Source: a bacterium (GTDB taxonomy: Bacteria > Patescibacteriota > Minisyncoccia > Phycocordibacterales > UBA2100). Taken from it: a DNA stretch of 41,638 nt. The first letter of the stretch is position 1. Each line of letters starts with the position of its first letter. A model generated the notes under the pieces. The model was not told the DNA's origin, did no database searches, and saw only the letters and a list, made by a program, of their open reading frames with translations. This document shows positions 1-41,638 of this stretch, piece by piece. Both the position numbers and the translations under genes were made by a program. The stretch lies in assembly GCA_016789445.1 (NCBI GenBank), contig JAEUQT010000003.1, positions 38,962 through 80,599 of the forward strand, read 5' to 3'.

Positions 1-789
1 TTCTCGATCGGTGCGGAGTGCATAGGAAAAGAGGGTCGCGATGTCTTTGGCGGAGCCGAGTGCGCCTGCTTGCGTGATGCTCTCATCAAGTCCGCTCGGA
101 TTGAGGAAATAGGTCGACTCCATGCCGAGGTCCTTGGCGAGTTTATTCATGCGCCAGATGACCACCCGTTCTGCCGGTGCCTCAGGATATTTCGCACGGA
201 TGCCTTCTTCTGCTGCCTCAGCAAGCGCTTCCGCGGCGGTGTTCGAAGAGGCGATGAGGAGGTAATCGAGCAGTTCGCGCACCTTCCATTCCTCACCATA
301 GGTAAGCCCTCCTCCTCCCTTTTCGACGGCTGCTCGCGAGATCATTACGGTGCCATCCATCGGAAGGACTTCGGAAACCGCGAGTGCGAGCACGACCTTC
401 GTAATAGAGGCGAGCGGAAGCTGGGCGTCAGGATTCTTGGAATACAGCACGCGATCATTCGTGCCGTCGATGACGTAGACACCCTTCGCGGAAAGCTGGA
501 TTCCTTCAAATGCGTCCGGCTGCGTCGAATGTGCCGCCGCTACCTGTACTTGCGGCGTGGAGACATCAAACGGTGGCAGATACGCGGTCACGAGCGCCAT
601 GCCGGTGAGGATGCTTACCGCAAGGAAGGAGCCGCCGACGAGCATCTGGCGAAGCGGTGGCGCGGCAAGAAGGACCGGCTGGGTCGGCGTTGGTGTCTGC
701 ACTACCGGTTCCGGAGTCGGTGTTTCCGGAATGTAGTGCAGCTCAGGCTGCGTGTCCGCCTGCTGGTTCTGTTCCTGCTGTGGCTCCAT
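1..789 (-). CDS. D-alanyl-D-alanine carboxypeptidase-like serine peptidase (PBP5/S11-type), 3' end cut by window edge
   Basis: Not in the ORF track because it runs off the window. My reverse-strand translation from ATG 789 gives MEPQQEQ..., a TM helix (LVGGSFLAVSILTGMALV), then LPLASITKVV (SxxK) and IASSNTAAE (SxN). Start is uncertain: it overlaps the scpB 3' end by 47 nt, and an internal Met at 645 is possible. Confidence 0.7.
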   Translation of the reverse strand, partial: MEPQQEQNQQADTQPELHYIPETPTPEPVVQTPTPTQPVLLAAPPLRQMLVGGSFLAVSILTGMALVTAYLPPFDVSTPQVQVAAAHSTQPDAFEGIQLSAKGVYVIDGTNDRVLYSKNPDAQLPLASITKVVLALAVSEVLPMDGTVMISRAAVEKGGGGLTYGEEWKVRELLDYLLIASSNTAAEALAEAAEEGIRAKYPEAPAERVVIWRMNKLAKDLGMESTYFLNPSGLDESITQAGALGSAKDIATLFSYALRTDRE

Positions 790-1324
790 GATCGTTCAGT
801 CCTGCCTTGAATGCAGAGAGTTCGGGTGCGATTGTACCATATTCCGGCAGCTCTTCCCGGTTACCCACACCGAGATGTGCGAGCAGTTCCGTTGTCGTCC
901 GGTAGATATATTCGCGGCCATCCTCGGGATTTCCCGCGCGTTCGATAAGGCCACGGGTAAGAAGTGTGCGGATGGTGGATGAAGAATTCACGCCGCGGAT
1001 GTAGTCGATCTGCGCACGCGTCGACGGGCCCTCGTAGAGGAGGATCGCGAGGATTTCCAGTCCCGCTTCGCCGATGTTCTTCTCCTCATCTTCCTTGATG
1101 ACCTTTACGACAGCGTCACGTGCTTCCGGCACGACCGCAAGTGAGACTTCCGTATCTGAGCGCACGATGCCGAGTCCGGTGCCCTCCAGTTTCTGGGCAA
1201 GTGCATCGAGATGCATCCGTATATCCCCTTCGCTCACGTCCAAAGACCGTGCGAGCGATTTATACGTGAGCGAACCGCCTTCCGAGAAAAGCAGCGCTTG
1301 GATCTGTTTGTGGAGTTCAGCCAT
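743..1324 (-). CDS. scpB: Segregation and condensation protein B
   Basis: 193-aa ORF with typical ScpB winged-helix repeats (EGGSLTYKSLARSL..., GPSTRAQIDYIRGVNSSSTIRTLLTRGLIER). Overlaps scpA by 8 nt. Confidence 0.9.
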   Translation of the reverse strand: MAELHKQIQALLFSEGGSLTYKSLARSLDVSEGDIRMHLDALAQKLEGTGLGIVRSDTEVSLAVVPEARDAVVKVIKEDEEKNIGEAGLEILAILLYEGPSTRAQIDYIRGVNSSSTIRTLLTRGLIERAGNPEDGREYIYRTTTELLAHLGVGNREELPEYGTIAPELSAFKAGLNDHGATAGTEPAGGHAA

Positions 1325-2063
1325 AGCGTGGGAGACCTTCGACTTCGTCTGATTCGATCAGTATATCGCTGAAAAGCCGATCCTGCGTCACGGAAACGGA
1401 GCCGTGACGTACCAGCTCCAAGACGGCGAGGAAGTGGACGATCTTGTCAACGCGCGACGCGCCACGGGATATCTCGCTCCAGCGGGTGCGCGCTGCGGTC
1501 GCAAGTCGGTTTTTCAGATTCACGATCACATCTTCAAGTGCCAAGACCGGTGCAACGACGGCTTCACCGAGCTTGTTTACGCTCGGCAGCGAATTAAGGA
1601 GTTTCTGCGCGGCGCGGAGAATCGTCTCGCCCTTCGCCTCGCCCGGCGCGAAGGTGGCACGTTGCATGCCGATCGCTTTGGCGATATCCGGTGCGCGTCG
1701 TGCGAAAACATACGGATTCCTGCCCCAGACGCCGCGCAGCAGTTTTGTGGCCTTTCGTATGGCAGCGAGTCGTTGCAGGCGTCGCTCGAGTTCCTCGATC
1801 GAATGCTCTTCATCATCGGAAAGCTCGACTGTCGGCAAAAGCGAGCGGGATTTGATGAGGAGCAGTGTCGAGGCAACGAGAACGAATTGTGAGGTTTCGG
1901 AAAGCGGTAGTTCCGGAAGTTTTTCGACGTAGGCAAGATACGCGTCGCACACTTCGGCAAGTGAGACTTTCGAGACCGACATCTTGCGCTTCTCGATGAG
2001 ATCAAGCAGCGTCTCGAGCGGCCCGGCGAAATGCTCGGTTTCTATGGAGAATTCCGGAGACAT
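1317..2063 (-). CDS. scpA: Segregation and condensation protein A
   Basis: 248-aa ORF with an ScpA-like N-terminus (FAGPLETLLDLIEKRKMSVSKVSLAEVCDAYLAYV). TAGACT box 7 nt upstream of the ATG. Confidence 0.9.
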   Translation of the reverse strand: MSPEFSIETEHFAGPLETLLDLIEKRKMSVSKVSLAEVCDAYLAYVEKLPELPLSETSQFVLVASTLLLIKSRSLLPTVELSDDEEHSIEELERRLQRLAAIRKATKLLRGVWGRNPYVFARRAPDIAKAIGMQRATFAPGEAKGETILRAAQKLLNSLPSVNKLGEAVVAPVLALEDVIVNLKNRLATAARTRWSEISRGASRVDKIVHFLAVLELVRHGSVSVTQDRLFSDILIESDEVEGLPRYG

Positions 2064-2080
2064 TCCGGATAGTCTAGCAT

Positions 2081-3412
2081 CTATTCAGAAGAAAGACGGC
2101 CGTCGATTCGCGTCATATCGCGCGGGAATGCGGTCGATTCCTTGATATTCGCGAGCTCGAGCATGCGGCCGGTGAAGCGCTCCAATCCGGTCGAGCAGCC
2201 GCCGTGCGGCGGGATGCCGTATTTGAATGCCTGCAGATAGTATTCGAATTTCTCCGGATCCATGCCGCGCTCCCTGATGCGGGCGATGAGAGAGTCGTAG
2301 TTATGGATACGCTGCGCACCGCTGTTGATTTCGAGTCCACGGAACAGAAGATCGAATCCGCGTGAGAGCGGTGCCTCGGATGCATCTTCGTAGGTATAGA
2401 ATGCGCGCTTCTTCGTGGGAAAACGCGTGATGAATACGAAGTCGGAGCCGAATTTCGCCTTCGCGTATTCGCAGATCTGACGCTCGTCTTCCGGCGCCAT
2501 GTCATCAGTGTCCTCGATGGTGCGATTGTATTCCTTCGCGACGATTGCCTGTGCCTCCTGAAGCGTAAAGACCGGGAATTCGGCAGGCGCGAGCGGCACA
2601 TCTACCTTGAATGCCTTGAAAATGTCCGCATGCTTCTCCCTCACTGCCTTCACGACGTCCTGGATAGTCGTCTGCAGTTCTTTCATGACTTCGGTTTCGT
2701 CCTTGATGAACGCCATCTCGAAGTCCATCTGGGTGATCTCGGAAATATGACGCGTGGTCGCGCTCTTCTCCGCGCGGAAGACCTTTGCGATCGTGAATGC
2801 ACGCTCGAACGCGCCGGTCATGATCTGCTTGTAGAACTGCGGTGAAGTCGCGAGGTACGCAGCCTGCTCCTTGAAGTATTCGAGCTTGAAAACGGCTGCA
2901 CCGCCTTCGGCATCACCGCCGACGATCGCGGGAGCGACGAATTCCGTGAATCCGCGAGATTTAAGAGAATTGCGGTATTCATCGAGGATGCTCGCTTGAA
3001 GGGTGAAGATCTGGCGCGTGCGTTCGCTCTTGAGCGTAAGCGGAAGGTTGTCGAGGTGCGTGTCGAGATTGAGTTCGACATGCAGTTCGAACGGGAGCGT
3101 ATGCGCCGCATTTAAAATTTCGATGCCTTCGATCTGAAGTTCGATATCGCCATTCTGCTTCTCAGCCACGATGTTCTTCTCCGGTCGCTGGTTGACGATA
3201 CCGGTCATGGAAACCGCACTCTCCACGTTGGTCTCCTTCGCAACGGCAATCGCTTCAGATTTCGGCAATACCACCCCCTGGATGGTTCCCGAACGGTCGC
3301 GGATATCGAAAAAGACCATCTTTCCCTGATCGCGGCGTACGGAGACCCAGCCATTGATGGTTACCGTCTCGCCCACGTGGTTTTTGAGGTCCCCGATAAG
3401 TACGCGTGTCAT
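2081..3412 (-). CDS. aspS: Aspartate--tRNA ligase, archaeal/type-2-like class IIb (possibly non-discriminating)
   Basis: 443 aa. N-terminal OB fold, motif 2 FRAEKSATTRHISEITQMDFEMAF, motif 3 GGCSTGLERF. Size fits the short archaeal-type enzyme. AsnRS cannot be fully excluded by eye. Confidence 0.75.
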   Translation of the reverse strand: MTRVLIGDLKNHVGETVTINGWVSVRRDQGKMVFFDIRDRSGTIQGVVLPKSEAIAVAKETNVESAVSMTGIVNQRPEKNIVAEKQNGDIELQIEGIEILNAAHTLPFELHVELNLDTHLDNLPLTLKSERTRQIFTLQASILDEYRNSLKSRGFTEFVAPAIVGGDAEGGAAVFKLEYFKEQAAYLATSPQFYKQIMTGAFERAFTIAKVFRAEKSATTRHISEITQMDFEMAFIKDETEVMKELQTTIQDVVKAVREKHADIFKAFKVDVPLAPAEFPVFTLQEAQAIVAKEYNRTIEDTDDMAPEDERQICEYAKAKFGSDFVFITRFPTKKRAFYTYEDASEAPLSRGFDLLFRGLEINSGAQRIHNYDSLIARIRERGMDPEKFEYYLQAFKYGIPPHGGCSTGLERFTGRMLELANIKESTAFPRDMTRIDGRLSSE

Positions 3413-3414
3413 AT

Positions 3415-4350
3415 CTACAGTGAGACGCCGACTTTAGCACGGATCTCCTTCATTTTGGAAGCCGCTTTCTCACGGGCCTTTGTGGAACCTTCATCCAGTA
3501 CTTTCTTGACTTCTTCGTCAGATATGGCGTTACGCTTCTCGCGCATCGGGGCGATGAACGCCTCAAGATCCTCGATAAGCGCATCCTTGAGTGCCTTGTA
3601 CTTGCCCTTATTCGCCTCGTAGAGTGGCGCAAGCTCGGCTTCCGTCTTCAGGAGCTTGTGGATCGCATAGACGTTCTCCGGCCTATCCCCCGCTGAATCG
3701 GTCACGATACTCATCACCGCCTTGGTGATCTCGTCTTTCGTACCGAAAAGCGGAATGGTATTGCCGTAGCTCTTCGACATCTTCTTACCATCGGTTCCGG
3801 GAACAATGGCGACTGATTTCTGGATCAATTCCTTCGGTTCTTTGAGTGTTTCGCCGAATGCGATGTTGAACTTCGAAGCTGCCTCGCGCGCATATTCGAG
3901 ATGCTGACGCTGATCTTCACCTACCGGTACGACATCAGTGTCGTAAAGGAGGATATCCGCCGCCATCAGCATCGGATACGTGAAAAGTCCGGCATTCGGT
4001 TCAAGTCCTTTCGCTACTTTGTCTTTGTACGCGTGACCGAGTTCCAAGAAGGATACGCTGACGAGACATTCCAAAATCCAAGCGAGCTCCGTGTGTTCCT
4101 GCACCTGCGATTGCTGGAAGATGGTCGCCTTCGAGGGATCGATGCCGACGGCGAGATAGTCGCGGACGACGTTGCGGATGTTGGTACGCAGTTCATCGCC
4201 GTTCTTGAGCGAGGTGAGTGCGTGATAGTCGACCACCATGAGGTAGCTTTCGTAGCTGCCGTACATGTCCGCAAACGGTTTGAGTGCGCCGAAGTAATTA
4301 CCGATGTGGAGTGCACCAGAGGGTTGAAGGCCTGTCAAAAGGCGTTGCAT
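3415..4350 (-). CDS. trpS: Tryptophan--tRNA ligase
   Basis: MQRLLTGLQPSGALHIGNY (HIGH-like) and KMSKS present. The ORF extends to a GTG at 4386, but ATG 4350 gives the canonical N-terminus and has TATCAT 7 nt upstream. Confidence 0.9.
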   Translation of the reverse strand: MQRLLTGLQPSGALHIGNYFGALKPFADMYGSYESYLMVVDYHALTSLKNGDELRTNIRNVVRDYLAVGIDPSKATIFQQSQVQEHTELAWILECLVSVSFLELGHAYKDKVAKGLEPNAGLFTYPMLMAADILLYDTDVVPVGEDQRQHLEYAREAASKFNIAFGETLKEPKELIQKSVAIVPGTDGKKMSKSYGNTIPLFGTKDEITKAVMSIVTDSAGDRPENVYAIHKLLKTEAELAPLYEANKGKYKALKDALIEDLEAFIAPMREKRNAISDEEVKKVLDEGSTKAREKAASKMKEIRAKVGVSL

Positions 4351-4389
4351 GGTCGCCATGATAGCAGGAAAAGCGCTACCGTTCACCTC

Positions 4390-6186
4390 TTACGCAGGTA
4401 TCTCGACGATGAATTCCGACCCCGTGCCTTTGCCCTTCGAAACGGCCCAGATCTTGCCGCCGTGGGCTTCGGTGACCTGCTTCGCGATAAAGAGGCCGTA
4501 GCCGGTCGAATCCGCATTCACTTTCGTCGATTCCTTGCCGTGTCCGCCTTCGGTAAAGAGGTTCTTCATATCCTCCTTCGTGATACCGACGCCGGTATCC
4601 TTTACGGAGAAGTGAATTGTCTGTGCATTCCGTGAAAGACTCACATGGATGCCGCCTTGTAATGTGTAATGGATGGAATTATCTATGAGATTACGGATGA
4701 CGTGGCGTCTGATTTTCGCTTCATCGCCTGTGAGTTTGTAATCTCCCGATGCTGCAGAGAAATCCAATGTGATGTTCTTCTTTTGCGCTGCTGGAAGCAG
4801 ATCGTGTACCACTTCTTCGATGCTTGCCTTCAGATCAAACGGTTTTTTGTCGTACGCAACGGTTCCTTTGCGGAGATTCGATGCATCGAGGATGTCAGCG
4901 ACCATGTCGACCCCTTTTCGCATATCGGCAAGACCGTTTTCGGCCATGCTGTGGAGCTGCGGGCTTACCTGACCATAATCACCCTGCATGATTCCCGCGA
5001 ATGCGCCCTGGCTCTTGGCGAGATATCCCTTCACTTCGTGGCTGATGAAGGCGAGCAGGCTTTCCTGCTGTCGGTTGATGACTTTGAGTTCGCGTTCTTG
5101 TTTTTCGATGAGCTCCCGCTGCTCGATTTCCCTACGGACGCTGCGGACCAAGAGGCCTCCCATAAGTGCGAAGAAAAGAAGCGTCATGCCGATAACCGGT
5201 CGGGCACTTTCGATGGTCTCGAGAAGGAGTACGGAGAACAGGAGTATCCAGAGGCTTACGACCAATGCGGTCGTCGCGATGACGCGGACCTCGAATGCCT
5301 GGAACTGCACGATAAGATACGTGATGGCGCCGAGGAAGATCGGCATTCCGAAGAGGCCGTATTGTGCGACCGCCCAGTCTTCAGACAGGCTTCCGATGAT
5401 GTTGCCCCATGAGAACGCAAGCAGGAAGAGCGTGAGTCCTGCTCCTAGTGAGAATATCTGTACGCGTCGTTCACCGCTTTCCGCCTGGATGATGCTGCGT
5501 GTGCCGAACACGATCATTCCGATCACAATAAGAAGCTCAACCAGATACACGTAGTACCACAAAACACCCTCAAGGGCTTCGCGGTCGCAGTTAGTGTAAT
5601 CAAAACCGGTGAGATTCAATGCGGTGGGTGCAAGCACTATGACGGGCGCCAAGAGGGCTGCCGCGAATGACTTCCACGTATCCGGCACATCATCCCCGCG
5701 AACGAATACATACAAGAGATATGCGGCGCTCAGATATATCAGGAGGTCGAGATATATCTGCGCCGACCAGAAGAACATGATGATGTCGGGATTCGCATCA
5801 GCCCAGAGTATGAGATCGAACGCCGACCATGCGATGAAGGACAGCGAGAGGAATATGAATATCTTATTGAGCAGCTGCTGCCCATGTCCTTGTCGCCAAA
5901 TAAGCAAGGCTAAGATCGCACAGGCGACCATCGGGAATACGTGCGAGTAATAGATGAGCGGCGAGAATACGTTGTCGGAGACGAAAAGAAGCGGGGCGGT
6001 ATCCCAATCGCACTGCCGTGCATCCGCGGCTATTGCAGGTGCTGCCTGGCGTGCGTTGACTGTCTCGGTCTCGCTGACGAAGACCGGATAACTATCCGAG
6101 GCAACGTACTTATAGAAAAGCGCGCCGACGGAGAGTACGACGCCGATAATGACGAGACGAGCGAGCGTTGTGCTTCGCGACTCCAT
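4390..6186 (-). CDS. Sensor histidine kinase with large polytopic N-terminal membrane domain (no adjacent response regulator)
   Basis: H-box FISHEVKGYL; N, G1 and G2 boxes (IRNLIDNSIHYT, DTGVGI, GYGLFIAKQVTEAHGG). About 9-10 hydrophobic helices at the N-terminus. I start at MESRSTT (6186); the track ORF extension to 6375 overlaps the SET gene. Confidence 0.85.
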   Translation of the reverse strand: MESRSTTLARLVIIGVVLSVGALFYKYVASDSYPVFVSETETVNARQAAPAIAADARQCDWDTAPLLFVSDNVFSPLIYYSHVFPMVACAILALLIWRQGHGQQLLNKIFIFLSLSFIAWSAFDLILWADANPDIIMFFWSAQIYLDLLIYLSAAYLLYVFVRGDDVPDTWKSFAAALLAPVIVLAPTALNLTGFDYTNCDREALEGVLWYYVYLVELLIVIGMIVFGTRSIIQAESGERRVQIFSLGAGLTLFLLAFSWGNIIGSLSEDWAVAQYGLFGMPIFLGAITYLIVQFQAFEVRVIATTALVVSLWILLFSVLLLETIESARPVIGMTLLFFALMGGLLVRSVRREIEQRELIEKQERELKVINRQQESLLAFISHEVKGYLAKSQGAFAGIMQGDYGQVSPQLHSMAENGLADMRKGVDMVADILDASNLRKGTVAYDKKPFDLKASIEEVVHDLLPAAQKKNITLDFSAASGDYKLTGDEAKIRRHVIRNLIDNSIHYTLQGGIHVSLSRNAQTIHFSVKDTGVGITKEDMKNLFTEGGHGKESTKVNADSTGYGLFIAKQVTEAHGGKIWAVSKGKGTGSEFIVEIPA

Positions 6187-6199
6187 GACAATCAGCGTA

Positions 6200-6727
6200 T
6201 CACGCCTTCGGTGCGCGTTTGACGCCTTTCCCCTGTTTGCGCATGCGGGTGTGGATGTGGTTGCGGATGTATGCGCGCTGGAAGTACCGCGGTACGTACG
6301 GCATGTGCTTGCGGAATACATCCTCAGGTACGGTATAGATGGCGCGGATATCCTTGCGACAGGTCTTTGCTCCACAGTGACAGGTGATGCTCCAGTACGG
6401 ATCAGCGTCGGTCATCGAATAGTCGATGGTGATCTCACCTCCTTCCGGTATATCCTCCAGCGCAACCACCGTCTTTGTCCCGGTAATCGCGGCGCTTGGT
6501 TCGCAGGAATGATTGATGTAACGGAACGGCGTCCCCTCGGTATTGATCCATGAGAATTTACCGGTACCGATCCAATGTTCGATTTCACGGGAGTCTCGCT
6601 CGCTCTTGGTAACCTTCTTTTCACGCTTACCGTTGATGTATTGGATCTTCTCCCCCTTCTTGATCGGTTCGTCGGCGAAAAGGCCTTTGCCATGTATGCC
6701 GCTTTCGCGAACCGAAATCTTCTTCAT
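6200..6727 (-). CDS. SET-domain protein (putative protein-lysine methyltransferase)
   Basis: GIHGKGLFA..., FRYINHSCEPS, EITIDYS, and a post-SET-like CHCGAKTCR. TATAGT box 8 nt upstream of the ATG. Confidence 0.85.
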   Translation of the reverse strand: MKKISVRESGIHGKGLFADEPIKKGEKIQYINGKREKKVTKSERDSREIEHWIGTGKFSWINTEGTPFRYINHSCEPSAAITGTKTVVALEDIPEGGEITIDYSMTDADPYWSITCHCGAKTCRKDIRAIYTVPEDVFRKHMPYVPRYFQRAYIRNHIHTRMRKQGKGVKRAPKA

Positions 6728-6761
6728 AACGACAAACTATACCGGACCATAATTTTCCAGC

Positions 6762-6798
6762 AAATAGAAAACAGCCGTATCCAACGGATACGGCTGTT
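6762..6798 (-). terminator. Intrinsic terminator downstream of the 6803..7513 gene
   Basis: 13-bp stem AACAGCCGTATCC/GGATACGGCTGTT with a 3-nt loop, followed on the minus strand by TTTTCTATTT. Confidence 0.7.
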
Positions 6799-6802
6799 GA
6801 GT

Positions 6803-7513
6803 TTATGCGACAACGCGTCGCATCGAGCTTCGCGCCAAGACAGCGACGAGCCCGTGCAGAATTGTGCAGAGTACCGGATAGATCATCAGTTCCGTGAGCA
6901 TCGTGCCTTCGCTTTGGAGGGTCGCGATGCCCAGCGTGATGTAGGACAGTGTCCACACCGTCCATGCGGGCGCGTATTCTTCGCTCGGATTCCTGAACGT
7001 TGCGATTATGAGCGGCGCGAACGCCGTCACGGTCGTCATGTTCGAGAAAATGAGGAAGAGATGTGCGGCCTCTTCCCTATCGGCCTCGGTGAATGTCTCG
7101 ATGAGTCCATAGGTGGCGATACACCATGCGCTTACATAGGCGATCGTGAGCAGGATGTCGAGGATGAACGCAATGCGATCCTCCCATGCATCCGGCCACC
7201 GCAGCGTTCCTCGCCGCCAGCAGATGAGCGCAACCCAGATACTGAGAAGCGCACAGGCGATCGGTGTAAGCAGCAGGTACCACTCTGCGTCCTTATCGAA
7301 CTCGAGAACCGTGAGGAGTGTCGTGCCGTACGCGAACATGAACCACGTCGATGGGTTCGGATCGAATCCATCGACGAGCGCATGGCGGATATATATCCAA
7401 TACCCGAGGATCATGAGAGCGCTTGAGATGTATCCGAGACGGATAGCATCGAGAGCGAGTACATGATCCGAGAAAAGACGCAGCGTCAGCTGCATCGTCT
7501 CCAGTCCACTCAT
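6803..7513 (-). CDS. Polytopic membrane protein, unknown function
   Basis: 236 aa with about 7 hydrophobic helices. Two similar half-motifs (DPNPSTWFMF / NPSEEYAPAWTVW) hint at an internal duplication. GGGAG Shine-Dalgarno 6 nt before the ATG. Confidence 0.6.
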   Translation of the reverse strand: MSGLETMQLTLRLFSDHVLALDAIRLGYISSALMILGYWIYIRHALVDGFDPNPSTWFMFAYGTTLLTVLEFDKDAEWYLLLTPIACALLSIWVALICWRRGTLRWPDAWEDRIAFILDILLTIAYVSAWCIATYGLIETFTEADREEAAHLFLIFSNMTTVTAFAPLIIATFRNPSEEYAPAWTVWTLSYITLGIATLQSEGTMLTELMIYPVLCTILHGLVAVLARSSMRRVVA

Positions 7514-7598
7514 CGGTTATCTCCCTCGTTGAAATGAACCTGTGTCCGCGAAATGCGGACCTAGGGAAAGTATATCACATTATTGAGTTTTTGTCCAG

Positions 7599-8093
7599 TT
7601 ATCCCCGTGCGAATGCGAGGGCTGCGTAGGAGCCTATGAGCCAGATAAGGCGGTATTGCTCGCTGAAAACAGCCTGGATCTTGGGACTGAGCTGCCAGAT
7701 CTCGCTTGTCATAGGCAACTGCAGCCAGACGACGATAAGTACCGCGGTTGCAGCGCCGCCTGCAAGCAGTGCCTGGATCGGCTCTCCGGTTCCACTTTCT
7801 ATGTATTCAAGTGCAATGCGACGAACGATGAGGTAGGTGATGAAGGCGATCGCGCCGAAGGTGGCGAGCTGCATATTTGGAGATGCGTTCAGTACTGAAA
7901 CTGCACCAAGGCCGACGGTTGATGGCACGAGCGCATACAACAGTGTCGACATCGGAAGCGCGAGCGAGATCGCACAGGCGCGGCCGATGCCGCTGCGCAG
8001 CGAATCAAGTGCGATAAGGAGAAGGAATCCGCCGAGCGCGAACCAATCATACGGGACTCCGGTAAAAGCCCCCGTTACCGAACTCACATCCAT
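7599..8093 (-). CDS. Small polytopic membrane protein, unknown function
   Basis: Hydrophobic ORF. I prefer ATG 8093 (MDVSSVTG...), which has TATACT 6 nt upstream. The track ORF starts at a TTG at 8144 abutting the dnaJ stop. Confidence 0.5.
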   Translation of the reverse strand: MDVSSVTGAFTGVPYDWFALGGFLLLIALDSLRSGIGRACAISLALPMSTLLYALVPSTVGLGAVSVLNASPNMQLATFGAIAFITYLIVRRIALEYIESGTGEPIQALLAGGAATAVLIVVWLQLPMTSEIWQLSPKIQAVFSEQYRLIWLIGSYAALAFARG

Positions 8094-8144
8094 CAAATAA
8101 GTATATCGCGCCCGTTCACACGCGGATGGAACGAGCGTGAACAA

Positions 8145-9203
8145 CTAGATTCCCTCTTTACGGAGCTGCTCGATCGCCTCTTTCGCTTTCTTGGAGAGCT
8201 TCTTCGGGAATTCGATATCAACGCGCACCAGAAGATCGCCACGCCCACCGCGATGCGAAGGTACGCCCTTGCCGCGGATGCGGAGGAATTCGCCCTGACT
8301 TACGCCTTGCGGGATCGCGAGCGTCGTTTCGCCGTCGAGCGTCTGGATGCGGTATTCGGAGCCGAGGAGCGCATCGGAGAGCTTGATGGAAAGCGCGGTG
8401 ACAAGATTCATGCCGTCGCGGGTGAAAAGCTTGTCCTGACGGACATGGATCTTCACGTAGAGATCCCCTGCAGGGACTCCGGTAGCCGCTTCGCCGCGGC
8501 CCGGCATGCGGATCATCTCGCCGTTTTCCGCTCCTGCAGGAATGACGACGTGTACCTCTTCCTGCTTCTTGAGTACGCCCTCGCCGTGACACGCGGTGCA
8601 GGTTTCCTTCGGGACTTCGCCGCGGCCTTTGCAGGTCGGACAGCTGCGCGCAGAGGTAAAGGTGCCGAAGAAGGTATTGCGGCTTTCCTTTATCTGACCC
8701 TTTCCGTTGCACGCCGCACACGTGACGGTGCCGGAGCCCTTCTTGGCGCCGGTGCCGGAGCATGTATCACACTGGCCGAGTTTCGAGATAAGGATGCGGC
8801 GTTCGGTGCCGAAGATGGCATCACGGAACGGGATCTCGACATCGATCGAGATGTCGCGACCGCGGCGCGTACGGCGTCCGCCACCACCGAAGACATCGCT
8901 GAAGATATCCCCGAGATCGAATTCGACGCCGCCGTTCTGGAATCCTTCAAAGCCGGCGAAATTCGAGAAATCAAAACCTCCTGCGGATGCGCCACCGGAG
9001 AATGTCCTGCCGTAGGTATCGTATTCGGCGCGCTTCTTCCTATCGGAGAGTACTGCGTACGCCTCGCTCGCTTCCTTGAACTTCGCTTCGTCACCTCCTT
9101 TCTTATCAGGGTGATACTTGTGTGCCAGCGTGCGGAACGCCTTCTTGATCTCCTCTTCGCTTGCTGATTTCGAAACGCCGAGGATCGAGTAGTAATCTTT
9201 CAT
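8145..9203 (-). CDS. dnaJ: Chaperone DnaJ
   Basis: J domain (KDYYSILGV...HPDK), G/F region, and four CxxCxGxG zinc-finger repeats. Start MKDYY at 9203. Confidence 0.95.
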   Translation of the reverse strand: MKDYYSILGVSKSASEEEIKKAFRTLAHKYHPDKKGGDEAKFKEASEAYAVLSDRKKRAEYDTYGRTFSGGASAGGFDFSNFAGFEGFQNGGVEFDLGDIFSDVFGGGGRRTRRGRDISIDVEIPFRDAIFGTERRILISKLGQCDTCSGTGAKKGSGTVTCAACNGKGQIKESRNTFFGTFTSARSCPTCKGRGEVPKETCTACHGEGVLKKQEEVHVVIPAGAENGEMIRMPGRGEAATGVPAGDLYVKIHVRQDKLFTRDGMNLVTALSIKLSDALLGSEYRIQTLDGETTLAIPQGVSQGEFLRIRGKGVPSHRGGRGDLLVRVDIEFPKKLSKKAKEAIEQLRKEGI

Positions 9204-9210
9204 GCGGTGC

Positions 9211-9216
9211 ATTATA
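9211..9216 (-). promoter_or_regulatory. -10-like TATAAT box 7 nt upstream of dnaJ ATG (leaderless-type)
   Basis: Reverse strand reads gcTATAATgcaccgcATG. Confidence 0.5.
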
Positions 9217-9268
9217 GCCGCGGTTACCAGCGCGGCAAGCGCTGCCGTTCATCTACTACGTTCGCTTG

Positions 9269-9360
9269 ATATGTATTTCTTGCGGTCGCTGTCTGCGCCT
9301 GCTGGCGCAGCGCTCAGTCTCGGCCCCGTCGGGCCTGCGAAGACCGCAAGAAACACATAT
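9269..9360. repeat. Family-1 structured intergenic element, copy 1 (between dnaK stop and dnaJ promoter)
   Basis: Outer 19-bp stem ATATGTATTTCTTGCGGTC / GACCGCAAGAAACACATAT (1 mismatch). It encloses the core GGTCGCTGT-[CTGCGCC TGCT GGCGCAG]-CGCTCAGTCTC-[GGCCC CGTC GGGCC]-TGCGAAGACC. Confidence 0.85.
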
Positions 9361-9382
9361 CTGCGCTCTCTCCTTTCAAAGT

Positions 9383-11248
9383 TTAGGCTTGTGGACCGCT
9401 CTGCGATGATTCTGGACCCTGTTCAGGCGGCTTCTGATCGCTCTGCTGAGCTTTCTGCATGGCTTCGCCGATCGCGCTCATGGCCGTCGAGAGTTCTTCG
9501 GTGGCTTTTTTCATCGCGTCAGCGTCGGTGCCGTTGCGTGCTGTTTTGAGCGCGTCGATCTTCGACTGCACATTGGTGCGGATATCCTCGCTCACCTTAT
9601 CACCGTGCTCCTTAAGTGCCTTTTCTGCCGCGTAGGCCACTTGATCCGCGGCATTCTGGAGTTCGATAAGCTCTTTCTTCTGCTTATCTGCTTCGGCATT
9701 CGCCTCGGCATCTGCGCGCATCTTCTCGATATCCTGATCAGTGAGGCCGGAACGCTGTTCGATGCGGATGGACTGTTCCTTGCCGGAGGTCTTGTCCTTC
9801 GCTTTCACGCTGAGGATACCGTTCGCGTCGATATCGAACGTGACTTCGATCTGCGGCGTGCCGCGCGGAGCCGGCGGAATGCCATCAAGATTGAATTTGC
9901 CGAGGGATTTGTTGTCGTTTGCCATCGGGCGCTCGCCTTGGACGATATGGATCTCGACTGACGGCTGATTGTCAGCAGCGGTCGAGAAGACCTGCGACTT
10001 CGAGGTCGGGATCGTCGTATTGCGTTCGATGAGTTTCGTCGCGACACCGCCAAGCGTCTCGATGCCGAGCGAGAGCGGGATGACATCAAGGAGAAGGACG
10101 TCCTTCACGTCTCCCTGAAGGATGCCGCCCTGGATCGCGGCACCGAGAGCGACCACTTCATCCGGATTCACGCTCATGTTCGGCTTCTTGTTGAAGAATT
10201 TCTCCACCGCACTCTGGATAGCCGGCATGCGTGTCTGACCACCGACGAGGATGACTTCGTGGATATCCCCTACCTTGAACGGTGACGCATCCATCGCGCG
10301 CTTGGTGATGTCCATCGCACGCTTCACGAATTCGTCGGAGAGTTCTTCAAGCTTCGCGCGGGTCATCTTCACGAGGAGGTGGCGTGGACCCGATGCATCG
10401 GAAGTGATGAATGGGATGTTGACTTCAGTTTCCACTGCGGTCGACAGTTCGATCTTCGCCTTTTCTGCGGCCTCATCGAGTCGCTGGCGCGCCAAAGGGT
10501 CATTGCGGACGTCGATGCCGCTCTCCTTCTTGAACTCCTCCGCGAGCCAATTGATGATGGTCTGGTCGATGTCTTTGCCGCCGAGATGCGCGTCCCCGTC
10601 GGTCGAGCGCACTTCGATGACGTCATCGCCCACCTCGAGCACTGAGATATCGAAGGTTCCACCGCCGAAGTCGAAGACGACGATCTTCTCGTCCTTCTTC
10701 TTGTTGAAGCCGTAGGCGAGCGCAGCCGCGGTCGGTTCGTTGATGATGCGCTTCACATCAAGTCCGGCGATGCGTCCTGCATCCTTGGTTGCGGCACGCT
10801 GCGCGTCGTTGAAGTACGCGGGAACGGTGATAACCGCCTCGGTTATCGTCTCGCCAAGCTTCGCTTCGGCATCTGCCTTCAGTTTCTGGAGGATCATCGC
10901 GGAGATCTCCTCAGGAGAAGACCACTTGTCGCCCATTTTCACTTCGATGCCGCCATTCGCACTCTTCTGCATCTCGAACGGGACGACCGCTTTGTCTTTC
11001 TGCACGTTCGCCTCGTCAAAGGTGTGGCCGATGAAGCGCTTGATCTGATAGACCGTGTTCTTCGGGTTGGTTACCGCCTGACGTCGCGCAAGAAGACCGA
11101 CGAGGCGTTCGTTGTTTTTTGAGATAGAGACGACCGAGGGGGTCGTGCGGGCGCCTTCAGCGTTCTCAACGATGCGTGGCTCGCCGCCTTCGACGATGGC
11201 CATCGCCGAGTTGGTAGTTCCGAGATCGATTCCGAGGATTTTTGCCAT
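9383..11248 (-). CDS. dnaK: Chaperone DnaK (Hsp70)
   Basis: 621 aa with canonical Hsp70 motifs ([28 protein letters not shown]). Confidence 0.97.
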
Positions 11249-11322
11249 AAGAACAATTGGTTACATTACTTTTGTAATGAAAGTGTTGCAGATATAACGC
11301 ATTTTTATCTCTTTGTCAAATA

Positions 11323-11859
11323 TTATCGGTAGATTGTCACTTGTGCCGGACGCAGTATGCGCGATTTCGTCCGGTATCCGCATCGAAGAACCTTGGCTAT
11401 CGTGTGCGATTCACCTCCCCCGCGCTCTTCGATGGCTTCGTGGATCGACGGATCGAAATCCTCACCCTCTTTTCCGTATATCTCGATACCATGCGCTTGT
11501 AAAACACCTTGTAATTGGCTGTAGATGCTCTCGACGCCGATTCTCCAGGCGTTATCGACGTTCTTCCACGCATCGCTACGCATGGCCATATCGAAGCTAT
11601 CAAGCGCAGGGATCAATTCCTCGACGAACGAGTCTTTCCCCGCATTTGCGGCACGCTGGAGGGCCTCCGCGGCGTCCTTTTTCGCATTGATGAGGTCGGC
11701 CTTCGCTCTCTGCCAGCCATCGAGATATTCCTGGCGCTCCTTCTTTACCTCAGCCAGCTCATCCTTAAGTTTCTGCATCTTCGCTTTTGCAGCGCCGACA
11801 GTCCCGAGCTCATCCTCGGGTTCAAAATCGATATCTTCGTGTTCATGGGAAGAAAACAT
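11323..11859 (-). CDS. grpE: Nucleotide exchange factor GrpE
   Basis: Coiled-coil N-terminus and GrpE C-terminal beta domain (...HEAI...RCGYRTKSRILRPAQV). Start MFSSHE at 11859 with TATACT 8 nt upstream. Confidence 0.88.
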   Translation of the reverse strand: MFSSHEHEDIDFEPEDELGTVGAAKAKMQKLKDELAEVKKERQEYLDGWQRAKADLINAKKDAAEALQRAANAGKDSFVEELIPALDSFDMAMRSDAWKNVDNAWRIGVESIYSQLQGVLQAHGIEIYGKEGEDFDPSIHEAIEERGGGESHTIAKVLRCGYRTKSRILRPAQVTIYR

Positions 11860-11889
11860 ACGCCGGCAGTATAGCATTTCAGGTTCTCT

Positions 11890-11921
11890 GCAAAAGAGAA
11901 AGACCGCTTTCGCGGTCTTTC
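11890..11921 (-). terminator. Intrinsic terminator after rpsI
   Basis: 10-bp stem GAAAGACCGC/GCGGTCTTTC with loop TTTC. On the minus strand it is followed by TCTTTTG. Confidence 0.7.
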
Positions 11922-11928
11922 TTGGAGA

Positions 11929-12342
11929 TTAGCGCTTGGACCACTGCGGAGCACGGCGTGCGGCCTTGAGACCGAACTTCTTGCGCTCCTTTGCGCGTGG
12001 ATCACGCTTGAGGAAGCCCTGGAGCTTCAGATCCTTGCGGAAGAGTGCGTCGACTTCGAGGAGTGCGCGGGAGACACCGAGACGGACCGCTTCAGCCTGC
12101 GACTTGAGACCGCCGCCCTTCACGACTGCGGTGACCGCGTAGGCGCCACCGACGGTCTTGAACGGAGCATTGATCGTCTCATGCATGATCGTGAGCGGGA
12201 AATAATCCGACGCTGCGCGATCATTGATCGTAAACGACGTCGTCTTCGCGCTCGAGATGCGGACACGTGCGGATGCTGTCTTGCGACGACCGACTGCTTC
12301 GAAGTATTTCTTGTCTGCCATAGGATTAAAGGTGATTGCCAA
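11929..12342 (-). CDS. rpsI: 30S ribosomal protein S9
   Basis: 137 aa, GRRKTASARV..., C-terminal ...RRAPQWSKR. Confidence 0.95.
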   Translation of the reverse strand: MAITFNPMADKKYFEAVGRRKTASARVRISSAKTTSFTINDRAASDYFPLTIMHETINAPFKTVGGAYAVTAVVKGGGLKSQAEAVRLGVSRALLEVDALFRKDLKLQGFLKRDPRAKERKKFGLKAARRAPQWSKR

Positions 12343-12347
12343 GACGG

Positions 12348-12713
12348 TTAGTCTGTAATTGTCAGACGCTTCAAGCGGCCGGTAAGCATCGTGTTGCGAG
12401 GAAGCATGCGCTGCACTGCCTTGCGGATAGCCGCGCCGTTGCCCTGACGACCGATGAGGGAGCCGAGGGATTCGATCTTGAGGCCGCCCGGATGACCCGA
12501 GTACTTGGTGTACTTCTTCTGGAGGCGCTTCTTCTCCGTCGTGCGGACTTTCTTCGCATTGCTGACGGTCACCTTCACGATCGATGCGATGTGCGGGGTG
12601 TAATCAGCCGAGGTCTTGCCCATGAGTGCCTTTGCAGCCTCAGAAGCGACACGACCGATGGTCTTGCCTGCTGCGTCGATCTCGTAGGTGCGCTGGATAG
12701 GTGTAGTAGCCAT
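12348..12713 (-). CDS. rplM: 50S ribosomal protein L13 (short form)
   Basis: 121 aa, IDAAGKTIGRVASEAAKALMGK...; sits upstream of rpsI as usual. Confidence 0.93.
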   Translation of the reverse strand: MATTPIQRTYEIDAAGKTIGRVASEAAKALMGKTSADYTPHIASIVKVTVSNAKKVRTTEKKRLQKKYTKYSGHPGGLKIESLGSLIGRQGNGAAIRKAVQRMLPRNTMLTGRLKRLTITD

Positions 12714-12718
12714 ACAAA

Positions 12719-13072
12719 TTATGCGACGAATTCAATACGAGACATGTCCGCGACGCGCTTACCGATGCGACCGAGGCGTACGATGCGGGTGTATCCGCCT
12801 GCACGCGATGCGTAGCGCTTCGAATACTCGTCGTGAAGCTTCTTAACCGCCTCAGCAGAACCGATGCGGGTCATGACGGTTCGGCGGCTGGCGACCGTGC
12901 CCTTCTTCGACTCGGTGACGAGCTTCTCGATGAACGGACGGAGTTCCTTTGCCTTTGCAGAAGTGGTCGTGATGCCGTTCTCAAGCACCAAGGAGCGCGC
13001 AAGCGACTTAAGCAACGCAACGCGCTGGTTCTTAGGTCGGTTGAATGTTCGGCGTTTCTTGTGGTGCTTCAT
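12719..13072 (-). CDS. rplQ: 50S ribosomal protein L17
   Basis: MKHHKKRRTFNRPKNQRVALLKSLARSL...; follows rpoA. Confidence 0.95.
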   Translation of the reverse strand: MKHHKKRRTFNRPKNQRVALLKSLARSLVLENGITTTSAKAKELRPFIEKLVTESKKGTVASRRTVMTRIGSAEAVKKLHDEYSKRYASRAGGYTRIVRLGRIGKRVADMSRIEFVA

Positions 13073-13093
13073 AAAGGTTGTGAGGACCGTATC

Positions 13094-14062
13094 TTACTGC
13101 GAACGGAGCGTAAGTCCAAGGTTTGAGAGTGCGCGCTTGATATCCTGGAGACCTTTCTGGCCGAGGCCTTCGATCGCCAAGAGATCATCCTCACGCTTGC
13201 GGACGAGGCCGCCCACGGTGCGGATGGATGCGTTATCAAGTGCCTGTTCGACGCGCTGCGGGAGATTCATCTCCGTGATACGGGTCTTGAGCATCTCGGA
13301 ATCCTGCGACTTGTCGTCGCGGCGGAGGACGGCATCAACTTCCTCGATGACCTGCTCTTCGGAGACTTCCTCCTCCTTGAATCCGACGACCGCGCGGAGC
13401 TGGTGGATCATGGTCTCGATGGACTTCTCAAGCGCTTCACGAGCAGAGATGGTGCCATCGGTCTCGATGAGGATGCGGAGACGGTTGAAATCGGTACGAT
13501 CACCGACGCGCATGTTCTCGACTTCGTAGTTCACACGGCGGATCGGAGAAAAGATCGCATCAAGTGCGATAGTGCCGATGTCCACGCGCTCCTTCTGGTG
13601 GACCTCCTTCGGGACGTAGCCCAAACCGCGTTCGACGCGGACTTCCATCTCGAGCGTGACCTTGCCGGTCACTTCGGCGATGTGCTGTTCCGGATTGAGG
13701 ATCTCAACCTGACCTGGGAGCTGGAAATCAGCAGCGGTCACGGTCTTCGGGCCCTTTACGGAAAGCGTAAGGGTCTGCGGCTCATCCGAGGAGAGCTGGA
13801 GACGCATCTTGCGGACATTAAGAAGAAGCGTAACCACATCCTCCTTCACGCCTTCGATCGTGGAGAATTCGTGCGCAACGCCGGGGATCTTTACCGACGT
13901 GACTGCAGCGCCCGGGAGGGACGAGAGGATGATGCGGCGGAGCGAGTTGCCGAGCGTATAGCCGTAACCCGGATAAAGGCCGTCGATTTCATAGGTACCG
14001 CTGCGCTCTGCTTCAGAGACGACACGCGGCTTCGACGGGAGTGCGATATGGTAATCGAGCAT
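13094..14062 (-). CDS. rpoA: DNA-directed RNA polymerase subunit alpha
   Basis: 322 aa, GYGYTLGNSLRRILLSS-type motif (GYTLGNSLRRIILSSLPGAA), C-terminal alpha-CTD HhH. Confidence 0.95.
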   Translation of the reverse strand: MLDYHIALPSKPRVVSEAERSGTYEIDGLYPGYGYTLGNSLRRIILSSLPGAAVTSVKIPGVAHEFSTIEGVKEDVVTLLLNVRKMRLQLSSDEPQTLTLSVKGPKTVTAADFQLPGQVEILNPEQHIAEVTGKVTLEMEVRVERGLGYVPKEVHQKERVDIGTIALDAIFSPIRRVNYEVENMRVGDRTDFNRLRILIETDGTISAREALEKSIETMIHQLRAVVGFKEEEVSEEQVIEEVDAVLRRDDKSQDSEMLKTRITEMNLPQRVEQALDNASIRTVGGLVRKREDDLLAIEGLGQKGLQDIKRALSNLGLTLRSQ

Positions 14063-14109
14063 ATAAAAAGGGGCGCGACACTAGTAAAGCGCTTATAAAT
14101 AGTATACCA

Positions 14110-14718
14110 CTACCTGCTGTAAAACTCAAATACAGCTGGATAATCCAAGGGGATTTCCGTGGCTACATAGCTCGGTTCCCCTTCCACCTTCGCAACCATG
14201 GTCGGTGCGTCAACGGAAATCCACGTCGGAATGGCACGAGCCGAACCTTCGTTGCTGCTCATGTGAGCAAACAGCGGCGACTGGCGGGAGCCCTCGCGGA
14301 CCGTGATGGTGTCACCCTTCTTGACGCGGTACGACGGGACGGTGATGCGGGTGCCGTTTACGAGCAAGTGGCCATGAGAGACCATCTGGCGAGCAGCGCG
14401 GCGGGTGCTCGCGAAGCCGGAACGGTAGGCGACGCTGTCCAAGCGGGTCTCAAGCGTGCGGTGCAAGGTTTCCGGTGGATTCTTCGTCTCGAATGCGCCC
14501 TCTGCATAGTTGGAGAGCTGCTTCTCGGAAATACCGTAGGTGAAGCGGACCTTCTGCTTCTCAAGGAGCTGACGGCCGTAGTCGGACTTGTTGCGACCGC
14601 GCGGCTTCTTCGTGCTCTTGCGAGCTTCAGCGAGCGCGAACTTCTGCGTCTGCGTCTGCTCGAAGATCGCCGATCCGAGGCGCTTCGCAATCTTGTACTT
14701 GGATTTGATCTGCAACAT
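14110..14718 (-). CDS. rpsD: 30S ribosomal protein S4
   Basis: 202 aa with an S4 domain (RLDSVAYRSGFASTRRAARQMVSHGHLLVNG). Confidence 0.95.
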   Translation of the reverse strand: MLQIKSKYKIAKRLGSAIFEQTQTQKFALAEARKSTKKPRGRNKSDYGRQLLEKQKVRFTYGISEKQLSNYAEGAFETKNPPETLHRTLETRLDSVAYRSGFASTRRAARQMVSHGHLLVNGTRITVPSYRVKKGDTITVREGSRQSPLFAHMSSNEGSARAIPTWISVDAPTMVAKVEGEPSYVATEIPLDYPAVFEFYSR

Positions 14719-14723
14719 AGATA

Positions 14724-15158
14724 TTAGATGCGGCGCGGCTTAGGCGGGCGCGGACCGTTGTGAGGAACCGGAGTATCGTCGGCGATGCGGGTGACTTCGA
14801 TGCCCTTGCCGGCGAAACCACGAAGCGCGGATTCACGACCAGCACCAACACCACGGATGACGACGTCAACCTCTTTGCAGCCCATCATGGTTGCCTTCTC
14901 ACCGAGAAGCTCCCCTACCTTGGCTGCTGCAAACGGAGTTCCCTTCTTTGCACCGGAGAAACCAAGTGCGCCAGACGAAGACCACGCGACCGCGTTGCCC
15001 TCCTTGTCTGCCAACGTGACCTTCGTGTTGTTGTAGGTCGCGTGGATGTGGAGCGTACCCGATGCGAGCGACTTCTTCGCGGTGCGCGCAAGAGATCGGG
15101 ACTTGAGTCCCTGATCGACGGTACCTCCTGATTTTCGAATGATTCGTTTCTTTCCCAT
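14724..15158 (-). CDS. rpsK: 30S ribosomal protein S11
   Basis: GTLHIHATYNNTKVTLADKEGN...GFSGAKKGTPFAA... Confidence 0.95.
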   Translation of the reverse strand: MGKKRIIRKSGGTVDQGLKSRSLARTAKKSLASGTLHIHATYNNTKVTLADKEGNAVAWSSSGALGFSGAKKGTPFAAAKVGELLGEKATMMGCKEVDVVIRGVGAGRESALRGFAGKGIEVTRIADDTPVPHNGPRPPKPRRI

Positions 15159-15198
15159 AGTGATTGGTGTTGGTGTTCTCTCGGTGCTCTATCCGGGT

Positions 15199-15582
15199 TT
15201 ATGTCTTCTCCAGCTTACGGCGGCCGGATGTCATTGTTTTGCGGACGTTACCGCGGACGGTACGGGAGTTGGTCTTCGAAGTCTGGCCACGGACCGGAAG
15301 CTTCTTCATGTGACGGACGCCGCGGTGCGACTTGATGTCCTTGAGGCGACGGATGTTCGCGGAAATGCTGCGGCGGAGCTCTCCTTCGACGGTGAACTTC
15401 TCGATGGCTTCACGGAGCGCAGCCTCGTCCTTTGCAGAAAGTGCATCAGGCTTCATTCCCGGATCGATGCCGAGCGCTTCAAGCGTAGCCTTTGCGCGCG
15501 GACGACCGACGCCGTAAATGGCGGTAAGGCCGATGTCGAGGCGCTTCTTTTCCGGGATGGTGATTCCTGCGATACGTAACAT
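15199..15582 (-). CDS. rpsM: 30S ribosomal protein S13
   Basis: MLRIAGITIPEKKRLDIGLTAIYGVG... Confidence 0.95.
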   Translation of the reverse strand: MLRIAGITIPEKKRLDIGLTAIYGVGRPRAKATLEALGIDPGMKPDALSAKDEAALREAIEKFTVEGELRRSISANIRRLKDIKSHRGVRHMKKLPVRGQTSKTNSRTVRGNVRKTMTSGRRKLEKT

Positions 15583-15591
15583 GGTTGAAAT

Positions 15592-15705
15592 TTAGCCCTG
15601 GCGCTGCTTGTGGCGAGGATTCTCGCAGATGACCCACAAAGCCCCGCGACGACGGACGTGGCGGCACTTGAGACAGATCTTCTTTACGGAAGCTTTAACG
15701 CGCAT
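15592..15705 (-). CDS. rpmJ: 50S ribosomal protein L36
   Basis: Below the ORF-track size cut-off. My translation is [37 protein letters not shown], in the expected position between infA and rpsM. Confidence 0.9.
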
Positions 15706-15725
15706 AGGTTTGAAAAACAGATCTG

Positions 15726-15932
15726 CTAGAACCGACGCGTAATCCGAGCTCGCCCACCATAGGGATCCAGTTGGAGAGAAACTTTATCTCCGACTAACAC
15801 CTTAATCCTATGTAAACGCATCTTACCGGCTAGGTAGGCAAGCTTCAGCTCGCCGTCCGGCAGTTTGACCCGAAATAACGTATTCGGAAGGGCCTCTTCC
15901 ACAATCCCTTCTACGACGTCCGGTTCCCCCAT
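15726..15932 (-). CDS. infA: Translation initiation factor IF-1
   Basis: [51 protein letters not shown]... (S1-like fold). The track ORF extension to 16010 runs into repeat family 3 and is probably not translated. Confidence 0.85.
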
Positions 15933-15973
15933 ATCTGCGCTCGAAAGATTATCAGCGATTATCCGCAGAGTCA

Positions 15974-16070
15974 ACCCCGTTAGAGAATTCAGGGCTGTGC
16001 TGCGGGCCAAATGGTATTGATAAGCGATTTTTCATGGTTAGTCTCGAATGGAGAGGTTCTCTAACGGGGT
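15974..16070. repeat. Family-3 element, copy A: 97 bp bounded by perfect 14-bp inverted repeats
   Basis: ACCCCGTTAGAGAA (15974-15987) and its reverse complement TTCTCTAACGGGGT (16057-16070). Lies between the stop of the 448-aa gene and the infA start. Confidence 0.8.
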
Positions 16071-16076
16071 CAAGCG

Positions 16077-17423
16077 CTAAAACGGCTGAGGCGGGTCCTG
16101 GATCTCGATCTTGATCTTGGCTGGGTCCTGCGGGAAGGATTTCTGCCAGAACGGGGTGATTCGGGCCCGCGCCTCCTCGACCGCTGGGAAGCCTTGGATG
16201 ATCGGCTGGAACGAAGACTCCTCCTTACCTGCCAAGGCCTGGGTAAGCGCCTGGGTATCGATATTCCATACAAGCTGGGCGGCGCCGGAAAGGCTGAAAA
16301 CAAGGGGTTTCTGGCCCATCTCACCCAGTGCCAAGGTGGTAGAGGCCGTCCCGGTTATGCCAGGACTGAAGCGGATATCCATCTTCTGGCCTTCGGCACT
16401 TGCGCTCACCGCCTGACCGATGGCGGTCGCGAAGGCGTCCGCCGCGAAAACCGGCATGACCACGCTGGCCTTCTCGTGGATACGGACTCCTCCGCCCGGC
16501 TCCTGGGTAGGTGCAAGGGATTCAAACGAGATGTTCGCGAGGCCGGGGAACGCGATGGATCCTTCCGGTGCAGTAGTTGCAAGCTGCTGGGCCTTTTCGT
16601 TAAGTCGACCACGGACTTCCGATCGAGCTGCATCAAGAGTCGCCGGAGCAACGGCCGGTCGTTCACCTGAGAAACCTCCGGTAAATGGCGCCGTCGATTT
16701 CGCATACACGCCGTTATACATATCGGCGGTGGATTTGAGGCCGGGGAGCGTGAGCTTGTCCTGTGGTGGAAGGTTGTAGCTATCCCCGGTCTGGTCCGCG
16801 AATACGGTTACCTGAATCGTTCCAGGGCCCGCGGCGGTCTTACCCGGTACATCCACCGATGCGGGGATACGGTAGATGAGGCCATTTGCTGCCTGGAAGC
16901 GCGTATTCTTGATGAGACGCACCGGCTTATCGGAATATTCGTTATAGACCGTGACCGAACCGGTGGCTTTTTCGTCGACTTTCTCGATACCGTTCGCCGA
17001 GACGACCGTTGAGTCCTCGAAGACCTGCGAGACGACGCTGTAGCGGATCATATTCGGTGTCGCGCTCCCTTCCGGATATGCGGTGAACGATGTTGATGCA
17101 TCAAAGGGCACCACTTGGGTGTGCGGGGTCACGGCGACGGACGTCGAGGGGAACAAAATGAGCGCCGCTGCGCCGCCAAGGATGACGAGCGAAATCCCTG
17201 CCGCGAGCCAGACACCCCACTTCCCTCGCTTGGGTTCGGAGTGATGTCGTTCGTGAGTCGGTGGAGGCGTGTGGCGGCCTGCCGAGTGGCGTTGCAGACG
17301 GACGCGGGACTGCGAAGGTCCGATATTGCGGATTGATCTCTCAGGTGCCATGCGTGGTTCGTCGATGTCTTCTATGCTTTCTTCGTGCGGTGAACGTATG
17401 TCCTGTCGGTAATTGCGTGGCAT
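16077..17423 (-). CDS. Membrane-anchored extracytoplasmic protein, unknown function
   Basis: 448 aa. Basic/His-rich cytoplasmic N-terminus, a single TM (WGVWLAAGISLVILGGAAALILF), then an approximately 360-aa beta-rich ectodomain. It loosely recalls baseplate-J-like proteins annotated in CPR genomes; that is from memory and unverified. Confidence 0.55.
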   Translation of the reverse strand: MPRNYRQDIRSPHEESIEDIDEPRMAPERSIRNIGPSQSRVRLQRHSAGRHTPPPTHERHHSEPKRGKWGVWLAAGISLVILGGAAALILFPSTSVAVTPHTQVVPFDASTSFTAYPEGSATPNMIRYSVVSQVFEDSTVVSANGIEKVDEKATGSVTVYNEYSDKPVRLIKNTRFQAANGLIYRIPASVDVPGKTAAGPGTIQVTVFADQTGDSYNLPPQDKLTLPGLKSTADMYNGVYAKSTAPFTGGFSGERPAVAPATLDAARSEVRGRLNEKAQQLATTAPEGSIAFPGLANISFESLAPTQEPGGGVRIHEKASVVMPVFAADAFATAIGQAVSASAEGQKMDIRFSPGITGTASTTLALGEMGQKPLVFSLSGAAQLVWNIDTQALTQALAGKEESSFQPIIQGFPAVEEARARITPFWQKSFPQDPAKIKIEIQDPPQPF

Positions 17424-17453
17424 AGCGGAAACACAGGCCAGTATACCGCGAAA

Positions 17454-18596
17454 TCACGGAGCGTGCGTCAGGATATTCACAGCGCCGGCCGCGATTCCGA
17501 TCCCGGTATCGGCGGTCACACCCGCGTCCCAGTGGACCACGGAGCTGAGGTGTTCAGGCGAAAGCGGCTCAACGGTCAGTGGCTGGGTCGTCGCCGTGAA
17601 CTGGGAGAAGTCGATACGTGAGAAAAAGCCCTGGAGCCATGGCGAGATTTCCGCCGGAGCGTTCAAGATGGCGCCATTCGGCAGACGTCGGATACCGGAC
17701 AGCTTGGTGAACACTTCCCCGTACGCGCGTACTAATTCCGGCTCCGCTTTCGCCAAAGAATCCTTGATCGACTGGCAGGCTGCAGTCGAACAGGTGTCAT
17801 TCGAGAGCATGCGCAGAAGGCCAAGGGTTTCCTCGGGGAGTCCCGTGGGCGCTACGCGCTTGATGAATGTCGAGACTCCCTCGGAGACAACCTCATGCTG
17901 GGTGATCGCATCCTTTCGCACGACCGTACATGAGGTGGTGGTGCTCCCGATATCGAAAAGGACGAAACGTTCTAATTCCGGGAAGTGCTCATGCATGACG
18001 GCAAGGAGCGTGCGCATGCTCGAATGAAGGGATGGAGTCCTTCCCGGCAGTAATTTTCCGAAAATACCGATGAGCGTCGCCTTAAACGATGCATCCAGAT
18101 CGCTTTCATATGCGACCACGGCAATGGATTGGGCTTTTTTATTGACCGGCTTGTTGGTGTGGTAGCCGTTAAGGAAGACCTGGAGGACGCCGGCTTCAAG
18201 GGAGTTCGCTTTCTCGAGCTCGGACGGCTGTGCGAGCGCCTTCCGGGCCTCTTCGGCGATGAGATCCTTCGTGATAGGACGCGCTTCGGTAAATGCCTGT
18301 TCCGATCGTGCAGTGCGGAATCGGGTCCATGGACTGCGGACGATGATATGGATGTCTTCAGGAATCAGGGCGACGTTGGTAGGTGCCAGAAAGGCGGTAA
18401 GGGATTCTTCAAGCGATTTTGCGATCGCTGCCGCTGCTTGTTCACGCGTGCGGTCTTCGATGGGAAGTATCGTGCGAATCGAGCGGAGGATCTGAGCGGG
18501 CACGCCGTCTGAGAGCGTCGCTATCGCGAGCGCGAATGAACCATCGCCGACATCAGCGATGAGGACCGGTTTCCCTGCCGATCGTTTGGAAAACAT
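17454..18596 (-). CDS. ASKHA-fold (actin/Hsp70/sugar-kinase-like) protein, unknown function
   Basis: 380 aa with phosphate-1-like LIADVGDGSFALAI and phosphate-2-like VLFDIGSTTTSCTVV. TATAAT 7 nt upstream of the ATG. Confidence 0.5.
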   Translation of the reverse strand: MFSKRSAGKPVLIADVGDGSFALAIATLSDGVPAQILRSIRTILPIEDRTREQAAAAIAKSLEESLTAFLAPTNVALIPEDIHIIVRSPWTRFRTARSEQAFTEARPITKDLIAEEARKALAQPSELEKANSLEAGVLQVFLNGYHTNKPVNKKAQSIAVVAYESDLDASFKATLIGIFGKLLPGRTPSLHSSMRTLLAVMHEHFPELERFVLFDIGSTTTSCTVVRKDAITQHEVVSEGVSTFIKRVAPTGLPEETLGLLRMLSNDTCSTAACQSIKDSLAKAEPELVRAYGEVFTKLSGIRRLPNGAILNAPAEISPWLQGFFSRIDFSQFTATTQPLTVEPLSPEHLSSVVHWDAGVTADTGIGIAAGAVNILTHAP

Positions 18597-18638
18597 TGCC
18601 AGAATTATACACGCTCCTGATAGAGCTGCGGTCCGGAT

Positions 18639-18733
18639 GCGGGATATGCTCCTTCCGGGTAAACCCGTTTTTCCTAGTGAAAAAACGGGCAGGTCCTCGC
18701 CAGCTGCGGGGCCCCTCCAGGAACATATCCCGC
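18639..18733. other. Composite long hairpin in the alaS-downstream spacer
   Basis: Outer arms GCGGGATATGCTCCT... / ...AGGAACATATCCCGC enclose an inner hairpin CCCGTTTTT-CCTAGTG-AAAAAACGGG and the direct repeats AGCTGCGG (18624/18702). Confidence 0.6.
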
Positions 18734-18749
18734 AACCGTCCCTTCCCTT

Positions 18750-20669
18750 TTACTGGAGTATTCCTTTTATACGTCGTATTCCTGCAGCGACGGCCTCTTC
18801 TTTTTGGATCTTGAAGGTGCCACCCTTTTCGATTTCGGCGGTATTGGTGACGTGAGGTCCGCCGCAGAATTCGATCGAGAACGCTTTGTCGAACTGCGGA
18901 TCTTCTTCCGTCGCGCCGACAGGGCCGAGGGAGTAGACGGAAACGACGTCAGGATACTTCGCGCCGAATTCGTGCTGTGCGTTCAGCTTTTCCGCCTCTT
19001 CCTTGCGCATGGTGGAGCGGGTCATCGGGAGATTTTCCTTGATGCGTTCGTTCACGATGCGTTCGACCTCTTTCTTTTGTTCATCGGTCATCTTCTCGCC
19101 GTGCGAGAAGTCGATGCGGAGGCGTTCGCTCGTGATATTCGAGCCGCGCTGCTTCACGTGATCGCCCAAGACGATCTGGAGCGCTTTGAGAAGAAGATGA
19201 TGCGTCGTGTGGAGGCGGGTTGTGGCTTCCGACGCGTCTGCAAGGCCGCCCTTGAATTTCTGCTCCGAGCCAGAACGGGAAAGTTCGGAGTGCTTTCTCA
19301 TAAGCTCCTTGAAGGCGAACTCGTCGACGGAGAGGCCCCGCTCGTTGGCGATCTCTTGGGTCATCTCAAACGGGAATCCATACGTCGTAAAGAGCGTGAA
19401 CGCCTGTTCACCGCTGATATTTCCTTCGGTCATCTTCTCGAATTCCTTCATGCCGAGGGAGAGCGTCTTCGCGAACTGCTTTTCCTCCTCCCAGATCGTG
19501 TTCTTGATGTGCTGGAACGGGGCATCACCCTGCAATTCAGGATATGCCGCCTGGTATTTCTCGATGTAGATGGTTGCGGCACGCACGAGCATGCTGTCGT
19601 CTGCCTGAGAATCGGCAAGGCCGAGCTTCATCACGTGCTGCGAAGCGCGGCGGATGAGGCGGCGTAACACATAGCCCTGTTCGGTGTTCGATGGCTTCAC
19701 GCCGTCGTTGATCATGAAAGTGGCGGCACGGACATGGTCGGCGATGATGCGGAATGATCGGATGTAGCGATCGTCGCGATATTCCTTTCCGGAGAATTTC
19801 TCCAAGAGCGCGATCGCATCACTGAAGACATCGGTCGCGAAGACGTCGGCATTGTCATTGGCTGCTGCAACGATGCGCTCGAGTCCGCCCCCGAAATCGA
19901 CATTACGCTTCGGAAGCAGCTCGAATCCGTTCTCAGTCTTGAGGAATTGCATGAACACCGAGTTCCCGATCTCCATGAAGCGGCCGCAATCGCAGTTCGG
20001 ATGGCATTCAGCACCGAATTTCGGATCGTGCTCCGTACCGAAATCATAGAACAGTTCGGAATCCGGTCCGCCCGGTTCCCCTGCCGGCATTGTGTCGGGA
20101 GTTCCTGCGCGCGACCACCAATTCTTCTTGGCGTCGTAGTAGAAGATGCGTCCACCGCGCATACCGAGACGCGAGCCGTCGGCTTCAGAACCCATCTCGA
20201 TATCCTTCGCTTCGATTCCTTTCTCAGCGAAGAGTTTTTTCCAGATTTCAGCAGCTTCGGTATCCTTTGCAAGGCCGTTTTTCTCATCACCGGCGAACAC
20301 GGTGGCGTAGAGCTTCTGCGGATCGAGACCTACCGCGTCGGTCAGGAATCCGAAAACCCATGGGAGCTGTTCTTCCTTGAAATAATCCCCCAACGACCAG
20401 TTGCCGAGCATCTCGAAAAAGGTGGTATGACGATTGTCCCCCACCTCGTCGATGTCTTCTGCGCGGAATGAGCGCTGCGAATCCGCCAAACGCGTGCCTT
20501 CCGGATGGTCTTTACCCAAGAGATAGGGCACCAAGGGCTGCATGCCGGAGCCCGTGAAGAGCGTCGTCGGGTCGTTTTGAGGAAGGAGTGAGGCAGATGG
20601 AAGGATGACGTGTCCGCGTTCGCGGTAATACTCGAGGAATGCCGTGCGGACGTCGTTGAGCGTCTTCAT
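18750..20669 (-). CDS. alaS: Alanine--tRNA ligase, short form lacking the C-terminal C-Ala domain
   Basis: 639 aa. Catalytic N-terminus (FTGSGMQPLVPYLLG, FFEMLGNWSLGDYFK) and editing-domain HxxxH (HTTHHLLLKAL). TAGTAT 6 nt upstream of the ATG. Confidence 0.92.
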   Translation of the reverse strand: MKTLNDVRTAFLEYYRERGHVILPSASLLPQNDPTTLFTGSGMQPLVPYLLGKDHPEGTRLADSQRSFRAEDIDEVGDNRHTTFFEMLGNWSLGDYFKEEQLPWVFGFLTDAVGLDPQKLYATVFAGDEKNGLAKDTEAAEIWKKLFAEKGIEAKDIEMGSEADGSRLGMRGGRIFYYDAKKNWWSRAGTPDTMPAGEPGGPDSELFYDFGTEHDPKFGAECHPNCDCGRFMEIGNSVFMQFLKTENGFELLPKRNVDFGGGLERIVAAANDNADVFATDVFSDAIALLEKFSGKEYRDDRYIRSFRIIADHVRAATFMINDGVKPSNTEQGYVLRRLIRRASQHVMKLGLADSQADDSMLVRAATIYIEKYQAAYPELQGDAPFQHIKNTIWEEEKQFAKTLSLGMKEFEKMTEGNISGEQAFTLFTTYGFPFEMTQEIANERGLSVDEFAFKELMRKHSELSRSGSEQKFKGGLADASEATTRLHTTHHLLLKALQIVLGDHVKQRGSNITSERLRIDFSHGEKMTDEQKKEVERIVNERIKENLPMTRSTMRKEEAEKLNAQHEFGAKYPDVVSVYSLGPVGATEEDPQFDKAFSIEFCGGPHVTNTAEIEKGGTFKIQKEEAVAAGIRRIKGILQ

Positions 20670-20678
20670 GGCGGAATA

Positions 20679-22718
20679 CTACCGTCTTTCCTTCATCGTT
20701 TCCAGCAAGAATGCGTAATCGAATGCGCGTTCCTTGATCCATTCGTAGCGGCCGCTCTTGCCGAAGTGTCCGCCTTCGGTCTCGATCTTGAAAAGAAGCG
20801 GATTGGTATCGGTCTTGTGTGCACGAAGGCGTGCGACCCACTTTGCCGCTTCCCAGTATGGTGTGCGGATATCCTGCATCGAGGCGCGCACGAGTACCGG
20901 CGGATAGTCCGTCGCGCGGACGTTCTCGTACGGGGATTGTTTCAAGATGTAGTGATACTGCTTCTTGATGCGCGGGTTGCCGATCTCGTCGTAATGGAGG
21001 CGCGTACCGCCGAGATTCTCATCGAGAAGCGAGGTGATGAGATCCGCCGCCGGGACGTAGACGACGGCTGCGCCGAAGAGTTCCGGCTCACGGTTCAAAA
21101 CTTGCCCCATGAGCATGCCGCCGGCAGAGCCGCCCGTGATGGCGAGCTTCTCGCGTGTCGTGTAGCCCTGCTTCACGAGGTATTTCGCGACTGCGATGAA
21201 GTCATCGCCGGTGCGATGCTTCGTCATGAGGTGTGCATCCTTGTGCCACTTCCATCCCATTTCGCCGCCGCCGCGTGGATGTGCGAGCGCGAAGACCCAA
21301 CCGCGTTCCAAGAGCGAGAGTCGTGCGACAGAAAAGTGGGGGTCGTTGGAAATACCGTATGAACCATACGCCTCGAGAAGGAGCGGCGCCTTCTTCTTGA
21401 CGTTCTTCTTATAGACGAGGACGACCGGGATCTTCACGTCGCCGTTTTTCACCCAGACACGCTTCGAGACGTAGTTGTTCTTGTGATAGAACGGCACCTC
21501 CTGCTTCTTGCGCACGGTGAATGCCTTGGCAACGACATCGTAATCGAAGGCGGTACGCGGCGTGATGAAGGAATCGTACGTGATGCGCACCGTCGTCGAT
21601 TCGTACTCGATGTTGTCCCAGAATGCGACCGTATGGCCTTCTTCAGGAAAGACCACCTTCTCCCGCTCGCCTTCAGGTGACGAGATATACACCTCTTCGG
21701 AACCGTTCTCGCGGATGATGAGCGCGAGGAACGATGAGAACGGGGCGAGACCGCTGATGGAGCGTGAGATATCGTGCTTGAGCCACGTCTTCCAGTTGAT
21801 CTTGTGCGGCTTCTGCACCGGCGTGCGCATGATCTTGTAGTTCACCGCATTCTCGTTGGTCGTGATGTAGAAAAAGCCCGCGTGATGTTCCACGTAGTAG
21901 CGCACCTTCGCGCGGCGCTCGGCGATAAGCTGCGGCTCCGCGAGCGGTTCCATCGCCGGGATAAAGCGCGCTTCGGTCATCGTGTAGTTCGCCGCATAGA
22001 TGAACAGGAACTCGCGGCTGCGGCTCTTCCCGAGTGCGACGTACCACTGCGGATCCTTCTCTTCGTAGATGAGGACATCCTCCGACTGATCGGTACCGAG
22101 ACGATGTCGATAGATCCTTCGCGGCGGATGCGGATGGTCTTCCTTCGAGTAGAAGATGTACTGCCCATCCTCAGACCATTCCATATCGGCGACTGAACTG
22201 ATCGTCTCACCGAAAATCTCCCCCGACTCGAGGTTCTTGATGTACATCGTGTGGTCTTCGTTGCCCTTCGTGTCGATCGAGTATGCGACGAGACGATGGT
22301 CCGGACTCACTTCGATGTCTCCTAAAGAAAAATACTCGGATGCTTTCGCGAGAGAGTTCTCGTCGAGGATGATCTGCTCTTTTCCGCGCTCGCCCTCACG
22401 TCGGCAGTGGATCGCGTACTGTTTTCCTTTCTTGGTGCGCACGTAATAGGTGTACGGCCCCTGCTTCACCGGTACCGACATATCGTTCTCCGTGATGCGG
22501 GCACGGATCTCCTTATAGAGCTGCTTCTGAAGCTTCTGCGATGCACGCATGCTGCGCTCCGCGTGGGCATTTTCGTTCTTCAGGTGCTCAAGAACAGCGG
22601 GGTCCTTGGCGTCCTGAAGCCATTCATACTCGTCCACACGGCGGTGGCCATGAAGAACGTGTTCCTGCGGCTTGGCAGGAGCAAAAGGACCCTTTTGAAG
22701 GAGTGGTTTCCCAGACAT
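20679..22718 (-). CDS. ptrB: Oligopeptidase B / prolyl oligopeptidase family S9A serine protease
   Basis: 679 aa. N-terminal beta-propeller (HGHRRVDEYEWLQD) and a catalytic domain with GGSAGGMLMG. Confidence 0.85.
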   Translation of the reverse strand: MSGKPLLQKGPFAPAKPQEHVLHGHRRVDEYEWLQDAKDPAVLEHLKNENAHAERSMRASQKLQKQLYKEIRARITENDMSVPVKQGPYTYYVRTKKGKQYAIHCRREGERGKEQIILDENSLAKASEYFSLGDIEVSPDHRLVAYSIDTKGNEDHTMYIKNLESGEIFGETISSVADMEWSEDGQYIFYSKEDHPHPPRRIYRHRLGTDQSEDVLIYEEKDPQWYVALGKSRSREFLFIYAANYTMTEARFIPAMEPLAEPQLIAERRAKVRYYVEHHAGFFYITTNENAVNYKIMRTPVQKPHKINWKTWLKHDISRSISGLAPFSSFLALIIRENGSEEVYISSPEGEREKVVFPEEGHTVAFWDNIEYESTTVRITYDSFITPRTAFDYDVVAKAFTVRKKQEVPFYHKNNYVSKRVWVKNGDVKIPVVLVYKKNVKKKAPLLLEAYGSYGISNDPHFSVARLSLLERGWVFALAHPRGGGEMGWKWHKDAHLMTKHRTGDDFIAVAKYLVKQGYTTREKLAITGGSAGGMLMGQVLNREPELFGAAVVYVPAADLITSLLDENLGGTRLHYDEIGNPRIKKQYHYILKQSPYENVRATDYPPVLVRASMQDIRTPYWEAAKWVARLRAHKTDTNPLLFKIETEGGHFGKSGRYEWIKERAFDYAFLLETMKERR

Positions 22719-22771
22719 ATTCGGACTCTACCACTGGAGCCGGAAAATTGACAAAACGCCGAATCCTGTTG

Positions 22772-23107
22772 TTATGCGATCGCGCCTTCGCGACGAAGTA
22801 TCTCACGCTTGCGATCCCTTCCTCCGCGATTGTAGTTCCCCAAGCCGCCGTCGGATCGCACGACGCGATGGCACGGAACATCTTCGAGATAATTAGTGCG
22901 CATGACCGCACCGACGGCGCGCGCCGCCTTGGCATTTCCCGCCTTCGTTGCGACTTCCTTATAGGTCATGGTCTTCCCTTCGGGGATCTTCCTCACGACG
23001 TCGCGTACTTTGTCTGCAAAGGATTTCACCCCGTTAGAAATATGACGCTGACGTCGAACACGCCTTAGAGACGGTTGCATATTTATTGAGATCCGGGTCG
23101 TTTTCAT
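22772..23107 (-). CDS. MGMT-family protein (methylated-DNA--protein-cysteine methyltransferase DNA-binding/active-site domain only)
   Basis: IPEGKTMTYKEVA...VPCHRVV contains the PCHRV active-site Cys motif. The N-terminal ~22 codons lie inside repeat family 3 copy B, so the start is uncertain. Confidence 0.7.
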   Translation of the reverse strand: MKTTRISINMQPSLRRVRRQRHISNGVKSFADKVRDVVRKIPEGKTMTYKEVATKAGNAKAARAVGAVMRTNYLEDVPCHRVVRSDGGLGNYNRGGRDRKREILRREGAIA

Positions 23108-23145
23108 AATCGACAGTACTGCGGGTCAGCAATTTCTAACGGGGT
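23028..23145. repeat. Family-3 element, copy B: 118 bp bounded by perfect 14-bp inverted repeats
   Basis: ACCCCGTTAGAAAT (23028-23041) and ATTTCTAACGGGGT (23132-23145). The right arm abuts the stop codon of the nuclease gene (23146). The interior shares ATGAAAA...TCAATA with copy A. Confidence 0.8.
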
Positions 23146-23991
23146 TCATAGGCCGAGTGTTCCCATCGCCGCGTTTGCATCGGAGGCCGGGACTGCGCGC
23201 TTCGCAGCTTTCTCCGTTTTAGGTGCCGCCTTCCCCGCAAACGCCATGAGCTTCCTTCCGACGGTCTCACGGTAGATGCAGTAATCACAATCATCGCTTT
23301 TCTCAGGCAAGGAATCGCTCTCCAAGCACTCCTTGATGGCAAAGAGCGTGTCTTCCACCCATGAATCATCACCCGTGTGCGGCACGAGCGTCACATCAAA
23401 TTCAAGAACCGCATCGAATGCGGCACGATCCTTGCTGGCATTCGCATAGACGAAATAACCGGTATCGGAAACCGCGAATCCGTTCTTGCGGAAAAGCCAC
23501 TGGTACGTTTCCATCTGGCGTTTATAGCCATCGTGCCAGTCCTGGTCCAAGGCCTCGATCTTCTCGTCCTTACTGGTCGATTTGTAATCGACGATAATAA
23601 GCTTCTCGTCGTTGCCGATCCACACATCGTCGACCGCACCGCACACCAGAAGTCCAGTCGGCGTATGCAGGTAGTCGATTCCCTTGAAGTTCTCACGCCA
23701 GACATCCATTTTCGGATGCTCGAACGGCACCGCATCGATTCCGTACTCCTTCATGATCGGGTGCGGTTTCTTTCCCGCGCGATGGATATCGAACTCTTTC
23801 TTGAGAAGCGCATCGACTGCCGAGTTGAGATTGAACGGGAATCCCGGCGGACGGGCGGTGCCGAGCTTGTTATCGATGTAGAAACAACGCTGGCAGTTCG
23901 TGAAGAGATCGATCTTGGAGCGCGAAAGGCGCCACCGCGGACCACCGTAATTCCAATCCGGTTTGCGATCCGGTTTATAGAAACCTGACAT
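23146..23991 (-). CDS. PD-(D/E)XK nuclease-family protein with four Cys (Cas4/RecB-like layout)
   Basis: 281 aa. GAVDDVW...LIIVDYKS (D...D-x-K), an N-terminal CQRC and a C-terminal CDYC pair. TATAAT 6 nt upstream of the ATG. Confidence 0.6.
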   Translation of the reverse strand: MSGFYKPDRKPDWNYGGPRWRLSRSKIDLFTNCQRCFYIDNKLGTARPPGFPFNLNSAVDALLKKEFDIHRAGKKPHPIMKEYGIDAVPFEHPKMDVWRENFKGIDYLHTPTGLLVCGAVDDVWIGNDEKLIIVDYKSTSKDEKIEALDQDWHDGYKRQMETYQWLFRKNGFAVSDTGYFVYANASKDRAAFDAVLEFDVTLVPHTGDDSWVEDTLFAIKECLESDSLPEKSDDCDYCIYRETVGRKLMAFAGKAAPKTEKAAKRAVPASDANAAMGTLGL

Positions 23992-23997
23992 GCACTG

Positions 23998-24003
23998 ATT
24001 ATA
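23998..24003 (-). promoter_or_regulatory. -10-like TATAAT box 6 nt upstream of nuclease ATG
   Basis: Reverse strand reads gttATAATcagtgcATG, i.e. TATAAT-N6-ATG. Confidence 0.5.
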
Positions 24004-24019
24004 ACAGAACGGTTATTTT

Positions 24020-24134
24020 CTCGTGCAGCAGCACGAGGCGAAAGGGTGAGAAGCGAAGCTTCGCAAGGCCGGAGGCGTTTGGCGCCGAGGCGGGGTCGCG
24101 CAAAATCGTAACAACGATTTATGCGTGGCCGGAG
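24020..24134. repeat. Family-2 structured intergenic element, copy a
   Basis: [CTCGTGC AGCA GCACGAG]...[GAAGC GAA GCTTC]GCAAGGCCGGAG-[GGCG TTTGG CGCC]-GAGGCGGGGTCGCGCA-[AAATCGT AACA ACGATTT]-ATGCGTGGCCGGAG. Confidence 0.8.
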
Positions 24135-24155
24135 AAAGAAATAATCATGAAATGA

Positions 24156-24611
24156 TTATTTCCCTTGATACCAATCGATGAAGCGGTGCTCCACGTACCA
24201 CAAACCGAAGAAGATGAGGACCGTGATCGCGGTCGCGAAGAGGGCAAGCGGATAGAGACCGAATCCGATGATGACACCGATGGCGGCCGCGACCCACAAC
24301 CCTGCGGCCGTCGTTACGCCATGTACACCGTCTTCGCGCTGGAACATGACGCCGGCACCGATGAAGCCGACGCCCATGACGATCGCCGCGGCCATGCGCA
24401 TCGGATCGAAATTCGAGAGACCGATCGCTGCCGCATCGACATACGAACCGATGATGGTGAATGCGGCGGCGCCCATGGTGACCAGCGCAAACGTGCGCAT
24501 ACCAGCCGATTGCTTGGCGACGAGCGCCCGTTCGGTACCGATAAGGGCACCCAGGAAAGCCGCCAGAAGGAGCTTTCCGAACATGATGATCATGGGATCG
24601 ACGTAGATCAT
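24156..24611 (-). CDS. mgtC: MgtC/SapB-family membrane protein
   Basis: 151 aa; LLLAAFLGALIGTERALVAKQSAGMRTFALVTMGAAAF is typical of the MgtC N-terminal domain. Confidence 0.85.
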   Translation of the reverse strand: MIYVDPMIIMFGKLLLAAFLGALIGTERALVAKQSAGMRTFALVTMGAAAFTIIGSYVDAAAIGLSNFDPMRMAAAIVMGVGFIGAGVMFQREDGVHGVTTAAGLWVAAAIGVIIGFGLYPLALFATAITVLIFFGLWYVEHRFIDWYQGK

Positions 24612-24617
24612 GCAAGC

Positions 24618-24623
24618 AGTATA
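24618..24623 (-). promoter_or_regulatory. -10-like TATACT box 6 nt upstream of mgtC ATG
   Basis: Reverse strand reads cgTATACTgcttgcATG. The box sits just after the stop of the upstream gene. Confidence 0.5.
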
Positions 24624-24626
24624 CGG

Positions 24627-25496
24627 CTAGTGATGCACGGCTTGGATGCCTGCTGTGAATTGCCGCTCCCCCGCAAACGGTGAACAGAGATGCTTGGCCT
24701 CCTCCAATACTTGCGGGATGCGGCCCGGCTTTACGCCATATTCCTCAAGAAGATGCTTTGCCTGCACGTCCTTGCATAGGACGATGCGATTATCGAGGAG
24801 GCGACGCTTCTCGCCATCGGTCAGCGTGGTCAGAGCCGTCAGCGGATGGACGCGGGCTGATTCGATCATTTCGAGAAGCCCGCGGTTATGCGGATAATCC
24901 CAGCCCAGAAGCGTGAGGTTCGAGCACTGTGCGTATCGGATCGCATTGCGGGTGAAGCGCGTGTTCGTGACGAGCCAGCCTTCATCAACGCGAGCAGACG
25001 CTTCGGGGGCGCGCGCAAGATCCTCGTAGCGCGCTTTTACATACAGCGCATCCTTGATATCGGTCTTTCCGCCGGCGACATTGTGGAATTTCGCCTCGAT
25101 GCCGACGCGGCGGTTCCCTTTTTCAGCAAGAACGTCGACTTCGTGCGGTGCACAACGACCCGTCATGGCGACGCCGGTACGCGTCCTCCAGCCGTGTGCC
25201 TTCAGGACTTCCGCGAGGAATTGTTCGAACGGGAATCCTGATGGGCCGAGCGAGAAGATCGCGCGCTTGATCGAATAGCGGGCGGCGACTGCAGGAGATC
25301 CTTCTTCCTGCAGATATTCGAAGGCGTGCTCATAGATATCTTCCGTACGCATTCCCTCGGTCAGCTCACGCTCGATGCGCTTCAGGATGTGTGCACGCGC
25401 CTCATCAGCCGCGCCTGCTCTCTGGAGCGAAGCGTCCAATTTACGCGGATCGAACGGCTCTTGTTCTCCGTCGGCCTTAGTAATAAGCGTATTCAT
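24627..25496 (-). CDS. ATP-cone domain fused to Mrr-like (PD-(D/E)XK) restriction-endonuclease domain
   Basis: N-terminus ITKADGEQEPFDPRKLDASLQRAGA...RTEDIYEHAFEYL is ATP-cone-like. The central HEVDVLAEKGNRRVGIEAKFH gives D...ExK. ATG 25496 is preferred; a GTG at 25547 is possible. Confidence 0.65.
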   Translation of the reverse strand: MNTLITKADGEQEPFDPRKLDASLQRAGAADEARAHILKRIERELTEGMRTEDIYEHAFEYLQEEGSPAVAARYSIKRAIFSLGPSGFPFEQFLAEVLKAHGWRTRTGVAMTGRCAPHEVDVLAEKGNRRVGIEAKFHNVAGGKTDIKDALYVKARYEDLARAPEASARVDEGWLVTNTRFTRNAIRYAQCSNLTLLGWDYPHNRGLLEMIESARVHPLTALTTLTDGEKRRLLDNRIVLCKDVQAKHLLEEYGVKPGRIPQVLEEAKHLCSPFAGERQFTAGIQAVHH

Positions 25497-25561
25497 GCGA
25501 TATGGATGCGCACAAAGACGCTTCCCATACCGAGGATTATACGACACGCCAACCGCGTTCG

Positions 25562-26599
25562 TTACGAGACATCCACAACCCCGCCGCCGATGAGGCGGTT
25601 ACCGTCATAGATGACGAGTGATTGTCCCGGTGGTGCGAGATGCTTTTCGCTGAAATGCACGACTCCTTCTTCGAAACGGATCGCAACCGGTGTTTCGCGA
25701 TAGCGCGCCTGCGCTTCAGCACTGATGTCTCCCGGCTCGCCGTTAACCCAGCTGAGATCTACAAGACCGACGCTCTCGCGTTTCGCCTTTTCCTTATCGG
25801 CAGAGACGGTTAGTACATTCCGTTCTGCGTGGATGGCGACGATGTAGTGCGGCACTTCGGATGCGGTCGCATTCTCGATACGGAACCCGTGACGCTCGCC
25901 GAGCGTATAGAGCGCTGCGCCATCGTGTTCGCCGATGACGACCCCGTGTTCGTCGATCACCTTCCCCTTCTTCAATTCGATATAGCGTGCGAGGAAATCA
26001 CGCATCGAGACTTCGCCGACGAAACAGAGGCCCTGGCTGTCCTTCTTTGCGGCGACCGGCAGATCGAATTTCTCCGCGAGCGCACGCACTTCAGGCTTGG
26101 TGAATCCTCCGATCGGAAAGAGCGTGGTTTCCAGATCTTTCTCGGTAAGACGCCACAGAAAATAGCTCTGGTCCTTATTCGTGTCTTTGCCGCGGTGCAA
26201 TTCGAATCGATCCCCATTCCTGATCACCTGGGCGTAATGTCCCGTCGCGACGAGGTCGGCGCCGTTTGCATGTGCCCATTTCTTGAACGCGCCGAATTTG
26301 ATGTGGCGATTGCAGAGCACGTCCGGATTCGGCGTGCGTCCTGCCGTGTAGTTCGCGATCATATCGTCGATCACCTCTTTCTTGTACTCATCGCTCAAAT
26401 CGATCTCCTTGAACGGTATCCCGAGGTGCGCACAGATACGCATCGCATCCAGACGCTCCTTCTGCCAGGGGCATTCGATGAATTCCGGCCGCCAGATCTT
26501 GATGAAGGCACCGGTGACGTCATAGCCCTGCTCTTTGAGGAGCGCGGCTGATACGGCGCTGTCCACGCCTCCTGAGATTCCGACGAATACCTTCTGCAT
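25562..26599 (-). CDS. mnmA: tRNA 2-thiouridine(34) synthase MnmA
   Basis: PP-loop VGISGGVDSAVSA, catalytic Cys context NPDVLCN and SQGLCF. Confidence 0.93.
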   Translation of the reverse strand: MQKVFVGISGGVDSAVSAALLKEQGYDVTGAFIKIWRPEFIECPWQKERLDAMRICAHLGIPFKEIDLSDEYKKEVIDDMIANYTAGRTPNPDVLCNRHIKFGAFKKWAHANGADLVATGHYAQVIRNGDRFELHRGKDTNKDQSYFLWRLTEKDLETTLFPIGGFTKPEVRALAEKFDLPVAAKKDSQGLCFVGEVSMRDFLARYIELKKGKVIDEHGVVIGEHDGAALYTLGERHGFRIENATASEVPHYIVAIHAERNVLTVSADKEKAKRESVGLVDLSWVNGEPGDISAEAQARYRETPVAIRFEEGVVHFSEKHLAPPGQSLVIYDGNRLIGGGVVDVS

Positions 26600-26619
26600 G
26601 TCGAGAGACTACCGTGCTA

Positions 26620-27660
26620 TCAATCGATATACAACGCCTTCAAGCGCAGATGCTCGGCATACGTCTTGGAGTAGTACGTCACGTGGTTGCGGTCGGCGAG
26701 ATAGAAGAGGTAGCCACCATCGATCGGGGTCACCGCCGCTTCGAGCGACGAGAGCGATGGAGAGCCGATAGCGCCTGGTGGCAGACCCTTGTGGACATAG
26801 GTGTTGTACGGGTCTTCTTCATTCGCGAGATCTTCCTTGGTGAGCGTAAAGGTCGCGCGGCCGATGGAATAGAGGAACGCCGCATCCACCTGCAGCGCCA
26901 TGTCGATCTTGATGCGGCGCCAGAGGACGCCGGCGATCTTGCGGCGATCTTCGTGGTTGAACGCCTCCTTCTCGAGGATGGATGCCAAGATGACCACTTC
27001 GCGGAGCGGTTTGCCGAAGCTTTCGATCTCGCCTGCTAGCTGTGCGATATTCGTATCGAAATTCTGCCGCATGGCCTTGATGACGATATCTTCCGTCGCA
27101 TTCGGGAGGAAGAAATAGGTGTCCGGAAACAGGAAGCCTTCATCCGGCTGTGCCTTCTCGACGAATTTCTCCGCATCGAAGCGCTGCAGCTGTGCGGAAT
27201 AGATCTTCGCCATCTCCTTGGTGGTCGCGCCTTCAGGAATGCGGATACGGATCGGTTCCAGTCCGAACGCTCCGGTGGTGATCGCACGGGCGACCGAGAA
27301 AAGATCGCGCGGCTCCTTGAAGAGATAATCTCCGGCCCGGACACCGCGGTCCGCGCCGAGGATGGTGACCGCGATCGAAAATGCAGTCCCGTTTCGCACT
27401 ACACCCTGCGCTTCAAGCATCTGCCCCGCTTCTTTGGCGCTCGCACCTTCGGGAACCGCGATAAGGTTGCCGGTCGGGAAGCTGCTTGGCGGCGCGATAA
27501 GGAATACGTAGGAAAGAAGCGTGATCGAACCGATCGCGATAAGGATGATGACGGAGCGGCGGTTCGCCTGCTCACGCCAGTTCACGCTTACCTCCTCATC
27601 TACCTTGTTCGCAGCTGCAACGAGTCGCTCAAGATGGCGTTTGATACGGGAGAAATCCAT
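26620..27660 (-). CDS. mltG: Endolytic murein transglycosylase MltG (YceG-like)
   Basis: N-terminal TM, YceG signatures (ILASILEKEA, NTYVHKGLPPGAIGSPS, FYLADRN). Confidence 0.88.
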   Translation of the reverse strand: MDFSRIKRHLERLVAAANKVDEEVSVNWREQANRRSVIILIAIGSITLLSYVFLIAPPSSFPTGNLIAVPEGASAKEAGQMLEAQGVVRNGTAFSIAVTILGADRGVRAGDYLFKEPRDLFSVARAITTGAFGLEPIRIRIPEGATTKEMAKIYSAQLQRFDAEKFVEKAQPDEGFLFPDTYFFLPNATEDIVIKAMRQNFDTNIAQLAGEIESFGKPLREVVILASILEKEAFNHEDRRKIAGVLWRRIKIDMALQVDAAFLYSIGRATFTLTKEDLANEEDPYNTYVHKGLPPGAIGSPSLSSLEAAVTPIDGGYLFYLADRNHVTYYSKTYAEHLRLKALYID

Positions 27661-27663
27661 AGA

Positions 27664-29148
27664 TTACATCGGAAGATTTGCCGGCGGTTCGGACTTGGAT
27701 GATGGGATTCGCTGGAGACCAGGGGCGCGGATAGTGCGGGATGGCGGATGCCACATCGTCGCAAGGACTTCGACGCTCATGATGTTACGCACATCCTCCC
27801 ACGGCGGATTCCACATCTGACGACGACGATATGCATCAAGATAGCGATGGATCTCGTGGTAATGACGGTGATCGTGGTAATCCTGCCACGGCCAATCGAA
27901 GTCGTTATGTGCATTGCGCGGTCGGAGCATGACCCCCCAATTCGGATTGGCATAGGGGCGCCAGATCCAACGCACAGCAGTCGCGGTAGGCCCGCGGAAA
28001 TTATCTTTCGGACCGATGAAAACCATGCGCACACCGGTGTCATATGCGAGCTTTGAGAGATTACGCTCCATCGAGCGCATGAGCTCTTGTTGCGCCCACG
28101 TCGGGCGCGGGAAACCGTACTTGTCCTCATCATCATGATCATCAAGCGAACGCCCCGGATTGAGTGATGCTTTCTTGCGGAGATCCTGAATCTCTTTCTC
28201 GACGAGTTTTTTCCATCCGTCCCCCGGATGTGCCTTAATGACGATCTGCACCCACGCCTGCTCGCCTTGCTGGAGCGAACTCAGTACTTCCAGCACCTGC
28301 GCCATCGGTTCGACTTTCAGTTCTTCTTTCGGATCCTTATCGAGCTCGAAATCGACATAGGTCTTGATGGGGTACGCATTTACTCGCGGGTCATGACGCG
28401 AGATGTCATGCGACTCAAGCATGTAATCACCGACGAACGCATTATGTTTATCGTCATCGAAATGGAAATCGACCGCATAATCACTTACCTCTACGATCTC
28501 CACCTCCGGATACTGCGCGTACATGTTCGTCTCGAAGACGTTGCGAAGGTAATCGCGCTGCAGCCATACATAGAAATGCACCTGTCCGCCATCGGATACG
28601 AGTTCAAATGAGTAGTACGGCATTGTTCCTCCTTTCCATTTCTTATCAATTACGGTGGTCGTCGAAAGTCGGAACCACAGGCCCGTGAGTGCCAACTCCA
28701 TGGCACGAGGAGATTTCGTCACTTCCGTCGGCATCTTCACCTCCAGAAGAACCGGCTTCGTATTCATGAATATGAAGTAGGAACGTACATACCAGTTCCA
28801 AGCCCCCCAGAATCCATAGGCAAGACCCGCCGGCAACAGGATCGGTCCTGCAAGGAGAATCCACCCGAAAACGAGCGCAGGAAATTGCGGCACGAGCATG
28901 GTGCATGCCAGCATGCCTCCAAGGAAATTCGCGGTGAGGAAGGTGCCACGGGAAATGCCTTTGTCACCTGCCCACTCCCACCATGCCAAAACACTGAACC
29001 AAGCACGCCAGCCTTTTGGTGCATGCGCATGTCCGCCATGTCCATGATCATCATGTGGCATCAGGCTGTCGATGCCCTTCTGGGCTCCCGACGCGAGCGT
29101 GTCGAACAGCGAATCAAGTACTGATTTCCCGTGTGCCTCTTCGGCCAT
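27664..29148 (-). CDS. Membrane protein with His-rich N-terminus and Trp/His/Arg-rich C-terminal domain, unknown function
   Basis: 494 aa. HDDHGHGGHAHAPKG, about 3 TM helices, then LLEVKMPTEVTKSPRAMELALTGLW and a C-terminal WPWQDYHDHRHYHEIHRYLDAYRRRQMWNPPWEDV. TATAGT 6 nt upstream of the ATG. Confidence 0.55.
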   Translation of the reverse strand: MAEEAHGKSVLDSLFDTLASGAQKGIDSLMPHDDHGHGGHAHAPKGWRAWFSVLAWWEWAGDKGISRGTFLTANFLGGMLACTMLVPQFPALVFGWILLAGPILLPAGLAYGFWGAWNWYVRSYFIFMNTKPVLLEVKMPTEVTKSPRAMELALTGLWFRLSTTTVIDKKWKGGTMPYYSFELVSDGGQVHFYVWLQRDYLRNVFETNMYAQYPEVEIVEVSDYAVDFHFDDDKHNAFVGDYMLESHDISRHDPRVNAYPIKTYVDFELDKDPKEELKVEPMAQVLEVLSSLQQGEQAWVQIVIKAHPGDGWKKLVEKEIQDLRKKASLNPGRSLDDHDDEDKYGFPRPTWAQQELMRSMERNLSKLAYDTGVRMVFIGPKDNFRGPTATAVRWIWRPYANPNWGVMLRPRNAHNDFDWPWQDYHDHRHYHEIHRYLDAYRRRQMWNPPWEDVRNIMSVEVLATMWHPPSRTIRAPGLQRIPSSKSEPPANLPM

Positions 29149-29200
29149 TCCATTACTATATCAATTTTTTTCCACCGTTCTCGGAGCAATCAACAAAAGA

Positions 29201-29305
29201 AACACGCCATAGGGTTTCCGAGGGTCTCTCGCAGCGCGACGGCGCGAGAGTGAGCGCTGCACCAGCAGGTGCAGACAGCGACCCGAGGAAACTCTATGGC
29301 GTGTT
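29201..29305. repeat. Family-1 structured intergenic element, copy 2 (inverted on + strand)
   Basis: Outer 26-bp stem AACACGCCATAGGGTTTCCGAGGGTC / GACCCGAGGAAACTCTATGGCGTGTT. Reverse strand core: GGGTCGCTGT-[CTGCACC TGCT GGTGCAG]-CGCTCACTCTC-[GCGC CGTC GCGC]-TGCGAGAGACCC. Confidence 0.85.
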
Positions 29306-29313
29306 GAGTGCCG

Positions 29314-30354
29314 TTAGCGGGCGAGAGCGTACTTCCCGTCCGGCTGACGCTTGAACTCGCTGTGCTGGAGATTGACGACGATGGTCGCATCCTTCACGTA
29401 GCGTTCGCGCTTCACACGATCGATGATCTCATCGCGCGAGAGTGCGCCATCGCGCTCGAGGACGTTGCGGATGACTTCGCGGACGACGCCCGGAGCATAG
29501 CCCCACTCCTTGAGTGCATAGAGACCGCGGCCGACGAGGACGAAACGGCCATCCTTGATGAGCTCGTTGTGAGTCGTTGCCGGATGTGCTTCACGCTTGA
29601 AGAGATCACGGATGCCCTTGGCGACTTCGGTGAAGTGCATCGGAGAGCCATGGCGCTTAAGCGTGAGGTACGCGAAATCGCGGGTGTTCTTGATGCGGAC
29701 GTGCGGGGATTCGGTGCGACCCCACTCGCCGAGCGGATTGCGACCGAGACGCTTCGAGATGCGCAACCAGCGGCGCATGGTCTCTTCGTCGCGGTTCTTC
29801 ACGCCGGCGTCCTTGAGGGACTTGCCGAACTGCGCGAGGAATTCGTCCTCCGGAAGGAGCACGCTTGCCTCGACGGCATCATAGAGATCGGAGAGTGCGG
29901 TTTCGACCGCCTCAGCGAGGGATGCATCCACGTGCCAGCGGCGGTGGAAGTTCGCATCTTCGCGCTTGTCATTGAAATGATGGCCCACGGTGAGGACGAA
30001 GAGCACATGATTGCGCTCAGCTTCGTTCTTCGGGACATGGGAGAGGATAGTATCTTCAGCAAGGACACCGCCGAGTTCCTGAACAGCCTTCTTGAGCTCT
30101 TCGAGGGTCTTTGCGTGCTCTGCGTAGCTCTCGGAATCGCGCACTGCAGCGATACCGCCGGATTCGATCTGGCGGATGCGCTCACGGGTGATGCCGTATT
30201 CCTTGCCGATAGCCTCGAGTGTGCGGCCTTTGCCACCTCCCTGGAGGCCGAAGCGGTCGATGAGGACGCGACGGACGCGATCCGGAAGGCCCGCAAGCAG
30301 GTCCTTTGTTACTGACTTCGGTTGAAACGATTGCATAGATTGACTTTTTGTCAT
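29314..30354 (-). CDS. Sigma-70 region-4-like HTH protein with C-terminal HARE-HTH (RNAP delta-like) domain
   Basis: RVLIDRFGLQGGGKGRTLEAIGKEYGITRERIRQIE is region-4-like. The C-terminal SPMHFTEVAKGIRDL...DGRFVLVGRGLYALKEWGY is the HARE-HTH pattern. Start at 30354, or ATG 30336. Confidence 0.6.
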   Translation of the reverse strand: MTKSQSMQSFQPKSVTKDLLAGLPDRVRRVLIDRFGLQGGGKGRTLEAIGKEYGITRERIRQIESGGIAAVRDSESYAEHAKTLEELKKAVQELGGVLAEDTILSHVPKNEAERNHVLFVLTVGHHFNDKREDANFHRRWHVDASLAEAVETALSDLYDAVEASVLLPEDEFLAQFGKSLKDAGVKNRDEETMRRWLRISKRLGRNPLGEWGRTESPHVRIKNTRDFAYLTLKRHGSPMHFTEVAKGIRDLFKREAHPATTHNELIKDGRFVLVGRGLYALKEWGYAPGVVREVIRNVLERDGALSRDEIIDRVKRERYVKDATIVVNLQHSEFKRQPDGKYALAR

Positions 30355-30575
30355 CACTATGATGTACCTTATATCAAAGCCGTCCAAACCTGTCAACTCT
30401 CCCGGGAATACCCCCTACCCTCAATCGTCCTCCTTTTGGAGCATTCCCTGACCCGGATGCGAAATAGCCACGATTCCCTCTACGGGTCAACCGATTTCCC
30501 TTGTCCACAGTCATATCACAGGTTAATCCCAGATGCGAGGTATGCATGGCTGCCACCTCTTTCAGGTGCCGGTGC

Positions 30576-30581
30576 TACAAT
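30576..30581 (+). promoter_or_regulatory. -10-like TACAAT box 7 nt upstream of dnaB ATG
   Basis: gcTACAATtcagtgcATG. Confidence 0.5.
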
Positions 30582-30588
30582 TCAGTGC

Positions 30589-31980
30589 ATGAGTTCGGTA
30601 CGAGTCCCGCCGCAGGATCTTGAAATGGAGAAAGCACTCCTTGGTGCCTTGATGATCAATCAAAGCGCGATCTATGACTGTGCCGATGTCGTGCATGTCG
30701 ATTCCTTCTACGCGGCGAAGCATCGCACTATCTACGATGCGATGCTCACGCTCTACGGAAAGGGAGAACCGATCGACGTCGTTACCGTCGCGGGTAAATT
30801 GAGCGAGCGGAAGCAGCTCAGCGACATGGGCGGTCGCGCCTATCTTTCCGAACTCGCCGGCAGCGCCGCTTCTCCCGGATCAGCTCGTCACTACGCAGAA
30901 GCAGTGCAGTCGAAATTCGTACTCCGCTCGCTGTTGGATGCTGCAGCGAAGATCGGCGAACTCGGTTTCCAGGAAGACCGCGAGATCGCTGCGGTCTTGG
31001 ATGAGGCGCAACAGGCTATTTTCGCGGTTTCCAACGCCCCGATGCTCCAGAAGTTCTCGGTCATCAAAGAGGAGCTTACCGAGGCGTGGGAGCGCTTGGA
31101 GAGTCTCCAGAAACATACGGATGCGCTGCGCGGCGTACCGTCCGGCTTCCCGGCGCTGGACACCATGCTTTCCGGCTTCCAGAAGTCAGACCTCGTCATC
31201 CTCGCCGCCCGTCCTTCCATGGGTAAGACCGCCCTCGCACTGGATATCGCCCGCCAATCGGCGGTGAAGCACAACACGCCGGTCGGCATCTTCTCCCTTG
31301 AAATGAGTTCGCAGCAGCTCGTCGATCGTATGCTCGCGGCGCAGGCGGGAGTCAATGCGTGGAAGCTGCGCACGGGTAAGATCAACAAGGATGAGGAGTA
31401 CGATCGCTTACAGGCGGGTATCGCGGAACTTTCCGAAGCGCCGATTTTCATCGACGATAAGGCCGGCAACACGGTCCTTTCGATCCGCTCGGTCGCGCGA
31501 CGCATGAAAATGGAAAAGGGTCTCGGCCTTGTCGTCATCGACTACCTCCAGCTCATTACGCCGTCGCTCACTGGCGCGAATGTCTCGACCGTGCAGCAGG
31601 TTACGGAGATCTCCCGCGGTCTCAAGGGTATGGCGCGTGAATTGGATGTGCCGGTCATCGCGCTTTCCCAGCTCTCCCGTGCTGTCGAGCAACGCCGCGG
31701 CCGCCCACGACTTTCCGACCTGCGCGACTCTGGTTCCATCGAACAGGACGCCGACGTCGTCATGTTCATCCACCGCGAAGACATGATGGGTTCCCGTGGC
31801 GCTGACGAGAAGAACAACGTCGCTGAAATCCTCATCGAAAAGCACCGCAACGGCCCGGTCGGTAAAGTCGATCTCATGTTCGATAGCGAGAAGACCACCT
31901 TCAAGTCGGTCGAGAAGTCCGATTTCGGTGATTTCACCCCTGAAGCGAGCGTGAGCGGCATGGAGGAGCAGCCGTTCTAA
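30589..31980 (+). CDS. dnaB: Replicative DNA helicase DnaB
   Basis: PPQDLEMEKALLGALM..., Walker A ARPSMGKTA, IDYLQL, RDSGSIEQDADVV. The track ORF N-terminal extension from 30322 is not DnaB-like. Confidence 0.93.
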   Translation: MSSVRVPPQDLEMEKALLGALMINQSAIYDCADVVHVDSFYAAKHRTIYDAMLTLYGKGEPIDVVTVAGKLSERKQLSDMGGRAYLSELAGSAASPGSARHYAEAVQSKFVLRSLLDAAAKIGELGFQEDREIAAVLDEAQQAIFAVSNAPMLQKFSVIKEELTEAWERLESLQKHTDALRGVPSGFPALDTMLSGFQKSDLVILAARPSMGKTALALDIARQSAVKHNTPVGIFSLEMSSQQLVDRMLAAQAGVNAWKLRTGKINKDEEYDRLQAGIAELSEAPIFIDDKAGNTVLSIRSVARRMKMEKGLGLVVIDYLQLITPSLTGANVSTVQQVTEISRGLKGMARELDVPVIALSQLSRAVEQRRGRPRLSDLRDSGSIEQDADVVMFIHREDMMGSRGADEKNNVAEILIEKHRNGPVGKVDLMFDSEKTTFKSVEKSDFGDFTPEASVSGMEEQPF

Positions 31981-31996
31981 CTAAAATTTTATCGAA

Positions 31997-32104
31997 TATT
32001 CGGCCTGACATGCCTCTCGGGTCGCTGTCTGGCGCTGCTGCGCCAGCGCTCAGTCTCGCGCCCGTCGGCGCTGCGAAGACCCTCGATGCATATCAGGCCG
32101 AATA
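31997..32104. repeat. Family-1 structured intergenic element, copy 3 (between dnaB stop and recR promoter)
   Basis: Outer stem TATTCGGCCTGACATGCCTCTCGGGTC / GACCCTCGATGCATATCAGGCCGAATA (imperfect). Core: GGGTCGCTGT-[CTGGCGC TGCT GCGCCAG]-CGCTCAGTCTC-[GCGCC CGTC GGCGC]-TGCGAAGACCC. Confidence 0.85.
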
Positions 32105-32117
32105 GTTCTCGTTCTGT

Positions 32118-32123
32118 TAGACT
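32118..32123 (+). promoter_or_regulatory. -10-like TAGACT box 6 nt upstream of recR ATG
   Basis: gtTAGACTgctcgaATG. Confidence 0.45.
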
Positions 32124-32129
32124 GCTCGA

Positions 32130-32729
32130 ATGGATCCGATAGAGCGATTGACCACTCTTTTCCAGAAATTCCCCGGCATCGGCCCGCGTCAGGCGCAGCG
32201 TTTCGTGCAGTATCTTCTGCGCACCTCGCCGGCGATACGCCGCGAGATCATGGAGAGCATACGCGAGCTTGGGAGCGAAGTGGCGCAGTGCCCTTCGTGT
32301 CAGCGGTATCACTCGGGAAAGAAAGGACTCTGCTCGATCTGTTCGAGCCATGAGCGCGACGTCTCGCTGCTCGCGATCGTCGCTTCGGATGCCGATCTGG
32401 CGGCGCTTGAGCGAAGCCACATGTTCCGTGGACGCTATTTCGTCCTTGGGGGCCTTCTCTCCCTCGCATCGGATCGCATGACCGGCCTACGCGTGAAGGA
32501 GCTGCTCGATTCGCTTCCTAAACGTCGTGACGATGGTCTCTCCGAAGTCATCTTGGCATTTCCCGCGAATCCTGAAGGTGATTCGACGGCCATCCGTGTC
32601 AAAGAAGAGATCCAGGAGAATGTGACCGGCATTACGATTTCCATGCTCGGCCGCGGACTCTCGACCGGATCGGAATTGGAGTACGCCGATCCGGAAACCT
32701 TGCGCAACGCCTTCGAGAATCGACATTAA
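32130..32729 (+). CDS. recR: Recombination protein RecR
   Basis: HhH FPGIGPRQAQRF, zinc finger CPSCQRY...CSICS, Toprim domain. Confidence 0.93.
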   Translation: MDPIERLTTLFQKFPGIGPRQAQRFVQYLLRTSPAIRREIMESIRELGSEVAQCPSCQRYHSGKKGLCSICSSHERDVSLLAIVASDADLAALERSHMFRGRYFVLGGLLSLASDRMTGLRVKELLDSLPKRRDDGLSEVILAFPANPEGDSTAIRVKEEIQENVTGITISMLGRGLSTGSELEYADPETLRNAFENRH

Positions 32730-32733
32730 AAGA

Positions 32734-32760
32734 GCCCGCTTTCGCGGGCCCTTTTCTTTT
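32734..32760. terminator. Bidirectional intrinsic terminator between convergent recR and rplU
   Basis: GCCCGC-TTTC-GCGGGC flanked by AAAAGA upstream and CCTTTTCTTTT downstream. Confidence 0.75.
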
Positions 32761-32761
32761 C

Positions 32762-33079
32762 TTAGAGAGAGGTGATCTTAACCTTCGTGAACGGCTGGCG
32801 GTGGCCCTTCTTCTTGTAGTAGCGGGACTTCTGGCGGTACTTCATGACCACGACCTTGTCGCCGAGACCTTCATCGATGATCTCAGCAGAGACCTTCGCG
32901 CCGGAAACCGCCGGAGTGCCGACCTTGACCGAGGAGCCGTCCGCGACGAGGAGGACCGTATCGAAGTCGATCTTGGTGCCCTTACCCGACTTGCCCTGGA
33001 CGTTCTGAATGGAAATAACATCGCCTTCCTTGACGACGTGCTGGTGGGCGCCCGACTGGATTACTGCTACTTTTGCCAT
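32762..33079 (-). CDS. rplU: 50S ribosomal protein L21
   Basis: MAKVAVIQSGAHQHVVKEGDVI...KYRQKSRYYKKKGHRQPFTKVKI. Confidence 0.93.
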   Translation of the reverse strand: MAKVAVIQSGAHQHVVKEGDVISIQNVQGKSGKGTKIDFDTVLLVADGSSVKVGTPAVSGAKVSAEIIDEGLGDKVVVMKYRQKSRYYKKKGHRQPFTKVKITSL

Positions 33080-33128
33080 AAGTCGCCGGAGTATACGATA
33101 CGGGGCTTAAAAGCGCAATATTCCGGCC

Positions 33129-34196
33129 CTATTCAGCCAAAAGCGGCTTTTCAACCCCTTCTGGCTCAAGACCAGAGCTACTGCCGGTGATCTTCAGGAT
33201 GTCCTTGTCCACCTTGGCCAGCTCCTTGTAACCGGCATTGTAGTGGTTCACCGTGGTCGAGAGCGAGGTCCCTACCTTCTTATAGAAGACGTCGTACGCG
33301 GCGATGTGCTTCATCAGGTTCTCCACGTTCTTCTTGATCTGCTCGGCGTCCTTCTCGATCTTGAACGCCTTGAAGCCGTAGAGGACGGAATTCAGGTAGG
33401 CGAAGAACGTCGTCGGCGAGACGATGATGACCTTCTTCTCATTCTGCGCGTAGTCCAGCAGGTTGCGCGCATTGATGGCTCCGACACTGCCGGTGACGAG
33501 GTCGTAATAGATCGATTCGGCCGGGATATACATGAATGCGAAACCGAGAGTACCCTCCTCAGGACGGATGTACTTCGAGGTCTCATCGATACGTTTCTTG
33601 AGATCCTTCTTGAAGGCATCTTCGTATTCGCCACGCTTCTCGTCGTCCTTCTCATCGAGGAGGCGGACGTAATTCTCGAGCGGGAACTTCGCGTCGACCG
33701 GAACGATGCCTTCTTTCACGAAGATGGCGGCGTCGACCGTCTCGCCGTTGGCGAAGTCATACTGCATCTTGAAGCGATCCGGCGGCAGGATGTTGTTGAG
33801 GATGAGTTCCAAGCCTGCCTCACCGAGATTGCCGCGCTGCTTCTGGTTCTTAAGCACCTTCTCGAGGTTCTGGAGCTGCTCCGCGATCGTGAAGACCTGC
33901 TTCGTCGACGCGTTCGTCTCGGCGACGCCGCGGGCGACTTCGGTCAATTGCTTATGCACGAGATCGCGGATGTCGGTCGCGAGACGCTGGGACTCGCCGA
34001 ACTGCGCCCGCATGCTATCGAACATCGTCCGCGTGCCTTCCCCCAGTTTCGCATCCATGGATTGCGAGAGGGCGTCGATGCGGTTCTGGAGGAGGATCAT
34101 GCTCTGGGAGTCCTGCTGCGGTGCCGGTTTGCGGAGGAAGATGAAGCCGACCACGGCCAGATTGACGAGGAGAAGCGCGATGATGATGAATTCCAT
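33129..34196 (-). CDS. rmuC: DNA recombination protein RmuC
   Basis: N-terminal TM, coiled coil, RmuC nuclease-like C-terminus (FAFMYIPAESIYYD, VIIVSPTTFFAYL). TAAAAT 6 nt upstream of the ATG. Confidence 0.88.
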   Translation of the reverse strand: MEFIIIALLLVNLAVVGFIFLRKPAPQQDSQSMILLQNRIDALSQSMDAKLGEGTRTMFDSMRAQFGESQRLATDIRDLVHKQLTEVARGVAETNASTKQVFTIAEQLQNLEKVLKNQKQRGNLGEAGLELILNNILPPDRFKMQYDFANGETVDAAIFVKEGIVPVDAKFPLENYVRLLDEKDDEKRGEYEDAFKKDLKKRIDETSKYIRPEEGTLGFAFMYIPAESIYYDLVTGSVGAINARNLLDYAQNEKKVIIVSPTTFFAYLNSVLYGFKAFKIEKDAEQIKKNVENLMKHIAAYDVFYKKVGTSLSTTVNHYNAGYKELAKVDKDILKITGSSSGLEPEGVEKPLLAE

Positions 34197-34273
34197 GGGG
34201 CGATTTTACCACGATGCATCTTCATCAGGACTCTGCTATGGTTGAGCCAGTTCGTTCTTCACAAGGAGGAATC

Positions 34274-34999
34274 ATGCTGACAGAAGTCGAACGACGGCTC
34301 GAAGAATTGCAGAGACAAACCCTCACCCAATGGGAGGACATTCGCACCGAATACTTCAGACTCATCCATGATCGCCATGCGCCTACGATGCTCGGCATGA
34401 ATATCAATACCGAGAGCAGGGCTGATATGCGCATCGATCCGGTGGTGTTCGCACGTGAAAGCTGTCTCTTGAGCAAGGTCAATCCGGATATCGACACGGA
34501 GTATTTTGATCGGTATTTGAAGATCGCACGCTTTACCATCGAATCTGACGTAGACCATTCCTCGTATCCAAAGATCACGCATCCAGCCATAACCAATGCA
34601 GCGATCTGTGACCACCCGCACTACTTCACCTACCGCACCGGATCGTCGTTCAGGGATCCGTTCGAGGATTCCGAGGACGCCCTTCCCATCGGACAGCCTG
34701 AGAAGTACCTGCGGCTTTGGATGAAAATGGTCGAACGGATAGTGATACGGTACCGAGAGCGATCATTCGAAGAGCGGGATGCGATATCCATCGCACTCCA
34801 CGACACGCTGATATTCCTGCATCCGTTCGATGAGGCAAACAGCCGCACCGCCCGGATACACCTGCAGGAAATACGGCGTGCCCTCGGCATTCCGATGATC
34901 ATCTTCCGTCACTCGGAAACACGGGCCAACAAGCGACGAATCAAGTTCTTCGACCGACACATCGCCAAGCCATTCATGGCGAGGCATGGACGTATCTGA
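34274..34999 (+). CDS. Fic/Doc-family protein with degenerate active-site motif
   Basis: HPFDEANSRTAR versus the canonical HxFx(D/E)GNGRxxR (Doc: ...ANKR). Strong SD AAGGAGG 4 nt before ATG 34274. The track ORF starts earlier, at 34214. Confidence 0.6.
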   Translation: MLTEVERRLEELQRQTLTQWEDIRTEYFRLIHDRHAPTMLGMNINTESRADMRIDPVVFARESCLLSKVNPDIDTEYFDRYLKIARFTIESDVDHSSYPKITHPAITNAAICDHPHYFTYRTGSSFRDPFEDSEDALPIGQPEKYLRLWMKMVERIVIRYRERSFEERDAISIALHDTLIFLHPFDEANSRTARIHLQEIRRALGIPMIIFRHSETRANKRRIKFFDRHIAKPFMARHGRI

Positions 35000-35005
35000 C
35001 TCAGG

Positions 35006-35042
35006 CGGCATCCGCAATATGCGGGTGCCGTTTTCCTTTTTT
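35006..35042 (+). terminator. Intrinsic terminator after the Fic/Doc-like gene
   Basis: 10-bp stem CGGCATCCGC/GCGGGTGCCG (one G-T pair), loop AATAT, then TTTTCCTTTTTT. Confidence 0.85.
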
Positions 35043-35058
35043 CTGCTATTGTGGGGGC

Positions 35059-35508
35059 ATGCTTATCGACACCATCAAGAACGACATGAAGGAGGCCATG
35101 AAGGCCAAGGACGATATCAAGGTCCAGACACTTCGCGGCGCTATTGCTGCCTGCACCAACGAGCTCGTGGCCAAGGGCCAGAAGCCGACTGATCCTATCG
35201 ACGACGCCATGGTGATGACGATCCTCAAGAGGCTTGGCAAACAGCGCAAGGATTCGATCGATCAATTCACGAAAGGTGGACGCCCTGAGATGGCGGAAAA
35301 GGAAGCAAAGGAACTCGCAATCATCGAAGCGTACCTGCCGCAGATGGCATCACGCGAAGACATCCTCAAAGTCGCCGAAGCGAAGAAAGCAGAAATGAAT
35401 GTCGATGCTGCCGGCAAAGGCAAGCTCATGGGCGCCGTTATTAAAGAACTAGGCGGTAACGCTGACGGGGCTGTCGTTAAGGAAGTCATCGACTCTCTTT
35501 TCGCCTAG
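35059..35508 (+). CDS. yqeY: GatB/YqeY-domain protein
   Basis: MLIDTIKNDMKEAMKAKDDIKVQTLRGAIAA...AIIEAYLPQ... Confidence 0.85.
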   Translation: MLIDTIKNDMKEAMKAKDDIKVQTLRGAIAACTNELVAKGQKPTDPIDDAMVMTILKRLGKQRKDSIDQFTKGGRPEMAEKEAKELAIIEAYLPQMASREDILKVAEAKKAEMNVDAAGKGKLMGAVIKELGGNADGAVVKEVIDSLFA

Positions 35509-35607
35509 TTAAGCGCTTTTTCTTGCTGCTTGACTTTATATATTTTTGTGATATTATAGTCGTAGTGAAGCGTTAGTGCGCGTTTTTCAGCCCTCTGGGA
35601 GGTGCGC

Positions 35608-35910
35608 ATGAACTTTTTTCCGACGATAGAAAGTGTGGACTGTGCCGAGGCAATCGTGAAGCTGCCTGATTCGCAGATTCTGATCCAGTTCCGTTGTTCT
35701 TCGAAAGACTACGTCGCCCTCTCGACGGTCTTCGAAGTATCTCGATGGAGCATAAACGCCCGGTGGGGAAAGCTTCCCTCAATCAGTTCACAACGTCGCG
35801 AAGCCGCTAGAAGATTGGCGGTCGAAGCGATTCTTAAGCACCGTCGGGACTACGCACAACGGCAGGTGGAGAAATTCCGCCGACCGTTCCAGCGTAGTTT
35901 CTCGTTCTGA
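35608..35910 (+). CDS. Small hypothetical protein, possible HTH
   Basis: 100 aa with GGGAGG SD 5 nt upstream. DYVALSTVFEVSRWSINARW resembles a helix-turn-helix. Lies in an AT-richer stretch. Confidence 0.4.
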   Translation: MNFFPTIESVDCAEAIVKLPDSQILIQFRCSSKDYVALSTVFEVSRWSINARWGKLPSISSQRREAARRLAVEAILKHRRDYAQRQVEKFRRPFQRSFSF

Positions 35911-35922
35911 TGAGAACGAAAG

Positions 35923-35955
35923 GCGCGGTACGTATTGAGTCCGCGCTTTTGTTTT
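35923..35955 (+). terminator. Putative intrinsic terminator
   Basis: GCGCGG...CCGCGC stem (12-nt loop) followed by TTTTGTTTT. Confidence 0.5.
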
Positions 35956-36046
35956 CCCCAGAAATGGCGGGAAAACCCGTTTCCCCTCTTGTCATATCGG
36001 GAAATGGGAGTACGATACCGCGAGTTCCAAGACAAAGGAGTGAGAT

Positions 36047-36205
36047 ATGAACAGCTATGTGGTTGCCCAACTCATGGTGTTGGCAGCACGAGCAGGACAT
36101 TCGATTCCCGAAGGTTCGCTACTGGAACAAGCAGCACGTTTGAATGAAGAGTCTGGCCGTACGGATTCCACTGAGGAAATCGAATCGGTCGACGAGCAGC
36201 ATTGA
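36047..36205 (+). CDS. Small hypothetical acidic protein (52 aa)
   Basis: Below the ORF-track cut-off. AAAGGAG SD 7 nt upstream. MNSYVVAQLMVLAARAGHSIPEGSLLEQAARLNEESGRTDSTEEIESVDEQH. Followed by a terminator. Confidence 0.4.
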   Translation: MNSYVVAQLMVLAARAGHSIPEGSLLEQAARLNEESGRTDSTEEIESVDEQH

Positions 36206-36212
36206 GCTGCGG

Positions 36213-36246
36213 AAGGACGCCATTATTTCGGCGTCCTTTTTCTTTT
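36213..36246 (+). terminator. Intrinsic terminator (overlaps the 3' end of convergent mpg)
   Basis: AAGGACGCC-ATTATTTC-GGCGTCCTT followed by TTTCTTTT. Confidence 0.65.
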
Positions 36247-36768
36247 GTCGTGAGAGATCATGACGAATCGCCATTCCTTCGCGGCCCAATCTCCTGCATA
36301 CGCGACGCCGATGCGCGGCGTCATCCGCATGCCGCTTTTCGGGATGAGGATTCCTCGATCTTCGATCCACAGCCCGTTACCCTTGGTAGCGGGTTTCGCA
36401 TTCAGGGATCGTGTGATATTCAGCTCGCGCGTAAGCTTCCCCGGACCATCGATACCTTCAACACGGCGGATGAGAACCGCACCGGGATGCCCCTTCGGGT
36501 CACAGACGATGTTGAGCATTTCGTACATGCCGTAGATAAAATAGACGTACCAGTGCCCCGGCGGGCCATACATAACCTCCGTGCGCGGCGTCTTCCCTTT
36601 TGCGGCATGCGATGCCTTGTCATCGAAGCCATCGTACGCCTCTGTTTCCGTGATCATGTGCGCCTCACGCTTGCCACCGTGTTCACGTACGAGGAATTTA
36701 CCCAAGAGATCAGGCGCGACGAGGTCCGCGGTGCGGGAGAAGAACTTCGGCCCGAGAATGTGCTGCAT
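36223..36768 (-). CDS. mpg: DNA-3-methyladenine glycosylase (Mpg/AAG family)
   Basis: ITETEAYDG...DKASHA...PGHWYVYFIYGMYEMLNIV. TATAGT 6 nt upstream of the ATG. Confidence 0.9.
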   Translation of the reverse strand: MQHILGPKFFSRTADLVAPDLLGKFLVREHGGKREAHMITETEAYDGFDDKASHAAKGKTPRTEVMYGPPGHWYVYFIYGMYEMLNIVCDPKGHPGAVLIRRVEGIDGPGKLTRELNITRSLNAKPATKGNGLWIEDRGILIPKSGMRMTPRIGVAYAGDWAAKEWRFVMISHDKRKRTPK

Positions 36769-36775
36769 TTACGCA

Positions 36776-37990
36776 CTATATCGCTCGCGAGGAGCGCTGC
36801 GAAATGACTACCGAAACGACCGAAGCGAAAGCCGCAAGAATAATGACGGCACCGAAGGCTGCCGCTGCATGCACGTAGAGCGCCACGAATGCGAGGATGA
36901 GACATGCGATGATGCGGCCGAGGGCCAGTCCCATTTCCTTCAGTGCCGTGTATTCATCGACATAGTGCGCACCATCGGCGCTCTGGTCATGTACGGCATG
37001 ATCGATACTGAAGCGCTTCGGCGAGGAGCTGGAGTGCGCATAGACGTCGACCGCCAGGATCTGGAGCGGCGATGCCGCGGCAAGACGGAGCAACCAGCTG
37101 GAGAAGACCAATGTAGCGAGAATCGGTGTCGAGCGTTCGGCGCGATGACGCTTGAGAAGCCTGCGGACGCCGGTGCGGAAAAACGGCGTCACGATAAGCG
37201 TGAGCGTAAGGATGAGTCCCAAACCGAGGAACGACTGGCCGATGATGATGAACGCCGCGAGCGGCCAGATAAGGAGAAGTGCCGCGCCCTGGATGCCATC
37301 GGCAAGCGAGAGCGTAAAGAGCGTCTGGTTGGAGCGTGAGAAAAGCGCGGCGAAGGTCTCGAGGAATCCCCATTCGAATCCTTCGTACGATTCAGGGATA
37401 CGGATAAGCGGGATGAGGGCGGCAAGTGCGACGAATGCAGCAAGCGCCAGAAGCGCTTCAGGACCGAGCCAGATCGTCTCGATCATGAGTCCCGCGATAA
37501 GCGGAACGAACGCGAGGATGATTTCCTCGCCTTTCGAGGCGCTTACATAGGTACCGGTATCCGCGATCTCGGTGCGGTACGGGATCCAATAGAGCGCGCG
37601 ATGGATCCCCATGAGGATGACGAAGCTTACGATCATGCCGAACGCGAATTCGCCCGAGCCGATCTGCGGCGCGAAGACGACGCTCATGCACGCGAAGGCG
37701 AAGGAAGCGATAAGCGTGCCGTACGCGAGGGCGCGGCGCATACCGTTGCGCAGCGCGAAACCGGAGAGCGGCGTGAGGATGAATACGATCCCCTGCATCA
37801 AGGCGTACATGATCGCGACCGCGAAGATCGATGCTTCGGTGCTTCCGCTCACCAGATAGAAGCCACGGAATATGAAAATCCACGCGAACACGTTGCCGGC
37901 ACCCATCGCGAGACGCATGAGAAACCGATGTGTCGCGAGCGCGTTACCGCGCTCGTATGCAGCGCCCGAAAAGGGCGACAGAGCAGACAT
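36776..37990 (-). CDS. Polytopic membrane protein, MFS-transporter-like
   Basis: 404 aa with about 12 hydrophobic helices. No diagnostic motif that I can confirm by eye. Confidence 0.5.
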   Translation of the reverse strand: MSALSPFSGAAYERGNALATHRFLMRLAMGAGNVFAWIFIFRGFYLVSGSTEASIFAVAIMYALMQGIVFILTPLSGFALRNGMRRALAYGTLIASFAFACMSVVFAPQIGSGEFAFGMIVSFVILMGIHRALYWIPYRTEIADTGTYVSASKGEEIILAFVPLIAGLMIETIWLGPEALLALAAFVALAALIPLIRIPESYEGFEWGFLETFAALFSRSNQTLFTLSLADGIQGAALLLIWPLAAFIIIGQSFLGLGLILTLTLIVTPFFRTGVRRLLKRHRAERSTPILATLVFSSWLLRLAAASPLQILAVDVYAHSSSSPKRFSIDHAVHDQSADGAHYVDEYTALKEMGLALGRIIACLILAFVALYVHAAAAFGAVIILAAFASVVSVVISQRSSRAI

Positions 37991-37992
37991 AG

Positions 37993-38385
37993 TTATGAAA
38001 GACGCTGATTACCTCGAGCGCGAAGATACGGACGGATGAGCGGAAAGACCACGATGAGTGCGTAGCCGAGCCACACGCTCCACGTGCCGTAGAGTGCCCA
38101 ACCAGCGAATGGTACGAGATAGATCGCATCAAGCACGATCGCGGTAAGCGCCCACACAACCGAGTACGGAAGGATGTCTTTCCAATCCATCAAGCGGAGC
38201 GATTTCGCCGCGAGCGAAGTGATACCGAACAGGATCGCGAGACGGATAGCGAGCGAAAGGAATCCGAGCGAGTAACCGTAGATCACCAATCCCGACCATG
38301 CGAGATACATGATCGCGTAAATCGCCACTCCCCAACCAAGTGCCCGATAGAGCCAGCTATTCATTGCATGCATTATAGCGAGCAT
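37993..38385 (-). CDS. Small polytopic membrane protein, unknown function
   Basis: Hydrophobic from MLAIMHAMNSW (38385). The upstream part of the track ORF (to 38526) covers repeat family 2 copy b and is not protein-like. Confidence 0.5.
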   Translation of the reverse strand: MLAIMHAMNSWLYRALGWGVAIYAIMYLAWSGLVIYGYSLGFLSLAIRLAILFGITSLAAKSLRLMDWKDILPYSVVWALTAIVLDAIYLVPFAGWALYGTWSVWLGYALIVVFPLIRPYLRARGNQRLS

Positions 38386-38462
38386 TAGGCACTCTTCTTG
38401 TATGCGTGTGGATAGTACGGTGAAGGCATCATGGGACATGGCGTCGTGAGAACCTCGCGTGA

Positions 38463-38584
38463 GACGGGGTTGGGGCCCCGTCGCAAGGCCGGAGCAGCTT
38501 GGCTGCGAGGCGGGGTCGCGCAACATCGCAGCAGCGATGTATGCGTGACGGAGCGATTTTTCAGCAGAAAATTACACGACCCCG
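38463..38584. repeat. Family-2 structured intergenic element, copy b
   Basis: [GACGGGG TTGGGG CCCCGTC]GCAAGGCCGGAG-[GCAG CTTGG CTGC]-GAGGCGGGGTCGCGCA-[ACATCGC AGCA GCGATGT]-ATGCGTGACGGAGC... CGGGGTCG (38511-18) can pair with CGACCCCG (38577-84). Confidence 0.8.
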
Positions 38585-38622
38585 GAGAATATGATTTCAG
38601 TGGATACGCACAGATGGCATGC

Positions 38623-38650
38623 GAAAAGCCCGCATTGCTGCGGGCTTTTC
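38623..38650 (-). terminator. Intrinsic terminator after the RRM-protein gene
   Basis: GAAAAGCCCGCA-TTGC-TGCGGGCTTTTC, a perfect 12-bp palindromic hairpin with A/T-run flanks. Confidence 0.7.
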
Positions 38651-38677
38651 TGAAAGGAGACTAAGCATCAACTGGCA

Positions 38678-38992
38678 TTACCAGCTGTTGCGTCGGTCAC
38701 CGCCCCATCCACCGCCTCCACCACCTTCGCGGCGAGGGCGAGCTTCCATAGGGCGCGCTTCGTTGACGGTAAGGGAACGGCCACCGAAATCCTTGCCATT
38801 CCACATGTCGATTGCCTTCTGGGCATCGTCATCATTACCGAACTCAACGAAACCGAAGCCCTTCGAGCGGCCAGTCATCTTGTCCATGATGATGATAGCC
38901 GACGAAACGGATCCGGCCTGCGCGAAAGCGTCGCGGAGCTGATCTTCCGACGTAGAGTACGGAAGGCCGCCGACATAGAGTTTCTTCGCCAT
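38678..38992 (-). CDS. RRM-type RNA-binding protein with Gly/Arg-rich tail
   Basis: RNP2 KLYVGGL, RNP1 KGFGFVEF, C-terminal RREGGGGGGWGGDRR. Start at MAKKLYV (38992); the track ORF extension to 39145 was rejected. Confidence 0.88.
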   Translation of the reverse strand: MAKKLYVGGLPYSTSEDQLRDAFAQAGSVSSAIIIMDKMTGRSKGFGFVEFGNDDDAQKAIDMWNGKDFGGRSLTVNEARPMEARPRREGGGGGGWGGDRRNSW

Positions 38993-39203
38993 GTATTCGT
39001 CCAATTCTTCTAGTATGAAATGTAAACCAACCTTCTCCGTCCCTCTGCGTCGGTGGACACCTGCACAAGATGGGAAAAACTTACATTCGCGGCAAGTATA
39101 GGACAACTCCCCTAAAGCGCAAGCGCACTCGGTGCGCGAAGCCACGTATTGCTTTTGTCTAGAAATATGGTATTATATTAATATCCCAGCAAAGGAGGAA
39201 TCC

Positions 39204-39434
39204 ATGGGAGAAGACGATGAGGAGTACGCGGACGATCACGAGGCGGCGGAACAGATCCTCGCGGCAATGAAGGAGGCCATCGCTCAGGCAACTGAGCACA
39301 TGGATTCCGATCAAGCCGCCCGCGCTTCGACACTGGCAGCGCGCCAGTTGGCCGAGGAATACGGCCATATCATCAAAGAGCCGGATTCCGACGAGGAGGT
39401 CTCGTCCGAGCACCTCGATCCCGAAGAAGACTGA
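39204..39434 (+). CDS. Small acidic hypothetical protein (76 aa)
   Basis: AAAGGAGG SD 5 nt before the ATG. MGEDDEEYADDHEAAEQIL...SDEEVSSEHLDPEED. Followed by a 10-bp hairpin. Confidence 0.5.
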   Translation: MGEDDEEYADDHEAAEQILAAMKEAIAQATEHMDSDQAARASTLAARQLAEEYGHIIKEPDSDEEVSSEHLDPEED

Positions 39435-39440
39435 ACTTCC

Positions 39441-39464
39441 GGCCGGTGCAGCAATGCACCGGCC
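39441..39464 (+). terminator. Hairpin after the acidic small gene (no clear U-tract)
   Basis: GGCCGGTGCA-GCAA-TGCACCGGCC. Confidence 0.4.
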
Positions 39465-39510
39465 ACTACTATTCCCCTTCCGAAAGATATCTGGTATAAA
39501 TCCACTTGAA

Positions 39511-39583
39511 GGGCCCTTAGCTCATCTGGTAGAGCACCTCATTTGCAATGAGGGGGTGGCAGGTTCGAGTCCTGTAGGGTCCA
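39511..39583 (+). tRNA. tRNA-Ala (anticodon UGC)
   Basis: Manual cloverleaf. Acceptor GGGCCCT/AGGGTCC with G3:U70, D arm GCTC..GAGC, anticodon arm CCTCA-TTTGCAA-TGAGG, T arm GCAGG-TTCGAGT-CCTGT, discriminator A. CCA is not encoded. Confidence 0.92.
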
Positions 39584-39594
39584 CAAAAGACGAT

Positions 39595-39628
39595 AAAGAC
39601 AGTGCCTGCGCACTGTCTTTTCGCTTTT
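39595..39628 (+). terminator. Intrinsic terminator after tRNA-Ala
   Basis: AAAGACAGTGC-CTGC-GCACTGTCTTT followed by TCGCTTTT. Confidence 0.75.
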
Positions 39629-39633
39629 GTGGA

Positions 39634-39740
39634 GGACGGAGGCATGTTTTGTCAGTAGGCAAAACAGCCGAGTCGGGGTCGCGGAAATTCGTTTGCGACG
39701 GCAAACGAATTATCTGTGACCACTCGTGGAAGGCGGAGCG
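39634..39740. repeat. Family-2 structured intergenic element, copy c
   Basis: GGACGGAGG-[TGTTTTG TCAGTAGG CAAAACA]-GCCGAGTCGGGGTCGCGGA-[AATTCGTTTGC GACG GCAAACGAATT]-ATCTGTGACC...GGCGGAGCG. Confidence 0.7.
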
Positions 39741-39801
39741 GGTCATAGAAATCCAACCGGCGCAATTGGATTTCCATGATCACCTTGAACGGGTTCTCGT
39801 C

Positions 39802-40302
39802 CTACGCACAGAGACTGGAGAGAAAGAGGAGTGCGTAAAGGCCAATGAAAATCCACGGAATCGACAGCTCTATGTGTGAGAAGGGCCAGTATTTCGACGT
39901 ATCCTCTCCTCGGCCGAGCGCTTCCCATTCTGTATCGTAGAGGGAGAGCGGCAGTCGAGATTCGATTGCATGAATGACCTGGAATTTGGCGGTATTAAGA
40001 TTTCGATAGGACTTGATGATTTCGTACCAGAAATAACACATGACCGCCCCTGCAATCGACGAGAACACCAATAACATCAGCACCGTGTCTTCACTGCTCC
40101 GTGTCGACATGAATCCCAGCAGTCCGACGAGAGCTGTGTTGAGTGCGAGGAAAAATTCGTTGGACTTCTGGCGTCGGTCACTTATCTTCTCCGAGGATTC
40201 GACGTAGATTTTGTATTGTTCCAAGAGGTGCTCGATGTATTTGTCACCGTACTTCGCGCTCTCGGAAACAAACAGGCGCTTTAGAATGTCGTCACTTGCC
40301 AT
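39802..40302 (-). CDS. Small 3-TM membrane protein (SLATT/DUF4231-like layout), putative effector partner of the TIR-like protein
   Basis: 166 aa from ATG 40302 (a GTG at 40314 is possible). N-terminal amphipathic helix ending SDRRQKSNEFF. TM helices: FLALNTALVGLLGF, VLMLLVFSSIAGAVMCYFWY, LSIPWIFIGLYALLFLSSL. Confidence 0.55.
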   Translation of the reverse strand: MASDDILKRLFVSESAKYGDKYIEHLLEQYKIYVESSEKISDRRQKSNEFFLALNTALVGLLGFMSTRSSEDTVLMLLVFSSIAGAVMCYFWYEIIKSYRNLNTAKFQVIHAIESRLPLSLYDTEWEALGRGEDTSKYWPFSHIELSIPWIFIGLYALLFLSSLCA

Positions 40303-40303
40303 A

Positions 40304-40708
40304 CTATCGGGCACCCTTTAGAAGAGCTTCGAGATTAGGCCACGTCCAGTCGTATATCTTATCCGTAGGAAGTGCAGTGGTCGGCTTGTTCGCGGCTTTC
40401 TCGCTCCGTCCCCAAAGAAGAAAGTAAGGCTTGTTCTCCTCCTGCGCGATTTTCACCTCCGCCGCAACACCAGTCGCTGTGTGGGTGTGCTGGCCGCATA
40501 TCACAACAACCTGGTCAGCCCCACGAATCTTCAAACGAGCCTTTTCCTTCCAGTCCCCAAAGAGGGCTTGCTTCACTGATACATCGGTAATCTCGAAAGG
40601 CGTCTTATCGTGCTTCGCCTGGCCGCAGAAGAGAATTTTGAGGTCCTCGTCGTGGTCAAAGTCAAAGCTCACGAACACCTTAGGTTTTCGGGGGAGGCTG
40701 TAGTTCAT
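40304..40708 (-). CDS. TIR-like domain protein (DUF1863/ThsB-like pattern)
   Basis: KVFVSFDFDHDEDLKILF...ADQVVVICGQHTHTATGVAAEVKIAQEENKPYFLLWG. Start MNYSLPRKPK at 40708 with TATACT 7 nt upstream. The stop is 1 nt from the next ATG. Confidence 0.65.
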   Translation of the reverse strand: MNYSLPRKPKVFVSFDFDHDEDLKILFCGQAKHDKTPFEITDVSVKQALFGDWKEKARLKIRGADQVVVICGQHTHTATGVAAEVKIAQEENKPYFLLWGRSEKAANKPTTALPTDKIYDWTWPNLEALLKGAR

Positions 40709-40715
40709 GGCCATG

Positions 40716-40721
40716 AGTATA
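40716..40721 (-). promoter_or_regulatory. -10-like TATACT box 7 nt upstream of TIR-like gene ATG
   Basis: Reverse strand reads gcTATACTcatggccATG. Confidence 0.5.
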
Positions 40722-40747
40722 GCGCTACAGACGACCCGCCACTAGCA

Positions 40748-40772
40748 CCCTCCCCCTTCCCCCACCACCCCC
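40748..40772. repeat. C-rich tract (G-rich on minus strand) in divergent promoter, copy 1
   Basis: CCCTCCCCCTTCCCCCACCACCCCC. The complement has four G3+ runs (G5-N4-G5-N2-G5-N1-G3). Confidence 0.8.
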
Positions 40773-40812
40773 AAAAGGTATACTCGTCCTCGGTAAAACA
40801 AAGGAGCTACCC

Positions 40813-41028
40813 ATGACCGGACTACCCGAACACCCTCCCAAGGGGAAGATCAGGTACAAGGCGTACTACCGCGACCTGACGCAGAACCCGTTCAGAGGCA
40901 ACGGAATCACGGTGCCGACGAAGACCGTCGACATCGATGAAAACGTGCCGTTCGACGAGGTCGAGAAACTCGCTAGGGATGCGCGTGAGAACTACGAGTT
41001 CGATCGTGTCGAGAAAGTCGCACCCTAG
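40813..41028 (+). CDS. Small hypothetical protein (71 aa)
   Basis: AAGGAG SD 6 nt upstream. Followed by a strong terminator. Confidence 0.45.
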   Translation: MTGLPEHPPKGKIRYKAYYRDLTQNPFRGNGITVPTKTVDIDENVPFDEVEKLARDARENYEFDRVEKVAP

Positions 41029-41037
41029 TCCACCTAC

Positions 41038-41068
41038 AGCCCCGCTACCCAGGCGGGGCTTTTTCTTT
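41038..41068 (+). terminator. Intrinsic terminator
   Basis: AGCCCCGC-TACCCAG-GCGGGGCT followed by TTTTCTTT. Confidence 0.8.
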
Positions 41069-41088
41069 GCCCCTCCCCTCCTCAAGTC

Positions 41089-41391
41089 TCACCTTTCATT
41101 CGGATAAGTGAAGGGATACACAACCGTCTGAAACCGCTGCTTAGAAAGGCATAGATGCTTTGCAAAAAATTCGAACGCTACAAAGCCCTGATACTTGTCA
41201 CACCTTCGTACAGTCGTATCGATTTCCAACTTGGGATCGTTGAAATATTCAGGTGATCTCGAATCATAGCAAACTCTTGTATCAGAAGATGTCCACTTAC
41301 ATCTTTGCGGACCGTAATCAAAGAAGCTCAATGCAAAATAGATTGCAAATAGCATCGCGATGAGGCCGAAGATCCAGCCAGATATTCGCAT
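41089..41391 (-). CDS. Small membrane-anchored Cys-rich hypothetical protein (100 aa)
   Basis: N-terminal TM (WIFGLIAMLFAIYFALSFF). Clearly AT-richer than the surroundings. TATACT 7 nt upstream of the ATG. Confidence 0.45.
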   Translation of the reverse strand: MRISGWIFGLIAMLFAIYFALSFFDYGPQRCKWTSSDTRVCYDSRSPEYFNDPKLEIDTTVRRCDKYQGFVAFEFFAKHLCLSKQRFQTVVYPFTYPNER

Positions 41392-41415
41392 TACTATAAG
41401 TATATACGAGGACTG

Positions 41416-41436
41416 CCTTCCCCTTCCCCTCCCCCC
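41416..41436. repeat. C-rich tract in divergent promoter, copy 2
   Basis: CCTTCCCCTTCCCCTCCCCCC, same relative position as copy 1 (upstream of a CATACT box, a GAGGAG SD and an ATG). Confidence 0.75.
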
Positions 41437-41478
41437 GAATCCGTGGCATACTCCCGCAGGCTAAAAGAGGAGCACCCA

Positions 41479-41638
41479 ATGATCAACCTCGTAACGGGCG
41501 TACTCGCGTGCGCACTCTGCTTCTGGAACAACCACAAGCCGGAGGAAGCGCCGCGCGAGATGCGGACTACCGAACAGGTGTTCGAGCTCGGGACTTCGAA
41601 GGTACGGATCATCACGCACGAGAAAGGTACCGGATACA
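41479..41638 (+). CDS. Hypothetical protein, 5' part only (runs off window)
   Basis: GAGGAG SD 6 nt upstream. MINLVTGVLACALCFWNNHKPEEAPREMRTTEQVFELGTSKVRIITHEKGTGY... Confidence 0.35.
   Translation, partial: MINLVTGVLACALCFWNNHKPEEAPREMRTTEQVFELGTSKVRIITHEKGTGY

What the first reader, a model, noticed from the sequence alone, without database searches (positions are those of the whole stretch)
9269..9360. Family-1 structured intergenic element (3 copies): invariant loops and junctions, covarying stems, locus-specific long outer stems
- **Copies:** 9269-9360, 29201-29305 (inverted) and 31997-32104.
- **Shared core (about 62 nt):** GGGTCGCTGT-[hairpin1, loop TGCT]-CGCTCA(G/C)TCTC-[hairpin2, loop CGTC]-TGCGA(A/G)AGACC.
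- **Hairpin 1 covaries with pairing preserved:** CTGCGCC/GGCGCAG, CTGCACC/GGTGCAG and CTGGCGC/GCGCCAG in copies 1, 2 and 3.
- **Hairpin 2 covaries likewise:** GGCCC/GGGCC, GCGC/GCGC and GCGCC/GGCGC.
- **Outer stems:** each core sits on top of a 19-26-bp stem. The three stems are unrelated in sequence but each is self-complementary.
- **Position:** all copies lie between the stop of one gene and the -10 box of the next co-directional gene (dnaK|dnaJ, sigma-like|494-aa gene, dnaB|recR). None has a U-tract.
- **Orientation:** relative to transcription, copy 1 is opposite to copies 2 and 3.

This pattern argues for selection on structure. Candidate roles are an RNA or ssDNA element acting as an unconventional terminator or insulator, a processing or protein-binding site, or a non-autonomous element that inserts into hairpin tips. 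I do not recognise it as any known RNA family.
Basis: seen in the sequence. Interest (0 to 1): 0.7.

Follow-up and report, generated by a model that had tools for sequence, protein, structure and literature searches.

The report
Mobile Y-tipped hairpin repeat of Patescibacteria
The three structured "intergenic elements" are copies of an undescribed small mobile DNA hairpin with a conserved Y-shaped tip. It is scattered through the genomes of tiny Patescibacteria (CPR) bacteria, where it sits between genes and also, read in frame, inside essential genes, much like the palindromic elements of Rickettsia.

Summary
There are three copies in the window, none expected by chance, with invariant loops and junctions, covarying hairpins and long self-complementary outer stems. 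No Rfam family matches.

A pattern scan found about 145 further unique copies, nearly all in Patescibacteria MAGs and groundwater metagenomes.
- **In-frame copies:** about a quarter lie inside long ORFs (Tgt, UvrD, RecG, UvrB, MetK, IleRS, LeuRS). They occur in both orientations, always in one frame per orientation, and the host protein continues in frame. They are therefore translated, not spliced.
- **Presence/absence:** the window's dnaK-dnaJ copy is present in some Kaiserbacteria relatives and absent, arms included, from six others.
- **Multiple loci:** one genome carries four near-identical copies at different loci.
- **Strand asymmetry:** non-Watson-Crick positions in the arms favour one strand (G·T and tandem G·A), whatever the direction of host transcription.

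Best reading: a non-autonomous palindromic mobile element, MITE- or RPE-like, whose single-stranded form with its Y-shaped core is what gets recognised. The enzyme and the intermediate (DNA or RNA) are unknown. The terminator, riboswitch and processing-site readings are not supported. I class it as a new variant of a known kind, of moderate to high interest.

The parts
9268..9361 (+). The strand that folds better is the - strand, which is the dnaK-to-dnaJ mRNA strand.
   Evidence: Inverted repeat I3. Covariance model hit 9271-9358 at 83.4 bits. Folds at -57.7 kcal/mol (+) and -63.1 (-) as RNA, and -36.0 and -38.9 as DNA.
9284..9345 (+). Copy 1 core (GGTC...GACC), the '56-nt' subtype. Hairpin 1 is 9293-9310 (loop TGCT 9300-9303). 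The junction CGCTCAGTCTC is 9311-9321. Hairpin 2 is 9322-9335 (loop CGTC 9327-9330). TGCGAAGACC is 9336-9345.
   Evidence: Read from the sequence and matched exactly by the pattern.
9260..9267 (+). Left flanking box GTTCGCTT, a GCTC-type motif just outside the arm.
   Evidence: Family-wide, CGCTC or GCTCG occurs in 53 and 57 of 144 left flanks, against 4-10 for the reverse-complement motifs.
9362..9369 (+). Right flanking box TGCGCTCT, in direct orientation to the left box. It looks like a target-site duplication.
   Evidence: TCGCT or CTCGC occurs in 77 and 70 of 144 right flanks, against 8-9 for the reverse complements. Empty sites in relatives show at most one such motif.
29201..29305 (-). 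Copy 2, whole palindrome, with the core on the - strand. It lies between the Sigma70_r4 gene (29314-30396, -) and the 494-aa gene (27664-29148, -). The core GGGTC...GACCC is 29222-29284, the '54-nt' subtype.
   Evidence: Inverted repeat I1. Covariance model hit 29210-29296 at 99 bits. Sequence.
31997..32104 (+). Copy 3, whole palindrome, between dnaB (30322-31980, +) and recR (32130-32729, +). The core is 32019-32082, the '56-nt' subtype. A tandem C·T/T·C pair, which is G·A/A·G on the other strand, lies 2 bp below the core.
   Evidence: Inverted repeat I2. Covariance model hit 32007-32094 at 71.2 bits. Several short-read assemblies of the same species break inside this copy.

Best explanation
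The three sites are members of a previously undescribed family of small (about 95-165 bp) non-autonomous palindromic mobile elements of Patescibacteria (CPR). The window comes from a Kaiserbacteria-like genome.

**Anatomy.** Each element is a long imperfect inverted repeat. Its arms are variable in sequence and about 12-45 bp long. At the tip is an asymmetric, highly conserved core of about 63 nt that folds into a compact three-way (Y) junction with two short hairpins. GCTC-type boxes in direct orientation often lie just outside the arms.

**Shown**
- The family is multicopy.
- It is polymorphic for presence or absence at orthologous sites.
- It lands between genes, and also in frame inside housekeeping genes, where it is translated.
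- Pairing is maintained by compensatory change.
- One specific strand carries the structurally benign non-Watson-Crick pairs.

**Inferred**
- The element moves as a unit, arms plus core.
- Mobility goes through a single-stranded, strand-specific intermediate in which the arms present the Y-shaped core to a trans-acting enzyme that reads the core's shape, loops and junctions. I favour ssDNA and cannot exclude RNA.
- This would explain why the core is almost invariant while the arms only need to pair.
- Insertion prefers AGCGAG/GCTC-like targets and may duplicate them.
- Loss probably occurs by slippage across the palindrome.

In the window the copies are most likely passengers. At most they have side effects such as a strong hairpin between dnaK and the dnaJ promoter.
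For: - **Distribution:** the genome scan gave 86 stretches, about 77 true copies, almost all in records labelled Patescibacteria, Parcubacteria, Kaiser-, Nomurabacteria and the like, with up to 12 or more copies per MAG. After removing duplicates there are 145-154 unique copies.
- **Mobility, dnaK-dnaJ spacer:** it is occupied in the window and in relatives with 91% and 82% DnaJ identity. It is empty (40-59 nt, no arms) in relatives at 89, 88, 85, 79, 79 and 78%.
- **Mobility, UvrD site 1:** occupied in two genomes, degenerate in one, empty in three.
- **Mobility, one genome:** four near-identical copies with their own outer terminal repeats lie at unrelated loci of one Kaiserbacteria MAG.
- **In-frame copies:** 31 copies lie in open frames of at least 1200 nt. 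All 16 sense copies read GSLS...ALTL...CERP and all 15 antisense copies read GLSQ...RVSA...DSDP. The downstream host motifs (ALFGIVQGG, ILYRANFQSR) stay in frame.
- **Structure:** covariation as. At the orthologous dnaK-dnaJ copy, window and L097 differ by 7 arm pairs changed on both sides and a compensated change in hairpin 1.
A·C 214 against G·T 86, and pyrimidine·pyrimidine 221 against purine·purine 24. The bias has the same direction in every context class, whichever strand the host transcribes.
- **No cis-encoded enzyme:** the recurrent neighbours are housekeeping genes only.
- **Core conservation:** at UvrD site 2 the core is 81-97% identical between genomes, while adjacent synonymous third positions are only 45-60% identical.
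Against: - No transposase, recombinase or reverse transcriptase has been linked to the element. Only about 3 kb around each copy could be inspected, not whole genomes.
- Element ends and the target duplication are not cleanly defined. The flanking boxes are 4-7 nt, degenerate, and could be part of the element rather than duplicated target.
- A variable inverted repeat with a conserved centre is the reverse of a classical MITE.
- Conservation of the core far above synonymous sites at one orthologous site could mean a host-level function in situ, rather than turnover or gene conversion.
- The same UvrD and Tgt sites are occupied in both orientations in related genomes. Simple one-off insertion does not explain that.
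- Copies are related by descent, so the binomial p-values overstate significance.
- ORF context was called with a crude longest-ORF heuristic.
- Some taxon labels in the records, for example 'Saccharibacteria', were not verified.
Confidence: 0.65

Rival explanations
1. A cis-acting structured RNA with a host function: an unconventional terminator or insulator, an RNase processing or stability element, or a protein-binding site in mRNAs.
For: - Strong, covarying structure.
- G·U and tandem G·A pairs on one strand are RNA-like.
- Intergenic copies usually lie just after stop codons, and divergent promoter regions are under-represented: 6 divergent against 19 convergent and 31 co-directional.
- Copy 1 sits between the dnaK stop and a dnaJ promoter-like site.
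- The core is conserved well above synonymous sites.
Against: - The favoured strand is antisense to the flanking or host genes in about half of all copies, and arm pairing is equally good in both classes.
- About a quarter of copies are translated inside essential genes.
- The dnaK-dnaJ copy is absent from six close relatives.
- There is no U-tract and no Rfam match.
- The two short hairpins almost never use G·U: 1537 Watson-Crick, 18 G·T and 19 A·C.
Confidence: 0.1
2. A non-autonomous retroelement, SINE-like. An RNA copy folds into the Y-tipped hairpin, is recognised by a reverse transcriptase encoded elsewhere, and is copied back into the genome in either orientation.
For: - The strand-specific wobble and G·A pattern is inherited by copies whatever the local transcription.
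- The direct-repeat boxes flanking copies could be target duplications.
- From my own knowledge, untested here: CPR genomes are rich in reverse transcriptases.
Against: - No reverse transcriptase was found near any copy.
- There is no 3' tail or internal promoter.
- Hairpins 1 and 2 avoid G·U.
- No precedent exists for such elements in bacteria.
Confidence: 0.08
3. A DNA-level host signal, for example a binding, cruciform or recombination site for a conserved CPR protein involved in chromosome maintenance or DNA uptake. It would be kept in place by selection and only occasionally duplicated.
For: - The core is invariant across distant MAGs and 81-97% identical at an orthologous site where synonymous positions are near saturation.
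- Pairing is maintained in situ by compensatory change.
- The hairpins are Watson-Crick on both strands.
Against: - Distribution is patchy. Exact-pattern copies occur in only a few dozen of the species scanned.
- Sites are gained and lost between close relatives.
- Copies sit inside coding sequences with no positional logic.
- Copy number ranges from 1 to more than 12 per MAG.
Confidence: 0.1
4. Only the core of about 63 nt is mobile, and it inserts into the tips of pre-existing local hairpins.
For: - Arms are extremely diverse while the core is constant.
- L101 has outer arms related to those of L097 and the window, but a different core, at the same site.
- A second repeat family is nested in the single-stranded junction of the core in L093.
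Against: - All six empty dnaK-dnaJ sites lack the arms too.
- Identical arms plus core recur at four loci in one genome.
- In UvrD and Tgt the whole 33-37-codon block, arms included, is extra relative to uninterrupted homologues.
Confidence: 0.05

Closest known systems
Rickettsia palindromic elements (RPE), 'selfish DNA in protein-coding genes' (Ogata et al. 2000, recalled from memory; mentioned in PMC1779305 and PMC10969869)
   Same: - A palindromic repeat of about 100-150 bp in a reduced genome.
- Found between genes and inserted in frame in housekeeping genes.
- Read in a constant frame, adding a short hydrophilic peptide.
- No associated transposase.
   Different: - No sequence relation, and a different phylum.
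- Here the centre is an invariant, asymmetric Y-shaped core and the arms are variable.
- Both orientations are used in frame.
- There is clear strand asymmetry in the non-Watson-Crick pairs.
REP / REPIN elements mobilised by RAYT (HUH Y1) transposases
   Same: - Short intergenic hairpin-forming repeats.
- Recognition is by structure and specific to a single strand.
- Non-autonomous and multicopy.
   Different: - In REPINs the arms (the REP 25-mers) are conserved and the tip is variable, which is the opposite arrangement.
- REPs are essentially extragenic.
- No GTAG-type 5' motif is present and no RAYT gene was seen.
Classical bacterial MITEs with long hairpin transcripts (Correia/NEMIS, ERIC/IRU, BOX, RUP)
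   Same: - Size, copy number and presence/absence polymorphism.
- Folds into a long stem-loop.
- Located near gene ends.
   Different: - Those have conserved terminal inverted repeats recognised by a DDE transposase, and defined target duplications.
- Here the terminal repeats differ between subfamilies and the centre is conserved.
- In-frame coding insertions are common here.
IS200/IS605-derived palindrome-associated elements (PATEs)
   Same: - Strand-specific.
- Hairpins recognised as ssDNA.
- A short asymmetric target motif adjoins the ends.
   Different: - In PATEs the two hairpins lie at the two ends of the element, not side by side at the tip of a long stem.
- No orientation bias relative to gene direction was seen here.
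- No TnpA gene was found.
Parvovirus (AAV) inverted terminal repeat: a T-shaped hairpin with a GAGC-repeat Rep-binding element (recalled from memory, a lead only)
   Same: - A long stem capped by two small hairpins forming a three-way junction.
- Two orientations, as in flip and flop.
- GAGC/GCTC-repeat boxes next to the stem.
   Different: - That is a viral replication origin at the ends of a linear genome, not an interspersed chromosomal repeat.
- No Rep or HUH gene has been identified here.
- The sequence resemblance is short and could be chance.
Integron attC sites
   Same: - Recombination sites recognised as folded single strands.
- Strand choice is set by unpaired or extrahelical bases.
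- Sequence is variable but pairing is conserved.
   Different: - attC sites have conserved inverted R boxes at the base and a variable tip.
- They occur in cassette arrays next to an integrase.
- None of these features is present here.

Membership tests
MITE (generic non-autonomous transposable element) | Short, non-coding, multicopy within a genome | tested here: met
   - Elements are 95-165 bp.
- There are 3 copies in 41.6 kb of the window.
- One Minisyncoccia MAG carries at least 12 copies.
- One Kaiserbacteria MAG has four near-identical copies at different loci.
MITE (generic non-autonomous transposable element) | Presence/absence polymorphism at orthologous sites | tested here: met
   - The dnaK-dnaJ spacer is occupied in 3 lineages and empty in 6.
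- UvrD site 1 is occupied, degenerate or empty in different genomes.
MITE (generic non-autonomous transposable element) | Conserved terminal inverted repeats shared by family members | tested here: not met
   The arms pair within each copy but differ between subfamilies. Only the central core is conserved.
MITE (generic non-autonomous transposable element) | Target-site duplication of fixed length | tested here: inconclusive
   - Direct GCTC-type boxes of 4-7 nt flank many copies, oriented with the core.
- The empty site in L098 holds AGCGAGCGAG once.
- The boundaries are too fuzzy to fix a length.
MITE (generic non-autonomous transposable element) | A related autonomous element encoding the transposase | tested here: inconclusive
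   - No transposase or recombinase appears among the recurrent neighbours within about 3 kb of 192 copies.
- There are no hits in viral, phage or plasmid collections.
- Whole genomes could not be searched.
Rickettsia palindromic elements (RPE) | Palindromic repeat inserted in frame in protein-coding genes and read in a constant frame | tested here: met
   All 31 copies in long ORFs are in frame, with one frame per orientation. Hosts are TGT, UvrD, RecG, UvrB, MetK, IleRS and LeuRS.
Rickettsia palindromic elements (RPE) | Sequence homology to RPE-1..n consensus, and occurrence in Rickettsiales | not tested
   - No RPE consensus was available to align.
- All hits are in Patescibacteria records.
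- Treated as an analogue, not a member.
REP/REPIN-RAYT | Conserved REP arms with a variable loop, and a RAYT gene in the genome | tested here: not met
   - The architecture is reversed: a conserved tip and variable arms.
- The RAYT gene is not testable without whole genomes.
Described RNA families (Rfam 15), including ribozymes, riboswitches and sRNAs | Covariance-model match at or near the gathering score | tested here: not met
   - The only gathering-score hit in the window is a tRNA.
- At E up to 10 only chance microRNA-like hairpin hits of 19 bits or less appear.
- Nothing matched the expanded copy in L093.
Intrinsic (Rho-independent) terminator | GC-rich hairpin followed by a U-tract, oriented with the upstream gene | tested here: not met
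   - No terminator-like site was found at any of the three copies.
- Orientation relative to genes is mixed.
Intron / intervening sequence removed from mRNA | Removal makes reading-frame preservation irrelevant | tested here: not met
   All in-ORF copies preserve the frame and contain no stop codon, and the downstream catalytic motifs stay in frame. Direct RNA evidence is not available.

The most novel reading that the evidence does not exclude
The element defines a new mechanistic class of mobile DNA. The transposition machinery would recognise only a conserved three-way-junction 'head' in a folded single strand, and the element's ends would be set by wherever the supporting hairpin stops pairing. 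That would explain arms that are free to vary, grow and be swapped, heads that can be exchanged or invaded (L101, L093), flipping at a fixed site, and in-frame survival in essential genes. The machinery would be a still unidentified enzyme widespread in Patescibacteria, possibly HUH/Rep-like given the GCTC-repeat boxes. Alternatively, the head has been co-opted as a genome-wide DNA or RNA signal in these reduced genomes.
Probability: 0.2. Interest if true: 0.85.

Novelty: new variant of a known kind. Interest (0 to 1): 0.6.

Why it matters
- **Unexplained protein insertions:** Patescibacteria have tiny genomes, yet their conserved proteins carry many unexplained insertions. This family explains some of them as translated mobile hairpins. 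To my knowledge the only well-known precedent is in Rickettsia.
- **A handle on the mechanism:** the near-invariant Y-shaped core, with strict covariation and strand asymmetry, should help identify the unknown enzyme that moves such elements. That question has stayed open for RPE-like repeats.
- **Practical value:**
  - The element breaks short-read assemblies.
  - It can be mis-annotated as small ORFs.
  - It inflates protein alignments.
  - The covariance model built here can flag it.

Tried and rejected
- **Rfam:** searched at gathering and at permissive thresholds on the window copy and on the expanded L093 copy. Nothing relevant.
- **Peptide profile:** a profile of the two element-encoded peptides against 5.8 billion proteins returned only three tiny ORFs. 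The word index limits sensitivity, so it gave no census of host proteins.
- **Flipped allele:** an exact search for a flipped copy 1 in metagenomes found nothing.
- **Viral contigs, phage records and plasmid records:** no copy.
- **Orthologous contexts among the 86 genome loci:** tblastn found none for the window's three sites, so their positions are not shared with those species.
- **Neighbour clustering:** this search for a cis-encoded transposase found only housekeeping genes.
- **Literature:** searches by topic and by sequence string found no description.
- **Ideas rejected:**
  - Spliced intron: the frame is always preserved.
  - Ribozyme or riboswitch: no Rfam match and mixed orientation.
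  - Hairpin-tip insertion at the dnaK-dnaJ site: the empty sites lack the arms.
  - Simple in-place inversion of the core alone: the asymmetric mismatches in the arms flip together with the core.
Full report
**1. The observation.** The three sites are real and specific.
- The composite pattern GGTCGCTGT-N-CGCTCANTCTC-N-TGCGA matches exactly at 9284-9340 (+), 29229-29283 (-) and 32020-32076 (+). No match occurred in 100 dinucleotide shuffles (sequences).
- Each core sits between inverted-repeat arms of 20-29 nt that are 85-95% complementary and unrelated between copies.
- All three fold far better than shuffled controls on both strands, as RNA (z = -5.8 to -9.2) and as DNA.
- Copy 1 is inverted relative to the flanking transcription compared with copies 2 and 3.
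- No U-tract terminator accompanies any copy. A TTGCCG-16-TATAAT promoter-like site for dnaJ lies just downstream of copy 1.
- Rfam 15 has no match at gathering or permissive thresholds.

**2. It is a large family confined to Patescibacteria.**
- One scan of 185,579 species-representative genomes with a slightly loosened pattern returned 86 stretches. About 77 are true copies, with match lengths of 52-56 nt (54 nt for most) and the same hairpin layout. Almost all are in records labelled Patescibacteria, Parcubacteria, Kaiser-, Nomura-, Liptonbacteria, Paceibacterota, Minisyncoccia or 'Saccharibacteria'. One MAG has 12 or more copies.
- The roughly nine hits in other phyla have odd lengths, lie in ordinary coding sequence and look like chance.
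- I did not verify the taxon labels. Some 'Saccharibacteria' records carry proteins nearly identical to Nomurabacteria ones.
It found nothing in viral contigs, phage records or plasmids.
- DnaJ homologues place the window in a Kaiserbacteria-like lineage.
- At least three core subtypes exist:
  - '54-nt': CGCTCACTCTC...TGCGAGAGACC, with a 4-bp hairpin 2 (copy 2).
  - '56-nt': CGCTCA[G/A]TCTC...TGCGAAGACC, with a 5-bp hairpin 2 (copies 1 and 3).
  - CGCTGCCTCTC...TGCGAGACACC.

**3. Structure.**
- In an ungapped alignment of 66 copies, hairpin 1 is 99.4% paired, with 5 of 7 pairs showing changes on both sides. Hairpin 2 is 98.5% paired, with 3 of 4. The first 17 bp of the outer stem are 82.7% paired, with 14 of 17.
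- No shuffle out of 500 reaches the observed covariation score, and sliding the partners by 1-3 columns collapses pairing to 37-45%.
- Loops and junctions are invariant or nearly so.
- The invariant junction nucleotides can extend both small hairpins, so the core is a compact three-way junction. This last point rests on inspection and the predicted folds only, because invariant positions cannot covary.
- A covariance model (R1) finds only the three copies in the window and 89 hits in the first set of loci, including divergent second copies the pattern had missed.

- On the complementary strand these become G·T(U) wobbles and G·A pairs.
- The G·A pairs form a recurrent tandem 5'-GA/3'-AG loop two to five pairs below the core.
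- All three window copies fold better on that strand.
- The bias has the same direction whether that strand is the host mRNA strand or its antisense, in ORFs and between genes. Arm pairing is equally good in both classes.
- By contrast the two short hairpins are almost purely Watson-Crick: 1537 Watson-Crick, 18 G·T and 19 A·C.
- The copies are related by descent, so the nominal p-values (1e-13 and 4e-41) are only indicative.

**5. It is insertional and polymorphic.** I fetched the dnaK-dnaJ spacer from relatives found with the window's DnaJ.
- **Occupied:** the window (170 nt), L093/L094 (91% DnaJ identity) and L097 (82%).
- **Empty:** L095 (89%), L100 (88%), L096 (85%), L098 (79%), L102 (79%) and L103 (78%) have spacers of 40-59 nt with neither core nor arms.
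- **Compensation in situ:** between window and L097 the arms differ at nine pairs. Seven changed on both sides and stayed Watson-Crick, and hairpin 1 changed CTGCGCC/GGCGCAG to CTAGGCC/GGCCTAG.
- **Nested repeat:** L093 carries an 89-nt member of a second repeat family inside the core's single-stranded junction.
- **Different core:** L101 (88%) has, at the same site, related outer arms (GGTATGTGCG.../...CGCATATACC) around an unrelated core.
- **Multiple loci in one genome:** in one Kaiserbacteria MAG four copies with near-identical arms and an extra outer terminal repeat (AGAGCATGTTCTGAAA; whole element about 165 nt) lie in unrelated flanks. Two of them differ from the other two by a compensated G-C to A-T change in hairpin 2.

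**6. Copies inside genes.**
- With a crude longest-ORF caller, about a quarter of copies fall inside long ORFs: 49 of 192 before removing duplicates, and 34 of 145 unique full copies.
- Pfam identifies the hosts as queuine tRNA-ribosyltransferase (TGT), UvrD (two sites), RecG, UvrB, SAM synthetase, IleRS and LeuRS. No Pfam domain covers the inserted segment.
- In every one of 31 copies lying in open frames of at least 1200 nt the frame is preserved. The 16 sense copies all read ...GSLSPRARGALTLGPSACERP... and the 15 antisense copies all read ...GLSQADGPRVSARLASRDSDP....
- By my own reading of the consensus, five of the six frames of the core are free of stop codons.
- Catalytic motifs downstream (ALFGIVQGG in Tgt, ILYRANFQSR in UvrD) remain in frame. 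The elements are therefore translated rather than spliced out.
- The whole block, arms included, is extra relative to uninterrupted homologues: 33-37 codons.
- UvrD site 1 is occupied in two genomes, degenerate but still hairpin-forming in one, and empty in three.
- UvrD site 2 is occupied in all five related genomes (72-78% protein identity), three times in one orientation and twice in the other. The asymmetric arm mismatches flip with the core.
- At that site the 59-nt core is 81-97% identical between genomes, while third codon positions in the adjacent 47 codons that encode identical amino acids in four of the five genomes (46 of 47 in the fifth) are only 45-60% identical. So either selection, re-invasion of a preferred site, or conversion between copies keeps the cores alike.

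**7. Flanks.** GCTC-type motifs lie just outside the arms in direct orientation and are polarised with the core.
- In 144 unique copies, CGCTC and GCTCG occur in 53 and 57 left flanks. TCGCT and CTCGC occur in 77 and 70 right flanks.
- (GCTC)x2-type 7-mers occur in 34 left and 30 right flanks, against a background of 2.7% per window and 0-1 occurrences of the reverse complements.
- Many individual copies show 4-6-nt direct repeats such as TCGCTC on both sides.
- The empty site of L098 contains AGCGAGCGAG once.
- This fits a preferred target that is duplicated, but the boxes could equally be part of the element.

**8. What it is.** The evidence fits a non-autonomous palindromic mobile element that moves as arms plus core.
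- No enzyme gene travels with it. Clustering 861 ORFs within 3 kb of 192 copies gave only housekeeping families.
- The variable arms, invariant asymmetric head, strict covariation and element-intrinsic strand asymmetry suggest a folded single strand as the recognised form. This is an inference.
- I favour ssDNA because the small hairpins avoid wobble pairs and structural quality does not depend on host transcription. An RNA intermediate is not excluded.
- The architecture is the reverse of REPINs and classical MITEs, which have conserved ends and a variable middle.
- Functionally the closest analogue is the Rickettsia palindromic element.
- The Y-tipped hairpin with adjacent GCTC repeats recalls parvoviral terminal repeats and their Rep-binding GAGC repeats. 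That comparison comes from memory and was not tested.

**9. What it is not.**
- **Not a terminator, insulator or processing signal required by the flanking genes:** it is dispensable in relatives, faces either way and sits inside ORFs.
- **Not a known RNA family.**
- **Not an intron.**
- **Not a core dropped into a pre-existing local hairpin,** at least at the one site that could be checked.

**10. Novelty and limits.**
- Full-text searches by topic and by sequence strings found no description. Subscription literature is not covered.
- I class it as a new variant of a known kind: RPE- or MITE-like selfish palindromes.
- Not settled: the enzyme, the nature of the intermediate, the exact ends and target duplication, the reason for the single reading frame per orientation, and whether core conservation reflects turnover, conversion or a host-level role.

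Noticed in passing
window 38460-38547, and a partial copy at 24086-24127; also L093 2306-2394, L069 653-740 and L013 518-558: A second structured repeat family of about 89 nt (TGAGACGGGG...GGGGTCGCGCAACATCG-AGCA-CGATGTATGCGTGAC), 85-93% identical between copies. In L093 it is nested inside the junction of the Family-1 core at the dnaK-dnaJ site. It has no Rfam match.
   Followed up: partly
window 18634-18738: A long-armed hairpin (20-nt arms, 90% complementary) capped by a different structured core (AACCCGTTTTTC...GAAAAAACGGG, GGGGCCCC). It has the same 'arms plus tip' architecture as Family 1. No other copy was found in the sequences held.
   Followed up: partly
window 15974-16070 and 23028-23145: Two elements share perfect 14-nt terminal inverted repeats, ACCCCGTTAGA(G/A)A...T(C/T)TCTAACGGGGT, around unrelated interiors of 69-90 nt. 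Each ends within a few bases of the stop codon of a minus-strand gene.
   Followed up: no
L101 504-589 (the dnaK-dnaJ spacer of a relative with 88% DnaJ identity): The same intergenic site carries a hairpin whose outer arms resemble those of the window and L097 copies, but whose 86-nt tip is unrelated to the Family-1 core. This suggests that tips can be exchanged between elements.
   Followed up: partly
window 9203-9238 (- strand): The likely dnaJ start (ATGAAAGATTAC, MKDYY) lies only 7 nt after the TATAAT of a promoter-like site that is conserved in all relatives. This suggests a leaderless or near-leaderless dnaJ mRNA. The ATG at 9212 listed by the ORF finder overlaps the -10 box.
   Followed up: no
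L088-L090 and L092 (contig starts 72 nt upstream of recR): Several independent short-read assemblies of the same species break exactly inside copy 3. The element is therefore an assembly breakpoint.
   Followed up: no
L135 6031-8310; L055 3835-7569; L068 2596-5559: Whole-domain insertions in housekeeping proteins of these MAGs: a PD-(D/E)XK nuclease domain inside LepA, a histidine-phosphatase domain inside IleRS and a NUDIX domain inside LeuRS.
   Followed up: no
L018 7666-7737 and L033 425-495: A further palindromic segment of about 72 nt is nested in the right arm of two of the four Kaiserbacteria MFLU01 copies, making a longer variant of the element.
   Followed up: no
L025 5488-5575 (UvrD site 1): A degenerate in-frame copy (29 bits) with diverged junctions. 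It still keeps a 7-bp AT-rich hairpin with the AGCA loop, as well as paired arms.
   Followed up: partly
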